NCBI GenBank assembly: GCA_038883855.1 | Contig: JAVZLH010000001.1 | Location: 32,001-96,000 of the forward strand | Direction of reading: 5' to 3' | Source: Candidatus Bathyarchaeia archaeon | Lineage (GTDB): Archaea > Thermoproteota > Bathyarchaeia > Bathyarchaeales > Bathycorpusculaceae | Length of the DNA: 64,000 bases | Shown: positions 1 through 64,000 of the stretch, in pieces | Numbering within the stretch: position 1 is the first letter of the stretch | How the letters are laid out: every line of letters begins with the position of its first letter | The notes under the pieces: generated by a model | The model's input: only the letters and a program-made list of their open reading frames with translations | Told to the model about the DNA's origin: nothing | The model's database searches: none | Translations under genes and position numbers: made by a program

Positions 1-165
1 GATGTTCCTCTAATAGTTGGGGGCGGTATTAGAACTAGGGAAGAAGCGTTGGCAGCGGCATCTGCAGGGGCGAATATTATTGTTACAGGCAACGTTGTTG
101 AAAATTCAGGGGTTAGGAAGAAGGTTTCCGAAATTGTCGGCGGCATAAGGCATAACCGACGTTGA
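1..165 (+). CDS. 3' end of geranylgeranylglyceryl phosphate synthase family protein (partial, runs off window start)
   Basis: Manual frame-1 translation DVPLIVGGGIRTREEALAAASAGANIIVTGNVVE... shows the PLIVGGGIR / GA-x-IIVTG TIM-barrel phosphate-binding motifs of GGGPS/PcrB; stop TGA at 163-165. Confidence 0.8.
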   Translation, partial: DVPLIVGGGIRTREEALAAASAGANIIVTGNVVENSGVRKKVSEIVGGIRHNRR

Positions 166-285
166 ATTGCACCTTTTCTGTGAATTTTACCTTGCAATAA
201 AAAACTTAGGTTGGAAGCTTTTTGACTTCTTCTTGTTAGAAAGCCAAAATAGAGAATGGTGTGCATCAAGTTTGGGAGGTAAAGC

Positions 286-3200
286 TTGAACGGTCCAATA
301 AGTGAAACATATCGCCAATACGTAACTGCATTGGAAAGCGAGTTTAAACGGTTATACGCTTTAAGTGAAAAAGCGAGAGAAAAAGGGTTCGACCCTGCGC
401 TAAAGCCAGAATCCAAAATTGCAAGAGATCTAGCAGACCTTGTAGAGGGTCTTGTAGGTCCAAAAGGCGTGGCCGAAAGCATTAGGGAATTAAGCGAGAA
501 ACTTTCGCGCGAAGAATTAGCCTTTAAAATAGTTGAAGAAATAATTTATGGAAAATTTGGCCACATGGAACCCGAGGCGGCGGCGGAACAAGCGATACGA
601 ACTGCCCTTGCAATTTTCACTGAGGGGCTCACCGCAGCGCCGATACAGGGAGTGGCGAAGGTTAAAATTAAAACAAACCGTGACCGCACTCGCTATCTTG
701 CCATTTACTTTGCTGGTCCAATAAGGTCTGCGGGCGGAACAGACCAGGCGCTGACGCTTGTTGTAGGAGATTTCGTGCGACGTCTTCTCGGCTTAGACCG
801 TTACAAGCCTTTGGACGATGAGGTTTCACGCTTTATTGAAGAAGTAAGGCTTTATGAACGTTCAGTAAGCCGTTTTCAATACCATGTTTCTGATGAGGAA
901 TTGCGGAGAGCTCTCCAATGGCTGCCAGTGGAAGTTACAGGCACGGAATCCGACCCCATAGAAGTTTCTGCTTTTCGGAATCTTCCCCGAATTGAAACCA
1001 ACCGTTTGAGGGGCGGAGCCCTCCGCGTTGTTAATGATGGCATTGTTGGGCGCGCGCCAAAAGTTTGGGCTATTATAGAGAAGCTTGGTTTTCAAGGATG
1101 GGATTGGCTGAAGGAGTTTCAAAAGAAGTCTGAGAAAAAATCCGGAGGCTTTATGGATGATGTAATTGCTGGACGCCCGATATTCTCTTTTCCGTCTGCC
1201 CGTGGCGGTTTTAGGTTAAGGTATGGTAGGGCGAGAAACACGGGCTTAGCCGCCGTTGGAATGCACCCGGCAAGCATGCAAGTGCTCGGCGGCTTTTTGG
1301 CGGCTGGAACACAACTACGTTTGGAGCTTCCAGGCAAGGGTGGCATTGCGGTTCCAGTTGACGCTTTAGAACCGCCAATTGTCAAGCTGAAAGATGGTTC
1401 TGTTGTTCGTGTTTCCACTGAAAACTATGCTAGGATAAAGGGTGATGTTGAGAAAATTCTCTTTTTGGGAGACATTTTAATCAGTTTTGGGGATTTTCTT
1501 TACAACAGTAAAGTTCTCGTGCCTTCTGGGTATGTTGAAGAGTGGTGGGCTGAAGATCTGAAAAGGGCTTTGGCTGAAAAATTCAATGGTAACCTTGAAA
1601 AGGCTGCGGAAGCTGCAAAAATTCCAGTGGAGAAAATTAAGGGTTTCTTGGAAAATCCATTTGGCAAAAAGCCAAATGTTAAAGAAGCTATAGCCTTGTC
1701 GTTTGCAATTGGTGTTCCTCTTCACCCGGCTTTCACGTTTTTCTGGTCGAATCTTGTTTCGCTTGAAGAGCTTGCCCTTTTAAGGAAATGGCTCTCTGCT
1801 TCCGTAGTTGATTATGGTAATGGAGTCTGCAAAATTTCTGGAGAGATAGACGCAAAGGTCAAGCATGCCCTAGAGGCTATTTATTTGCCGCACAAGGTTT
1901 TAGATGGAAAAATAGTTGTCGAAAACGAGGAAGCCTATGCCTTTGCCTTTTCCCTTGGCTATGGAACTACGCGGAACACTGATATTTCAGCGGCAAAATC
2001 TGTTTTGGAAGCTGTCAGTTTGCTTTCCGGCGTGCAAATTAGGGATAAGGCTCCTACGCTTGTTGGCGCCAGAATGGGAAGACCTGAAAAGGCAAAGCGG
2101 CGGGAAATGAAGCCCCCTGTTCATGTTCTTTTCCCCGTTGGCTTGGCTGGAGGTGCCCAAAGAGACATTGTAGAGGCGGCGAAGGGAGGGCCAGTTTTTG
2201 TGGAGGTTGTTAAGCGTAAATGCCCAACGTGTAAGACGTTTACCTTTGGCATAAGATGTCCTGTTTGTGGCTCTGAAACTGTCACTGAAAATGTTTGTCC
2301 TATATGCGGGAAGAGTGTGAAGAATGATAAATGTCCAATTTGTAAAGTGCCGGCAAAACCCTTCCAAACGCAAGTTGTTAACTTTAAGGAACTGTTGGAG
2401 ACGGCTTGTGCGCGTTTGGGTTTTTCTTTGCCTAAGGTTTTGAAAGGCGTTAGAGGGTTAACAAATGAGACAAAGACTCCGGAGATTATTGAGAAGGGTG
2501 TTCTCCGCGCTAAATATGACTTGTCTGTTTACAAGGATGGCACAATTCGTTTTGACGCGACAAATGCTCCCTTAACGCATTTTAAACCGTCTGAAATTGG
2601 AGTGTCTGTTGAGAAACTGAAGGAGCTTGGCTATGCCTATGATGTTTATGGCGCGCCGTTAACTAACCCAGATCAAGTTTGTGAATTAAAGATTCAAGAC
2701 ATCATCATTCCCGTGAAATGCGCGGAATATTTTGTTCATGTTGCAAATTTCCTAGATGACCTTTTAACCAAGGTTTATGGGCTCGCTACCTACTATAACG
2801 TTAGGAAGCCGGAAGATCTTGTGGGGCATCTTGTTTTTGGCTTAGCTCCTCATACATCTGTGGGTATTCTGGGGCGGATTGTTGGCTTCACCAGTTTAAA
2901 TGTTTGTTATGCTCATCCAGTTTGGCATTCTGCTAAACGCAGAGATTGTGATGGCGACGAGGATGCGTTGATGCTTGCTTTGGACACTTTGCTTAACTTT
3001 TCAACTGAGTATTTGCCCGCGCAAATAGGCGGGATAATGGATGCTCCGCTGCTTGTGATTCCTGTTGTCAACACTAAGGAAGTGCAGAGGCAAGCCCATG
3101 ATTTTGATGTCGCAGAGGCTTATCCTCTCGAGTTTTACGAGAAAACATGGGAAAAAGTGGAAGCCAAACGCGTAAGTTCCCTCATAGACCTTATCGAATA

Positions 3201-3699
3201 CAGACTCGGCACCGAGGCACAGTTCGAGGGCTTCAAGTTTACTGTGCCAGTCACGAATGTCAACATGGGGAATCCTGAAAGCGCCTATAAACGGCTTACA
3301 ACGATGATTGATAAACTTAACAGCCAGTTGGAGTTGGCTGAGAAAATAGAGGCTGTGGACGCGAGAAGGGTTGCCCTTAAGGTTTTAACAACGCATTTCA
3401 TAAGGGACATTGCTGGTAATTTGCGGGCTTACTCCACTCAAGGTTTTAGGTGCAAAGCATGCAACAAACGTTTTCGCCGTTTACCTCTTTGCGGAAAATG
3501 CCCGTCATGCGGTGGGCAACTAACTTTAACGGTTTACCGTGGGGGCATCGAAAAATATTTGGAGGCAGCTCAGCGGTTGGTTGAAAGGTATGGTTTGCCG
3601 CAGTATTATGCTCAGAGGATTTTGTTAATGAAAGAGGAGATTAAGGCGTTGTTTGAGGGGAAAAAGCGGAAGCAAATCAGCCTAATTGATTTTGCCTAA
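286..3699 (+). CDS. polC: DNA polymerase D large subunit DP2
   Basis: 1137 aa; AGPIRSAGGT, GGFRLRYGR, catalytic RRDCDGDED and Cys4 zinc fingers; no intein evident. Confidence 0.98.
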   Translation: MNGPISETYRQYVTALESEFKRLYALSEKAREKGFDPALKPESKIARDLADLVEGLVGPKGVAESIRELSEKLSREELAFKIVEEIIYGKFGHMEPEAAAEQAIRTALAIFTEGLTAAPIQGVAKVKIKTNRDRTRYLAIYFAGPIRSAGGTDQALTLVVGDFVRRLLGLDRYKPLDDEVSRFIEEVRLYERSVSRFQYHVSDEELRRALQWLPVEVTGTESDPIEVSAFRNLPRIETNRLRGGALRVVNDGIVGRAPKVWAIIEKLGFQGWDWLKEFQKKSEKKSGGFMDDVIAGRPIFSFPSARGGFRLRYGRARNTGLAAVGMHPASMQVLGGFLAAGTQLRLELPGKGGIAVPVDALEPPIVKLKDGSVVRVSTENYARIKGDVEKILFLGDILISFGDFLYNSKVLVPSGYVEEWWAEDLKRALAEKFNGNLEKAAEAAKIPVEKIKGFLENPFGKKPNVKEAIALSFAIGVPLHPAFTFFWSNLVSLEELALLRKWLSASVVDYGNGVCKISGEIDAKVKHALEAIYLPHKVLDGKIVVENEEAYAFAFSLGYGTTRNTDISAAKSVLEAVSLLSGVQIRDKAPTLVGARMGRPEKAKRREMKPPVHVLFPVGLAGGAQRDIVEAAKGGPVFVEVVKRKCPTCKTFTFGIRCPVCGSETVTENVCPICGKSVKNDKCPICKVPAKPFQTQVVNFKELLETACARLGFSLPKVLKGVRGLTNETKTPEIIEKGVLRAKYDLSVYKDGTIRFDATNAPLTHFKPSEIGVSVEKLKELGYAYDVYGAPLTNPDQVCELKIQDIIIPVKCAEYFVHVANFLDDLLTKVYGLATYYNVRKPEDLVGHLVFGLAPHTSVGILGRIVGFTSLNVCYAHPVWHSAKRRDCDGDEDALMLALDTLLNFSTEYLPAQIGGIMDAPLLVIPVVNTKEVQRQAHDFDVAEAYPLEFYEKTWEKVEAKRVSSLIDLIEYRLGTEAQFEGFKFTVPVTNVNMGNPESAYKRLTTMIDKLNSQLELAEKIEAVDARRVALKVLTTHFIRDIAGNLRAYSTQGFRCKACNKRFRRLPLCGKCPSCGGQLTLTVYRGGIEKYLEAAQRLVERYGLPQYYAQRILLMKEEIKALFEGKKRKQISLIDFA

Positions 3700-3745
3700 G
3701 AAAACTTTTCTATGTAAACGGCGAATTTATTCTCGGTGAACTCCC

Positions 3746-4018
3746 ATCAAAGAAGTTTACCATCCCAACGCCTACTTAACGAAAATTAGGAACGTTAAAC
3801 TTGGGTTAAGGGCGAGAACCCAAATACTAAACGTGTTAGAGAAAAAGAGTTTAAGCGACGCCAAAAACGTCGCCAAAGAAGCAAAACTGCTGTATAATGT
3901 TGTTATTCACCATTTAAGGCTTTTAGAAATGGAGGGGATGGTTGAAAGAAGGGGACACCGACCCTACACTTGGGGGCTTACTGGTTTGGGACAGAAGCGC
4001 CTAAATAATCTAGTCTAA
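3746..4018 (+). CDS. small winged-helix (ArsR-like) DNA-binding protein; start uncertain (ATC 3746 or GTG 3833)
   Basis: wHTH pattern VIHHLRLLEMEGMVERRG; the frame stays open upstream to TGA 3737-3739; GGTGA SD-like motif at 3735-3739. Confidence 0.65.
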   Translation: MKEVYHPNAYLTKIRNVKLGLRARTQILNVLEKKSLSDAKNVAKEAKLLYNVVIHHLRLLEMEGMVERRGHRPYTWGLTGLGQKRLNNLV

Positions 4019-4302
4019 AAAGGGCATTGGCAAGGCATCCGCCCGCACTTTGGACATTTGTTGTCATATTTGGCGAGGGCAGCTTTCTCAAGGTCTATGT
4101 TGGCGATGTTTGCAAGCGAAGCCAGCCACGCGATGACATCTGCAAATTCGTTTTCTATGGCTTTTTTGTCTGCGCTTTCTAATGCCTCTTTCAATTCTTC
4201 AACTTCTTCTACAAGCCAATTATAGGTTTTAGTTAAGCCCCGTTCAGAATCCCTATGGAAGTAAAGGCGCCGCATCAACTCTTGAAACTCGTGTATGTGC
4301 AT
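4015..4302 (-). CDS. MazG-like nucleotide pyrophosphohydrolase
   Basis: LVEEVEEL...ENEFADVIAWLASLAN MazG motif; C-terminal CPKC..PCQC. Confidence 0.9.
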   Translation of the reverse strand: MHIHEFQELMRRLYFHRDSERGLTKTYNWLVEEVEELKEALESADKKAIENEFADVIAWLASLANIANIDLEKAALAKYDNKCPKCGRMPCQCPF

Positions 4303-4351
4303 GATGTTCCTACCCGTTTTCTAAATTATGTGCGTGTTCCTCGTTAAGACT

Positions 4352-4783
4352 TTAATGTTGGAATTGGGCTAGGTTTTTCTGTCCTTTTGCGGTTATGTGG
4401 AATACTTTTACGCCTTTCCGTTCCAAGTGTGCAGAGATAAACCTTCTATGGCAGTATTTTGGGTTCGGTTCCATGCACATTATACATGTTCGCTTTTGAG
4501 AGGCAATTGCCAGCAACTTCTGGACTCCTTCCCTAAAGAGTTTTGTTCGCATATGCGCCTTATATCCTCCCCTTCGGTATCCTCCAAGTTCTTTTCCCAG
4601 CCAAACATATTCTATGCCGTGTTCTGGAAGCCACTTTTCCATTTGCTCCCTTTTAAAATGGTCAACTTTTGACGTTGGAAAACTGCGGACATCGACAAGA
4701 ACCTGGATTCCATGTTCGCTTAGCAACCCTAAGAACTTATCTTTTGGGTGATTGCTGTGCCCAACAGTCCATATTATAATCAA
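4352..4783 (-). CDS. DUF488 family protein
   Basis: TVGHSN, LVDVRSFP, ELGG and CME...CHRRFI motifs. Confidence 0.88.
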   Translation of the reverse strand: MIIIWTVGHSNHPKDKFLGLLSEHGIQVLVDVRSFPTSKVDHFKREQMEKWLPEHGIEYVWLGKELGGYRRGGYKAHMRTKLFREGVQKLLAIASQKRTCIMCMEPNPKYCHRRFISAHLERKGVKVFHITAKGQKNLAQFQH

Positions 4784-4812
4784 AGGTTGTCACTGAAGAT
4801 TCTAAACTTATT

Positions 4813-6129
4813 TTAACGAATTTTTATGTATTCGTATGCCTCTGTTGCGTTTTCAAAACAATAGTGCACTTTTTGGTATTCCTTTCTGAACTCCGCCACG
4901 TCCGTTTTCACTTTTTCTGGCGGTTCCCTGTCTATTACCACACGCTTTATTAACTCAGCTATTTCCACCATTTCAGACTCTCTCATTCCAAGCCTTGTAA
5001 CCTCTGAAACGCCCAACCTTATCCCGCCAGGATGCTGGAAATGTCTTCCTTCCTTAATATCCCATGGCAAAAGGTTCCTGTTTATTATTATGTTTGCTTT
5101 TTCCAAAGTCGCTTCGATTGTGCCGCCGTCGCCTTGTTTTGTTACGTCTATTAGGATTACATGTGACTGGGTGAAGCCCTTATGCTCCGCCAAAACATTC
5201 AATCCCCTTTCGTAAAGAGCTTGAGCCAAAGCCTTAGCGTTCTTCACCACTTGACTTGCATATTCCCTTCCAAACTCCAACATCTCAGCACATGCAACTG
5301 CGACACCAGCCACCGCATGCAAATGATGATTACTCACCATCCCCGGGAAAGTGGCGCGTTTTATTTTGTCCGCGTACTTTTCCCATGACAATACCCCGCC
5401 GTGTTGCGGTCCAAAAAATGTTTTGTGGGTGCTCAAGCTTACGACATCCGCTCCCTCTTTAAGGGGGTCTTGGAATTGTTTTCCAGCAATTAATCCCGCC
5501 ACATGGGCTGCGTCGTATCCAACTGTTCCGCCAACCGCCCGCACTGTGTCTGCTAATTCCTTTATTGGATGTGGAAATGGAAAGACGCTGGCGCCGAACA
5601 TAACGAGTTTTGGCGGTCGCCCTTCCGCTGCAAGCTTATCAATCCTCTCTTTAGCCTTATCCACATCAATGTTTAACTCCTTATAGTCTAAGGGCAAATA
5701 TTCAACAACTAAGCCATGAACAGCTCCAGCCGTGCCACCGAGCTCCTTTTTGCCCATTGTGATGTGGCCCCCGCATGGAATTGACAGCGCCATCATAGTG
5801 TCGCCCGGTTCTGTGAAAGCCGTGTAGACAACTAAGTTTGCCACAACACCTGAAATCGGTCTAACATCGACAAATTCTGCAGAAAACAGTTTTTTCATTA
5901 GTTCGATGCATTTAAACTCCACCTGGTCTATGTAGCAGCAACCAGCGTAAACACGTTCTCCAGGCCAGCCTTCGGCGTAACGATTTCCGAAATCTGTTGT
6001 TAGGGCTTCGCGAACTGCTGGGCTTGGGATGTTTTCGCTTGCTATGAGAGGGATGCATTCTCGGAACCATTTATGATGTTGTTCCAGAAGGCTAAATATG
6101 TGGTTGTACTCTTCTCGAGGATTTGCCAT
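4813..6129 (-). CDS. glyA: serine hydroxymethyltransferase
   Basis: LIASEN, YAEGWPGERVYAG, DAAHVAGL, PLP lysine motif STHKTFFGP. Confidence 0.97.
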   Translation of the reverse strand: MANPREEYNHIFSLLEQHHKWFRECIPLIASENIPSPAVREALTTDFGNRYAEGWPGERVYAGCCYIDQVEFKCIELMKKLFSAEFVDVRPISGVVANLVVYTAFTEPGDTMMALSIPCGGHITMGKKELGGTAGAVHGLVVEYLPLDYKELNIDVDKAKERIDKLAAEGRPPKLVMFGASVFPFPHPIKELADTVRAVGGTVGYDAAHVAGLIAGKQFQDPLKEGADVVSLSTHKTFFGPQHGGVLSWEKYADKIKRATFPGMVSNHHLHAVAGVAVACAEMLEFGREYASQVVKNAKALAQALYERGLNVLAEHKGFTQSHVILIDVTKQGDGGTIEATLEKANIIINRNLLPWDIKEGRHFQHPGGIRLGVSEVTRLGMRESEMVEIAELIKRVVIDREPPEKVKTDVAEFRKEYQKVHYCFENATEAYEYIKIR

Positions 6130-6253
6130 CGTAAGACACCTATTTTAGCCATACTATCGTTTGCGCCAGAATAAAAAGTGTTTGAGATGGCGTAACGTTA
6201 ATTAGTGAAGGAACAACCATAATTTACCGCCTAACCGTGGAAGAGGTTTGAAC

Positions 6254-6424
6254 ATGAGTAAGAAAAAGAGGAAGGAGTCGGCGCCAATGCCTGCGGCAAG
6301 TGCTGGTCTATTAAGGTTCTTTGAAGAGGAAACGGAAGGCGTTAAAGTTAGACCTGAGATTCTTATCGGTTTTGCAATAGCGCTGATTATCGTATGCGCT
6401 CTAGCGAAGTTGTTCTTTGGGTGA
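6254..6424 (+). CDS. secG: preprotein translocase subunit Sec61beta (not in ORF track)
   Basis: Manual translation MSKKKRKESAPMPAASAGLLRFFEEETEGVKVRPEILIGFAIALIIVCALAKLFFG (56 aa); AGLLRFFEEE motif plus one C-terminal TM helix; GAGG SD upstream. Confidence 0.93.
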   Translation: MSKKKRKESAPMPAASAGLLRFFEEETEGVKVRPEILIGFAIALIIVCALAKLFFG

Positions 6425-6709
6425 CCTTAGCGGCGTGGTGTGCAAAACTTCTATGCGTTGAACAGAGTTAAGGTGGATGAAAATTTCGCTTCTTTCTTCT
6501 CTGCTTACAACTTGTGGTACTGGCTGAGCGATTGTTGCCCGCAAAGTAATTAACTCAGCGTCTGAAAGCCATATTCCTGCTGGTTCCCGCGTTATAGCCG
6601 CGAGCGTCCCCTCAAAGCCATAAGAAGGTTCCAGAATCACACGTACCTTTTTCCCATAATTCTTCTCAAGCATGTGAAATATGGTTAGGGGTATTTCTTG
6701 CTCTGGCAT
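6401..6709 (-). CDS. Sm/Lsm-like fold protein (start probably ATG 6709)
   Basis: GKKVRVIL..FEGTL..(Sm1)...IFIHLNSVQRI (Sm2)-like pattern; 3' end overlaps secG convergently. Confidence 0.55.
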   Translation of the reverse strand: MPEQEIPLTIFHMLEKNYGKKVRVILEPSYGFEGTLAAITREPAGIWLSDAELITLRATIAQPVPQVVSREERSEIFIHLNSVQRIEVLHTTPLRSPKEQLR

Positions 6710-6963
6710 TAAGTTTCGCAAAACATCTAATTGGAAGTTGGTAAATAAAACAGTTACCCTTCGCTGTTCTGCATACCTCTATCAATACAAGTGGTAGCCG
6801 TATAGGTGTTCTCCTTGCTGACTTTGACTACTTCATTTAAAATTCACGCTTAGTCTACAATACAATTATATTTTAGGCGTGTTTTAACCTTCACGAGTGT
6901 CTTTTCACGGAGAGTTGCGACATTTTTTAATATGCCCACTCCCTTTTAGAATCCGCGCTCAGG

Positions 6964-8799
6964 ATGGTAAACATGGCTTCCGCTGGCAAGTCAAGTTCAG
7001 AACCGCCTATAGAGAAGGCAGTTAAACGTTATTCCTCGCTTTTTTGGCTTCCTTCACTCAGGAAAGTGATAATTCTCCTAGGGTTGATATGCGTATTCAA
7101 CGGGTTGCTTTCGACGGTTGCGCTTTTTAATCAACTGGAAGGAGTTTTTAATGGCTTGATTTTGGGGTTTTCCCTTTTTTCCATCAGTTTAATATCTGAT
7201 TATTTCACTGCAAAAATTCTTCTGCAGCGAAATCCCATTTATACTTTTAGGAGAACTGTTGCAGTTTCCCTTTTTTGCTGGTTTTTCTGGCTAATTTTTA
7301 TTGTAGCTGGTGTTTTCTGCATTTCTGTGTTTGGCGCGCAGTTGTGGCTGATTAAGCTCTGCGTCTTCGGGTTTTACGCCGTCTTAATTTTCCGTTTAAC
7401 AGTTGTAAACGCAACTTTGTCAGCTGGTTATACACGGTGCTTTGCTGTCTCTTTTCTTTCTCCATACCTTTGCATAGTTCCGTTCGTGGTGTTATGGGTG
7501 AAAAGCAGCTACATCACATTTTTGTGGATTTTGCCCTTTCTCCTTCTATCACCAATAATCAGTTTTTCCATAGTTCACGTTTTCCTTTCTCTGATTAACC
7601 GTGTAGGCAAGCAAATGCTGGGTATTCCTTCAATAACTTTTTTCAAGGCTTTTCTGCTGAATTGGGTAGCAGATTTGAATGCTCCTTTTGAAGACTTACT
7701 TGAAAGGCTAAGCGAAGAACAAAGCATAAACGTATCCATAATAAAATTTGCCTCTTCAAAACCTAAAGCCGCTATAATAGTTCCCATGGTTCACCCCGGT
7801 CCTTTCAAAAACATTGGCAGCAGTCTTCTCCCATCGATGTTGAAGAGTGCATTCGAAAAAAACGTCGGTGGTGTTGCGTGTGTTCCTCTTGGTTTGCTTG
7901 GACATGAGCTTGATTTAGCTTCGCAACTTCAGAACCAAAAGATAATCCGCGAGGTTGTGGAGTCTGCGAATTTTAAGACAAAAGAGGTGGGAGCGACACC
8001 CTTCGTTAAAATTAGTATCGGCTTTGCAACTGCGTGCTGTCAAATTTTCGGCAAAACAGCCTTTCTCGCTTTTACTCTTGCACCCAAAACCACGGAAGAC
8101 TTGCCACAAGAACTGGGGCAGTTCATGCGCCAAGAAGCTGAAAAACATGGTCTTTCATGTGTTGTTGTCAACGCCCACAACAGTATTGATAGCGCATTGG
8201 ACATGCAGGAGGTTTTAGGTAGATTAAAGGATGTTGGAGCAAAGTGTTTGGAAAAGGCAGCTTCTTTGAAGCGTTCACCCGTCAGAGTTGGGGCTGCAAC
8301 AATAATTCCTGACGAGTTCAGCCTAAAAGACGGTATGGGTCCAGGCGGCATAACAGCAATTGTAACAGAAGTTGAAGGGATGAAGACAGTTTACGTTGTT
8401 ATTGACGGTAACAACATGCAATCTGGGCTTCGCGAAAAAATCTTGCTTGCACTACGCTCTATTGGTTTTGATGAAGGAGAAATCTTAACAACAGACACGC
8501 ATGCCGTAAGCGCCGTAGTGTTAAAGGGTCGCGGATACCATCCAATCGGCGAAGTAATGGACCATGAAAAACTAATTGATTACATTAAAAAGGCTTCTCT
8601 TTTAGCAATGGAGAATTTAGAAGATTGCAAGACGGGAAGCCGTTTCATAACTGTTGAAAATGTAAAGGTTATTGGGCAATCGAAACTTGATTTATTAGTT
8701 CTAATGCTGGATAGATCTTTTCAAAAAGCGAAAAAGGCAAGTGTCCCGCTTTTTGCTCTCAGCGGTCTTCTTTTTACGTTAATTTTGACAGTGTTTTAA
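6964..8799 (+). CDS. DUF2070 family membrane protein
   Basis: N-terminal multi-TM region; HPGPF..IGSS, AHNS, IDGNNM and TTDTH motifs. Confidence 0.85.
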   Translation: MVNMASAGKSSSEPPIEKAVKRYSSLFWLPSLRKVIILLGLICVFNGLLSTVALFNQLEGVFNGLILGFSLFSISLISDYFTAKILLQRNPIYTFRRTVAVSLFCWFFWLIFIVAGVFCISVFGAQLWLIKLCVFGFYAVLIFRLTVVNATLSAGYTRCFAVSFLSPYLCIVPFVVLWVKSSYITFLWILPFLLLSPIISFSIVHVFLSLINRVGKQMLGIPSITFFKAFLLNWVADLNAPFEDLLERLSEEQSINVSIIKFASSKPKAAIIVPMVHPGPFKNIGSSLLPSMLKSAFEKNVGGVACVPLGLLGHELDLASQLQNQKIIREVVESANFKTKEVGATPFVKISIGFATACCQIFGKTAFLAFTLAPKTTEDLPQELGQFMRQEAEKHGLSCVVVNAHNSIDSALDMQEVLGRLKDVGAKCLEKAASLKRSPVRVGAATIIPDEFSLKDGMGPGGITAIVTEVEGMKTVYVVIDGNNMQSGLREKILLALRSIGFDEGEILTTDTHAVSAVVLKGRGYHPIGEVMDHEKLIDYIKKASLLAMENLEDCKTGSRFITVENVKVIGQSKLDLLVLMLDRSFQKAKKASVPLFALSGLLFTLILTVF

Positions 8800-8853
8800 G
8801 TCAACACTAATAAAGGTTGAATCCCTCAACTTCATTCCTAGTGGAAGTGGAGA

Positions 8854-9414
8854 ATGGTGCTAAGAGAAATCCGAATACATGGCCGCGGCGGTCAGGGAAG
8901 TGTGACAGCAGCGCAGATTTTGGCTCACGCCGCTTTTCTTGAGGGCAAATGGGTTCAAGCGTTTCCTTACTTTGGGGCTGAGCGCCGAGGAGCACCAGTT
9001 AAAGCCTTTGCAAGAATAGATGATAAGCCGATTGTCTTACACAGCCAAATCTATCATCCAGATTATGTGATTGTTCTTGACCCAGTTATTTACGAAGTTG
9101 TTGATGTTACTGAGGGTTTAAAGGAGGATGGAATGGTTTTGATAAATACTGCAAAAAGGCCGTCGGAAATAGGGATTAAGGGTTATAAAGTTGCCACCGT
9201 CGACGCAACCGGGATAGCGCTTGAATTGAACCTCGTTGTTGCGGGCATTCCTATTGTGAACACGTCAATTTTGGGAGCTTTTGCCAAGGCAACGGGTGAA
9301 ATTAAGTTGGAAAGCATTTTAAAAGCCATAAAAGAAACTTTTTTAGGAAGTGCCGGCGAGAAAAACGCAAGGGCAGCCGAACTAGCTTACGAAAGAATGG
9401 TGAAGGGATGGTAA
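8854..9414 (+). CDS. porG: pyruvate/2-oxoacid:ferredoxin oxidoreductase gamma subunit
   Basis: [11 protein letters not shown] and [10 protein letters not shown] motifs. Confidence 0.93.
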
Positions 9415-9701
9415 TTTTGGCGGATATTACCATAAAATCCGGAAGAGAAATGCCTTTGACACCGCTTTCAACTCCGACACATGGAAGCATGGGTAAAACA
9501 GGTTTTTGGAGAACCTTCCGTCCAGAAATTGATTACTCCAAATGCACAAAATGCACACTTTGCTGGGTTTATTGCCCCGACGCGGCTATAGAACGTCAAC
9601 AAGATGACTCGCCCAAAATAGATTATGACTACTGCAAGGGGTGTGGAATATGCGCCAACGAATGCCCAGTTAAAGCAATAACAATGAAACGGGAGGAATA
9701 G
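9408..9701 (+). CDS. porD: 2-oxoacid:ferredoxin oxidoreductase delta subunit, 2x[4Fe-4S]
   Basis: [34 protein letters not shown]. Confidence 0.93.
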
Positions 9702-9703
9702 TA

Positions 9704-10882
9704 ATGGTGCAGACTCTTGTCGATACAGCAAATCACATAGCTGGATACGCTGCAAAAGCAGCTAGAGTTAAGGTTATTGCAGCCTACCCTATAACACCCC
9801 AAACAACAATTGTGGAGAAAATAGCTGAGTTTGTTGAAAACGGCGAGTTGGACGCTGAATATATTTGTGTGGAATCCGAGCACAGCGCCATGGTCGCTTG
9901 CATAGGCGCTGCAGCGGCTGGAGTTAGAACCTTTACTGCAACTTCATCTCACGGGTTAGCGCTTATGCACGAGGCCTTACATTGGGCCTCTGGATCGCGC
10001 CTGCCAATAGTCATGGCCGTCGTCAATAGAGCAATGGGAGCGCCATGGAGTATATGGCCAGACTTTAGCGACTCTCTTTCTCAAAGAGACACTGGGTGGA
10101 TTCAGTTTTATTGTGCTGACAATCAAGAAGTGTTTGACACAATAATCCAAGCTTACAAGCTTTGTGAAGATGAAAAAGTTTTCTTGCCGGCCATGGTTTG
10201 CCTTGAGGGCTTTATTCTTTCGCATACATATTCTCCTGTGAAAATTCCAGATCAAAAAGAGATTGACGATTTTCTGCCTCCCTACAAGTCTGGGTGGATT
10301 TTAGATGTTAACCGTCCGTTGTCTCATGCAAACGGTGTTTCCCCTGAATATTATATGGAGTTTCGCTACATGATTCAAGAAGCGATGGAAAACGCACAGA
10401 GGCTTATTCCCCAAATTGACAAGGAATACGGCAGCCGTTTTGGCTTTGAATATGGAGGCTTAGTTGAAAAATACAGGTGTGAAGACGCCGATTTGCTGCT
10501 CGTTACTATGGGAACTATGGCTGGTGACGCGAAAATAGCTGTAGACAAAATGCGGAAGGAAGGATTGAAAGTTGGGCTGGCTAGAATCCGAGTTTTCCGC
10601 CCATTTCCAGCAGAAGAAATAAGAAAACTTGCCGAGCATGCGCGAATGCTTGTAACAATCGACCGCCACATATCCTTCGGAGGTGAAGGCTTCCTCGCCG
10701 CAGAAACCAAAGCTTCAATCTTCTCCCAAAAAGACCATCTACTGTTTGCAAGCTTCATTGCAGGCTTAGGGGGTAGAGACGTGACTTTTGAAACAATTGA
10801 AAAAATCGCTAGAAAATCGGCAAAGTGGATGCGTGCAGGAAAGGTGGAAAAAGAAACTTCATGGGTTGATTTGAGAAGGTGA
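9704..10882 (+). CDS. porA: 2-oxoacid:ferredoxin oxidoreductase alpha subunit
   Basis: AYPITPQT, VESEHSA, TATSSHGL, GLGGRD. Confidence 0.94.
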   Translation: MVQTLVDTANHIAGYAAKAARVKVIAAYPITPQTTIVEKIAEFVENGELDAEYICVESEHSAMVACIGAAAAGVRTFTATSSHGLALMHEALHWASGSRLPIVMAVVNRAMGAPWSIWPDFSDSLSQRDTGWIQFYCADNQEVFDTIIQAYKLCEDEKVFLPAMVCLEGFILSHTYSPVKIPDQKEIDDFLPPYKSGWILDVNRPLSHANGVSPEYYMEFRYMIQEAMENAQRLIPQIDKEYGSRFGFEYGGLVEKYRCEDADLLLVTMGTMAGDAKIAVDKMRKEGLKVGLARIRVFRPFPAEEIRKLAEHARMLVTIDRHISFGGEGFLAAETKASIFSQKDHLLFASFIAGLGGRDVTFETIEKIARKSAKWMRAGKVEKETSWVDLRR

Positions 10883-11787
10883 AGAAAATGGTGACAGTAA
10901 AAGATTTTCCTCGAGAGGAATACTTGCTTAAGGGGCACGCTGCATGCGCTGGTTGCGGTCCATCAATTGCCTTAAGATTGCTTTTCAAGGCTTTGGGAAA
11001 CAAAATTATCTTAGTTGTGCCGGCATGTTGCACAACGGTTATTCAAGGACAATATCCCTACACTTCAATCGCTGTGCCTCTTCAGAATATACTGTTTGAA
11101 TCTGCTGCTGCGGCGGCTTCTGGAATAGTTGCGGCGTTACGCAAGAGGGAAATTTGTGATGTAACTGTTGTTGGGTGGGCTGGAGATGGCGGAACCGTTG
11201 ATATCGGTATTCAAGCTTTGTCTGGGGCTGCTGAAAGAGAAACAGACTTCATTTACATATGCTATGATAACGAAGCCTACGGAAATACTGGGATGCAGAG
11301 AAGCGGAGCGACGCCTTATGGCGCTTGGACAACAACCACGCCCTTAGGTAAAAAGGAACGTAAAAAGAATATGCCCATGATTATGGCAGCCCATAAAATA
11401 CCATATGTTGCAACAGCGTGCCCCTCCTATCCAACAGATTTAGTTGCCAAACTGAGGAAAGCCAAAGAAATAAGGGGTACAAAATACATTCACATACTGG
11501 CGCCTTGCCCAACTGGTTGGCGATATGACCCGAGCAAAACGGTTGAAGTTGGACGGCTGGCTGTGCAGACTGGCTTGTGGGCTCTTTACGAAATTGAATA
11601 TGGAAAATTTAGGCTTAATCCCCCAAGCGACCAGCTGCTTGATAAGGTAAAACGTAAACCAGTTGAAGATTACTTTACGTTGCAAGGTAGATTTAGAGGC
11701 TTAACTAAGGAAGACATTGAGCGGATTCAGTATTGGCTTGATGAAGACTGGGAGATGTATCGAAATCTTGCCTTAAGCCAGCGATAA
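10879..11787 (+). CDS. porB: 2-oxoacid:ferredoxin oxidoreductase beta subunit (TPP-binding)
   Basis: GHAACAGCG, GDGG...YDNEAYGNTG, PCPTGW. Confidence 0.94.
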   Translation: MKKMVTVKDFPREEYLLKGHAACAGCGPSIALRLLFKALGNKIILVVPACCTTVIQGQYPYTSIAVPLQNILFESAAAAASGIVAALRKREICDVTVVGWAGDGGTVDIGIQALSGAAERETDFIYICYDNEAYGNTGMQRSGATPYGAWTTTTPLGKKERKKNMPMIMAAHKIPYVATACPSYPTDLVAKLRKAKEIRGTKYIHILAPCPTGWRYDPSKTVEVGRLAVQTGLWALYEIEYGKFRLNPPSDQLLDKVKRKPVEDYFTLQGRFRGLTKEDIERIQYWLDEDWEMYRNLALSQR

Positions 11788-11898
11788 CGTGCGTCTAATT
11801 TGTTGTTGCACGGAAAAATATAAGAAGCTAAAAACAGATGATATAACCTACTTAGCAATGCCTGTCTGTCGTTCAATCAAGGAAAAAGGAGGTAGAAT

Positions 11899-12228
11899 AT
11901 GACAGAAGAAAAACCGAAAGAGGGAAGGTCAGCCAAAAATGTACAGCAAGCTCAAGTCGGCGAAACAACAGTGCTTGTCGGCAAAAAGCCAGTGATGAAC
12001 TACGTGATTGCCTGCCTAACATTCTTCAATTCTGGAGCGAAAAAAGTTGTTGTCAAAGCAAGAGGGCGGGCAATCAGCAGAGCCGTTGACACGGTTGAAC
12101 TCTTAAGGAGAGCTTTTCTAAAAGACTTGCAATTACAAGAAATCAACATCTATACAGAAGAAGTCACCCGAAGCGAAGGACAAAAAACCAATGTCTCAGC
12201 AATCGAGATAACTTTAACGCGACCATAG
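11899..12228 (+). CDS. albA: DNA/RNA-binding chromatin protein Alba
   Basis: VGKKPVMNYV, KARGRAISRAVD, NVSAIEITL; GGAGGT SD upstream. Confidence 0.96.
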   Translation: MTEEKPKEGRSAKNVQQAQVGETTVLVGKKPVMNYVIACLTFFNSGAKKVVVKARGRAISRAVDTVELLRRAFLKDLQLQEINIYTEEVTRSEGQKTNVSAIEITLTRP

Positions 12229-12374
12229 ACTTTCACTTTCAACTGACTCCATTCGTAATTCGTTGTCCGTGGTATCTTTGATTATTGAAGTCTCTATATT
12301 CCTATAAGGATTGAGACACAAGCAGTTATATAAAACGTTTCTTGATAACCATTAACTTCATCAAGTGATACAAA

Positions 12375-13712
12375 ATGAGCGCGCACCCAAAAATTGTGGT
12401 TACTCCGCCAGGTCCGAAGGCGAGAGAACTTGTCAGAAAGGACGAGAGTTTGATTTCTCCTTCTTACATAAGATTTTATCCGCTCGTGGTTGAGTCAGGA
12501 AGCGGGTGCATCGTGAAAGATGTGGATGGTAATGAATACATAGACTTTAATTCTGGACTAGCATGTTTAAATGTTGGTCACAACCATCCAAAAGTGATTG
12601 CTGCTATAAAAAGCCAATGTGATCGTTTTTTACATTATTCAAATACAGACTTCTATTATCGCGAGGTCGTCGACCTTGCGGAAAAACTTGTCGAAATAAC
12701 TCCTGGAAAAGTGCAGAAAAAAGTTTTTTTCAGTAACAGCGGGGCTGAAGCCGTTGAAGCAGCAATTAAGTTAGCGAAGTGGCATACCCGCAGACAACTT
12801 TTTATTAGCTTTATCAATGCTTTTCATGGAAGAACTACAGGGGCGTTATCCCTTACTGCGAGTAAACTGGCTCAAAGGCGCTATTTCTTCCCGTTAATGC
12901 CAGGCGTGGTTCATGTTCCATACGCCTATTGTTACCGTTGCCCCTTCAAATTAACTTACCCAGATTGCAACTACTGGTGCGTTGACTTTATCGACGAGTT
13001 TGTTCTGCAAAAGTATACACCTCCAGAAGATGTTGCAGCCTTGATTTTCGAGCCAATTCAAGGTGAAGGCGGGTATGTTGTTCCGCCACCAGAATACTTC
13101 CAGCGGATAAAGAAACTGGCTGACAAATATGGTTTTTTGCTTGTTGATGATGAAGTGCAAGCTGGCATTGGGCGAACGGGGAAGTGGTTTGCAATCGAAT
13201 ATTGGAATGTTGAACCAGATATTTTGTGCAGTGCAAAGGCGTTGGCGTCTGGATTGCCGTTGGGTGCAACTATTGCCAAGGCAAAAATAATGGACTGGAT
13301 TGGTGGTTCCCACGCAAGCACGTTCGGTGGAAACCCCCTATCGTGTGTCGCGGCAAACACAGTTATTGATATCATTAAAGAAGATAAGCTCCTTGAGAAT
13401 GCGACTAAACAGGGAACCTATATTCTCAAGAGGCTTGAAGAATTGAAGGAAGAAAGCGAAATCGTCGGCGACGTTAGGGGGAAGGGCTTAATGATAGGCA
13501 TCGAAATGGTTGAAGACAAGGAAAGCAAAAAACCTGCAGTTAAAAAGGCAAATGAGATAATAATTCGCTCTTGGAAGCGCGGGGTGGTCGTGGTAACCTG
13601 TGGAGTTTCCACAATAAGAATAGCACCACCACTTAATATCACGAGACAGCTTGTCGATACAGCACTGGACATAATAATAGACTGTGTGAAAGAGGTTGAA
13701 AAAGAAACGTAA
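12375..13712 (+). CDS. class III PLP aminotransferase (acetylornithine/4-aminobutyrate aminotransferase family)
   Basis: SGAEAVEAAIK, FHGRT, EPIQGEGG, DEVQAGIGRTG, AKALASG, STFGGNP. Confidence 0.92.
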   Translation: MSAHPKIVVTPPGPKARELVRKDESLISPSYIRFYPLVVESGSGCIVKDVDGNEYIDFNSGLACLNVGHNHPKVIAAIKSQCDRFLHYSNTDFYYREVVDLAEKLVEITPGKVQKKVFFSNSGAEAVEAAIKLAKWHTRRQLFISFINAFHGRTTGALSLTASKLAQRRYFFPLMPGVVHVPYAYCYRCPFKLTYPDCNYWCVDFIDEFVLQKYTPPEDVAALIFEPIQGEGGYVVPPPEYFQRIKKLADKYGFLLVDDEVQAGIGRTGKWFAIEYWNVEPDILCSAKALASGLPLGATIAKAKIMDWIGGSHASTFGGNPLSCVAANTVIDIIKEDKLLENATKQGTYILKRLEELKEESEIVGDVRGKGLMIGIEMVEDKESKKPAVKKANEIIIRSWKRGVVVVTCGVSTIRIAPPLNITRQLVDTALDIIIDCVKEVEKET

Positions 13713-13731
13713 CACTAAATTATGAAGTTAG

Positions 13732-15747
13732 CTACGAAATCTGATGTTCTAAAACGGGATAAATTACTTTTCCAGTTTCCTCTGTTGGAACTAAACCTGG
13801 AGCGCGTTTTTTCAATTCTTCCTTGAATTTTTCAGACCTTAATATTGTCAGGAAGGCTTGTATGGGTTGTTTTTGTAAGCGGTTTTTTTGGATTACAAAA
13901 TCGTATTTCTCGTCTGCTATAGGTATAAAGTCTAATCCGTATCGTTCGGCAACTGCCTTTATCCCTAAACCTACATCTGCTTTCTCATGTAAAACAGCTA
14001 AGGCAACTGACGTGTGAGATTTTGCCTCAAACTGGTATCCATTAATTTTTGCAACAATCTCATTGAAGCTAACTTTCCTTTCTTTCGCTATTTTTTTAAG
14101 GTTCATATCCAACAGTATTCTGGTTCCAGAACCAGGGTTTCTGTTTATGAAGGAGATGTCATTTCGGATTATGTCTTGTAGTTGCGTTATGTCTTTCGGG
14201 TTTCCTTTTGCGACTATTAGGCCTTGCTGGCGGTTATAACCTCGCACTAAAACTGCCTTTTCGTTGACGCCATACCTTTTGAGGAATGGTATGTTGTATT
14301 CTGCTGTCTCCTCATCTAACAAGTGTATCCCCGCGATGTCGGTTTCTCCTCGTCTTATAGCTGCTAAACCTCCTGAAGAACCAACATTGATAACCTTTGA
14401 GGTGATGTTTGGGTTTTCGCTTCGCAGTAACTCTAAAAGTATGTCTATTCCAACGCAGTGGCTTCCAATAATCATAAGGTCCGCTGGCTTCAACTCTGAA
14501 CTAAAAAGCTTAACCCGAACGAGTTCGCCGCTCTCAAGAAATGTTCTGTTTTCCGGTATCTCTATAAACCCATCGGCTTCAGCTAATGTTGTTATTGCCC
14601 CGGACCCGCTGAGAATCGGGTAAGCAGTGTACTCGCCTGTCTCTCCTAAAATAACGTTTACTGGCAAATACTCCCTTCTTCCTTCTTGAAGATAGATTTT
14701 TTCTGCAGTTTTAGCGTGTATAACCACGTTCTCCAACTGCGGTTTCAGCCCAGCCATTTCCCGCAAAACAGGCATGGCAAATATTTGAAATATCGTTAAA
14801 GCAGAGGTCGGGTAGCCGGGAAGCCCAAAAAGAGGCTTTCCATCCACAACGGCTATGATGAGAGGTTTTCCTGGTTTAACTGAAACTCCGTGAACAAGAA
14901 TTCCCGGTTTTCCCAAGTTGTCTATTATCTGGTATAAAAGATCGCCCACCCCGGCGGATGTGCCTCCAGAAGTTATAACCATATCTGCCTTTTGAAGCCC
15001 CTCCCTAAGTTTTCGAGTTATTAATTCTGCGTTATCTTGTACTATGCCTAGAAGAACAGGCTGGCCTCCGTTCTCGATTACAGAGGCATAAATTGAATAA
15101 GAGTTAATGTCGTAGATTTTTCCATATTCCAGAGGCTTACCAGGCTGAACAATCTCGTTTCCAGTTGAGATTATGGCGACAGTCGGTTTTCTAAAGACTT
15201 TAACTTCAGTCACGCCCATAGAAGCTAGAACGCCAATTTCTCTAGGGGTCAAAACAGTTCCTTTTCTGAGGATAAGTTCCCCCGCCATAATGTCTGATCC
15301 GCCGGCCATTATGTTTTCTCCCGGAGAAACAGGCTTAAAAACCCTTAATGTTTTTCCGTCTTGCCAAGTGTGCTCCACCATGACAACGGCGTTTGCGCCT
15401 TTAGGTATGGGTGCGCCTGTCGAAGTTTCTACAGCTTGTCCCTTTTCCACATCGATTTCTGGGCGTTCTCCAGCTCCAACTTTACCCACAATTTCTAAAA
15501 TTACTGGTTTCTCTTCTTCGGCCCCAAAAGTATCTTCTGCGTGCACTGCAAACCCGTCCATTGTTGCTCTGTCAAAGGGCGGTACATCAATTTGTGCTTG
15601 TACGTCTTCTGCTAAAACTCTCCCGTAAGCTTGAGTCAAAGGTATAGATTCTATGCCCACAGGTTTGGGAGTGAACTGCGCATAGAATATTCTTTTTGCC
15701 TCTTCAACGGAAACAAGTTTCCTGAAAACTTTTCTCTTCATTTTCAC
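13732..15747 (-). CDS. moeA: molybdopterin molybdenum/tungsten transferase MoeA fused to C-terminal periplasmic-binding-type (PBP) domain
   Basis: PPFDRATMDGFAV, STGNE, SGGTSAG, GLPGYP; C-terminal GSHC, GSSGGL and NRNPGSGTR PBP motifs. Confidence 0.93.
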   Translation of the reverse strand: MKMKRKVFRKLVSVEEAKRIFYAQFTPKPVGIESIPLTQAYGRVLAEDVQAQIDVPPFDRATMDGFAVHAEDTFGAEEEKPVILEIVGKVGAGERPEIDVEKGQAVETSTGAPIPKGANAVVMVEHTWQDGKTLRVFKPVSPGENIMAGGSDIMAGELILRKGTVLTPREIGVLASMGVTEVKVFRKPTVAIISTGNEIVQPGKPLEYGKIYDINSYSIYASVIENGGQPVLLGIVQDNAELITRKLREGLQKADMVITSGGTSAGVGDLLYQIIDNLGKPGILVHGVSVKPGKPLIIAVVDGKPLFGLPGYPTSALTIFQIFAMPVLREMAGLKPQLENVVIHAKTAEKIYLQEGRREYLPVNVILGETGEYTAYPILSGSGAITTLAEADGFIEIPENRTFLESGELVRVKLFSSELKPADLMIIGSHCVGIDILLELLRSENPNITSKVINVGSSGGLAAIRRGETDIAGIHLLDEETAEYNIPFLKRYGVNEKAVLVRGYNRQQGLIVAKGNPKDITQLQDIIRNDISFINRNPGSGTRILLDMNLKKIAKERKVSFNEIVAKINGYQFEAKSHTSVALAVLHEKADVGLGIKAVAERYGLDFIPIADEKYDFVIQKNRLQKQPIQAFLTILRSEKFKEELKKRAPGLVPTEETGKVIYPVLEHQIS

Positions 15748-17015
15748 TCCTCCAAAGTTCTTAAAAGAATCACCTCAACTTCTTCGCCTTCTTCGATCCC
15801 TTCCTTTTCTTCCGGGATTACCACCAGACCGTTGGCTTTAACCATTGATGATATAATCCCCGCGCCTCTAGTCCTAACAAGGTCTGCGACATACCCCTCA
15901 TCCATCTTTTTAACGATAACCCTTACAAAATCCCTCACTCCAGGACTTGAGAGCACTCTTCTAGCCATTACCGCCTTAACAACATGTCCTGGAGGCTTTC
16001 CCACGGACGTGCCGAGCATCTTTGATATGAGCGGCTTGGCGAAAGTGTTGAAAGCCATCATGTTTGACACGGGATATCCAGGTAAAAGAATGACTGGTTT
16101 GCCGTTGACTGCTGCGAGCGCTGTTGGCTTTCCAGGTCTCATAGCTATTCCATGAATTACTACACCTGGTTTTCCAAGGGAGTTAACTACTTCAGGAGCG
16201 AGGTCTCTTTCACCCACGGATGTGCCGCCGCTCACTAACACTAAATCCGCTTTTGCCAATCCCTCAGATATTCGGGATTTTATTTCAGTTATATCGTCTT
16301 TAGCTATGCCTAGATCTAAAGGTTCTCCGCCTGCGTCTTTTACAGCGGCAAAGAGGAAAAATCGATTTGAGTCTATTGTTTTGCTCATGGCGACTTCATG
16401 TTTTGGTTCGACAAGCTCGTTTCCAGTAGATAATATGGCGACTCTTGGTTTACGCACAACCTTAACATCGACTTTTCCTATCGCTGCAAGTATCGCGATA
16501 TCTTGCGGCTGAAGAACTGTTCCCTTGCTTAACACTTTTTCACCTTTTTTAACATCTTCCCCCTTTTGTGAAACATTCTCTCCAGGCGTTGTTGGTCGAT
16601 AAATCTCAATCTTGTTGTCGCCGATGATCTCCGTGTACTCGAGCATTACAACAGAATCTGCACCCTTTGGAATCGGTGCTCCCGTGGCGACTCTGGCAGC
16701 CTTCTGCCCATCAACGATGACTGCTGGTGTTTGTCCAACTTCCACAGCGCCTACTATGTCAAAAACTATGGGGTTCGTCGGCGAAGCCCCAAAAGTGTCG
16801 TGAGACCTTACAGCGTAACCATCCACGGCGGATCTATCAAAGTGTGGGATGTCGGTTTCAGACACGACATCTTCAGCTAAAACTCTGCCTAAAGCTTCGG
16901 TTATGTGGGTTTTTTCCGCTTGAAGAACTTCTATCTTAACCTCTTTAAGGTATTTCCTCAGCGCTTCCTCAACCGATGTCTGTTCACTAAATCCTCTTGC
17001 TTTGACCTCTTTCAT
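15744..17015 (-). CDS. moeA: molybdopterin molybdotransferase MoeA (start likely ATG 17015)
   Basis: PHFDRSAVDGYAV, STGNEL, SGGTSVG, PGKP, LPGYP; ATG 17015 overlaps the upstream stop (ATGA). Confidence 0.93.
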   Translation of the reverse strand: MKEVKARGFSEQTSVEEALRKYLKEVKIEVLQAEKTHITEALGRVLAEDVVSETDIPHFDRSAVDGYAVRSHDTFGASPTNPIVFDIVGAVEVGQTPAVIVDGQKAARVATGAPIPKGADSVVMLEYTEIIGDNKIEIYRPTTPGENVSQKGEDVKKGEKVLSKGTVLQPQDIAILAAIGKVDVKVVRKPRVAILSTGNELVEPKHEVAMSKTIDSNRFFLFAAVKDAGGEPLDLGIAKDDITEIKSRISEGLAKADLVLVSGGTSVGERDLAPEVVNSLGKPGVVIHGIAMRPGKPTALAAVNGKPVILLPGYPVSNMMAFNTFAKPLISKMLGTSVGKPPGHVVKAVMARRVLSSPGVRDFVRVIVKKMDEGYVADLVRTRGAGIISSMVKANGLVVIPEEKEGIEEGEEVEVILLRTLEE

Positions 17016-17419
17016 GTTTTCCCTCCATAATTTGTCTGAATCGCTTTCAGAAATTCCTTGTAATCCGTTGGTTCCTCCCAGGTGCCTGTCCACTCTTCAG
17101 TTGGAATTAAAGTGATTGTCACCCTTTCTGGGAGTTCATTTTTCAAATTTTCTCTTACACTGAATATTTTACCATTTTGCTCATAATCTGTTGCTGTCAC
17201 TTGCTGGTAAAACCTCTTTTTGGTAGGGTTATAAATCGCATGAAGAAAACTTCCACAATCGTATACAAAAAAGTTTTCTATATCCCATATTGCCTTGTTT
17301 ACCGCTATGATTGCGTCTAGAATGTTTGCCTTATTGTTTAACATTAAATTCGGTTCATGACTTATGAGCTTGTTAATCATGGTTGATGAAGAACCAGTTT
17401 TATCTTTTTCACTAGTCAT
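17012..17419 (-). CDS. hypothetical protein, possibly MoaD/beta-grasp-like, coupled to the moeA pair
   Basis: 135-aa ORF with ATGA overlap into moeA; the fold guess is weak. Confidence 0.5.
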   Translation of the reverse strand: MTSEKDKTGSSSTMINKLISHEPNLMLNNKANILDAIIAVNKAIWDIENFFVYDCGSFLHAIYNPTKKRFYQQVTATDYEQNGKIFSVRENLKNELPERVTITLIPTEEWTGTWEEPTDYKEFLKAIQTNYGGKT

Positions 17420-17456
17420 CTAGTAAAATCTTACAGGTCTAAAATATATGCGTTAT

Positions 17457-17833
17457 TAGGGGCAAAAGAGAACCACTTCTCTTCTTTTTTGGGCTCTTAT
17501 ACCTAGAACACTACTAACATTATGGATAAAAGCTGCCGTCAGAAAGAAGACTGTGGCAATGAATAAGCTATTCGCATACCCATTTCTGGTCACATAGTTT
17601 ATAACGAGCAAAAAGGCATCGACTGGAGCCAGAGTTGTGCGATGCTTAAAATTTTAGGTATGGCGAACCATATTCTTCGCTTTTCATACGAGGCTGAATC
17701 TGTTATAAGTGCCGTAAGTACTGGCCTTATAAGAGGCATAGGTTTTGTATCACGGCACAAACAATGTGAAGCCATAAAACCATAGGAAATTGCCACGCCA
17801 CTCTTGGAGTTGAAGCAAGCTAATGTCTTCCAT
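17457..17833 (-). pseudogene. degraded MFS-type membrane transporter remnant
   Basis: Hydrophobic fragments in different frames (PVLTALITDSASYEKRRIWFAI; LAPVDAFLLV; MRIAYS / IATVFFLTAAFI) resembling MFS loops and helices, separated by frameshifts and stops. Confidence 0.45.
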
Positions 17834-17862
17834 ACTTGTCTGCTCAGTAAATAAAAATAATG

Positions 17863-18438
17863 TTAGAAGCTACTTGGCTTCGCTATGATTTCCCTTATTT
17901 TTAGGTCGAAGAATCTGGCGGCGTTTGCTGGGCGTATTCGTAGTGCGGTGTCCGCACCTTTGCTAGTTCCAGCGATGGCGACGATATCCTTATCAATGGG
18001 AATTAGTCCAGCGTCTGCAGCCATCAGCGTAATTTCTACACAAACTTTAGTTCCTTGACCCATAAGCCTGAGCACGCTTGCAATTAGTTCTAATGGTTGA
18101 ATTGTGCCGAAATCTTTGCGTACAGCTCTTTCCGCACTGCTCAATGCGTGAGTGCCTGTGAAGATTTTTGCGCCGTTTTCAAGAATTTGTTTTTTGTAGT
18201 TCTCCTGTAACTCGTTTTTTCCAGGTTCTTTAAATCCGCAGTGATGAGTAACGATCACGACGTTTTTACCCTTAAAAATGTTTGACGCTTTGGCTCCTGT
18301 TTCACCTGTTGTTGATGCAACAACAATGTCTGTTATATTTTCTTTATCCACGTATTCTTTAGCAAATTTTAGAAGGTTGTCTGTGTTTTGTTCGCCGGCT
18401 TCTTTGAAGTAAACTGTTTTTTTCTCCACGAAGCTCAT
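17863..18438 (-). CDS. pyruvate kinase C-terminal alpha/beta domain protein (MTH1675-like)
   Basis: VVASTTGETG, THALS, GQGTKVCVEI..MAADAG, GGADTA-like motif. Confidence 0.88.
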   Translation of the reverse strand: MSFVEKKTVYFKEAGEQNTDNLLKFAKEYVDKENITDIVVASTTGETGAKASNIFKGKNVVIVTHHCGFKEPGKNELQENYKKQILENGAKIFTGTHALSSAERAVRKDFGTIQPLELIASVLRLMGQGTKVCVEITLMAADAGLIPIDKDIVAIAGTSKGADTALRIRPANAARFFDLKIREIIAKPSSF

Positions 18439-18461
18439 TCGTGTTTCCTCATTTCAAAATC

Positions 18462-18998
18462 CTAAGTTTCTACGTTCTTAATTTGCTTTCCCCTTACTGG
18501 TTTCCGTTTTAGTTCGGTTCCGCATATTCTGCATTTTGTAGAATTGTAGTCTGCTGGGTATCTCTTGCGGCACGCTGGGCAATATCGCAACCATTGCAAG
18601 CGTCTTCGTATGCCTAATGTGGCAAGGGAAGCAAATTCTATCCCCATTTGGTTTGCAACATTCTGTATGGAGTAATCGTCCGTAATTATTAGTGGGTGAT
18701 AATTCATTGACTTCAGTTCAGAAGCTAAAGCCAAAAGTTGCATGTCTGTTTCTGAAAGAAAAAAAGCATCTCCCAAAGAGGTTGCAGAAGCCATAACTTT
18801 GTTCAAAAAAGCTTCTGCTGGCTTCCTAACTTTTAATCTTCCATTTTCAACCGCGGTTTTGAATCTAACCCACGGCATGGAGCTTTCCGCTATCTCCTCC
18901 TTAACGTTTGGAACAGTAAATTGTTCTTCGTTTATTGAAAAGGGGTCGTAGCCAACCAGAAAAGCGGAAGTATCCAAAATTATGGCTTTTTTTTGAAT
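18462..18998 (-). CDS. nob1: Nob1-like PIN endonuclease with C-terminal zinc ribbon; start uncertain (ATT 18998 or TTG 18977)
   Basis: (IIL)DTSAF, LSETD, TDDYSIQNVA, CPAC...CRICG. Confidence 0.9.
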   Translation of the reverse strand: MQKKAIILDTSAFLVGYDPFSINEEQFTVPNVKEEIAESSMPWVRFKTAVENGRLKVRKPAEAFLNKVMASATSLGDAFFLSETDMQLLALASELKSMNYHPLIITDDYSIQNVANQMGIEFASLATLGIRRRLQWLRYCPACRKRYPADYNSTKCRICGTELKRKPVRGKQIKNVET

Positions 18999-19001
18999 TT
19001 T

Positions 19002-19856
19002 TTATCCCATTCCCTTAAATAATAATCTATTCCGCAGTCTATCATAAAAGTTTTCTTTAAACCTTATGAAGCTTGTTTCATATTTTGAACGCGTAACAGC
19101 TACGCTTGGTCGTTTGGATGCTACTAATTGGCTATATTGCCCATCAATTAAAACACGGATTTTTTGGGGTCTCTTAACCTCGATTTTTATCGTGTAGTTT
19201 GAAGGGAACACTATTGACCTAAAAATGGTTAAAGCGCAGATTGGGGTCAAAACAAAAGCGTTCATTTCCGGGTCTAAAACCGGTCCCCCTGCAGCCAACG
19301 AATAACCTGTAGACCCTGTTTGTGTGGACACCATTAGCCCGTCTGTTTGGCATCGTAGTATTGGTTGCCCGTTTTTTAAAATTTCCGTGTAGAGTATTTT
19401 TGCCTGTTCTTCTGCTGATATTACAACCTCGTTTAGGGCGTCTGGAAAACGTGTTCCATCTGCTGTAACAGAAAGTTTCTCACACTTTTCAACTTTGAAC
19501 TCACCCTTTAAGCATTTATCAACTGCACTTAGGGCATCTTTCGGATCAACCTCTGTTAGAAAACCTCTGATACCCATGTTAATTGCCAGTAGAGGCGGCT
19601 CTGGCTTCGGAATTGAAACACATGTTCTTAAAATAGTTCCATCTCCGCCTACAGTTATTATGAAGTCGGTTTTCATTTCGTTTAAGGGCACAATTTTTCC
19701 ACCGCTTACTTTCCCCGATAATGTCTCTTCCATATAAACATCCAAACCTTTCTCTTTCAAGTAGTTGACTAGGTCTTGCGCGAGTTTGATGGCTTTTTTC
19801 TTGTCGTATCGGGCTACCAAGCCGACGCTTTTAAACAATTTTTTCACCGTTCTCAA
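19002..19856 (-). CDS. nadK: NAD(+) kinase
   Basis: GGDGTILR, LNE, DGLMVSTQTGSTGYSLAAGGP. Confidence 0.95.
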   Translation of the reverse strand: MRTVKKLFKSVGLVARYDKKKAIKLAQDLVNYLKEKGLDVYMEETLSGKVSGGKIVPLNEMKTDFIITVGGDGTILRTCVSIPKPEPPLLAINMGIRGFLTEVDPKDALSAVDKCLKGEFKVEKCEKLSVTADGTRFPDALNEVVISAEEQAKILYTEILKNGQPILRCQTDGLMVSTQTGSTGYSLAAGGPVLDPEMNAFVLTPICALTIFRSIVFPSNYTIKIEVKRPQKIRVLIDGQYSQLVASKRPSVAVTRSKYETSFIRFKENFYDRLRNRLLFKGMG

Positions 19857-19932
19857 CTATTTAGCGATAGCTTAATCTATATATGAGTGTTGTTTAAAAT
19901 TGCTGGTTAAGAATACTTAGGTTGGTGCGGGC

Positions 19933-20325
19933 GTGAGCAAACCTGTTGATGTCGGAAGTTTACGTGTTGGAGGCTACATGATAGTTGATAACGAACCGTG
20001 CCGAATAGTCGACATTACAAAATCCAAGCCTGGAAAACATGGCTCAGCCAAAGCTAGAATAGTAGCCATAGGCGTTTTCGACGGCGTCAAAAGAAGCATA
20101 GTCAAACCAGTAGACTCTAACGTTGAAGTTCCAATAATTGACAAAAGAAGTGGACAGATTTTCGCGGTTACGCCTTCCGGTGTTCAAATAATGGATTTAG
20201 AAACCTATGAATACTTGGATGCGCCTTATCCAGAAGAGGAGGATTTAAAGGCGAAGCTTACTCCAGGCGTTGAAGTCGAGTATTGGCGAATAATGGGAAG
20301 AGTAAAAATAGTTAGAACAAAATAA
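19933..20325 (+). CDS. eif5a: translation factor aIF-5A
   Basis: Hypusine motif SKPGKHGSAK. Confidence 0.97.
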   Translation: MSKPVDVGSLRVGGYMIVDNEPCRIVDITKSKPGKHGSAKARIVAIGVFDGVKRSIVKPVDSNVEVPIIDKRSGQIFAVTPSGVQIMDLETYEYLDAPYPEEEDLKAKLTPGVEVEYWRIMGRVKIVRTK

Positions 20326-20351
20326 TTTAAGACTAGTTTAGGTTTCCTAAG

Positions 20352-20561
20352 TTAACTCCACCAGTCCCAGTTGAGCTTCTTAAAACTTACATAAAGGACC
20401 AGCAGAATTATTCCCCAACTCAGCGCTAAGCCCGCAATCTCCAAAATCAAAGTTTCGCTTAGATAAGTGTAGCTTGCCCACGTGCTTATTGCGCATAAAC
20501 CGACCAGTAAAAGGAGAAAAACTGCGAAGTGGATTGCCCGTTCTGTTCCCATTTTAACCAA
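20352..20561 (-). CDS. small two-TM membrane protein, hypothetical
   Basis: 69-aa ORF with two hydrophobic segments filling an intergenic gap. Confidence 0.6.
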   Translation of the reverse strand: MVKMGTERAIHFAVFLLLLVGLCAISTWASYTYLSETLILEIAGLALSWGIILLVLYVSFKKLNWDWWS

Positions 20562-20638
20562 CCGCTTTCATAAGAGTTTATTTTGTGTTAAATAATTTTT
20601 CATCAAAACTTATCTCGCAGCTTTTTCTAATATGTTTT

Positions 20639-20699
20639 GAAGCCGATGATGCGAGAAGAGCCGTCCGATTTGTGACGACAGCTAAATGTCTGAGGCTTC
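20639..20699 (+). ncRNA. box C/D methylation-guide sRNA
   Basis: Terminal stem GAAGCC/GGCTTC; C box ATGATGC 20646-52; D' CCGA 20665-68; C' GTGACGA 20672-78; D CTGA 20690-93; guides of 12 and 11 nt. Confidence 0.75.
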
Positions 20700-20703
20700 G
20701 CAC

Positions 20704-21147
20704 CTATTCTACTGGTATCTCATATTCATGTTTTCGTGGTAGACGAATTTCCAGAATTCCTTTTTTAAAGCGGACTTCCATTTTATCCATATACACTGGC
20801 ACTGGTATGCGTGTTTGACAGTGGAATGTTTGGAACTCGCCTTTGTAATGAGTTATGCCGAAGTCATCAAACCGTATTTTCCTCTTCATTTCAGCCGTTA
20901 TTTCGAGGGTGTCCTTGCTTATTGGCTTAACCTGTATAGTGTTTTCTTCAGTGTAAGGTAAATCAACGGTCACTATAACTTCTGTAGGAGTTACCACAAC
21001 ATTGCGCAAAGGTTCCATTGTGCAAGTTCGGCAGTTCCAACTTGGTCTCTCAATTAATGCTTCGCTTAGGCGCTCGGCATACTCTTCTAGGCTTTCAAAG
21101 TACTCATCTATTATGTCAAAGATTGTCCGCCTCTTTCTTGTTGACAT
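20704..21147 (-). CDS. small heat shock protein Hsp20/alpha-crystallin family
   Basis: VTVDLP, IPVPV...FKKGILEIRLP and C-terminal IPVE motif. Confidence 0.88.
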   Translation of the reverse strand: MSTRKRRTIFDIIDEYFESLEEYAERLSEALIERPSWNCRTCTMEPLRNVVVTPTEVIVTVDLPYTEENTIQVKPISKDTLEITAEMKRKIRFDDFGITHYKGEFQTFHCQTRIPVPVYMDKMEVRFKKGILEIRLPRKHEYEIPVE

Positions 21148-21158
21148 TTTTCTCCCTC

Positions 21159-21908
21159 CTAAGACACGTACAATGGTATGTCGTATTCCTGTGTCTTCTT
21201 CATCCTCGTTAGCTCTTGCTGGGTCCTCTTCATTATATCTCTTGCCCTTAATCGAATTTCTTCGCCCTTCTCTAGAAGTTTAGAAGTATCCACTTTTATC
21301 CCGATGATGCTCGATAACGCCTTTAGTACTTCCGCGGCGGCTTCAGGGTCGGGATAGTTAAAGAAGCATTGAGCCAATAAAGTTATAGCGGGCAATCCAA
21401 GGTTGGCGCAGCGTTGCAGCATAATTGCTTGCGGTCCAACCATGTAGCCTTCCACTAAAATTTCTATACCCTTCTCTTGAACCATTTTTAGCATTTCTGA
21501 GTTTGAGGCTGCGGCAAAAACTTTTGGTTTTTCAATGTCTTGTCTTTCTTGAATTGGGATGCCGCTTAAGGAAATCATCATTTTAACACCCTTCTCTTTT
21601 CCCCAATTAATTAACGTGTTCATTATTGGGTAAATTGTGTCTGCAGAAATGGCGATTTCCGAAACTGCCAAGAGAAGCCCGTGATTTCCGAAAATTCTTA
21701 TTGGCGAGTGTGGCAGCCCTTCATGCAAGACGATCAGCGGAGGAAGCAGTTTAGAATCTATGTATGCCGCCTCCTCCAGATTTTTCAGTTCTGATATCAA
21801 ATGCGAAGCCGCTATAACGCCCACCAAACCAACATCTGGGAAGCCAAAAAGCATTATGGCGCCTGGCGCTATTTCCTTTTTCTCTACAATCTTAACTTCT
21901 CCACTCAA
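21159..21908 (-). CDS. PAC2 family proteasome assembly chaperone
   Basis: GFPDVGLVG.IA, PIRIF, PDPEAA motifs. Confidence 0.88.
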   Translation of the reverse strand: MSGEVKIVEKKEIAPGAIMLFGFPDVGLVGVIAASHLISELKNLEEAAYIDSKLLPPLIVLHEGLPHSPIRIFGNHGLLLAVSEIAISADTIYPIMNTLINWGKEKGVKMMISLSGIPIQERQDIEKPKVFAAASNSEMLKMVQEKGIEILVEGYMVGPQAIMLQRCANLGLPAITLLAQCFFNYPDPEAAAEVLKALSSIIGIKVDTSKLLEKGEEIRLRARDIMKRTQQELTRMKKTQEYDIPLYVS

Positions 21909-22026
21909 ATTTAACCCTCAATACTTCTAGGCTTATGAGATGTAAAAATCTTTTGCAAGCCTTTAGGGGCTGAAGAGGACGGGATACCTATTTAAAGACG
22001 TGAATAGTTTTAAATTTGGAGAAACC

Positions 22027-23361
22027 ATGGCTTTGGAACATTTAGGCTCATCCCTTTACGAAGCTATAAAGAAAATATTCAGAGCCTCAGTTGTGGACGA
22101 GGCTGCAGTTAAAGAACTCATCCGCGACATACAAAGGGCTCTCCTCCAAGCGGATGTTAACGTGCAACTTGTCTTTGACATATCAAAGCGCATAGAGGAA
22201 AAGGCGTTAAAGGAGAAAGTTCCTCCAGGAATTTCGAGGCGTGAGCATGTAATAAAAGTTGTTTATGAAGAGCTGACCCGCTTCCTCGGAGACAAGCCTG
22301 TTCCATTAAAAGTCGAGCCAGGGGCAAGAAAAGTGATAATGCTTGTCGGCATTCAAGGCTCTGGAAAGACAACAGCCGCCGCCAAACTTGCAAGATACTT
22401 CCAGAAAAGAGGGTTAAAGCCCGCCTTGATCTGCGCCGACACATACCGCCCAGGCGCCTATGCGCAACTTCAGCAGTTGGCAACGAGAATAAATGTGCCA
22501 GTATATGGCGAGTTAAACGCGAAGGACCCTGTGAAAACAGCCCTCAATGGTCTTAAACACTTCAGTAATAGAGATTTAATAATCATTGATACTGCTGGGC
22601 GTCACAAGGAGGAACAAGAACTAATTAAAGAGATGAAAATGCTTGAGAAAAGCATTAAGCCAGATGAAGTAATGCTTGTCATTGATGGGACAATAGGCCA
22701 ACAAGCAATGGTTCAAGCAAAGGCCTTCAACGAAGCCACCCCAATAGGGTCTATTCTCGTAACAAAACTGGATGGGTCGGCAAGAGGCGGAGGAGCCTTA
22801 TCCGCTGTTGCGGCGACAGGCGCACCAATAAAGTTTGTTGGCACGGGCGAAAAAATAGAGGATATAGAACCTTTTATTCCATCACGCTTTGTTGGTCGAC
22901 TGCTGGGGATGGGCGACCTTGAAACGTTGCTTGAGAAAGTTCGCGAAGCAGAAGTGAAAGTTCCAGAGAAAAAGGCTAAGGCTATCCTAAGCGGTAAGTT
23001 CACGCTAACAGACATGTATGAACAGTTCGAAGCCATGAAGGGAATGGGTGCATTAAAGAAGCTTTTGAAAATGATGCCGGGTATGTCATACAACGTGCCA
23101 GAGGAAATGTTAGATACGGCTGAAGACCGCTTGGAAAAGTGGCGTGTGATGATTCAATCTATGACGACAGAAGAGAGAGAAAACCCCAAGATTTTCAACG
23201 CATCGAGAATTAGGCGTGTTGCCAGGGGTTCGGGAACAAGCGAAAAAGAAGTGAAGGAGCTTCTGAAGCAGTATGTGCTAATGCGGAGAATGATGAAGAC
23301 GCTGCGGAGGAAAAAGAAACTGCCCTTCTTAGGAAAAGGGTTACAATTAGATTTTAAGTAG
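22027..23361 (+). CDS. srp54: signal recognition particle protein SRP54
   Basis: GIQGSGKTT, DTAGRH, TKLDGSARGGGALS, M-domain SRIRRVARGSG; ATG 22027 preferred. Confidence 0.97.
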   Translation: MALEHLGSSLYEAIKKIFRASVVDEAAVKELIRDIQRALLQADVNVQLVFDISKRIEEKALKEKVPPGISRREHVIKVVYEELTRFLGDKPVPLKVEPGARKVIMLVGIQGSGKTTAAAKLARYFQKRGLKPALICADTYRPGAYAQLQQLATRINVPVYGELNAKDPVKTALNGLKHFSNRDLIIIDTAGRHKEEQELIKEMKMLEKSIKPDEVMLVIDGTIGQQAMVQAKAFNEATPIGSILVTKLDGSARGGGALSAVAATGAPIKFVGTGEKIEDIEPFIPSRFVGRLLGMGDLETLLEKVREAEVKVPEKKAKAILSGKFTLTDMYEQFEAMKGMGALKKLLKMMPGMSYNVPEEMLDTAEDRLEKWRVMIQSMTTEERENPKIFNASRIRRVARGSGTSEKEVKELLKQYVLMRRMMKTLRRKKKLPFLGKGLQLDFK

Positions 23362-23368
23362 CCCTCCA

Positions 23369-24724
23369 GTGAAGATGGGAAAGGTTCCAATGGAAATCTT
23401 GGCGAAAGCGTTGGAAATGCTTGAAAAATACCCTTTATGCGACCATTGTCTTGGACGGCAATTTGCAATGCTAGGCCATAACATGGAAAACAGCGAGAGA
23501 GGCGAATCAATAAAATTAGCCTTAGTGCTTAAAGCTCATGCGCTAGCCTTATCAAAAGACAAACAAGGCATAAAAGAACTTAAAATTCTTGCAACAAACG
23601 GTTTCTCCAAAATAGCAAAAGAGATTCTTCTCAAAATGAAGAAACCTATTTCAGACAAAGCAACTCCTGAAAAATGTTTTTTGTGCGCGAACAAGTTTGA
23701 AGCCATCGATAATTTGGTTCAAAAAGCCATAGAAAAGCTTGAGGGATATGAATTTAGAAATTTTCTTGTTGGCATAGAGCTTCCCGTAGTGGTCGCGGAA
23801 CGCGAAGACGAGTTTAAGGCAGAGTTTGAGGTGAACTATGGTGAAAGTATAAAAAACGAGTTTGGAAGGGTCATAGGGCGAAAAATCGCGGAAAAAACAG
23901 GCAAAGAAGTTGAATTTAAAAAACCGGATATGGTAGTGCTGATAAACCCCTTCACAGAGGAAGTTCGGCTCCAAGTAAACCCCCTATACATTGGGGGGCG
24001 ATATAAGAAACTTGCAAGAGGAATTCCTCAATCCAAGTGGTTCTGTCAGAACTGCCGCGGAAAAGGCTGTGAGAAATGTAACTGGACGGGAAAGATGTAT
24101 CCAGAATCAGTAGAGGAATTGATTGCAAAACCCTTATTGGATCTAACGGGCAGCGTCAAAAGCGCTTTCCACGCTTCTGGAAGGGAGGATATTGATGCCA
24201 GAATGCTTGGCGAAGGACGCCCTTTTGTAATCGAGTTGACAAAACCGCGAAAAAGGTTTCTCGACCTTAAGGAAGTTGAAGAAAAGATTAACGCTCACGC
24301 CAAAGGCAAAGTCGAGGTTTCGAATCTTCATTTTACAGACAAAGATGTTGTCAGAAAGTTAAAGAAAGCGGAGTCAGCGCAGAAGGAATATCGTGTCTTG
24401 ATAGAATTTGAAAAAGAAATTAAAGCAAGTGATATGCGCTTGTTGGAGGAAAAATTAACAGGGTTAACCGTGAAACAACGCACCCCCCTGCGAGTTTTAC
24501 ATAGGCGAGCTGACATGACACGAGAAAAGCACATATATGAGGTAAAGGTAAAGATGTTGTCGCCAAAAAGGGCTGAGATGAAAATACGATGTCAAGGGGG
24601 GCTTTACGTTAAAGAATTGGTTACAGGTGATAAAGGAAGAACAACCCCCAGTGTTTCAGAAATCCTCGGTGTCCAAGCGAAGTCTCTAAAACTTGATGTT
24701 TTAAACGTTATTATGGAGGATTAG
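23369..24724 (+). CDS. pus10: tRNA pseudouridine(54/55) synthase Pus10
   Basis: CDHCLGRQF, GRYKK, HASGREDIDARMLG, GGLYVKEL. Confidence 0.95.
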   Translation: MKMGKVPMEILAKALEMLEKYPLCDHCLGRQFAMLGHNMENSERGESIKLALVLKAHALALSKDKQGIKELKILATNGFSKIAKEILLKMKKPISDKATPEKCFLCANKFEAIDNLVQKAIEKLEGYEFRNFLVGIELPVVVAEREDEFKAEFEVNYGESIKNEFGRVIGRKIAEKTGKEVEFKKPDMVVLINPFTEEVRLQVNPLYIGGRYKKLARGIPQSKWFCQNCRGKGCEKCNWTGKMYPESVEELIAKPLLDLTGSVKSAFHASGREDIDARMLGEGRPFVIELTKPRKRFLDLKEVEEKINAHAKGKVEVSNLHFTDKDVVRKLKKAESAQKEYRVLIEFEKEIKASDMRLLEEKLTGLTVKQRTPLRVLHRRADMTREKHIYEVKVKMLSPKRAEMKIRCQGGLYVKELVTGDKGRTTPSVSEILGVQAKSLKLDVLNVIMED

Positions 24725-24737
24725 AGAGGTAAGGAAA

Positions 24738-25031
24738 ATGAGGAAGTCAAAAGGGTACCGCGCTGGAACACGCCGTCTCCTCAAAAAGAAGCCTCGAGAA
24801 CGGGGAAAAATCAAACTAAGTAAACTCCTCTACGAATACCAACCCGGAACGCGAGTGGTTATTAAAATAGACCCTAGCGTGCATAAGGGGATGCCTCACA
24901 GACGTTATCATGGAAAGGTGGCCACGGTAATCGACAAAAGAGGACGAAGTTATGTTTTAAGTGTCACTCAAGGAGACGCAAATAAAGAAATTGTTGTCAG
25001 ACCCGAACACTTAGAGCCATATGAAGGATGA
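24738..25031 (+). CDS. rpl21e: 50S ribosomal protein L21e
   Basis: SKGYRAGTR, KGMPHRRYHGK, VRPEHL. Confidence 0.97.
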   Translation: MRKSKGYRAGTRRLLKKKPRERGKIKLSKLLYEYQPGTRVVIKIDPSVHKGMPHRRYHGKVATVIDKRGRSYVLSVTQGDANKEIVVRPEHLEPYEG

Positions 25032-25375
25032 TTAAAATGGCGAAGAAGGCTGTGTCAGAAAAAAATCTTACCCTTCCCGAGGTTAAAAAGATACTTGAAT
25101 CCATAGGTGAAGAAAACCTAGACCAGTTCCAGCGGCGAACTTACGACTATGTTTCTAAATTTTCAAAAGTGGAGGCTGAAGACGCCGTAAAACTTGTTGA
25201 AACTCTCGTAAGCGAATTTGGCTTAGAGGAGGATGAGGCGGTTCAAATAGTTAATTGCATGCCGAAAAGCGTTGAAGAATTAAGGGTTTTTCTTGCTGGC
25301 GGCCGCAAAATTATTGAAACTTCTAAATTGGAGGCTATGGTTAAACTTTTGAATGAACATCGAAAATTGAAATAG
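25028..25375 (+). CDS. rpo4: RNA polymerase subunit Rpo4 (RpoF)
   Basis: YVSKFSK, IVNCMPKSVEELR; conserved position after rpl21e. Confidence 0.9.
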   Translation: MIKMAKKAVSEKNLTLPEVKKILESIGEENLDQFQRRTYDYVSKFSKVEAEDAVKLVETLVSEFGLEEDEAVQIVNCMPKSVEELRVFLAGGRKIIETSKLEAMVKLLNEHRKLK

Positions 25376-25435
25376 GCAAAGTTGCTATTATTTTTAAACA
25401 ATAACTGAGATAAGTAAAGGATAATAAAGGCGAAT

Positions 25436-26011
25436 ATGGCTATGACTGAAAAGCGGTACGAAGAGTATGCGTACGTCCTAGACTTTCTGCCTCATGGGCG
25501 CCCTGGAGTGCGCCCTTCGGGTAGGGCTGGTTATCGAGCTGGTGCCCTTGTCCAGTTGGTCGGTGAGGATTTCTTCACTCTTTTGGAGGCGTTAGCCAAA
25601 GAGGGAGTAACGTTAAAACCGCATGACCGCGTTTATGTTGGGAAGGAAGCGCGAGAGGAAATAACCTACATTATAGGGCGGATAGGTTATGAGGAGTTAA
25701 CCGCAGCGGCGAAGATGGAGCTTCCGGCCGTTATTAGCCGGATAGTGTTGAACCGTGAAAAGTGGTTTATAGATTTCTTCAATAATGCAAGGGCGATTAC
25801 GCCGCGGATGCACGCTTTGGAGCTTATTCCTGGAATAGGGAAAAAGTACATGTGGCAAGTTATAAATGAGCGGGAGAAAAAGCCTTTTGAAAGCTTTGAA
25901 GATTTGCAAAAACGCACGGAACTGCCTAACCCAGTTAAGTTGATTACTAAGCGAATTTTGGAGGAGTTAGCTGGCGAAAGCAAATACCGCTTGTTTACAC
26001 GTGCTCAGTAG
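25436..26011 (+). CDS. DUF655 family putative RNA-binding protein
   Basis: EEYAYVLDFLP, FTLLE, HALELIPGIGKK HhH motif. Confidence 0.92.
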   Translation: MAMTEKRYEEYAYVLDFLPHGRPGVRPSGRAGYRAGALVQLVGEDFFTLLEALAKEGVTLKPHDRVYVGKEAREEITYIIGRIGYEELTAAAKMELPAVISRIVLNREKWFIDFFNNARAITPRMHALELIPGIGKKYMWQVINEREKKPFESFEDLQKRTELPNPVKLITKRILEELAGESKYRLFTRAQ

Positions 26012-26031
26012 TGCTTTTCCAGTGAAGCTTT

Positions 26032-26829
26032 ATGAGTCTTTTAGAAGCTACGAAGTTTTTACTTCGAAAACATCGATTTCTTCCGAAGAAGCGTTTGGGA
26101 CAGAACTTCATGGTCGATGCCGCAACTATTGAGCGTATGTGCACCTATGCCTCCCTTTGTAAAGACGATGTGGTTTTAGATGTTGGTGCTGGCTTAGGCT
26201 TTTTGGCGCGTGCCTTGGCGAAAAAGTGTAAAAGTGTTTTGGCTGTTGAACTTGACAAAAAGCTTGTATGGATCTTACGTGAACAGACTAGCGATGTGCC
26301 AAACATTAAAGTAATCGGAGGGGACGTGTTAAAGGTTCACATTCCTGAATTTAACAAAGCGGTTTCTATTCCGCCTTATGGAATTTCTTCTCGCCTACTT
26401 TTGTGGCTTTTTGAGAGAAATTTCGATTGTGCAGTTCTAGTTCTTCAAAAGGAATTTGCAAACCGCCTCATAGCTGATGTTGGAAGCGATGACTATGGGT
26501 GGCTTACAGTCTTCACGTATTACCATGCGAATGTTGAACTTTTGGATGAGGTTCCAAAATGGATGTTTTACCCCCCTCCCAAAGTTGACTCCATCATCGT
26601 CAGATTAAAACCGCGAAAACCGCCTCCATTCAAGCTGAAAAACGAGGAGCTTTTTAGGCATTTGGTACGGTTGCTTTTTACTCAGCGGAACAGGAAGGTT
26701 AAAAATGTCTTTAAATTAATGGCAGAAGAAACGGTTAGACCCGCTGTGGTTCTTCCATTTCGTGATAGACGTGTCAGAGAGTTAGCCCCAGAAGATTTTG
26801 GAGCGCTGGCAAATGCCCTTTCAAGTTAA
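26032..26829 (+). CDS. rsmA: 16S rRNA adenine dimethyltransferase KsgA/Dim1
   Basis: KRLGQNF, DVGAGLG, QKEFA.RL, FYPPPKVDS. Confidence 0.93.
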   Translation: MSLLEATKFLLRKHRFLPKKRLGQNFMVDAATIERMCTYASLCKDDVVLDVGAGLGFLARALAKKCKSVLAVELDKKLVWILREQTSDVPNIKVIGGDVLKVHIPEFNKAVSIPPYGISSRLLLWLFERNFDCAVLVLQKEFANRLIADVGSDDYGWLTVFTYYHANVELLDEVPKWMFYPPPKVDSIIVRLKPRKPPPFKLKNEELFRHLVRLLFTQRNRKVKNVFKLMAEETVRPAVVLPFRDRRVRELAPEDFGALANALSS

Positions 26830-27430
26830 AAAAGTGTTTTTCGCGGACTACGTCTTTCACGTTTGGGAAAATGTTTACGAACCAGCGGAAGACTCCTTCC
26901 TTTTTGCGGAAAACCTAACTATAAAAGAGGGTGAGAAGGTTTTGGACATAGGTACGGGCTGTGGCATACTTGGCATAATTGCAGCGGAAAAAGCCTCCGA
27001 AGTTGTGGCTGTGGACATAAACCCGTACGCTGTAAAATGTGCAATGGAAAATGCCAAACTAAACAATGTTGCGGACAAGATTTCCTTCATACAAGGCGAC
27101 TTATTCATGCCTTTAAGGCAAGGGACAAAGTTTGATGTTATCCTTTTCAATGCCCCCTATCTTCCTTCTACACGCGAAGAGGAAAATTCTTGGATTGCTC
27201 GCGCTTGGGCTGGTGGAAGTGGTGGCAGAGATCTCATAGACCGCTTTATTCATGAAGCACCAAAGTTTCTTGAGCGAAACGGGCGGATATTGCTGTTGCA
27301 ATCCACTTTGTCTGATGTAAGTAAGACGTTAACGGGTTTTTCGCAGCATGGTCTTAAAACAAGTGTTTTAGCGAAGCGTAATTTGCCTTTCTTTGAGACC
27401 ATCTTGCTTGTTAAAGCGGAGCTTAAATGA
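26813..27430 (+). CDS. HemK2/N6AMT1-like release factor glutamine methyltransferase
   Basis: VYEPAEDSFL, DIGTGCG, FNAPY, WAGG..GR. Confidence 0.9.
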   Translation: MPFQVKKVFFADYVFHVWENVYEPAEDSFLFAENLTIKEGEKVLDIGTGCGILGIIAAEKASEVVAVDINPYAVKCAMENAKLNNVADKISFIQGDLFMPLRQGTKFDVILFNAPYLPSTREEENSWIARAWAGGSGGRDLIDRFIHEAPKFLERNGRILLLQSTLSDVSKTLTGFSQHGLKTSVLAKRNLPFFETILLVKAELK

Positions 27431-27524
27431 TACTATATGTGAAGTATAGCGCATGAGTTTTTCATCAAAAAATATATAACGTAAACGTTAGAATTGCTAG
27501 AAAACAGTTTGAGGTGCTTGTACG

Positions 27525-28040
27525 ATGTGCATCCTTGGTAAAGATAGGCTTAAAGAGCTTATTGAAAAGTATAAGTGCATATATCCCTATGACTATAATC
27601 TGCTCGATGGGGACAGTTACATTCTGACAGTTAAGGAGGAAACAACTCTGCACTATTTAGAACATAAAAACCTAATATCCTATGAGATAGTGTTTACTCC
27701 ACCAAACTATGTTGCCCATCTGACAGCCAAAAGCAAATACGGGCGCATGGGTTTATCCTTCCTAAACGCGGCCAAAGTCCATAGCGGGTTTGTCGGGAGA
27801 CTTGCCTTAGAACTAGTGAACTTAAGCAATGACCGTTGCCCGATCACAATTAAACGTGGAGACCCCTTTATGCACATTGAATTCGTGACGAGGGAAGGGG
27901 AACCTTCACCTTACATGGGGGAGTACCAGTTCCAATATCTGACAAACGAAGAAATGCAGATGTACATACCAATCTTAAAAAAGGTTTTTCCAAACTACGA
28001 TGAACTTGCTAAAGTCTGGCTCAAAAACAAGCGACTTTAA
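27525..28040 (+). CDS. dCTP deaminase/dUTPase family protein
   Basis: AKSKYGRMG, KVHSGFVG.LALEL.N and Y.G.YQ trimeric dUTPase-fold motifs. Confidence 0.8.
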   Translation: MCILGKDRLKELIEKYKCIYPYDYNLLDGDSYILTVKEETTLHYLEHKNLISYEIVFTPPNYVAHLTAKSKYGRMGLSFLNAAKVHSGFVGRLALELVNLSNDRCPITIKRGDPFMHIEFVTREGEPSPYMGEYQFQYLTNEEMQMYIPILKKVFPNYDELAKVWLKNKRL

Positions 28041-28168
28041 GCATATATAAAACTTTACTCCTCATAATTATTGCTGGTAATAACTTGAAATTCATAACTT
28101 TAATCAAAAAAGTTAACTCTACAAATCGTTTAAATATCACCGTAATCGTATGCTGAAGAGGATGTCTC

Positions 28169-28687
28169 ATGCGCGCAAAAAATTACCGAGCTGTAAAAGG
28201 GCAGCCCTACACTAGGAGAGAGTTTGTAAAAGGCTTTCCCCCTCCGAAAATAACTAAATTTACTATGGGAGATACTAAGGCAAAATTTGAATTTGAAGTT
28301 AAACTTATAGCCACGGAAAGGGCTCAAGTGCGTCACAATGCTCTAGAGGCAGCGCGGGTTGCGGCAAACCGTCTGTTGATGGATAAACTTGTAAACAACT
28401 ACCGCTTACAAGTTCGCCCTTACCCGCACGTAATCCTTAGAGAAAACAAAATGATTTTTGGCGCACATGCCGACCGCCTCCAAGATGGCATGCGAAGAGC
28501 TTTTGGAAAACCTATTGGAACCGCAGCCCGAATTGAACCGAATCAAGCGATAATAACGGTTAACGTGAATGCTGACGGAATCGAAGTAGCCAAAGAAGCC
28601 TTGAAACGTGGAAGCGCCAAACTTCCAATTCCATGCAAAATAGTTGTTGAAAAAGCGTTAAAAGAAGAGGTGAAGAGTGTTGAGTGA
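28169..28687 (+). CDS. rpl10e: 50S ribosomal protein L10e (uL16)
   Basis: ALEAAR, LRENKM..GA.ADRLQDGMRRAFGKP. Confidence 0.97.
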   Translation: MRAKNYRAVKGQPYTRREFVKGFPPPKITKFTMGDTKAKFEFEVKLIATERAQVRHNALEAARVAANRLLMDKLVNNYRLQVRPYPHVILRENKMIFGAHADRLQDGMRRAFGKPIGTAARIEPNQAIITVNVNADGIEVAKEALKRGSAKLPIPCKIVVEKALKEEVKSVE

Positions 28688-31136
28688 AGCAAGGAGTGAC
28701 CTTATCATTTGGTTTGAAAATTTAAGAAAGACCGACATCCCTATTGTTGGCGGGAAGAACGCTAACTTAGGCGAAATGATAAGTGCTGGCATACCGGTTC
28801 CACCTGGCTTTGCTATCACAGTATACTCCTACAAAAAATTCATCGAGGAAACAGGGATAGCAGCAAAAATTTATGAAATAATTAAGGAAACTATGAGCAA
28901 CCCAAGCGATCCCGCACAGTATGGGATAGCTTCTAAAAAAATTCGCCAATTGATAGAATCAACACCAATGCCGAAAGAAATTGTCGATGCAATAAAGTCC
29001 GCTTACGAAGAATTAAGCAGGGGGGTCGGCATTAAAGATGTTTATGTTGCTGTAAGGTCAAGCGCAACAGCTGAAGACTTGGTCGACGCCTCCTTTGCTG
29101 GGCAACAAGAAACATACTTGAACGTGAAAGGTGTGGATGAAGTTTTAGAGAAAACCGTGAAATGCTGGTCAAGCCTCTTCAGTCCACGCGCGATATTTTA
29201 CCGTACTGAGAAGGGATTTGCCCATGAGAAAGTTTTCATAAGTGTTGGTGTTCAGAAGATGGTGAATTCAAAAGCAGCTGGAGTTATGTTCACAATAAAC
29301 CCTGTTACCGGGGATCCAAATCAGATTGTTATTGAGGGTAACTATGGTTTAGGTGAATCCGTTGTTTCTGGGGCAGTCACTCCAGATGATTTTGTTGTTG
29401 ACAAAAGAACTTTGAAGATAATTAGGAAAAAAGTTTCAAGAAAAACAGTGCAGTACATTCGCGACCCGAAAACGGGGAAAACCGTCCATTTGGCAGTTCC
29501 TGCGGAGAAGCAAGAACAGCCATGTATAAGTGACGAAGAAATTTTGAAACTTGCCGAATTGGCAATACGCATCGAAAAACATTATGGGACAGCCCAAGAC
29601 ATTGAATGGGCTATTGACAGTGACATACCTTTCCCAAACAACATATTTATATTGCAATCGAGACCAGAAACGGTTTGGAGCTTAAAACCTGCAGAGGCTC
29701 CGAAGGCTGAAGCTCTTGAAATTAAGCCTGCAGAAACGGTTAAAGTTGTAGTTAAGGGAATTGCAGCTGGCAAAAGAGACATTGGCGTTGGAAAGGCAAA
29801 GGTAATTCTGAATCCAGCAGAAGTCGCTAAGGTCATGCAGAAAGGCGACATACTAGTCACTGACATGACGAACCCAGACTATGTGCCCTTCATGAAATTA
29901 GCCAGCGCCATAGTTACGGATAAAGGTGGAGTGACATGTCATGCTGCAATTGTGAGTCGGGAACTTGGTGTACCCTGCGTAGTTGGAACAGAAAACGCGA
30001 CCAAAATCATGGTTACAGGTAAAGATTACACTGTGGATGCGAGAAGCGGAGTAGTCTACGAGGGGGTAGTGGCGACGTTGATAGATCAACCGAAAAAGGT
30101 GACTTCTGTAACCCCCGTGTCTTCATCATTGTTTGGGATTATTGAGTCTGTTCCTGTGACAGCAACGAAAATTTACATGAACTTAGGCGTGCCTGAAAAA
30201 ATCGAGGAGTATAAGGATCTACCTTTTGAGGGTATAGGGCTTATGCGCATAGAATTCATTTTGACAAGCCACATAGGCGAACATCCGCTTTATCTAATTG
30301 AAACTGGCCAAAGCCAAAAGTTTGTGGACAAACTCGCCGGTGGAATAGCCACAGTGGCAAGGGCGATTCAACCACGTCCAGTTGTTGTCCGTTTCAGCGA
30401 CTTCAAAACAAACGAGTATAGAGAGTTAAAGGGCGGAGAAAAATATGAGATTGTTGAAGCCAACCCTATGCTTGGGTGGAGAGGGTGCAGTCGCTACATA
30501 AGCCAATGGTACGAAAAAGCCTTCAGACTCGAGTGCCAAGCCATAGTGAAATGCCGCAAAGAATGGGGTTTAAAGAACGTTTGGGTCATGTTGCCAGTGG
30601 TCAGAACCGTTTGGGAAGCCAAAAAATGCTTAGAAATCATGAAAGAAGAAGGGCTGGAAAGAACAAAAGACTTTAAGATATGGTTTATGGCTGAAACGCC
30701 ATCCATAGCAATTCTTGCAGACGAGTTTTCCAAGCTATGTGATGGTTTCTCAATAGGCTCCAACGACATGACGCAAGGAATACTCATGATTGACAGAGAC
30801 TCCGAACGCTTGGGGCAAATGGGCTACTTCGACGAAAGAGACCCTGCAGTAAAACGCATAATAGCACATCTAATTAAAGTCGCTCATGAAAACGGATGCA
30901 CAGTCTCAATATGTGGAGAAGGGCCATCAAACCTGCCAGATTTTACAGAGTTTCTCGTAAGGGCTGGTATTGACAGCATATCTGTGAACAACGACGCGGT
31001 AATAGCCACCAAAAAGCTTGTGGCAAGCATAGAACAGAAAATAATTCTTGAGCGGCTTGCTGAACAGCGCGAAAGAGCCTTAGGGCGCCCAATCCAGACG
31101 CCGAAGCAAGATTGGGAATGGACGCCGCGATGGTAA
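28677..31136 (+). CDS. ppsA: phosphoenolpyruvate synthase
   Basis: VGGKNANLGEM, RSSATAED, phospho-His motif TCHAAIVSRE, NPMLGWRG, SIGSND, ICGE. Confidence 0.96.
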   Translation: MLSEARSDLIIWFENLRKTDIPIVGGKNANLGEMISAGIPVPPGFAITVYSYKKFIEETGIAAKIYEIIKETMSNPSDPAQYGIASKKIRQLIESTPMPKEIVDAIKSAYEELSRGVGIKDVYVAVRSSATAEDLVDASFAGQQETYLNVKGVDEVLEKTVKCWSSLFSPRAIFYRTEKGFAHEKVFISVGVQKMVNSKAAGVMFTINPVTGDPNQIVIEGNYGLGESVVSGAVTPDDFVVDKRTLKIIRKKVSRKTVQYIRDPKTGKTVHLAVPAEKQEQPCISDEEILKLAELAIRIEKHYGTAQDIEWAIDSDIPFPNNIFILQSRPETVWSLKPAEAPKAEALEIKPAETVKVVVKGIAAGKRDIGVGKAKVILNPAEVAKVMQKGDILVTDMTNPDYVPFMKLASAIVTDKGGVTCHAAIVSRELGVPCVVGTENATKIMVTGKDYTVDARSGVVYEGVVATLIDQPKKVTSVTPVSSSLFGIIESVPVTATKIYMNLGVPEKIEEYKDLPFEGIGLMRIEFILTSHIGEHPLYLIETGQSQKFVDKLAGGIATVARAIQPRPVVVRFSDFKTNEYRELKGGEKYEIVEANPMLGWRGCSRYISQWYEKAFRLECQAIVKCRKEWGLKNVWVMLPVVRTVWEAKKCLEIMKEEGLERTKDFKIWFMAETPSIAILADEFSKLCDGFSIGSNDMTQGILMIDRDSERLGQMGYFDERDPAVKRIIAHLIKVAHENGCTVSICGEGPSNLPDFTEFLVRAGIDSISVNNDAVIATKKLVASIEQKIILERLAEQRERALGRPIQTPKQDWEWTPRW

Positions 31137-31201
31137 GAATAAGCAAAGCAAATTCTGAACCGATTTCCCTTTAACGATACCGAAAATTTGGATGTATAAA
31201 C

Positions 31202-32203
31202 ATGAAGCATTTCGATTTTGAAGAGGAAAGGGTTAAACAAAAAATACTGGAGATTGGGGCAAAAAGAGTTTTAATTCAGCTTCCCGAGGGATTGAAAAAC
31301 GAGGCTATTCGCCTTTCAAAAATCGTTGAAAAGGCGGGAGCTTTGCCAATAATTTCCGCAGACCCTTGTTATGGCGCGTGTGACTTAGCAACTGCGGAAG
31401 CCGAAAGTTTAGATGCAGACTTAATAGTTCATTACGGTCATGCTAAAATGATAAAATATGAAAAAGTGCCTACACTTTACGTTGAAGCAAGGGCAACAAT
31501 CTCAGTAGAAGACGTTGTTAAGGAAGCTTTACCTCTTATGGAAAAATGGCGAAAAATAGGGCTAGCCACAACAGTGCAACACGTGCAAACCATCGATGTT
31601 GCCAAAGAAATTTTACTCCATGCTGGCAAAACCGTCGTCGTTGGCGATGCCGGACGGATGCATTACCCTGGGCAAGTGATTGGATGCGACTATAGCAACG
31701 CGAGGTCGGTGGCTGGAGACGTTGACGCTTTCCTCTTTGTTGGAGGCGGGCGCTTTCATGCTCTGGGCGTGGGGGTTTCCACATTTAAACCTACAATAAT
31801 CGCAGACCCCTACGAAAAAAGGGCCTATTCGATAGATGAGGCTGTTCAAAAAGTTCTTAAGCAAAGGTGGGCATGCGTCGAAGAAGTGTTGGAAGCAAAG
31901 ATTTTTGCGGTTTTAATAGGGTTGAAAACCGGGCAGAAGAGGCTTGATATAGCCTTTAACGTAAAGGAAAAACTTGAAAAAAGCGGCAAAACTGTTTATC
32001 TTTTTGCTGCTAGGGAGATTACTCCAGAAGTACTTATGGAGTTTCCAACAGTAGAAGCTTTCGTTAACACTGCTTGTCCCAGAATATCGCTTGATGACGC
32101 GTCAAAATTCAAAAAACCTGTGCTAACGGTAAGCGAGGCTTTGGTTGTTGCTGGCGAATTGTCTTGGGAAGAGTTATGCAAAAGAGGCTTATTCGAAAAT
32201 TAG
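31202..32203 (+). CDS. dph2: diphthamide biosynthesis enzyme Dph2
   Basis: QLPEGL, CYGACD, HYGH, GQVIGC, TACPR. Confidence 0.95.
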   Translation: MKHFDFEEERVKQKILEIGAKRVLIQLPEGLKNEAIRLSKIVEKAGALPIISADPCYGACDLATAEAESLDADLIVHYGHAKMIKYEKVPTLYVEARATISVEDVVKEALPLMEKWRKIGLATTVQHVQTIDVAKEILLHAGKTVVVGDAGRMHYPGQVIGCDYSNARSVAGDVDAFLFVGGGRFHALGVGVSTFKPTIIADPYEKRAYSIDEAVQKVLKQRWACVEEVLEAKIFAVLIGLKTGQKRLDIAFNVKEKLEKSGKTVYLFAAREITPEVLMEFPTVEAFVNTACPRISLDDASKFKKPVLTVSEALVVAGELSWEELCKRGLFEN

Positions 32204-32895
32204 ACCTTGAACTGGCGCTGTCGCAAATAAAGCCTCACCCTTCTCCAAAACCAAGTCTTGAACAATACACCATCCCCACAGACGTTGCGGCAAAAATGCT
32301 TTACATAGCAGCCTACACGTATGATGATATTATTGGGAAGACGGTTTTAGACCTCGGCTGTGGAACTGGGAGGCTGGCTTTGGGAGCAGCTTTCTTAGGC
32401 GCAAAAAAGGTTGTAGGCGTGGATATCGACAAAAGCGCGGTGACCACAGCTTTAGAAAATTCAAAGCGAATGGAGTTAAGAAAGAAGGTGCAGTGGGTTG
32501 TTGCCGACATAGAGGTTGTAAAAGGAAATTTTGATACCGTCCTACAGAACCCTCCCTTTGGCGTCCAGAAACGTGAAGCAGACCGAAAATTCATTAAGAA
32601 AGCTTTGGAGACAGGCAAAGTTGTATATTCGCTTCACAAAAGCCCAAACGCAAAAAGGGATTTGATTAAAAAGTTAAAGGCAAATGGGAAGGGCATCGTA
32701 CAGACTTGTCCATCGCCCTTTTTGCAATGGTTTATTGAGAAGCACGGTGGACGGATAAGAGACGTTTACTCAATGGTTATGGCCATTCCATGCATGTTCT
32801 CCTTTCACAAAAGGAAAAAACACGAGTTCATAGTTGACTTATACATAATAGAAAAGGAAGACAAATGCACATGGCAACTAAAGCGGAACTTTTAA
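32176..32895 (+). CDS. METTL5 family RNA methyltransferase
   Basis: LEQY, DLGCGTG.L, NPPFG, YSLH, FSFH. Confidence 0.9.
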   Translation: MQKRLIRKLDLELALSQIKPHPSPKPSLEQYTIPTDVAAKMLYIAAYTYDDIIGKTVLDLGCGTGRLALGAAFLGAKKVVGVDIDKSAVTTALENSKRMELRKKVQWVVADIEVVKGNFDTVLQNPPFGVQKREADRKFIKKALETGKVVYSLHKSPNAKRDLIKKLKANGKGIVQTCPSPFLQWFIEKHGGRIRDVYSMVMAIPCMFSFHKRKKHEFIVDLYIIEKEDKCTWQLKRNF

Positions 32896-33467
32896 AGACA
32901 ATTGCAGATGAAGTTACTGCTTGCCGCAAATGCCACCTTTGGAAAACTCGAAAGAACGCAGTTCCGGGCGAAGGCAACCCAGACGCGCTTGTCATGCTTG
33001 TCGGCGAAGCGCCGGGCTACTGGGAAGATGTTAAGGGACAACCTTTTGTTGGCGCCGCCGGCAAATTCCTCGAAAGTTTGCTAGCCATAGTCGGGTTTTC
33101 GAGGGAAAACGTTTTCATCTGTAATATTTTGAAGTGTCGCCCGCCCGGAAACCGCGCCCCTTCACCGCAAGAAATACAGACTTGCACACCTTATTTGGAT
33201 AGGCAAATTGAGGTTATCAAGCCGAAGGTTATTGTCACGCTTGGCAATCATTCTTCTGCTTATATCTTTTCCAAGGCTGGGCTTGAGTTCAAAAGCATAA
33301 CGCAAGCCCGTGGAAAATTTTATGACGCTGCCATTTTGGGTGGAGAGACCATTGTTTTTCCAACATTCCATCCAGCTGCGGCTTTGTATAGCGCAAAATA
33401 CAAGGAACAAATAACCGACGACTTTAAACTGTTGAAGCAAAAGCTTGCAGAAAAGGGAATGATTTAA
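32871..33467 (+). CDS. udg: family 4 uracil-DNA glycosylase
   Basis: CRKC, GEAPG, PFVG, KCRPP.NR, HPAA. Confidence 0.95.
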   Translation: MATKAELLKTIADEVTACRKCHLWKTRKNAVPGEGNPDALVMLVGEAPGYWEDVKGQPFVGAAGKFLESLLAIVGFSRENVFICNILKCRPPGNRAPSPQEIQTCTPYLDRQIEVIKPKVIVTLGNHSSAYIFSKAGLEFKSITQARGKFYDAAILGGETIVFPTFHPAAALYSAKYKEQITDDFKLLKQKLAEKGMI

Positions 33468-34381
33468 CCTTCAAACTTCACGGCTGAATTTAATTCGGCG
33501 ATAAGTTCATCGATGTTCTTGAAAGTTTTAGAAGGTAAATCCTTAAGGACGGTTTCAAGCCTAACTTGTTTACCTTCCTCTAACTCCACAAGCTTCCACC
33601 CAACTCTTTTTACCAAAACGCTTTTCGAAACGGGAAAACGGGTTTTCCCCGCCACTTCCTTAATTGAGGCTAAACCTTTCCCGCTTGTTACTTTTGGAAA
33701 GGCGCCCTTTGACAAGTATTCAGTGAAACGCAGGGCATCATCAAACATTGAGAGGTTGTTGAAAAGAACATAAACAGCCCTCGCCTTTTTCTCGTATGGC
33801 GTAATAAGTTCCTTAAGTTTTTGAAGTTCAGCATCACTGTACTGGTAATAGTACATTTGTTTTCCTAAACCATGAAGTCTAAAATAGGCTATTTCGCCAG
33901 TGTAAGCTGGCAACGTCTTAAACGGGTCAGTAACGTGCGTGATGTCCAACTCCTTTAACACTTTTTCCAGTTTCTCATAAGTTTCAGTTTTTTCCCATTG
34001 TGGTCCGCGTGTTTCCCAAACCAAGGCGAGGTCTTCACATTTTATTTTTCTGAAAAACTTTTCCGCTTCCGCCAATCTGTCTGGTCTAAAAGATGCGGGA
34101 GTTTGGAAAAGAAGGATTCTAGAATTTAAAACTTTGCAGATTTGTTTCATCCGATTAAAGGCTTGAACACTTGCATCTTCCACTTTCATTTTGGATTTGT
34201 GGCTGATGTCTTGATGTGCCTTAACTGTAAATTCAAAATTTTTCGGAGCTTTTTCACGCCAACCCCTAACGGTTTCGATTCGCGGATACTGGTAAAAAGT
34301 GGTGTTCAACTCTACTAGGCTGAGGTTTTCAAAGTATTTTTTCATGGATGTTGGAAAACCGCAACATCCAACCTTAATCAT
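33464..34381 (-). CDS. DUF72 family protein with C-terminal extension
   Basis: VGCCGF, VELNTTFY, KAHQ.ISH, YFRLHG, FNN. Confidence 0.9.
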   Translation of the reverse strand: MIKVGCCGFPTSMKKYFENLSLVELNTTFYQYPRIETVRGWREKAPKNFEFTVKAHQDISHKSKMKVEDASVQAFNRMKQICKVLNSRILLFQTPASFRPDRLAEAEKFFRKIKCEDLALVWETRGPQWEKTETYEKLEKVLKELDITHVTDPFKTLPAYTGEIAYFRLHGLGKQMYYYQYSDAELQKLKELITPYEKKARAVYVLFNNLSMFDDALRFTEYLSKGAFPKVTSGKGLASIKEVAGKTRFPVSKSVLVKRVGWKLVELEEGKQVRLETVLKDLPSKTFKNIDELIAELNSAVKFEG

Positions 34382-34393
34382 TTTCCTTCGCCG

Positions 34394-35161
34394 TTAAGCG
34401 CTTATTTTTGGAGGCGGATGGACTGGCTTGCCGAGTTTTCGGCGTAAGGCAATACGGTATAGTTTTCTTAAAGATTTTACGAGTTGCTCGATGCTTGGCA
34501 AACTGGAGTGGATGAGGGGGATGGAGTCGTACTCGGCGAACTTAATTGAATTTTCATCCGGAAAAGCGTTGTGGAATACGACTACCCGCGGCTTGAGGCT
34601 GCTCATGCGGACAATAAGCATGGGTGAAATTCCATTGTCAACATAGGTAAAAATAAGCGCTCTTTCTGTTGTAGCGCCAAACAGCTGTGAAAACTCGAAA
34701 CCCGAAAAAGTTTCAATAACCCTTTTACTATCCACAACAGTGTAGCCCAAAACCTCCTTCACATGACGGTCCGCGCATGCCACAACCTCTCCTCTAAGGG
34801 CTTTACATAAATATTCCACGCGAACTGGAATAGGGAACTCACGCAGGTCTATGATAGCGTTACTAGGTGAACCCGTGAGCTTTGCAAACTCTCGAACAAA
34901 ACGGCCTCCACGTTCCTCATCAATTTGTAAAAGTGCCCAAACAAACCTACGGACAAACTTTGTGCCTGGACTTTTTCGTCTCCCACTTTCGTAGTCGCTG
35001 ATGACAGATGGCGAAAGAACCATTTTGTCTGAAAGGGTTGTCTGTGAAATGGCGAAAAGCTCGCGCCACTTGCGCATGGTTGCGCCAGGCTTACTTGACA
35101 GTATTATTTCGCCCGCAATTCTTCTAGCCAAAACCTCGCGAATGCTTGGAGACACAGACAT
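34394..35161 (-). CDS. archaeal XRE-HTH transcriptional regulator (COG1709-like)
   Basis: IAGEI.LS..PG, MRKWRE, SVISDYESGRRKSPG, RALIFT. Confidence 0.85.
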   Translation of the reverse strand: MSVSPSIREVLARRIAGEIILSSKPGATMRKWRELFAISQTTLSDKMVLSPSVISDYESGRRKSPGTKFVRRFVWALLQIDEERGGRFVREFAKLTGSPSNAIIDLREFPIPVRVEYLCKALRGEVVACADRHVKEVLGYTVVDSKRVIETFSGFEFSQLFGATTERALIFTYVDNGISPMLIVRMSSLKPRVVVFHNAFPDENSIKFAEYDSIPLIHSSLPSIEQLVKSLRKLYRIALRRKLGKPVHPPPKISA

Positions 35162-35227
35162 GTAACCGCGTTCCCTTCCTAGCCGCTATTTTCCCTTAAA
35201 ATAGCCCGATATAAAACTGTACCGCTT

Positions 35228-36130
35228 TCAATTTGCGAAGACTAAGAAAATTCCAGCAACAATTAACATGGAACCTAAAACGTTCTGTTTTGTAACTTTT
35301 TCATGTAAAAAAATGATTCCGGACAGCATTGAAAAGAGAGGCGTTATGGAAGATATTGGTACCGCTCGCGATTCTGGAGTTTTAACAGCAAAACTATACG
35401 TTAGGAAGAACCATCCCAGTCCCAAAGATGCAACTCCACCAACGCTAGACGCAAGAAATGTTTCTTTTCGTATCTTTAGAAAACTAAATTCCCTATCTCC
35501 TATAGGAGCCAAGACCAGTAGAAAAACTGCTGTTATCACTACCCTTATGGTGTTAACTGCCAACGCGTGGTCAAAATTGGAGGCTTCTTTTACAGTCATA
35601 TTTACCATCGATATACTTATAGACCATGTTATGGCGGTCAATACGGCTAAAGCAATGCCCTTGACAAGAATTTTTCTAGCCACCTCCACATGCTTTCTCT
35701 GTTTATCTTGACCTAGAAGCCATATTCCCAAAACTATTATAATCACCCCCGTAATTATCTGGAGTGAAATAATTTCTCCTCCTAGCAGCGTTGCCCATAA
35801 AAGACTGAACAGCGGATACGTGCATGTTATTGGAACAGTCTTGACAACTCCTATCATTTTTAAACTTGCTAGATACAATGTGTCACCGAGGCCTAAGCCA
35901 ATTAACCCGCTTATGCACGCAAGAATCAGCGCCTTTGAAGTTAGCACCGCTAAAATTTCAAGTTTGCTGGCTAGCGCAAGAAAAATGAGAAGAATTAGGC
36001 TTGTGGACGTGCATCGCACAATGTTCACAGCGACTGGTTTCACGTTTAACAACGCCTTTTTATACAACACTGCCGATACAGTCCAACATAACGCGGCGCC
36101 TAAAGCCGCCATTTCACCTTCACTGATCAT
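35228..36130 (-). CDS. DMT/EamA family transporter
   Basis: About 10 TM segments, duplicated EamA pattern, FLHEK. Confidence 0.88.
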   Translation of the reverse strand: MISEGEMAALGAALCWTVSAVLYKKALLNVKPVAVNIVRCTSTSLILLIFLALASKLEILAVLTSKALILACISGLIGLGLGDTLYLASLKMIGVVKTVPITCTYPLFSLLWATLLGGEIISLQIITGVIIIVLGIWLLGQDKQRKHVEVARKILVKGIALAVLTAITWSISISMVNMTVKEASNFDHALAVNTIRVVITAVFLLVLAPIGDREFSFLKIRKETFLASSVGGVASLGLGWFFLTYSFAVKTPESRAVPISSITPLFSMLSGIIFLHEKVTKQNVLGSMLIVAGIFLVFAN

Positions 36131-36227
36131 CTGCCCTCACAACTATTCAATTTTAAAGTAGAGATTTATTTGAAAGAGCTAAATAAATATCTAGCACTTG
36201 AATAAAGTCTTCCGTAAGGTAATATGC

Positions 36228-36923
36228 ATGGAATTTGACATCTTTTGGCGCGCTGAAGTTTGCGCACGTTTCCCAAAGCTTACTGTTGGTTTGGGCTTAA
36301 TTAAAGGTGTGAATATAGAGAAAGAGAACGAACAGATTAAGAAACTTAAAGAAACAGTATACAATGAAGTAAGAAGTAAATATAATGTTGAGACATTAAA
36401 AGACAACCCAATAGTAAGAGCCTATAGGGACTTCTACTGGAAACTCGCCATAGACCCAACAAAAACACGCCCTTCAGGCGAAGCCCTTCTTAGAAGAGTT
36501 TTACATGGGAATGAGCTTCCAAAAATATCCACAGTTGTGGACGCCTACAACTTGGCTTCCATGAAAACAATAATCCCGATAAGCGGCTTTGACTGTGAAA
36601 AGCTGGATCCACCCTTTCATGTGAGATTTGCGAATAACGGAGAAACTTTCCTTGGAATAGGGATGAGCAAACCGATGACTTTAACAGATAAAATGCTTGT
36701 TTTAGCCGACAAAAGCCAAGTTTTATCTGTATACCCGCACAGAGACTCTGACCACACAAGAATTACTGAAAGCACAAAAAACGTGTTAATTGTTGCTTAC
36801 GGCGCACCGGAAATAACAGAGCGACAACTGAAAGAGGCTGTGGAAACAACTCTTTCATATATTAAGCAAGTCTCCAGCGGAGAAATTCAAGCAATAAAAG
36901 TTTTTAGTGCCACCTCCAAATGA
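36228..36923 (+). CDS. B3/B4 domain protein (PheRS-beta editing-like)
   Basis: AYRDFY, DPTKTRPSGEALLRR, VDAYN, RDS..T. Confidence 0.88.
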   Translation: MEFDIFWRAEVCARFPKLTVGLGLIKGVNIEKENEQIKKLKETVYNEVRSKYNVETLKDNPIVRAYRDFYWKLAIDPTKTRPSGEALLRRVLHGNELPKISTVVDAYNLASMKTIIPISGFDCEKLDPPFHVRFANNGETFLGIGMSKPMTLTDKMLVLADKSQVLSVYPHRDSDHTRITESTKNVLIVAYGAPEITERQLKEAVETTLSYIKQVSSGEIQAIKVFSATSK

Positions 36924-36929
36924 AATGAG

Positions 36930-37703
36930 GTGTTTGATGTGTTATTTCGCGATAGAATAGAGCAAGTAGCCAAAAAGCAAGGGTCAAACATCGTTTTGGC
37001 TTTGGACTTTCCCTTTGAAAAACCGGAAAACCGTTCAAATCTTTTCTCCAAAGCAGAAAAAATCTTGGAGGCGGCATATCCTTATGTTTGCGCAGTGAAG
37101 TTTAATCATCATTTGATTCTTCCCCTAGGCGTGTTTGACGGAATTCAAGAACTCGTCAAAAAGGTTCATGACTATGGGCTAGTGGCGATAATGGACTGCA
37201 AAGCAAACGATATAGGTTCAACAAATGAGGTTATAGCCCAATATTATTATGCTGCTGGCTTCGACGCTTTAATAGCAAACCCCTTCATCGGGTGGGAAGA
37301 GGGCTTAAAACCAATTTTTGATGTTGCGCAGAAACTGGAGCGCGGCGTAATCCTTCTCGTTTACATGAGTCATAAAGGAGCAGTTGAAGGCTATGGACAA
37401 ACGGTTATAGACGCTGAAACTGGTAAGGAAACACCACAGTATCTTTTATTTGCTAAAAAAGCCCGCAAGTATGAAGCAGACGGGGCGGTGGTTGGCGCAA
37501 CATACCCTGAAAAAATAAGAGAAGTTTACGCAATACTCGGCGAAAACGTTCCAATTTATTCGCCTGGCATAGGTGTTCAAGGAGGCGAGGCAAAATCCGC
37601 TTTAAAGGCTGGCGCCCGCTACCTCATTGTAGGGAGGTCGATAACGCAAGCGCAGAATCCTGCAGAGACTGCAAAGCAGATCTGGAAAATTTCCAGACGC
37701 TGA
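36930..37703 (+). CDS. pyrF: orotidine-5'-phosphate decarboxylase
   Basis: DCKANDIGST, VVGAT, SPGIG.QGG, IVGRSI. Confidence 0.94.
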   Translation: MFDVLFRDRIEQVAKKQGSNIVLALDFPFEKPENRSNLFSKAEKILEAAYPYVCAVKFNHHLILPLGVFDGIQELVKKVHDYGLVAIMDCKANDIGSTNEVIAQYYYAAGFDALIANPFIGWEEGLKPIFDVAQKLERGVILLVYMSHKGAVEGYGQTVIDAETGKETPQYLLFAKKARKYEADGAVVGATYPEKIREVYAILGENVPIYSPGIGVQGGEAKSALKAGARYLIVGRSITQAQNPAETAKQIWKISRR

Positions 37704-37715
37704 TATTTACTGGTT

Positions 37716-39686
37716 TTAGTGAATGAGAGAGGAAGTTGCCAGAGAAGAAGCGTAAAGCAATGCCACTGTTCCGATGAGGTTTATGAAAATATTCAATGAA
37801 GGTCCTGCAGCGTCTTTCAAAGAGTCTCCTACGGTGTCGCCGATAATTGCTGCCGTATGTGCTGGCGTGCCCTTACCTCCCAAGTTGCCTGCTTCTATGA
37901 ATTTTTTGGCGTTATCCCAAGCCGCGCCGCTAATAGACATGAGTAGAGCGAGGGGAAGCATTGTTATGAGGTTTCCAACAATTAAGCCGCCCATGGCTTC
38001 TTTGCCGAGAGTTAAGCCAACAGTTAAGGGAATAGCCACTGACAAAAAGGCTGGGAGTAGCATGCCTCTCAAAGCGGCTCTTGTGCTTATATCTACGCAC
38101 CTAGCGTAATCGGGCTTGGTTTCACCGTTCGCGAGACCGAAGTTTTCACTGAACTGTCTGCGAACTTCTCTAATTAGAGTGTAGGCTGCATTCCCAACAG
38201 CCTTAATTATCATGGAACAAAAGACGAAAGACACCATTCCGCCTATGAGCATCCCCGTAATAACTGTCGGATTCATCGCATCAATGGTCTGAAGTTGGGC
38301 AGCGTTTATGTAAGCGGAAAAGAGGGCAACTTGAGCCAAAGCAGAGGTTCCTATTGCATAAACTTTACAAACAGCCTTCGTCACGTTGCCAACAGCATCC
38401 AATTTATCCATTACCTTCTGTTCTTGCGCGCCCGCACCAGTCATTTCCACCAAACCGCGAGCATTATCCACAATAGGACCATAGGAAGACATTGCGATAA
38501 AAGTAGCTATTATGGAGAGAAAACCAACCGCTACAAGAGTTATCCCATACAACCCCTCAAAATGGTAAGCAGCCATAACAGCCGCTGAAAAAACAATTAT
38601 TGGAGCGGCTGTGCTTTCCAAGCTTGTTGCGAAACCCATCAGTATGGTTGTGGCTGGTCCGGTTCCAGAAGCCATTGCAATCGCCTTTACGGGTTTTTTG
38701 TCTGGTGAAGTGTAATGTTCAGTTAACAAAGCAAATAATATGACAGCCAAAACTCCAGCAAACGTGGCGTAAAAAGCGTTGAAATCATGGAAAATATTCC
38801 ATGAGGCGAAAATTGCGGCGACTGAAACCAGGGCGGCTGAAGCATACATGCTCTTGTTAATCGCTTGTCGGGCGTCACCGTCGTTTGTTTTAATGAAGAA
38901 TGAGCCGAAGATGGATGCAATTATTCCAAATCCGAGAACCACTAAGGGATAGGTTAATCCGCTTCTTCCATACATCGAAAAGCCGAGAATCATGGCGGCG
39001 ACGAGTGTGCAGACATAGGATTGGAAGACGTCAGAGCCTGTGCCTGCTATGTCTCCTACATTGTCTCCTACTTGGTCAGCTATAACTGCTGGGTTTCTTG
39101 CGTCGTCTTCTGAAAGACCCATCTCTACTTTGCCGATTAAATCGGCGCTCATGTCAGCGGCTTTTGTGTATATTCCGCCGCCTACACGTGCAAACAAGCC
39201 TATTAGGCTGGCACCGAAACCAAGTCCTACGAGCATTATTGGGTCGCCGAGTAGCATGTAAAGGGCGCTGACGCTTAACAAACCCAAACCAGCTAAGGAC
39301 AAGCCTATGACTGTGCCGCTGCGGGACGCTATTGCCAGCGCATCTTTAAAGCCATTTTTCGCCGCGTTTGCCGTTCTTGCGTTGGCGCGGATGGCGATAT
39401 GGACGCCAATATATGCTGAGGCTGCGGAGAAAAGCGCGCCGACAACAAAGGTTAGAACTGCAAATGCGCCCGAGATAAACATGAGAAGCACTGCAAGTGA
39501 CGCCCCAAAAATTATGACGGTTTTAAATTGACGGTTCAAGTAGGCTGTGGCGCAAATTTTAATTAAATTAGAAATTTCAGCGATTTTAGTTGTGGCGGTT
39601 GGTTTATTAAGCACACGGTGGGCTAAGTAAACGGCGAAAAGTATTGCTGATAGCCCAGCAACTGGGGCAGCGAGTACAAAGTCCAA
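37716..39686 (-). CDS. hppA: membrane-bound pyrophosphatase, K+-independent signature, divergent gate residues
   Basis: GGGIYTKAAD..ADL.GKVE, EDD.RNPAVIAD.VGDNVGD, GNVTKA, AWDNAKK, GDTVGD..KD.AGPS. Confidence 0.93.
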   Translation of the reverse strand: MDFVLAAPVAGLSAILFAVYLAHRVLNKPTATTKIAEISNLIKICATAYLNRQFKTVIIFGASLAVLLMFISGAFAVLTFVVGALFSAASAYIGVHIAIRANARTANAAKNGFKDALAIASRSGTVIGLSLAGLGLLSVSALYMLLGDPIMLVGLGFGASLIGLFARVGGGIYTKAADMSADLIGKVEMGLSEDDARNPAVIADQVGDNVGDIAGTGSDVFQSYVCTLVAAMILGFSMYGRSGLTYPLVVLGFGIIASIFGSFFIKTNDGDARQAINKSMYASAALVSVAAIFASWNIFHDFNAFYATFAGVLAVILFALLTEHYTSPDKKPVKAIAMASGTGPATTILMGFATSLESTAAPIIVFSAAVMAAYHFEGLYGITLVAVGFLSIIATFIAMSSYGPIVDNARGLVEMTGAGAQEQKVMDKLDAVGNVTKAVCKVYAIGTSALAQVALFSAYINAAQLQTIDAMNPTVITGMLIGGMVSFVFCSMIIKAVGNAAYTLIREVRRQFSENFGLANGETKPDYARCVDISTRAALRGMLLPAFLSVAIPLTVGLTLGKEAMGGLIVGNLITMLPLALLMSISGAAWDNAKKFIEAGNLGGKGTPAHTAAIIGDTVGDSLKDAAGPSLNIFINLIGTVALLYASSLATSSLIH

Positions 39687-39701
39687 ACTAGATCTTTCTC
39701 C

Positions 39702-39775
39702 GCAATTATTTTTTGGTTAATTGTGCTTGCCCACCTTAACCAATTGCAACACAAAACATTTAGCTTCGGTTTAAA
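39702..39775 (-). promoter_or_regulatory. putative hppA promoter (TTTAAA 39775-39770) and hairpin-forming 5' leader
   Basis: Inverted repeat TTGGTTAA (39713-20) / TTAACCAA (39736-43), extended by GCAA/TTGC, between a TATA-like box and the GGAGA SD. Confidence 0.45.
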
Positions 39776-39837
39776 CTTTGCGATAAAAGGAGACGCTGGC
39801 AAACAATTGGGATAAAGGAGAAGAGAGTGTAAAAATT

Positions 39838-39990
39838 TTATCGTCCCTTTCTTTCCCAAAGTTCCTTCTTAAGCAAGTCTCGAACCGCCGACCTTATGGC
39901 GGAACTTCTGCTTGGATACATGTTTGCTCTAACAAGCTCGTCTAATCCTTCAAGATACGCTTCGGGTAATAAGACTGTTACGAGTTTCAT
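39838..39990 (-). CDS. ribbon-helix-helix (CopG/CdrS-like) transcriptional regulator (not in ORF track)
   Basis: Manual translation MKLVTVLLPEAYLEGLDELVRANMYPSRSSAIRSAVRDLLKKELWERKGR (50 aa); AGGTGA SD upstream. Confidence 0.9.
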   Translation of the reverse strand: MKLVTVLLPEAYLEGLDELVRANMYPSRSSAIRSAVRDLLKKELWERKGR

Positions 39991-40051
39991 GGCGCTTCAC
40001 CTGGTATAATATGCTTATAACATGTGCTAATATAAGATTTGAGGGCGAGTT

Positions 40052-40384
40052 TTAAACATGTTCTTTCATAGCCCAAATCTCTTTCATGGTATTGTGGAAT
40101 GTTTTGTAAGCATCGTCAATGTAGATTGTGCGGCGTTTGATTCCTTGCTGCACAGTTCCTGCCGCGATTAGCAACGTGCCAACCAAGTCGCTGATTATTG
40201 GTTCTGGGAAAACAACAAATGCCACGCCAAGCTTTATCAAAAGTGAATTGTTTCCGCCACGCCACAGTTTTTTCGTCATCCGCGTTTCTTGTACAGTTTC
40301 TCTCATGGAGTTCATGAAATCCTTGTAGCTTTCGTTTAACTCGTTAACCACGCTTACCATTGTTTTCAATTCTTCGTTCTTCAT
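40052..40384 (-). CDS. hypothetical protein with one hydrophobic hairpin
   Basis: 110-aa ORF with GGTGAGG SD upstream; FPEPIISDLVG segment. Confidence 0.65.
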   Translation of the reverse strand: MKNEELKTMVSVVNELNESYKDFMNSMRETVQETRMTKKLWRGGNNSLLIKLGVAFVVFPEPIISDLVGTLLIAAGTVQQGIKRRTIYIDDAYKTFHNTMKEIWAMKEHV

Positions 40385-40657
40385 ATAAGCCCCTCACCCT
40401 CACCCTAATCCTCTAGATGTTTTCATAAATGAACCGTCAAAGAAAAAAGCTTTAATCCCATAAAACTTTGAGAATTTCTCCCCTTCTTTTGAAAGGTTGC
40501 TCACAATTTTAAATAACCATTTGAATTTTGTTAATGGCAGCTTTTACCGCTTTATGTTGGTTGTGGAAAATGTTATCAAGCAGTTAAGTGGTTCTTCCAT
40601 TAAATTATTATCTTGAAACTCAAATAATCCTTAACTTAGTTTAAGGAAGGTGGTTTC

Positions 40658-41101
40658 ATGTCGGATGAATGTTACGCCTTCATTCTATTGTCCGATGAGA
40701 AATGGTGGAAAAGGCTATGTGAAAGCAATAGGGATAACGGTGAAACACGGATTTTTGTGCGCAGAAACCGTGTGGGTCCAGTTTCTGCAGAAAAACTTCT
40801 GTTTTATGTTAAGCGCCCGTTAATGCAGATTCGCGGAGTTGCGGATTTTGTTGAACGATTGTCTGGAAACTACGAAGAGCTTTGGAGTCTACACGGCAAA
40901 GAAACATGCCTAAGGGACTTTAAGGAGTACGTTAATTTCCTCGGGGGCAGGGAGAACGTAACTTTTATTAGGTTTAAGAATCTCCGCGAGTTTGAAACAC
41001 CTATTTCAATGGATGTTATCAGAAAGGTTCTTGGTGTTCAGAAGATTCCGCGCAACGGCAAATACATAAATCGTGAAACAGCAAATCAACTAATAACCTA
41101 A
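40658..41101 (+). CDS. PUA-like (ASCH/EVE/DUF365-like) domain protein
   Basis: KLLFYV...QIRGVADF...EELW..HG pattern typical of DUF365/ASCH. Confidence 0.6.
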   Translation: MSDECYAFILLSDEKWWKRLCESNRDNGETRIFVRRNRVGPVSAEKLLFYVKRPLMQIRGVADFVERLSGNYEELWSLHGKETCLRDFKEYVNFLGGRENVTFIRFKNLREFETPISMDVIRKVLGVQKIPRNGKYINRETANQLIT

Positions 41102-41105
41102 AAAG

Positions 41106-42317
41106 GTGGTTACGTTGGAGACGTTTGACCCAAAAAGCTTTGTTGAAGCAGAAATTGGAAACATAAGAAAAAGCATAGGCAACGAAAGGGCTTTAGTGGC
41201 TGTTTCCGGCGGAGTTGACAGCACAACATGCGCCGTTTTAACACACAAAGCCATAGGTGAAAACCTCGTTTGCGTGATACTTGACGACGCCTTCATGCGG
41301 GAAAATGAGCCTGAGCATGTGGCCAAAACTTTGTCTAAGCCGCCCCTAAACGTTCCAACAAAAGTGGTCAACGTGAGGAACCGCTTTCTGCAAGCGATGA
41401 AAGGCTTAAAAGACGCGGAGGAAAAGCGTAAAATGTTCCGTGAAACCTTCTATCAAGTCCTCGGCGAAACGGTCAAAAAAGAAGACTGCACCATTCTTGT
41501 TCAAGGAACAATACGCGCGGACATCGTTGAAACAGTAGGTGGTGTGAAAACACAGCATAATGTTCTTGAGCAGATGGGCATAAACCCCATGGAACGCTAC
41601 GGCTTCAAAGTTGTTGAACCCCTTAAAACATTGTATAAGGAACAAGTAAGAATGGTTGCGCGGTATCTCGGACTGCCGCCAGAGTGTTCTGAACGCCAAC
41701 CTTTTCCTGGACCAGGCTTGTCTGTTCGTGTGGTGGGCGAGATTTTTCTTGATAAACTGGAAACTCTGAGGAAAGCTACAGCTATCGTTGAACGTGGACT
41801 GGAGCGGCATAAGCCAAGTCAATATTTTGCTGTAATACTTGACAATGAAGAAGTTTCCGGGCAGTCTCTAAAAGCGCATATTCAAGAGATAACAGCGCGT
41901 TTTCTTAATGTTCCGTCACGGAATGTAAGCTTGAAAATTTTCCGTGATAAGGCAACTGGGGTGGAGGGTGGCAAAAGACGTTATGGCTACGTTGTTGGCG
42001 TTAAAGTGCAGACTGCGAACAAGAAAACTCATCAAGCATCCGTGCAGCACCTCGTTTCTCTTCAAAGAAAAATAATCACTGAAAACCCAGCAGTTACGCG
42101 AATTTTCTATGCCATTAAAGATGTGGATGAAAAGAAACAATACGTGATAGGCGTAAGAGCTGTTGAAACAAAAGATTTCTTGACAGCAAAGGTTTCTGAA
42201 ATACCTTGGGCAACGTTAAGCAATGTTGCAGATGCAATAATCACGGAATGCTCAAATATTGCAGCAGTGTACTATGATGTCACACCGAAACCGCCAGCAA
42301 CAATTGAAATGGAATAA
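41106..42317 (+). CDS. guaAB: GMP synthase ATP-pyrophosphatase subunit B
   Basis: SGGVDS PP-loop, QGTI, KTQHNV, RQPFPGPGL, KPPATIE. Confidence 0.92.
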   Translation: MVTLETFDPKSFVEAEIGNIRKSIGNERALVAVSGGVDSTTCAVLTHKAIGENLVCVILDDAFMRENEPEHVAKTLSKPPLNVPTKVVNVRNRFLQAMKGLKDAEEKRKMFRETFYQVLGETVKKEDCTILVQGTIRADIVETVGGVKTQHNVLEQMGINPMERYGFKVVEPLKTLYKEQVRMVARYLGLPPECSERQPFPGPGLSVRVVGEIFLDKLETLRKATAIVERGLERHKPSQYFAVILDNEEVSGQSLKAHIQEITARFLNVPSRNVSLKIFRDKATGVEGGKRRYGYVVGVKVQTANKKTHQASVQHLVSLQRKIITENPAVTRIFYAIKDVDEKKQYVIGVRAVETKDFLTAKVSEIPWATLSNVADAIITECSNIAAVYYDVTPKPPATIEME

Positions 42318-42374
42318 ACCTTGGAATACAAAAAGGTAAATAACACAATAAACATATCTTTCTCGTGATTAACC

Positions 42375-42701
42375 ATGTTTCGTGTCCGAGTGAACAAAAT
42401 TGAATCTATTCGAGACTTAGATGGTAACCTCGGGAAGCGCATAGAACTTGTTGAAGAACGGGAAGTTCCCCACTTCATTGTGAGACCCCAAACAGAAGAA
42501 GCGAAGGTGGTGCAAGATGTTTTGCAAGCTCTGCAACAGCAACTGCCAATTTTTCCACCAAGAACTCAGTTTGCAATTCCAAAGATAATTTTGTTTTTAA
42601 CGGAGCAAGAATATGAGAATTTAGGAATAGACTTTGACGTGAACCAAGTTTACGAGATAAAACTGGAAAACCAAGCTATCAAGTTTAGGAAAGCGGCATA
42701 A
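42375..42701 (+). CDS. arcadin-1-like protein
   Basis: RIELVEERE.P...PKIILFLTEQEYE...YEIKLEN resembles Pyrobaculum arcadin-1 as I recall it. Confidence 0.65.
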   Translation: MFRVRVNKIESIRDLDGNLGKRIELVEEREVPHFIVRPQTEEAKVVQDVLQALQQQLPIFPPRTQFAIPKIILFLTEQEYENLGIDFDVNQVYEIKLENQAIKFRKAA

Positions 42702-43023
42702 TTCCTTTCCACATCTGCCTTCTTAGGGCTAAATGCTTCGGGTGAAAAGAAAGTACGAACAGCATGTTCCTTAACACTCCATAAATCTCCTCCACCGCAG
42801 ATTTTTCGCCCCTATCACAGTATAGCGGAACTAGGTCATTGCTGTCATTACTGTAATAGACGTATATTAGCGGAGTTTTTTCCCTGAAAGGCACAACTTC
42901 CACATCTAAATTTAAAGATTCAGCCGCCCTCCTAGCCGCCGCCTTCACAGAATCTACTCGTTTTCCCTGCAACTCCAAATGTGAAGCGTAGACCAACAAT
43001 TTTCCACAACTTTTCTTCAACAT
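42685..43023 (-). CDS. hypothetical protein
   Basis: 112-aa ORF, plausible composition, fills the gap. Confidence 0.6.
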   Translation of the reverse strand: MLKKSCGKLLVYASHLELQGKRVDSVKAAARRAAESLNLDVEVVPFREKTPLIYVYYSNDSNDLVPLYCDRGEKSAVEEIYGVLRNMLFVLSFHPKHLALRRQMWKGIMPLS

Positions 43024-43168
43024 GCAACTCGCCGAACTTGCATTTAGAACAGCCGCTTTTTAAAATAAACGATGAAACAACATTTTTATTCCAGGGAGAG
43101 AGACAAGTTAAAGTTAAAATTCACGAAAATTTTAGATTTTGCTATTAGGTTGCTGCGAAGGTGAAAGC

Positions 43169-43453
43169 ATGAACGTTAGGGCTCATGTGTGGGTAAGCGG
43201 CAGAGTTCAAGGGGTCTTTTTTAGGTCAGAAACTCAAGAAGAAGCCAGAAAACGCGGTGTAAAAGGGTGGGTGCGCAACCTCCCAGATGGGAGAGTTGAA
43301 GCCGTTTTCGAGGGTGAAGAAAACGCTGTTAATGAACTTATAGAATTTTGTAAGCGTGGGCCTCCCGGAGCGGTAGTCACGGGTGTAAAAGTTGTTATGG
43401 AGAATTTTACTGGAGAGTTTAAAGATTTTGTAATAAAGTATGAGTATCGTTAA
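43169..43453 (+). CDS. acyP: acylphosphatase
   Basis: [26 protein letters not shown]. Confidence 0.96.
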
Positions 43454-43851
43454 CTTCTTTTTTTGGGGACTCTGAAATGGGATTCTTTTCCAGCACTTAT
43501 GTATTCTCCGCCTATCCCGCGCACGGTTGAAGCTATTTTAGCAAAGTTTTCGGATCCTAAAAATTGCCGTGGCTTTATTATTACGTAGTCATCTTTCTCC
43601 TCAAAAGTTAGTAAATTTTCCAGATCTTCGGGGAACATCATTTTTATGTCTTCTATTGACTTTTTTCTTTCATAAACTTCTGGTGTAACTGGTGTTGGCG
43701 CTTTGGGCATTGGTTGGGTGATTTGCGAAACCGCTAAAGACTTAAGCGAAGTGGCTACGGTTCTTAAATCTTCTGCAACTCCGTTTAAAACAATTAGGAG
43801 TTCGTCGATTTTTTCCACAAGCTTTTCAATTCTTTCTTTTTCTAAGCTCAT
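43450..43851 (-). CDS. hypothetical protein (N-terminal coiled coil, C-terminal alpha/beta domain)
   Basis: 133-aa ORF; no family recognised. Confidence 0.7.
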
Positions 43852-43958
43852 ACGCCCTTATCCCTTCAAACCTTAATATTTAACGCATTTATTAATTGTT
43901 TGTGTTTCTAAATCAACCCTTGAAAACTTTCAATCTGTTGCGGTGGAGCGTGCGTCTG

Positions 43959-44999
43959 TTGATAGAAGTTGATGGAAGCCAAAAAAGCGGGAGCGGCACA
44001 ATCCTTCGCCTTTCAATAGCCTTAGCGGCGATATTAAACCAACCATTACACATCCGTAATATTAGACAGAACAGACCGCAACCAGGTCTCAGACCTCAAC
44101 ATTTGGAAGCGGTTTTAACAGCGACAAAGCTTTGCAATGCGGATTTAGATGGCGCGAAACTTGACTCCCGCGAGCTTTGGTTCAAGCCAAAAGAGGTTAA
44201 GGGAGGATTTTTTGAAGCCGAAATAGGCACGGCTGGGAGCATTTCCATGCTTTTAATGACCATTTTACCCATATGTTTGTTTGCAAAGGAAACTGTTCAG
44301 TTGCATGTTTTTAAGGGCGGAACAGACGTTTCTAACGCTCCAACCATCAATTACATGCGAAATGTTTTTCTCCCAATGTTGAAACGCATGGGCGTAAACG
44401 CCTCCATAACGGTTCATAAATATGGTTATTATCCAAAGGGCATGGGCGAAGTTACCTTAACGGTTGAGCCCTGCAAAGAGCTGCAGCCTATACGCTTGGA
44501 AAGTTTAGGCGAGATAACCGCCATAAAAGGAGTTTCAGTCTGCACATTTTTGGCTGAAAGAAGAGTTGCCGAACGCCAAGCGAAAGCAGCGAAAGAATAT
44601 TTGAGAAAGTTTGGATACGAAGCAGACGTCCAAATAGTAAACGATGCGTCGAATCCCCTTCAAAAGGGCAGCTCTCTCGTTTTGTGGGCGGAGACAAGCA
44701 CTGGAGCACTCATTGGAGCGGATGCTATCGGCGAATTAAAGAAGACCAGTGAGGCTGTGGGGGTGGAGGCAGCTGAAAAACTATATGAGGAACTTAATGT
44801 TAAGGCAACTGTCGACGTTCATATGGCGGACATGCTTATCCCTTACGTGGCTTTAGCAAAAGGCAATTCCGTATATCTTGTGCGCGAGGTTTCTGACCAT
44901 TTGGAAACGAATATTTGGCTTGCTGAAAAACTGTTGGGTGTAAAGTTTAATATTAAAAGAATCGACGGCGGGCTTTACAGAGTGGAAAAGACTGGTTAA
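43959..44999 (+). CDS. rtcA: RNA 3'-terminal phosphate cyclase
   Basis: DGS..SG..LR, RPQPGLRPQH, GGTDV, GYYPKG.G, catalytic DVHMADMLI. Confidence 0.95.
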   Translation: MIEVDGSQKSGSGTILRLSIALAAILNQPLHIRNIRQNRPQPGLRPQHLEAVLTATKLCNADLDGAKLDSRELWFKPKEVKGGFFEAEIGTAGSISMLLMTILPICLFAKETVQLHVFKGGTDVSNAPTINYMRNVFLPMLKRMGVNASITVHKYGYYPKGMGEVTLTVEPCKELQPIRLESLGEITAIKGVSVCTFLAERRVAERQAKAAKEYLRKFGYEADVQIVNDASNPLQKGSSLVLWAETSTGALIGADAIGELKKTSEAVGVEAAEKLYEELNVKATVDVHMADMLIPYVALAKGNSVYLVREVSDHLETNIWLAEKLLGVKFNIKRIDGGLYRVEKTG

Positions 45000-45005
45000 A
45001 GTTAG

Positions 45006-46430
45006 GTGTCCAAATTGTTTAAGGCGAGGGTTAGAGGAATCTATTCAACAGCCCTTACAAAACTGCTTTTAGACAACGGCTTTGAAATAATTCAACCGTC
45101 CGCCACCATAAGGAAACGCTTCAATCTTGAAGAAAACAAGTCGCCGCCAGACCTTAAAATAAAGGATAGATACGATTTGCAAGGCATAAGGGTTCTGGGC
45201 TCGCCAGAAGCTGTAAACGTTTTCCAAGCTCTTTTGCACGATTTCTTAACTGACGTTTTGACTAGAAAATGGAGTGTTCATGTAGATGGGATTTATAAGG
45301 GAAACATTGTGGGCGTGGAGGATGATGCGTTCTATGTTGAACTGGGTAATGGCGTGGTCGGCGTGCTTCCGAAATGCGAATTTACAGAGGGAAATTCCAA
45401 GCAAATCATAGTTCAAGTTGAAAGAAAAAGAATGGGAAGCATGAGTCCAGTTTTAACAACAAAATTGAAGATTGTTGGAAAATACGCCATATTAGTGAAA
45501 AACAGTAAAGTTGGAGTTAGCTTTAAAATCCGCGACTTGAACAAGCGGGCTGAACTTTACGCTTTAGGGAAAAAACTTGCATCAAAAGAATGGGGAATCA
45601 TTTGGCGGGAACCATCAGCAAACCAAACGCAAGAAGTTTTAGAAAACGAAATAGCAACTTTGAAGGCAAAAACCGAAATCCTCAGCGAAAAAGCCCAGAA
45701 GACCGGAGCTCCCTCATTATTAATTGATGGGTTATGCTTTATGAACGTGGAGTTTCCAGCAACTTCAAAAAGCCAACTGGACAAACTAAGGGCATCTTTA
45801 GTTCCCACCCTAAACGGTCATCACTTCTACAAAAGCTGCGGCGGCAAAATTTCAGCCGCCCTAGAAATGGCTGAAAAACTCCTCGAGAAAGGCCAAGACA
45901 TAACAGAAGTTGAAGAACTTTTCAAAAAGCAGGTTGCAGCTGAATTTCCCGAAATCGGCTCAGTCGTAGATGTTATACATGTGAAACCTAGCGGCAAGGT
46001 TCTTTATCTGGGTCAAGCGACAATGGAAAGCCTAGACAACGGGCATATCAAGTATAGCCGAACAATACGCACTAGCGGGCTTTATGACGGTTTGGGTGTT
46101 GCGAAAGAAGCTGGAGATAAAGCGATAAGCGAAACAAAAATTGGAGAATGGTGGATAACCACAAGGTACTTCTCTAAAGGTGGAGAGTTGAAGGGAACCT
46201 ACATTAACCTAAACACGCCGGTTGAAGTTTACCCCAAAGCAATACGTTATGTGGATTTAGAAGTGGATGTATGTGTCTCTCCAGACGGCGCAGTTAAAGT
46301 TTTGGACATGGATAAGCTTGAGAAAGCCTTGGAAAAGGGCATAATAAGCCAAAAAATTTTCAAAACTATCAAAGAAAAGGTGGAGAAAATTTTAGAGAAG
46401 CAAAGAAACGCAGAAGCGGTATTAAATTAA
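45006..46430 (+). CDS. fau-1: FAU-1 family AU-rich RNA-binding ribonuclease (DUF402)
   Basis: RVRGIYSTALT, GHHFYK, YDGL, YINLNTPVE, YVDLEVDV. Confidence 0.9.
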   Translation: MSKLFKARVRGIYSTALTKLLLDNGFEIIQPSATIRKRFNLEENKSPPDLKIKDRYDLQGIRVLGSPEAVNVFQALLHDFLTDVLTRKWSVHVDGIYKGNIVGVEDDAFYVELGNGVVGVLPKCEFTEGNSKQIIVQVERKRMGSMSPVLTTKLKIVGKYAILVKNSKVGVSFKIRDLNKRAELYALGKKLASKEWGIIWREPSANQTQEVLENEIATLKAKTEILSEKAQKTGAPSLLIDGLCFMNVEFPATSKSQLDKLRASLVPTLNGHHFYKSCGGKISAALEMAEKLLEKGQDITEVEELFKKQVAAEFPEIGSVVDVIHVKPSGKVLYLGQATMESLDNGHIKYSRTIRTSGLYDGLGVAKEAGDKAISETKIGEWWITTRYFSKGGELKGTYINLNTPVEVYPKAIRYVDLEVDVCVSPDGAVKVLDMDKLEKALEKGIISQKIFKTIKEKVEKILEKQRNAEAVLN

Positions 46431-46445
46431 AACCGAAGTGTTCCT

Positions 46446-47513
46446 ATGCCTAAAGAATCATTGTGCCTCAAAGTCCCGAAAATTCACGGAGAAAAAGCCA
46501 TCAAATTAGTTAACGCTCTCAAAGTCACCGATAGAGAACTGGAAATTAAGCGAGACTCTGACTTCATTTACATTCCCATAACTCGCCAGCCACAAGAAAA
46601 CGAGCTGGAAACGCTTAAAAAACATCTACCAACTTTTGAAATTTCAAAACACCTTTTTCCTGAAAAAAAGCGTGCAAAAACCTTTATTGAGCTTCTTGAG
46701 GATAGGCTTCCACCTTATTTGTTGGCGAGTTTGCCACGGGCAATGGAGTTTGTCGGAGACATCGCCGTTGTGGAGATTCCGCCGGAACTTGACGCACACA
46801 AAGACATTATTGGCAAAGCAGTTTTGGAAGCGCATAAAAATGTGAAGACTGTGCTTGCCAAAGCTGGAGCAGTTGGTGGCGTCCACCGCGTTAGAGAGTT
46901 CAATGTCATCGCCGGAGAGCCAAAAACAACAACCATCCACAAAGAATATGGTTGCCAATACTACGTTGACCTTGCGAAGGCGTACTTCTCAGCGCGTCTG
47001 GCTTATGAACACAAAAGAGTGGCGTCTCTTGTTAGGGATGGTGAAACTGTCATAGACATGTTCGCCGGAGTAGGCCCCTTCTCCATTCTTATAGCGAGAA
47101 CTCATGAAAGGGTGAAGGTTTACGCCATTGACGTTAACTCTTATGCGGTTGAACTTTTGAGGAATAATATTAAGCTTAACAGAGTTGAAGACAAAGTCCG
47201 CCCATTGTTAGGCGATGCAAGACAGATCATTGAAGAAAGGCTTGTGGGCGTTGCAGACCGCGTGATAATGAATCTCCCAGAAAAAGCCATAGAGTTCGCA
47301 GATGTAGCCTGTAAGGCGCTGAAGCCTGAGGGCGGCGTGGTTCACTTCTACAGTTTCGTTGATGCAAATAATTCTTTGGAAAGTGTGAAGCTTCGTTTTA
47401 TAGAAACCGTCGAGAAATCTGGTCGTAGAGTGGAGAAAATTCTTTTTTCAAGGTTTGTCCGTGAGACAGCACCCTATGAGTGGCAAGTTGTTCTGGACGC
47501 ATTAGTGCACTAA
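46446..47513 (+). CDS. trm5: Trm5/Taw2-family tRNA methyltransferase (probably m1G37)
   Basis: VGDIAV, HKEYG, YFS.RL..E, DMFAGVGPF, RVIMNLP. Confidence 0.88.
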   Translation: MPKESLCLKVPKIHGEKAIKLVNALKVTDRELEIKRDSDFIYIPITRQPQENELETLKKHLPTFEISKHLFPEKKRAKTFIELLEDRLPPYLLASLPRAMEFVGDIAVVEIPPELDAHKDIIGKAVLEAHKNVKTVLAKAGAVGGVHRVREFNVIAGEPKTTTIHKEYGCQYYVDLAKAYFSARLAYEHKRVASLVRDGETVIDMFAGVGPFSILIARTHERVKVYAIDVNSYAVELLRNNIKLNRVEDKVRPLLGDARQIIEERLVGVADRVIMNLPEKAIEFADVACKALKPEGGVVHFYSFVDANNSLESVKLRFIETVEKSGRRVEKILFSRFVRETAPYEWQVVLDALVH

Positions 47514-47935
47514 ACTTCCGCCATAATCGTGATTTTTACCTCTTGCTTAGGGTTCCTTAGTTTCTCCACAAGTTTCCTAGATAAGTTGCATGCTGCCTTA
47601 TCCGCTTTGATGGCTAGGGTTCGACTGCAAACATAATCACTCTTTCTAACAACAATGTCTGTTGGATGTGTCAAAATTAGTTTTGGACTTCCAAAAGCCT
47701 TTACGACTTCAGCGACTTCTCCAGTTTGGATGCGCATGATGATTTTGGCGTTTTCTTTGCATAAACTTTCTTTAAATTGTGGGTTTAGGTCTGCTAAGGC
47801 TTTGTTTGCTGATACAGCGATGATGCAGTCACCTTTTTTTGAAAGATTTTTCTCTTTTGTGATTTCTAAAGTCGTTTTGTGTGTAGCAAGGATGTTTTTG
47901 TGTCCCCAAGCTTGAATTTCCTCTTTTATTTGCAT
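47510..47935 (-). CDS. DUF371 family protein
   Basis: GHKNILATHKTTLEITK, GDCII, RKSDY...RTL.I.ADKAA. Confidence 0.92.
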   Translation of the reverse strand: MQIKEEIQAWGHKNILATHKTTLEITKEKNLSKKGDCIIAVSANKALADLNPQFKESLCKENAKIIMRIQTGEVAEVVKAFGSPKLILTHPTDIVVRKSDYVCSRTLAIKADKAACNLSRKLVEKLRNPKQEVKITIMAEV

Positions 47936-48936
47936 GGATTTTCTCCTTTGCTGACGGATTGGCTGCATTGCTGTTCAAGAATTTCTATCGAGTCAATTTT
48001 TCCATCACCATCTAAGTCGAATCCTTGTATAACAGCCGCAAAAGTGTCTTCGCCCTTATAGTCTTTCAATGTTTTCTTACAAAAGTTGGTTAAAGCGAGA
48101 ACGCATGCCTTTGTGCCCACTGCCTTGTTTCCAGCCAAAACTATAATGCGCTTGTTTTTATCCCATGGATTCACGATTTTTGCCACCAACCCTATGGCAT
48201 CCGCCGTATAAACGTTCTTTGTCTTTTCAGAGACCAAACCGCCGAATAAGAAACCCTGCTCGGAATGTTGCATGTTGAACTTTATCGGCAAATAGTCGTT
48301 AACCTCTTGCGTCAGCAAGTTGGTTCCTGGTCCGCCGACGAGGATAAGGTTGTTCTCTTCCTCTTTTTCAGCCTTAACGTCAACATCAAGCTTTATGGCA
48401 AATTCTTCTGGCGTCTTGGTGAATTGTCCTAAAAAGAATGTTAAGTGAGAGGCGTAATGCCCGTCTCTAGCGCTTGTTTTGAAGGGTCCGTGGGGCATTG
48501 GGCTGCCCACAACAATTTTTCCGTTGAAGGCGCCATTTTCCTTTGTGAATTCCTTGAAGAATGCTTGAATCTGCTCGTCCATTCCTATGGGCGGGAAACC
48601 TTGTATTGGCTTGTATCCTTCTGGTAATTCTATTCCAAAGGCAAGTGAGACTGCCTTGTAATATTTGGCTATGGCGCCTTTCTTTTCCTCTTCTCTCACA
48701 ACTGTTATGGCTCCAGCTTTCGCCAATTTTCTGATGTGGTAATAGACTTTTTGTTCGTGAATCCCTAATTGTTTGGCTATTTCCAGCGGGTACATCTCCT
48801 TTTCAGAGAGCATCGTCAGAATTTTCCATGTAAGTTTGTTCAAAATAGTCTTAAGTGTCTGGGAGTCTGTGAACATTTTGATTTCTTTAACTTTCCCAGC
48901 GGCGCCTTCCTCGAGAAACAGTAGTTTTTTACTCAT
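47926..48936 (-). CDS. ArsR-type wHTH transcriptional regulator with large C-terminal domain
   Basis: N-terminal KILTML..YPLEIAKQLG..EQKVYYHIRKL; C-terminal NLILVGGP..N; divergent from the metE pair. Confidence 0.8.
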   Translation of the reverse strand: MSKKLLFLEEGAAGKVKEIKMFTDSQTLKTILNKLTWKILTMLSEKEMYPLEIAKQLGIHEQKVYYHIRKLAKAGAITVVREEEKKGAIAKYYKAVSLAFGIELPEGYKPIQGFPPIGMDEQIQAFFKEFTKENGAFNGKIVVGSPMPHGPFKTSARDGHYASHLTFFLGQFTKTPEEFAIKLDVDVKAEKEEENNLILVGGPGTNLLTQEVNDYLPIKFNMQHSEQGFLFGGLVSEKTKNVYTADAIGLVAKIVNPWDKNKRIIVLAGNKAVGTKACVLALTNFCKKTLKDYKGEDTFAAVIQGFDLDGDGKIDSIEILEQQCSQSVSKGENPCK

Positions 48937-48971
48937 GGGTTTTCATTAAGCATAAAGGGCGAGTCTATTAT

Positions 48972-49009
48972 TAAAATTTTTATTATAATAAACGGACAAT
49001 TTAGCTAAA
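48972..49009. promoter_or_regulatory. AT-rich palindromes in the divergent promoter between the wHTH regulator and the metE operon
   Basis: TAAAA-T-TTTTA (48972-82), TATTATAATA (48981-90), TTTAGCTAAA (49000-09). Confidence 0.35.
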
Positions 49010-49011
49010 GC

Positions 49012-50019
49012 GTGGCGGTTAACAAAATGATTGGCTGCTACATTACAGGCGCGCTTCCAAGACCGAAAGAGCTTATAGAAGTTACAAGAGCCTATGACAG
49101 GGGTAGAGTCGACGATGTGGATTTGGAAAGAGCTTTTGACGAAGCTACAGTTGAAGTTGTAAACGCTCAAGTTTCAGCGGGTCTAACTTACATATGTGAT
49201 GGCATGCTGAAGTGGCAGGATTTACTGCGTCCATTCACGGAAAATTTGGGCGGTGTGACGGTTGGAAGTTTAGCCAGATGGTTCAACAACAACACCTTTT
49301 ACAGAATTCCCGTTGTGACGGATAAAATTGTGTGGAGGAAAAGCATAGTTGACAAGTGGGTTTACGTTAAACACTTGCCAAAAAATCTCCCATGGAAAGC
49401 AATAGTGCCCGCGCCATACACCTTTGCAAAACTCGCAGAAAACCGTTTCTACAAGGACAAAACTGAACTAATGTTCGACTACGCCAAAGCCCTAAGAAGC
49501 GAAATTGAAAGCTTGGCTAAACTAGGCTTCAAATATGTTCAGTTGAGCGAACCAGCACTAGTATACAGTTCAGCCCCATCTCCGATGGCGATGGAAGAGC
49601 TTGAGGCTGTGAGTGAGGCGTTAGAGGTGGCAGTTAAAGGTGTTCCAGTAAAAACTTGTCTCCAAACCTTTTTCGGAGATTTTTCACGCATATTACCAGA
49701 AGCCTTTGATTTTCCAGTAGACCACCTTGGAATCGACTTATACGAAACAAGTCTCGAAGAAGTTAGAAAGTATGTTTTTGAAAAGGGCATTGCTTTAGGT
49801 TTAGTGGACTCACGCAACTCGCTAATCGAAAACTCAGATGAGCTTATGGCGATTGCAAAAAGACTTCTAAAATCGATTAACCCTTCAGACAAGCATGAAG
49901 TTTTCATATGCCCCAACTGTGATTTAGAGTTTCTGCCATGGGAAAGGGCGAAAGAAAAAATGAAGCTGATTGCGACAGTAGCTGAACAACTCAGAAAGGA
50001 GTTCGACAGCGATGAATAA
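49012..50019 (+). CDS. cobalamin-independent methionine synthase, N-terminal-half (non-catalytic) subunit
   Basis: GALPRP, DG...WQD, RWFNNNTFYR.P, QLSEP; lacks the HxC zinc motif. Confidence 0.85.
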   Translation: MAVNKMIGCYITGALPRPKELIEVTRAYDRGRVDDVDLERAFDEATVEVVNAQVSAGLTYICDGMLKWQDLLRPFTENLGGVTVGSLARWFNNNTFYRIPVVTDKIVWRKSIVDKWVYVKHLPKNLPWKAIVPAPYTFAKLAENRFYKDKTELMFDYAKALRSEIESLAKLGFKYVQLSEPALVYSSAPSPMAMEELEAVSEALEVAVKGVPVKTCLQTFFGDFSRILPEAFDFPVDHLGIDLYETSLEEVRKYVFEKGIALGLVDSRNSLIENSDELMAIAKRLLKSINPSDKHEVFICPNCDLEFLPWERAKEKMKLIATVAEQLRKEFDSDE

Positions 50020-51163
50020 ACTCTTTCCAACACAAGAAATAGGAAGCCTCGCAAAACCTGCATGGAGAATCAAAGGGTATAGAGGCGAACCTCTGACAGA
50101 AAGGGATATAGCCGAAGCTGTAAATTGGGGAAGAAAGCTCGGAATTCAAGATTTAGACGCGTTCATAAAATTTTTAAAGGACACAGACTCCCCGACTAAG
50201 CGGAGAACCGTTCTTGAATGGTCGACAAAATATGCCCTTCGCTTTTTTGAAGCGGCTGGTTTAGACGTGTTCTTTAATGGGGAACAGTGGAGGTCTGAAA
50301 TGTATGAGCATGTTGTTAGGAACGTTGCCGGCTTCAAATTTTTGGGGTTTGTGAAATCTTTTGATTATAGGTATTTTAACAAGGCGGCTTGCGTGGATAA
50401 ACCAAAATATGTTAAGCCCTTCTACCTCGACGAATTTTTGTTTGCAAAAGAAAACACGGATAAAATTTTGAAGATACCCTTCACTGGTCCATACACGCTT
50501 GTCAACTGGACATTTAACGAATACTATGAGAAAAGACTTGGTGGAAAACTCGAGAATTTTAAAAACAGAAAATTCGAAGCTAAGAGAGAATTTCTCTTCG
50601 ACCTAATCAAGGAAGTTGTAAAGCCTGAAATAGACAATTTAGTAAAAGCCGGAGCGCAATGGATTCAAATAGACGAGCCCGCCGCAACAACAGACCCAAC
50701 GGACGAGGAAATGAAGTTGTTTGTGGAATCCTTTAATGAAACCGTTAAGGGTTTTAACTGCACCTTCAGCCTCCACAACTGCTACAGCAACTACAAAGTT
50801 TTAGCAAGATACTCCAGTGAACTAAAGAACTGTAGCCAGCTAGCCCTCGAATTCGCCAACAGAGACAGCAGAAAAACAGGAGTTGGAGACGAGCGAACTG
50901 GCTATAAGGAAATAAGACTTTTTGAGGAACATGGTTTCCGTGGGAATTATGGTTTGGGCGTGATAGATGTGCATACTGACTTCATAGAACCACCTGAGCT
51001 TGTTAGAGACAGACTCTTGCATGCTGCAAAGGTAATGGGCAACCCTGAACGAATATACGCGAGTACCGACTGTGGATTAAGAACTAGAACATGGGAAGTA
51101 AGCTTTCAAAAGCTCAAGAACATGGTTTTTGGCGCTGATTTAGCGCGGAAGGCGTTGACCTAA
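50012..51163 (+). CDS. metE: cobalamin-independent methionine synthase, catalytic subunit
   Basis: TQEIGSLAKP, GEQWR, TGPYTL, IQIDEPA, Zn ligands HNC...E...DCGLRT. Confidence 0.92.
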   Translation: MNKLFPTQEIGSLAKPAWRIKGYRGEPLTERDIAEAVNWGRKLGIQDLDAFIKFLKDTDSPTKRRTVLEWSTKYALRFFEAAGLDVFFNGEQWRSEMYEHVVRNVAGFKFLGFVKSFDYRYFNKAACVDKPKYVKPFYLDEFLFAKENTDKILKIPFTGPYTLVNWTFNEYYEKRLGGKLENFKNRKFEAKREFLFDLIKEVVKPEIDNLVKAGAQWIQIDEPAATTDPTDEEMKLFVESFNETVKGFNCTFSLHNCYSNYKVLARYSSELKNCSQLALEFANRDSRKTGVGDERTGYKEIRLFEEHGFRGNYGLGVIDVHTDFIEPPELVRDRLLHAAKVMGNPERIYASTDCGLRTRTWEVSFQKLKNMVFGADLARKALT

Positions 51164-51351
51164 AAACCAACGATTAAAAAATTTTTACTAAAGCTTTATG
51201 GAATATTCAAAGTTTTAAAGAATCAAAAGTTGCAGTTCTAGAAAATCATTTGAAAAATCTTTTTTAAAATTGAAATTTATTTCCTAAAAATGCTTATTAA
51301 ACTTGAAGAGCATGAATAAAGCCCATAGAAGCAAACAGAAGTGGCTTGCTA

Positions 51352-53181
51352 ATGTGTGGAATCTTTGGCTGTGTACTGAAAGAAGGAAACGCCGCACCTG
51401 TAATACACGCTGCCCTTAAAAGGCTTGAATACCGCGGCTATGACTCAGTTGGAGAGGCAACTCTCCACGAAGGTAAACTGTACATAAAGAAGGATCAAGG
51501 AAAAATAGACGAAGTCCATGCAATTCACAATTTAGATGATATGCCTGGAAGAATAGGCATTGGGCACACAAGATGGGCTACACACGGCGCACCACTGAAA
51601 GTTAATGCACATCCCCATGTTGATTGTAAAGGACAAATTGCCTTAGTTCACAATGGCATTATAGAGAATTTCAACGAGTTAAAGTTGGAACTGGAGAATC
51701 AAGGGCACATTTTTGTGTCAAAAACCGACACTGAAGTATTGACCCACCTTATTGAAGAAAATTTTAAAGCCAACCCTTCTTTGAGCTTGACCGACGCTGT
51801 TCTCGCGGCCATTAAAAGAGTTGAAGGGTCCTACGCCATTGCTGTTATCTCAACAAAGGAACCCGACAAAATAGTCTGTGCAAGAAACGAAAGCCCCCTT
51901 GTAATTGGGATAGGAGAATCGTCAATTTACTGTGCCTCAGACATTCCAGCTTTTCTTCCCCTAACCAACAGAGCTGTCATAATTGACGATGGGGAACTTG
52001 TCACTCTCACTCAAGAAGGCTTCGAAATCAAGAAAATCCGCGACCAAAGCCTCGTTAAGCGAGAGCCAAAACTCATTGATTGGTCGCCTGAAATGGCCGT
52101 CAAACAAGGCTATCCCCACTTTATGCTTAAAGAAATTCATGAACAGCCCATCTGTCTGCGGAACACCCTTAGACTGCAGGAACATTACCTTGATTTGATG
52201 GCGACATTTCTCGACCGCGCCAAAGAAGTTTTCCTAGTGGCTTGTGGAACATCCTATCACGCATGCTTAGCCGCATCCTACATGTTTTCTAAACTTGCTT
52301 TTTTGGCGACCTATCCCGTAATAGCCTCAGAATTCATCGAGCAACACGGCAAGTCCGTAAACATTGACAGCACAATATTGGCGGTGAGCCAGTCAGGCGA
52401 AACAGCAGACACATTGGCATCTGTTAACGCGGCGCGTCAAAGAGCAGCCACAATTTTAGGGTTGACAAACGTGATCGGCTCAACTCTCACAAGGATTTCC
52501 CGTGTCTACATCAGTCAACAGTCTGGTCCAGAGATTGGAGTGGCTGCAACAAAAACGTTCACTTCGCAACTTTCCGTTTTGGCGCAGCTAGCCCTTAGAC
52601 TGGCTAAGAAGAGAGGTAAGGTTTCACAGGACGAAATGGACTTCTTGGCAGAGAAGCTTGAAAAGCTTCCAGACATTGTTGAAACAATAATTAAAACACA
52701 AGAGGAGAAGGTTAAACAAATAGCTAAAAAGTACAAGGACGCTAAAGTGTTCTTTTTCTTAGGCCGCGGAATCAGCACCGCCACTGCCTATGAGGGCAGA
52801 CTGAAACTCATGGAAATAGCCTACGTGCCAGCCATAGCCTTCCCAGCTGGAGAAAGCAAACATGGTCCAATAAGCCTAATAGAACCTGGTTTCCCCGTGG
52901 TTTTCATCTGCCCCAAAGATGAGACGCATAAAACTTTGATAGGTAACATAATGGAGATGAAAGCCAGAGGGGCCTCAATAATTGCCATAATCGAGGAAGG
53001 AGACGAAGAGATTAAGAGGTTGGCCGATGACTATGTTGAAGTGCCTAAGGGCGTTCCAGAAATATTGTCGCCCATACCCTTCGTGATTCCCTTACAACTT
53101 TTAGCATATTACATGAGTATTGAAAAGGGGTATGACCCAGATACTCCGAGAAATCTAGCGAAGTCAGTTACAGTAAAATGA
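51352..53181 (+). CDS. glmS: glutamine-fructose-6-phosphate transaminase
   Basis: MCGIFG, LEYRGYDS, GHTRWATHG, SQSGET, PRNLAKSVTV. Confidence 0.98.
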   Translation: MCGIFGCVLKEGNAAPVIHAALKRLEYRGYDSVGEATLHEGKLYIKKDQGKIDEVHAIHNLDDMPGRIGIGHTRWATHGAPLKVNAHPHVDCKGQIALVHNGIIENFNELKLELENQGHIFVSKTDTEVLTHLIEENFKANPSLSLTDAVLAAIKRVEGSYAIAVISTKEPDKIVCARNESPLVIGIGESSIYCASDIPAFLPLTNRAVIIDDGELVTLTQEGFEIKKIRDQSLVKREPKLIDWSPEMAVKQGYPHFMLKEIHEQPICLRNTLRLQEHYLDLMATFLDRAKEVFLVACGTSYHACLAASYMFSKLAFLATYPVIASEFIEQHGKSVNIDSTILAVSQSGETADTLASVNAARQRAATILGLTNVIGSTLTRISRVYISQQSGPEIGVAATKTFTSQLSVLAQLALRLAKKRGKVSQDEMDFLAEKLEKLPDIVETIIKTQEEKVKQIAKKYKDAKVFFFLGRGISTATAYEGRLKLMEIAYVPAIAFPAGESKHGPISLIEPGFPVVFICPKDETHKTLIGNIMEMKARGASIIAIIEEGDEEIKRLADDYVEVPKGVPEILSPIPFVIPLQLLAYYMSIEKGYDPDTPRNLAKSVTVK

Positions 53182-53308
53182 AAATAGTTTAGACACAGCC
53201 TCTGTTTTACCTGAAAAGTTCCAAAAGGCAAACCGCACGTTGCTATTTCCTTTTTGAATCAAATACGTTAAAAAGGGCGCTCTGCTTTTATTTGTATGGT
53301 GCGAAGGT

Positions 53309-54017
53309 TTGGAAAAGAAGGAATGGGAAAAACTCATCGAAAACTTAGTAAAAGAAGGCGTGCTTCGCTCGCCAAAAGTTATCAAGGCCATGCGTTCTGT
53401 GCCTCGAGCGAAATTTCTGCCGGAAAACATGCAGTCCTACAGCGCAGTGGACACGCCGCTTCCAATTGGTTTTGGGCAAACAATTTCGGCGCCACATAGC
53501 TTCAGCCTTCCGCTGAGCTAGGCGATACATGGTTGCAATAATGAATGAAGCCCTCCAGTTGGAAGTCGGCCATAAAGTGCTGGAAGTTGGAGCGGGTTCG
53601 GGGTGGCATGCAGCCACGATAGCCGAGATAATCGCGCCAAGCGATGCGCCTAGAAGCGGGTGGGGACATGTATACACTGTTGAGATAATTGAGGGATTAG
53701 CTGAGTTTGCTAGAAGAAACGTTATGAAGGCTGGATATGGCGACCGCGTCACAATAATTTGCGCTGACGGGTCGATGGGCTACCCTGAAAAGGCGCCCTA
53801 CGATAGGATAATTGTGACGGCTGCGGCTCCAGATGTTCCAGCCCCTCTCATTGAACAGTTGAAGCCTGGTGGAATAATGCTTATTCCTGTTGGGAGTGCA
53901 CACTTGTTTCAAAGTCTCATAAAAGTTGTAAAAGAACCTGATGGAAAAATTAAAAAGGAGAATCTTTGTGGTGTTGCTTTTGTGCCGTTAACTGGGCGTT
54001 ATGGTCACAAAATTTAG
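53309..54017 (+). CDS. pcm: protein-L-isoaspartate O-methyltransferase in two exons (53309-53495 + 53527-54017; 225 aa spliced)
   Basis: Exon 1 VPRAKF...[14 protein letters not shown]; exon 2 MVAIM...[27 protein letters not shown]...PVG, FVPL; removing 31 nt joins them in frame. Confidence 0.9.
53496..53526 (+). other. putative 31-nt archaeal BHB intron in pcm mRNA
   Basis: CGCC (53490-93) / GGCG (53521-24) 4-bp helix flanked by 3-nt bulges ACA and ATA; internal hairpin TAGCT(T)CAGC-cttcc-GCTGAGCTA; canonical cuts give CCA CAC ATG. Confidence 0.85.
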
Positions 54018-54045
54018 ATGTTGTCTGGAGTTGTTAAAGAGTTTA

Positions 54046-55080
54046 TTATCCAAACCATTTTTCTAGGGTTGTTTTCCCTCTTAGCTTGGTTATTCCCTTT
54101 TGCATTTTTTCCAGCGCCTTTTTTACACGGTCTTCTGAGAAGTCTCTTTCTCTACAGATGAAGTTCACTACCCCTTCCACGTCAGGTTCCTTCCACTCGA
54201 TTTTATAATTGTCCGTTACCTTTGGTCTGAGGAATATCTCCCTAATTCTTTGGGGGTCTACTGGAAAATCCGCGTTTTTGAGATGGGGCAAAGCCTTTTC
54301 GATGCTTCCATGCTCCTTTATCAGTTTCAGGGCAGTTTTGGGTCCCAGTCCCTTTACGCCTTCTGGGTTAAAGTCTGTTCCTATCAGTATACCCACGTCA
54401 ACGAGTTGTTCGTAGGTTATTCCGCATTCTTTCAGAACTTGTTCCAGCTCAACTACTTCTGGTATGACTTCAATATAGACGTTTTTGCCTGGTAGTTTCC
54501 GCCGCCCCGAAATCGTCACGTTTCTTACAAGTCTTGGCGCTCCAAAAAGTAAGCTGTCGTAATCTTGGCTTGCGCAGTAATCGGCGTCTCCACGCTTCAC
54601 CACATGGGCTGCTTGCGCTTCTCCTTCACTTGGAGCTTGTATCCAAGGGATTCCCATTAAATCTAAGAGGCGTTTGCTGTCTTCCGCCATGTAATCCTTT
54701 AAGCGTGAGGTGGCCTGTGCATACATACGGGCTTCTTCAAGCTTGCCTTCCTTAAGGGCTTGCTCATACTTTATTAAGGCTTCTTCTTTCGCCCTCATAC
54801 GCCTTTTAATTTCAACTTCTTTAAGTGCAGGCGGTGTTCCATCAAAAATGTAGATGGGTTTTATGCCTAACTCCACAAGGTTGCTTGTTCTATAAAGGAG
54901 CCCACTTAAGTGACTTGTAATCCTCCCGCTGCTGTCCTTTAGCGGCGTCCCGTCTGGCTGACGGATTATGGCTAAAAACTGGTACAAGGCGTTATAAGCG
55001 TCTATCGCTATGGCTTTTTCACTTAAATCCTCAAGCCTCACAGTCACTTTAGGAACAAGATCTCGGAGGTTTACTCCCAA
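54046..55080 (-). CDS. fen: flap endonuclease 1 (start TTG 55080)
   Basis: GVNLRDL, IDAYNALYQFL, EGEAQAA, SQDYDSLLFG, GTDFN, PIP box TTLEKWF. Confidence 0.97.
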   Translation of the reverse strand: MGVNLRDLVPKVTVRLEDLSEKAIAIDAYNALYQFLAIIRQPDGTPLKDSSGRITSHLSGLLYRTSNLVELGIKPIYIFDGTPPALKEVEIKRRMRAKEEALIKYEQALKEGKLEEARMYAQATSRLKDYMAEDSKRLLDLMGIPWIQAPSEGEAQAAHVVKRGDADYCASQDYDSLLFGAPRLVRNVTISGRRKLPGKNVYIEVIPEVVELEQVLKECGITYEQLVDVGILIGTDFNPEGVKGLGPKTALKLIKEHGSIEKALPHLKNADFPVDPQRIREIFLRPKVTDNYKIEWKEPDVEGVVNFICRERDFSEDRVKKALEKMQKGITKLRGKTTLEKWFG

Positions 55081-55189
55081 AACTACCCCACAAAGATAGG
55101 GGCGCAGAACTGCAATAATAAACTTACTAAGCGAAACGGAGAACATATAAGTAAGTCTTACATTTAGAAAACCATCATTTGGGATGCTT

Positions 55190-55384
55190 ATGGCCGCAGA
55201 AAAACCAACAATGGCGTTAACCTTAGGCGCTTGCACTAGCTGTGGCAAACCTATCCCTCCCGGGGCTAAAGCAACAAAGTTCCTTTGTCCAAACTGTGGA
55301 GAAATTCTGATAAGACGCTGTGAGAAATGCAGAAAGTTTGGTCGGCAATATAGGTGTCCAAAGTGTGGCTTTGTGGGCCCTTGA
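55190..55384 (+). CDS. zinc finger protein (DUF1610/HVO_2753-like)
   Basis: CTSCG...FLCPNCG...RCEKCR...[11 protein letters not shown]; conserved position upstream of EF-1beta. Confidence 0.92.
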
Positions 55385-55406
55385 AAAATGGAAAGGAGGT
55401 TAGAAC

Positions 55407-55682
55407 GTGGGAAGCGTTGTAATTGCCTATAAAATATTTCCAACAGACATAATCGTCAACCTTGACGATTTGAAGAAGAAAATTGAGAAATGCCTACCTG
55501 AGTTTGCTTCGGTTTACGGTTACGGAGAAGAACCCATAGCCTTCGGCTTAAAGGCTCTACTGGTTCAAATAAAATTTCCAGAGGATAAGACTGGCATGCT
55601 GGAAGAATTCGAAAAGAAACTTGAAGGGATTAGCGAAATAAGCCAAGTTCAGACAATTATGGTACGAAGAATAAGCAGATAA
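55407..55682 (+). CDS. ef1b: elongation factor 1-beta
   Basis: KIFP, EEPIAFGLKAL. Confidence 0.93.
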   Translation: MGSVVIAYKIFPTDIIVNLDDLKKKIEKCLPEFASVYGYGEEPIAFGLKALLVQIKFPEDKTGMLEEFEKKLEGISEISQVQTIMVRRISR

Positions 55683-55684
55683 CC

Positions 55685-57937
<2,253 letters not shown>

Positions 57938-57948
57938 GAGCTTTATCA

Positions 57949-58176
57949 ATGCCCGTAAAAACTTGGAAAACCCGTCCAGCCTATTTTGTTCTTTTAGAGA
58001 TTTTAAGTAAGAAGGGCGCTATGACGGATGTTGACCTTTTTGATGCTTTGAAGGAGGAATTTGAGGATTTAGGGTTTAAGGATTTTAACGAACTGCTAAT
58101 GCGCCTAGAGGTTAGCGGAAAAATACGGACGATGTCGATGGCGCGTGGGAAGAGACGAGTTGAACTTGTAACATGA
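57949..58176 (+). CDS. small winged-helix protein
   Basis: 75 aa; DLFDALK...LMRLEVSGKI...RRVEL wHTH pattern directly after cdc48. Confidence 0.75.
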   Translation: MPVKTWKTRPAYFVLLEILSKKGAMTDVDLFDALKEEFEDLGFKDFNELLMRLEVSGKIRTMSMARGKRRVELVT

Positions 58177-58218
58177 ACAACCATTTCATAGCCAACCATT
58201 AGTAACAGTGTACACTAA

Positions 58219-59448
58219 ATGGAAAATTACGCAGACGTTATAATAGTTGGCGGCGGACCAAGCGGTTCTTTTGCTGCCTTAAACCTAGCAAAACTCGGCG
58301 CTGAAAAAGTGGTTGTGTTTGAAGAGCACAGCGAAATCGGGGTTCCATGCCACTGCGCTGGGCACTTAAGCATAAACGGTCTCAAGAATTTAGGTTTGTA
58401 TCCGCTCCCAAGAAAGATTGTTGAAAACGTTTTTTATGGAGCGAATTTTTATTCCCCTTCAGGCAGAAAGTTTTCAGTTCGTTTCTCTTTTCCGGTAACA
58501 TATGTGGTTAATCGCGTTCTTTTTGATAGATATATTGCTGACTTAGCAAAGGCTGCTGGTGTTCGTTACAGCCTTAATTCGCGGGTTAACTCTTTGATTG
58601 TTGAGGATGACTTCGTAAAAGGCGTGTCCGTCAAACAAAGTGGGCTTTTTGAAGAGAAGTTCTTGTGCAAAGTTGTCGTGGACGCTGAAGGTGTTTCTGC
58701 GCGTATTTTGAGACAAGCGGGTTTGACGGCTTTTAATCGTAAAATGCTTGTTTATGGTGTGCAAGCCGAGGTTGAAGGCGTTAAAGATGTTGAATCTGAT
58801 GTTGTTGAAGTCTATCTTGGCAGAGGCTATGCTCCTGGATTTTTCGCGTGGCTTATTCCAAAGTGTGATGGAAGGGCTAAGGTTGGTTTAGCAATGGAAA
58901 CTGGAAATCCAAAAAGGTTTCTGGAGAAACTTATGTTTAAGCATCCAATGGCTTCGAAAAAGCTGCGAACCGCAAAAATTCTTGAAGTAAATTTTCATCC
59001 TTTAACCCTTGGCGGTCCGATTGAGAAGGCGTATTCAAATGGTTTTTTGGCTGTTGGTGATGCAGCCTCTCAAGTGAAGCCGACAACAGGAGGCGGGGTG
59101 GTGATTGGTTTGGCATGCGCGAGGTTTGCGGCCAATGTTGTTTATGAAGCTTTGAAAAAGGGTGATTTTTCCGCGGATTTTTTAAGCCAGTATCAGAGGA
59201 GTTTTATGAAAATTCTAGGTTTTGATTTTTATGTTATGTCTAGGGTTAGGCATTTGCTCAATAAGTTGTCTGATGAACAATTGGATGAAGCAATTGGTTT
59301 CTGCGCAAAATTTCACATGGAGGAATCCGTAAGAAGCTTTAGAGAAATTGATTTTCAAGGGCGAACTCTGCTAAAAGCTGTGAAGAGCCCTCGATTTTTG
59401 TTGGCTGCCATCTACTTCCTTTATCTATACTTATCTGCAAATCCTTAA
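58219..59448 (+). CDS. geranylgeranyl reductase family FAD oxidoreductase
   Basis: GGGPSG, CAG, DAEG, FAWLIP, GDAASQVKPTTGGG. Confidence 0.9.
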   Translation: MENYADVIIVGGGPSGSFAALNLAKLGAEKVVVFEEHSEIGVPCHCAGHLSINGLKNLGLYPLPRKIVENVFYGANFYSPSGRKFSVRFSFPVTYVVNRVLFDRYIADLAKAAGVRYSLNSRVNSLIVEDDFVKGVSVKQSGLFEEKFLCKVVVDAEGVSARILRQAGLTAFNRKMLVYGVQAEVEGVKDVESDVVEVYLGRGYAPGFFAWLIPKCDGRAKVGLAMETGNPKRFLEKLMFKHPMASKKLRTAKILEVNFHPLTLGGPIEKAYSNGFLAVGDAASQVKPTTGGGVVIGLACARFAANVVYEALKKGDFSADFLSQYQRSFMKILGFDFYVMSRVRHLLNKLSDEQLDEAIGFCAKFHMEESVRSFREIDFQGRTLLKAVKSPRFLLAAIYFLYLYLSANP

Positions 59449-59485
59449 AATCTGAAAGATACAACAATGAGGCGGTTGACCAAAC

Positions 59486-59848
59486 ATGAGCGGGTTTCGC
59501 TATAAGCAAGTCATAGTTTTTCGTTCCGATTTAAAGTTAAGCAAAGGTAAAATTGCAGCTCAAGCTGGCCACGCAGCGGTCTCCGCGGCTGAAGAAGCAC
59601 GAAAACATAAGAAAAACTGGTGGGAGGCTTGGCTGGATGAAGGGCAATGTAAAATTGCGGTTAAGGTGAAGGGTGAAAAGGAACTGCGGGAACTGGAAAA
59701 ACAAGCAATGGAACTAGGTTTGCCGTATGCGTTAATAGTGGATAGGGGACTTACCGAGGTTCCGCCTGGAACAGTTACTTGTCTGGGGGTCGGTCCAGCT
59801 CCGAGTGAGAAGGTTGATAGGATAACGGGTGGTCTTCCTCTTCTCTGA
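59486..59848 (+). CDS. pth2: peptidyl-tRNA hydrolase Pth2
   Basis: KQVIV.R.DL..SKGKIAAQAGHA, D.GLTE.PPGT.T. Confidence 0.96.
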   Translation: MSGFRYKQVIVFRSDLKLSKGKIAAQAGHAAVSAAEEARKHKKNWWEAWLDEGQCKIAVKVKGEKELRELEKQAMELGLPYALIVDRGLTEVPPGTVTCLGVGPAPSEKVDRITGGLPLL

Positions 59849-59858
59849 TGGTAAGGTT

Positions 59859-61241
59859 ATGGGTTTGCGTGTTCCCAAAATTGAAAAATTGATGGGCATC
59901 GAGGTTTACGCCACACATTCCCTTGGGATTGGCGGAGTAATCCGTGAATTTGTTGAGGATTTTGTTGTGGAGGAGGTGCTGATCGACGACGCCATGGCGA
60001 AGATAAGGCAACAACATGTTGAAGGCCAAGATTTTAAGCCATCCATTAATGAGCGTTACTTGTTGTGTGTTTTGGTTAAGCGAAACTGGGACACTTTTGA
60101 AGCCCTAAAAGCTGTTGCGAGGCAGCTAAACATACGTTTGAGGCAGATGCATATTGCTGGGATAAAAGATGCGAAAGCTGTTACCGCGCAGCACATCACA
60201 ATAGAAGGTGTTTCACCAGAGGATGTCAAAAAAGTCAATGTTAAAGACATCGAAATCCGCCCAGTCGGTTTTTTCCGCCACAAACTTTCCTCATACTATC
60301 TCCTCGGAAACAGTTTTAACATTACAGTAAGAGCAATACAACATTCGAAATCTACAATACAAAGGCGGATAAATGAAACGATAAAGGGGCTCGAAGAGTT
60401 GGGAGGCCTTCCAAACTTTTTTGGTCATCAACGCTTCGGCACAACTAGACCAATAACCCATTTAGTTGGCAAAGCCATAGTTAAAGGAGATTTGAGAAAG
60501 GCTGTTATGCTATTTCTTGCAAAACCAAGCTTGAAAGAAAACCCAGAATCCAGACAAGCCCGCGAACAACTCTGGAAAAGCCAAGACTTCCAGAAGGCGT
60601 TGAAAAACTTTCCAAGACAACTGAGGTATGAGCGTTTAATGCTTAGGCATTTAGCAAAAAAGCCGGATGATTTTGTTGGCGCCTTCAAGACTTTACCAGT
60701 TAAACTGCAAATGCTTTTTCCCCAAGCCTATCAAGCCTACCTTTTCAATAAGTTCCTAAGCCGAAGAATCGCGGGCGGGCTTCCTCTGAATAGGGCTGAA
60801 GTTGGCGATTACGTTGTGCATGTTCAACGTTCCGGACTGCCGCTGTTAACCATGTATAAAATTGTGAAAAGCGAAACACTCACAGAAGTTAATGAGGCTT
60901 TGAGAAATGGGCGGATGTGTTTAGCTCTTCCACTAATAGGCTTTAAACAAAAGCTTTCCCAAGGTTTCCAAGGAGAGGTTGAAAGACAAATTCTAGAAGG
61001 GGAGGGCATAACGCCGGAAAACTTCAAAATCCACTTTATGCCCGCAATAAGCTCAAAAGGGGGGTTACGAACGGCTTTAACCCAGCTAATCAACTTCCAA
61101 TTAACCGATGTCTCTGCTGACTCGGTCAAACCGCGCAAAAACAAAGCAAAACTAAGCTTTATGCTACCTAAAGGTTCTTACGCGACAATACTCCTAAGAG
61201 AATTAATGAAATCACGTAACCCAGCGAAAACTGGATTCTAA
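59859..61241 (+). CDS. truD: tRNA pseudouridine(13) synthase TruD
   Basis: EDFVVEE, AGIKDAKAVT.Q, GNSF, PNFFGHQRFG, F.LPKGSYAT..LRE. Confidence 0.96.
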   Translation: MGLRVPKIEKLMGIEVYATHSLGIGGVIREFVEDFVVEEVLIDDAMAKIRQQHVEGQDFKPSINERYLLCVLVKRNWDTFEALKAVARQLNIRLRQMHIAGIKDAKAVTAQHITIEGVSPEDVKKVNVKDIEIRPVGFFRHKLSSYYLLGNSFNITVRAIQHSKSTIQRRINETIKGLEELGGLPNFFGHQRFGTTRPITHLVGKAIVKGDLRKAVMLFLAKPSLKENPESRQAREQLWKSQDFQKALKNFPRQLRYERLMLRHLAKKPDDFVGAFKTLPVKLQMLFPQAYQAYLFNKFLSRRIAGGLPLNRAEVGDYVVHVQRSGLPLLTMYKIVKSETLTEVNEALRNGRMCLALPLIGFKQKLSQGFQGEVERQILEGEGITPENFKIHFMPAISSKGGLRTALTQLINFQLTDVSADSVKPRKNKAKLSFMLPKGSYATILLRELMKSRNPAKTGF

Positions 61242-61316
61242 TAAATAAAAGTCCTGTTAACCCTAAGGATGACTTCAACTAAACGTAAGATAGAGAGTGG
61301 CTGAATTGTGGAAAGG

Positions 61317-62504
61317 TTATATGACTTTTTCAGCGTTTTCTATCAGTTTTTCCTTTTTATCTAGAGGCACTGTTACGTTGGCGGCGTATTGGTGCCCGTC
61401 AGCCATTCCAAACCCGCTAGACGCCTTTTCCAGTAAATTTACGGCTCCAGGCAGTTCTCCTTTGTCAATGAGCGGTTGCATGGTTTTTGGTACGCGGACA
61501 GAAGCCTTAACAAACTTTTCGCTTAGTTTTCCCCAACCGGGAATTTCTTGAGGAACGTTCACGAATCCAATAATGTACTTGTTAGGCTTTATCAGTCGCA
61601 TTTGAAACGCTAGGAAGGAGCAGAATTGTCCGATCACTTTTGTTCCCATTCCAGCGTACATGTCTTCAGCGTCGAACCATTGGATGTGCGCTGTTTCCTT
61701 CAGTCTTTCGCGGTAGAGCTTAGCTAGGACTCGGCGGTTAGCCTCTTTGCGCCTAGCCTCCAAAACTGCTATTTTTTCTTCCACTTCCGGGCTTGTTCCG
61801 TTTAGGCAAGCGTCTATGCCGATTTCTGGTCCCCCCTCATAATAGCCAACCGCGCCCAAAATCTGAAGCTTAGAAAACAAAGCGTCCACACGAGTTTTGA
61901 ACTTCACTATTTCGAAGTTTTTCCCCTTCTGTTGAACAATACGTTTTTTTACAGCTTCTTCAAGCACCACCTTATTCAACCCGGAAAAACCCTCTGGAAT
62001 TTCGCAGCTTCCAACCAAAGCCAAATAACCCAGATCCAAATTGTTTTCGTTCAGTGTTTTGGCAAACATGTAGCAGCATGCGGCTCCAGAAAAGTCTGTC
62101 TCACCTCTAAAACCGTAGTGTTCAAGGTTTAGGTCAAAAACTTCTGGGTCTTTGGCTGGTTTTGGGTCATGATGGTCTAGTATAATGGTTAAGTTTCTTC
62201 CATTGTTCAGTTCGGATATTAAATCTGCATGCGAGGAGCCGATGTCTGTATAAAAAATTGTCTGTCCAGTCTTTGAATGTAGTTGGGCGATTACTTCAGT
62301 GTAAACTTTTTCGAGGCAAAATGCTTTAACCGTTATTCCTTCTCGCTCCAGCATCATTTTCGTTATTGCGGCTGAACATAAACCGTCAGCGTCGTCATGA
62401 TGAATTATGATGGCTTCTTGTGGGGTTTTAGTCTTCAGCTTTGTGACGGCTTCCTTCGCTTTGTTCTTGAAATCTTCCAGTTGCATAGAACTCTCCTTCT
62501 TCAA
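61317..62504 (-). CDS. DHH family phosphoesterase (RecJ-like)
   Basis: HHDDADG, TDIGS, LDHH, C-terminal DGHQYAA (DHHA1-like). Confidence 0.85.
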   Translation of the reverse strand: MKKESSMQLEDFKNKAKEAVTKLKTKTPQEAIIIHHDDADGLCSAAITKMMLEREGITVKAFCLEKVYTEVIAQLHSKTGQTIFYTDIGSSHADLISELNNGRNLTIILDHHDPKPAKDPEVFDLNLEHYGFRGETDFSGAACCYMFAKTLNENNLDLGYLALVGSCEIPEGFSGLNKVVLEEAVKKRIVQQKGKNFEIVKFKTRVDALFSKLQILGAVGYYEGGPEIGIDACLNGTSPEVEEKIAVLEARRKEANRRVLAKLYRERLKETAHIQWFDAEDMYAGMGTKVIGQFCSFLAFQMRLIKPNKYIIGFVNVPQEIPGWGKLSEKFVKASVRVPKTMQPLIDKGELPGAVNLLEKASSGFGMADGHQYAANVTVPLDKKEKLIENAEKVI

Positions 62505-63037
62505 CTTATGGTTTTAAGAAGGTCTGAACGGGTTATTATCCCCACAATTTCCTTTCCTCTCGCAACCAAAACACCTTGATTTTTCTCTAGGAGAGGGCGA
62601 ATCGCTTCTATACTCGTTTCCTCCTGAACTGTTGGCAGGGGTGGATCCATTACGTTTTTTGCTTTTTCGCCCGCTAGATTTGAACGTAAGTTTCTGATGA
62701 TGGTTTCCTCGGTTATTGTTCCGACCACGCGTTTTCCGCTTATCACTGGAACTTGTGAAATTGCATATCGAACCATGACTTCGCTTATTTTGAATATGGT
62801 GTCGCTTGGTCTTGCAAAAAGAACACCTTTAGTCATTATGTCTTTACATTTTTTCTGTCTCTTTTTGGTTAAAACCTCCAAGATTTTGTTAATCGTTGAC
62901 AGTCTTGGGTCAACTTTCCCCTGCTCCACTTTTGCTATGTGCGCCTGCGAAACGCCGACCAAATCTGCTAGTTTTTTCTGCGTTAATCCTGCTTCTATCC
63001 TCAGTTTTTTAAGCCAGACTCCTGTTATCTGCTCCAA
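62501..63037 (-). CDS. XRE-HTH plus tandem CBS domain transcriptional regulator
   Basis: LTQKKLA..VGVSQAHIAKVE.G..DPRLST; CBS motifs ISQVPV and GIITRSDLL. Confidence 0.92.
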   Translation of the reverse strand: MEQITGVWLKKLRIEAGLTQKKLADLVGVSQAHIAKVEQGKVDPRLSTINKILEVLTKKRQKKCKDIMTKGVLFARPSDTIFKISEVMVRYAISQVPVISGKRVVGTITEETIIRNLRSNLAGEKAKNVMDPPLPTVQEETSIEAIRPLLEKNQGVLVARGKEIVGIITRSDLLKTIS

Positions 63038-63129
63038 AAATAACCACCAGTTATTTTCATATACATTTGATACAGTAAAATATATATTTGTTGCTGCGCA
63101 TAAACCCTAAACTTTGCAGAGGAAAACCA

Positions 63130-64000
63130 ATGCGGAACATAATAATTGAAGATTTGAAGCAAACGCCATTAGAAAAACAACGGATCGAAATCGTTGAAAG
63201 AAAAGGCTTAGGACATCCGGATTATATCTGCGACGCAGTTATGGACAGCATTTCCGTGCGCCTAAGCAAAGAATACTTGGACAAAGCGGGAACAATACTG
63301 CACCACAACTTAGACAAGTCACTTCTTGTAGCCGGTGAAGCAGAACCAAAATTTGGGGGCGGCATCTTAAAACAACCCATGCTTTTCGTGTTCGGCGATA
63401 GGGCAACAACAGAATTTGAAGGAGTAAAAATAGACGTCAATGAAATAGCTATAAACACAGCGAAAGAATGGTTTAAGAAAAACATGCGTTTTATTGACCC
63501 AGAAAAACACATAAGATATCAAGTTGAGCTAAAACCTGGCTCTGCTGGTCTCGTAGACATATTTAAAAGAAAAGGAAAAGTTCTCGGCGCTAACGACACA
63601 TCAGCCGCTGTGGGTTATGCACCGATGACGCGAACCGAAAAGATAGTTTTAGAACTTGAAAGATACCTCAACTCCAAAGAGTTTAAAAACCGTTTTCCCG
63701 AATCAGGCGAAGACATAAAGGTAATGGGATTCAGAAATAGCAATAACCTAAAATTGACGGTTGCTATGGCGTTTGTTGACCGTTTCATAAACAGCGAAGG
63801 AAACTATTTTGAAAAAAAGGCGAAAATTCAAGAGGAAATACAAAAATTTGTCTCATCCAATACAGACTTCGAAAAAATCGACATACAGCTCAACACTCTC
63901 GACGCGCCTGGAAGAGGATTAGGCGGCTTATACTTAACGGTTTTAGGCACAAGCGCAGATAGCGGTGACTCTGGGCAAGTTGGTCGAGGAAACCGTGTAA
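63130..64000 (+). CDS. mat: archaeal S-adenosylmethionine synthetase (partial, runs off window end; not in ORF track)
   Basis: Manual translation MRNIIIE...EIVERKGLGHPDYICD...HHNLDK...ANDTS...GEDIKVMG...GTSADSGDSGQVGRGNR. Confidence 0.95.
   Translation, partial: MRNIIIEDLKQTPLEKQRIEIVERKGLGHPDYICDAVMDSISVRLSKEYLDKAGTILHHNLDKSLLVAGEAEPKFGGGILKQPMLFVFGDRATTEFEGVKIDVNEIAINTAKEWFKKNMRFIDPEKHIRYQVELKPGSAGLVDIFKRKGKVLGANDTSAAVGYAPMTRTEKIVLELERYLNSKEFKNRFPESGEDIKVMGFRNSNNLKLTVAMAFVDRFINSEGNYFEKKAKIQEEIQKFVSSNTDFEKIDIQLNTLDAPGRGLGGLYLTVLGTSADSGDSGQVGRGNRV

Follow-up and report, generated by a model that had tools for sequence, protein, structure and literature searches.

In the genome of a Candidatus Bathyarchaeia archaeon, a reading frame for a methyltransferase stops inside a conserved motif, and a second frame takes up the remainder of the protein shortly downstream. 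The question raised by this locus is whether the gene has decayed, is expressed as two polypeptides, or is made whole at the level of its messenger RNA. The window, i.e. the whole stretch of 64,000 nt that was analysed, belongs to a genome assembly of 1.11 Mb in 24 contigs, with 43% G+C and 85% completeness.

The split gene and the structure of its insert

Two open reading frames on the + strand make up the locus. The first (53309..53521) codes for 70 aa and ends at the TAG stop codon at 53519-53521, and the second (53529..54017) has a translation starting with MVAIMNEA. In a search with the Pfam PCMT profile (PF01135), the first piece aligned with positions 3-59 (E = 5.5e-14) and the second with positions 61-208 of 210 (E = 2.4e-45). 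The single profile position absent between the two pieces corresponds to the His of the conserved SAPHM motif. Since the profile matches both pieces, and matches in one piece (positions 4-208) the corresponding locus of an intron-less relative (L006), the split gene is, on the evidence of a family profile matched over its whole length, pcm, encoding protein-L-isoaspartate O-methyltransferase. Its closest public relatives come from metagenome-assembled genomes assigned to Candidatus Bathyarchaeota, Bathyarchaeia or Bathyarchaeales, with identities of up to 96%. The upstream neighbor is a GlmS-like gene with SIS and GATase domains, and the downstream neighbor, on the opposite strand, is FEN-1-like (XPG_N, XPG_I). 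Neither ARAGORN nor Rfam identified a known RNA within the window.

A preliminary description of this DNA had reported in pcm a frame-shifting insert of 31 nt containing an in-frame TAG, as is indeed apparent from the reading frames and the Pfam matches. The features of the locus are as follows.

53309..53495, + strand: pcm exon 1, with a TTG start, 62 codons and the base C of a split His codon
53489, + strand: G able to close the 3′ bulge through C53528, the only constant element of the outer helix
53490..53493, + strand: 5′ strand (CGCC) of the central 4-bp helix, inside exon 1, in the Ala-Pro codons
53494..53496, + strand: 5′ bulge ACA, unpaired in the minimum free energy (MFE) and consensus folds, with a predicted cut at 53495/53496
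53496..53526, + strand: putative intron of 31 nt, whose removal restores the frame and the His codon and which has same-site counterparts in relatives
53497..53520, + strand: inner helix and loop, 9 bp with one bulged T and the loop at 53507-53511 (MFE fold)
53521..53524, + strand: 3′ strand (GGCG) of the central helix, inside the intron (MFE and consensus folds)
53525..53527, + strand: 3′ bulge ATA, with a predicted cut at 53526/53527; its first A is intronic and invariant
53527..54017, + strand: pcm exon 2, with the last two bases of the His codon, 162 codons and a TAG stop

[quoted passage not shown] MFE folding of positions 53470-53550 gave the 4-bp helix, the 3-nt 5′ bulge and the hairpin, and the coordinates previously proposed for helix, bulges and hairpin were all right. 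The fold energy is ordinary (z = -1.22; 21 of 200 shuffled sequences fold as well), and because it is no better than expected by chance, the window sequence taken alone proves nothing. The arithmetic of excision is exact: when the rule proposed in the preliminary description is applied (AC/A and AT/A), the two frames join through a restored His codon to give a complete Pcm of 225 aa (62 + 1 + 162). Deleting 53496-53526 or 53497-53527 leads to the identical product.

Same-site inserts and covariation in related pcm genes

To compare this junction with its counterparts, exon 2 was searched in 40 relatives from the same genus, family and order, with a match in 39. Among the 30 loci from genus, family and order, 24 carry an insert exactly between the Ala-Pro codons and the Met codon, while the other six have only a His codon at this site. 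Addition of 80 public Bathyarchaeia loci brought the set to 110, in 109 of which the exon 1 piece was located by tblastn; the remaining locus (L106), whose exon 1 lies off the contig, was left out. An insert of 28-40 nt occupies exactly this site in 83 of the 109 pcm loci and none is present in 26. The commoner lengths are 31 nt (36 loci), 32 nt (27), 30 nt (6), 29 nt (5) and 28 nt (5), and lengths of 33, 34, 35 and 40 nt occur at one locus each. Since every residue class modulo 3 is represented among these lengths, translation of the insert is not possible; moreover, all seven distinct inserts with a length divisible by 3 hold in-frame stop codons.

The set of relatives and the public set share genomes, and removal of identical regions left 74 distinct intron regions, which were aligned. 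In this alignment, 740 pair cells were counted, with 500 shuffles as a control. Analysis of the pair cells revealed that 98.8% are paired. Cells in which both partners have changed number 72, compared with 18.9 in the shuffles, and the covariation score was reached by none of the 500 shuffles, a test that takes no account of relatedness among the sequences. Sliding the 3′ partner by 1-3 columns reduced pairing to 16-39%. Both this slide control and the variety of independent pair types speak against kinship as the explanation of the covariation. Unguided RNAalifold prediction on the 74 regions produced the same 4-bp helix, 3-nt gap and inner helix, and individual folding gave the helix-bulge-helix core in 73 of the 74 sequences. 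Thus, the two 3-nt bulges on opposite strands around a 4-bp helix are found in both MFE and consensus folds, together with the inner flanking helix (h′) closing the 5′ bulge.

The central helix, formed between exon and intron, is paired in 296 of 296 cells. At one of its positions, two sequences carry AU and one carries GU in place of GC, which means that the intron has changed in step with a synonymous substitution in the Ala codon. In the inner helix, each of the five outermost pairs shows double compensatory changes, with 97.6% of cells paired, and the inner hairpin comprises 6-10 pairs in all 74 sequences. The preliminary description had suggested aligning pcm from related genomes, looking for same-site inserts and for compensatory changes that keep the 4-bp helix and the 3-nt bulges; both exist, the former at 83 of 109 loci and the latter among the 74 distinct regions.

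The strict form of the motif calls for an outer helix (h) that closes the 3′ bulge, and on this side the pcm motif is weaker. The G53489-C53528 pair is GC in 73 and GU in one of the 74 sequences, both bases being constrained by coding; G53489 is fixed by the Ala codon and its constancy says little. Two further possible outer pairs, sited in the Ser and Met-Val codons, never vary and show no covariation. Of the weak pairing of exon flanks initially proposed, the G53489-C53528 pair is thus constant, but the CAATT/GGTTG pairing finds no support, with 78% of cells paired, the C-G pair in only 30 of 74 sequences and zero compensatory changes. Because the outer helix is reduced to one G-C pair and at most two invariant pairs, the motif would be of the relaxed kind rather than the strict hBHBh′, which would make it dependent on an endonuclease of broad specificity.

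Predicted excision sites, selection on the exons and candidate processing enzymes

The position of the predicted cuts was examined across the 74 distinct regions. A cut after the second nucleotide of each bulge produces CAC or CAT, i.e. His, in 74 of 74. The 5′ bulge is ACA in 69 regions, TCT in two, TCA in two and ACG in one; in the TCT lineages, moving the cut one base downstream would turn the invariant His into Leu. Since these variants restore His only when cut after the second bulge nucleotide, the cut would be fixed at the canonical position. The 3′ bulge follows the pattern A-N-A in all 74 regions (AAA in 48, ACA in 10, AGA in 10 and ATA in 6). After removal of the insert, the frame is open up to its natural stop in 83 of 83 intron-bearing loci, with no other lesion.

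Comparison of codon usage around the junction revealed a further constraint. Ala is encoded by GCG in 72 of 74 intron-bearing regions versus 8 of 23 intron-less ones (Fisher p = 4e-10), and His by CAC in 73 of 74 versus 17 of 23 (p = 6e-4); both tests count related sequences as independent, so that the significance is overstated. At the third position of the Pro codon, the base with which the 5′ bulge begins, A or T occurs in 74 of 74 intron-bearing regions versus 14 of 23 intron-less ones. On these counts, the synonymous sites that form the motif are constrained only in intron-bearing genes.

Selection on the exons was estimated by the Nei-Gojobori method from those rows whose exons matched over their full length without gaps, 54 of them intron-bearing and 21 intron-less. 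Intron-bearing pairs gave a median dN/dS of 0.080 and a maximum of 0.16 (210 evaluable of 600 sampled), and intron-less pairs gave a median of 0.088 (18 evaluable). Taken separately, exon 1 showed a value of 0.15 and exon 2 a value of 0.07. Synonymous divergence is near saturation (median 1.7), which makes these ratios rough, yet they lie far from neutrality. By this measure, both pcm exons are under purifying selection. The view that both halves of the gene are intact, advanced earlier as an argument against decay, agrees with the dN/dS of about 0.08 and with the frame that stays open in 83 of 83 loci.

We searched the genome contigs for the enzymes that such a motif would require. The organism encodes both the splicing endonuclease EndA and the RNA ligase RtcB, and the profile matches are as follows.

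C10:16789-17046: match to PF01974, EndA family
C2:33944-34198: match to PF01974, EndA family
C2:7851-9161: match to PF01139, RtcB

The two EndA-family genes have 185 codons each, with N-terminal and catalytic Pfam domains in both. One paralog most resembles solved crenarchaeal EndA chains, namely 2cv8_A (E = 3e-45), followed by 3p1z_B, 3ajv_B and 2zyz_B, and the other most resembles the enzymes of M. kandleri and M. jannaschii. In the EHS motif of the M. jannaschii enzyme, the His is a catalytic residue; the paralog close to the crenarchaeal chains keeps it, and the other has Ala at this position. EndA would probably combine the two paralogs, one catalytic and one non-catalytic, in a heterotetramer. 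[quoted passage not shown] The heterotetrameric type of the endonuclease was reportedly linked to pre-mRNA splicing by Yoshinari in 2006.

These results lead us to consider 53496-53526 as very probably an archaeal BHB intron in the pcm coding region, removed from the mRNA. This interpretation, which the preliminary description had put forward, draws support from the same-site inserts (83/109), the covariation of the helices, the His codon regained in 74/74 regions, the presence of EndA and RtcB, and the purifying selection on the exons. In the pre-mRNA, the CGCC at the end of exon 1 would pair with the GGCG at the 3′ end of the intron, and the resulting 4-bp helix, lying between two 3-nt bulges, would stack on the intron's own hairpin. 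The tRNA-splicing endonuclease, probably a heterotetramer of the two EndA paralogs, would cut after the second nucleotide of each bulge. RtcB would then join the exons, and probably circularise the intron, and ligation would rebuild the split His codon to give the enzyme of 225 aa. The cleavage, the exon ligation and the subunit composition of EndA are what we infer from these DNA-level data.

Other explanations of the conserved insert were considered. First, EndA might cleave the message without productive ligation, the BHB serving to inactivate or down-regulate pcm. Such cleavage would explain a conserved BHB and its covariation, and mRNA decay initiated by the tRNA endonuclease exists in yeast (PMC10485636). 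However, it would leave unexplained why His is restored in 74 of 74 regions, why the frame reopens in 83 of 83 loci and why exon 1 is under purifying selection (dN/dS of 0.15), and there is no intact second pcm copy elsewhere in these genomes, where second matches are weak paralogs (E of about 1e-5). We regard cleavage of this kind as very unlikely to be the purpose of the motif.

Secondly, pcm could be a split gene whose 70-aa and 162-aa polypeptides act together, or whose 162-aa piece acts alone from the ATG at 53529. An ATG does follow the insert directly and is used by gene callers (97 of the best 120 relatives are 162 aa long), but the Met that it encodes is a conserved residue of the motif, and intron-less genes have this ATG as well. 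The break falls inside the most conserved motif and costs the invariant His, and the tail of the first frame is variable junk or, in some lineages, ends after two codons. As a split gene would account for neither the covariation nor the constrained synonymous sites, we find this arrangement highly improbable.

Thirdly, ribosomes might hop over the insert by translational bypassing or frameshifting, as at the known bypass site of phage T4 gene 60. The hairpin and the early stop codon recall known bypass sites, but the window contains no matched take-off and landing codons in the right frame, and in the TCT-bulge lineages the Pro codon is followed by CTC (Leu), so that a hop could not restore His. 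With the geometry of 4 bp and two 3-nt bulges left without a role, bypassing appears extremely improbable. Finally, a pseudogene, an assembly artefact or a small mobile DNA insertion inactivating pcm, as the frameshifting insert with its in-frame stop could suggest from the window alone, can hardly be reconciled with an insert in 83 independently assembled loci with no other lesion and a dN/dS of about 0.08, nor, for a mobile element, with a single copy per genome, unlike a repeat family.

Distribution of the putative intron and relation to known spliced mRNAs

The occurrence of the candidate intron was surveyed with a strict sequence pattern for the intron-bearing junction; variant introns are missed by this pattern and the counts are therefore lower bounds. 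The pattern was matched once each in at least 83 of 401 sampled genomes of the class, and a reversed control pattern in none. The matches comprise the window's own genome, at least 79 of 167 sampled relatives within the order, and at least 3 of 233 genomes outside it. Of the 401 genomes, 345 have Pcm itself. An unrooted and weakly resolved tree of the pcm protein, with 97 rows, requires 13 changes of intron state, of which the well-supported branches force two. A single gain within the order followed by many precise losses is the most likely history and the economical reading. If the inserts are indeed spliced, intron gain and loss in an mRNA would be traceable within one order, in which at least 79 of 167 sampled genomes carry the motif, and the 74 distinct introns of nine lengths would constitute a natural mutagenesis defining the tolerance of the Bathyarchaeia endonuclease.

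Both strands of the 24 contigs were scanned for further cases in which excision of a motif with a 4-bp helix, an inner helix and 3-nt bulges would fuse broken frames, using as a control a decoy motif of equal pair number with misplaced bulges. The scan recovered pcm, with no genome-wide excess of frame-fusing BHB motifs (1734 versus 1786 for the decoy, and 22 versus 17 under a strict filter). A relaxed scan for short introns gave 200 versus 217, and 11 versus 21 when an A-N-A 3′ bulge was required. Because neither scan shows an excess over the decoy, the genome does not appear rich in such introns. The remaining candidates look like ordinary gene junctions, and weakly structured introns could be missed by this approach. 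A covariance model of the intron core matched only pcm in four of the five genomes searched, the fifth being intron-less, and the next best matches had E values of 0.07 or more. The best non-pcm match in the window's genome (C23:8210-8240) lies inside an uninterrupted reading frame and was set aside as a chance resemblance. Among the 31 tRNA genes predicted by ARAGORN, eight were called intron-bearing, at least one of these calls looking false, and a simple search for the motif in their surroundings yielded no clean BHB set.

A cbf5 pre-mRNA intron was reportedly described by Watanabe in 2002. A 2020 paper (PMC7714728) counts, besides the intron in the HVO_1309 leader, only one further BHB mRNA intron, that of cbf5, and a 2023 review considers that further mRNA introns of this type probably remain undiscovered (PMC10485636). 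The statement of the preliminary description that in-frame introns are documented mainly in crenarchaeal cbf5 accords with what these two sources contain. Our literature search, outside which most subscription journals lie, found no paper on a pcm intron or on any mRNA intron of Bathyarchaeia. On the sequence evidence presented here, pcm would be the second archaeal gene interrupted in-frame by a BHB intron, after cbf5.

The proposed pcm intron shares several properties with the cbf5 intron of Desulfurococcales and Sulfolobales: both are short, of BHB type, located in the coding frame, and split a codon of a catalytic or conserved motif; both have a predicted cleavage between the second and third bulge residues; the cbf5 motif is unconventional or relaxed and linked to a hetero-oligomeric EndA, as the pcm motif would be; and both are patchily distributed, which is read as gain followed by loss (PMC2738675). 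They differ in host gene, in lineage (Bathyarchaeia for pcm) and in the position of the pcm intron after the first base of a His codon, and the 5′ half of the pcm motif is canonical and well paired. In addition, splicing of cbf5 has reported cDNA evidence, whereas the pcm intron is known here from DNA. The HVO_1309 mRNA of Haloferax volcanii likewise carries a BHB processed by the splicing endonuclease, but its intron lies in the 5′ UTR, where no frame is interrupted, and the enzyme is of the homodimeric type (PMC7714728, PMC10485636). Pre-tRNA introns and pre-rRNA sites share the motif definition (PMC5829648) and presumably the same EndA and RtcB; unlike these, the pcm motif has no tRNA or rRNA context, and its exons are coding sequence, so that the Ala-Pro codons restrict one of the two strands of the central helix.

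cbf5 was also examined in related genomes; it was not found in the window's own assembly, which is 85% complete. A BHB insert splits cbf5 in all five relatives checked, two of which are of the same genus as the window. The break lies between GHGGTL and PNVTG or PKVTG, with inserts of 22, 22, 22, 26 and 31 nt. Every one of them has a 4-bp helix between exon and intron, bulges of the sequences AGA and AAA and an inner hairpin, and the central helix changes between genomes in a compensatory way. The insert site in Bathyarchaeia is the one reported for crenarchaeal cbf5. In PMC2738675, the table of cbf5 introns gives 0 for Thermoproteaceae, Cenarchaeum, Nitrosopumilus and Korarchaeum. The Bathyarchaeia cbf5 intron bears on the question of whether such introns are ancient or were gained repeatedly at preferred sites.

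A comparison can also be drawn with eukaryotes. XBP1 and HAC1 contain a small structured intron that is cut by the endonuclease IRE1, after which a tRNA ligase joins the exons, in a stress-regulated process. As proposed for pcm, a stress-related gene has its reading frame altered through the action of an endonuclease and a ligase; the endonuclease, IRE1, is a different one and recognizes another motif, and the stress regulation is that of XBP1/HAC1. Pcm, for its part, repairs aged or heat-damaged proteins. By analogy with the unconventional IRE1/RtcB splicing of XBP1 and HAC1 mRNA (PMC13149111), it is conceivable, although we think it unlikely, that the pcm intron is kept as a switch, production of active Pcm being gated by EndA and RtcB. 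Unspliced mRNA would then yield only truncated products. In that case, pcm and cbf5, the latter interrupted at the same codon in Bathyarchaeia and Crenarchaeota, would not be two isolated accidents and could reflect an old, selectively maintained layer of control by endonuclease-dependent mRNA splicing in the phylum Thermoproteota.

The insert also affects how these genes are annotated. The preliminary description had expected the gene to be called a pseudogene; what databases mostly hold instead is a truncated protein beginning at the ATG after the intron. Among the best 120 database relatives of exon 2, 97 have exactly 162 aa and 110 have 152-168 aa, corresponding to exon 2 alone. Nine full-length proteins of 225 aa are found among the same 120 relatives. 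Considered as possible cDNA evidence, these records were rejected: they share at most 89.5% identity with any 162-aa protein and represent intron-less lineages instead. Since gene callers mostly annotate the 162-aa second exon as the methyltransferase, metabolic and comparative surveys would carry a truncated Pcm, and searches for BHB-flanked frame breaks could recover genes missed in this way. Many of the exon-2-only records are named protein-L-isoaspartate O-methyltransferase.

Annotation of pcm and its distribution in the class

Public gene calls for 97 of the 120 best database matches of pcm, the gene for protein-L-isoaspartate O-methyltransferase, consist of the 162-aa exon 2 alone, and among these 120 matches such calls often carry the name of the complete methyltransferase. 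The truncated annotation of pcm is thus systematic, as a consequence of the putative intron.

In one large genus of the window's family, a Pcm match was found in only 8 of 40 sampled genomes, most of the genomes sampled from this genus being more than 90% complete, which suggests that pcm has been lost there. Some pcm matches from more distant Bathyarchaeia (e.g., in genomes G077 and G342) display a single in-frame TGA or TAG with no added length. These stop codons do not correspond to the intron; they could stem from recoding, from an error in sequencing or from a genuine break of the gene.

The strict pattern describing the intron-bearing pcm junction was also matched by locus L114 (G320:C46:18970-19012), from a genome of another family of the class. 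One mismatch interrupts the inner helix of this locus, and the spacing of its bulges is ambiguous. L114 may represent a form of the pcm intron that has degenerated or that folds differently.

Interruption of cbf5 in related Bathyarchaeia

In five related Bathyarchaeia genomes, inserts of the bulge-helix-bulge type, 22-31 nt long, interrupt cbf5 at the catalytic Asp codon, and compensatory changes are present in their exon-intron helix.

Split cbf5 genes in related Bathyarchaeia
L146, 1140..2169: split cbf5 of genome G002, same genus as the window
L144, L145, L147 and L148: split cbf5 of other related Bathyarchaeia genomes

Our literature search found no report of a cbf5 intron in Bathyarchaeia. 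Crenarchaeal cbf5 introns have been reported at the same site (PMC2738675).

Other gene calls in the genome

Outside the window, ARAGORN predicted a tRNA-Asn with a 101-nt intron at C1:136148-136332 of the same genome; this stretch resembles coding sequence, and the call is probably false.

Upstream of pcm, the mechanical ORF of the GlmS-like gene (51346..53181) begins with TTG, two codons ahead of an ATG followed by CGIFG. This ATG is probably the true start, which would leave an exposed N-terminal Cys once Met is removed.
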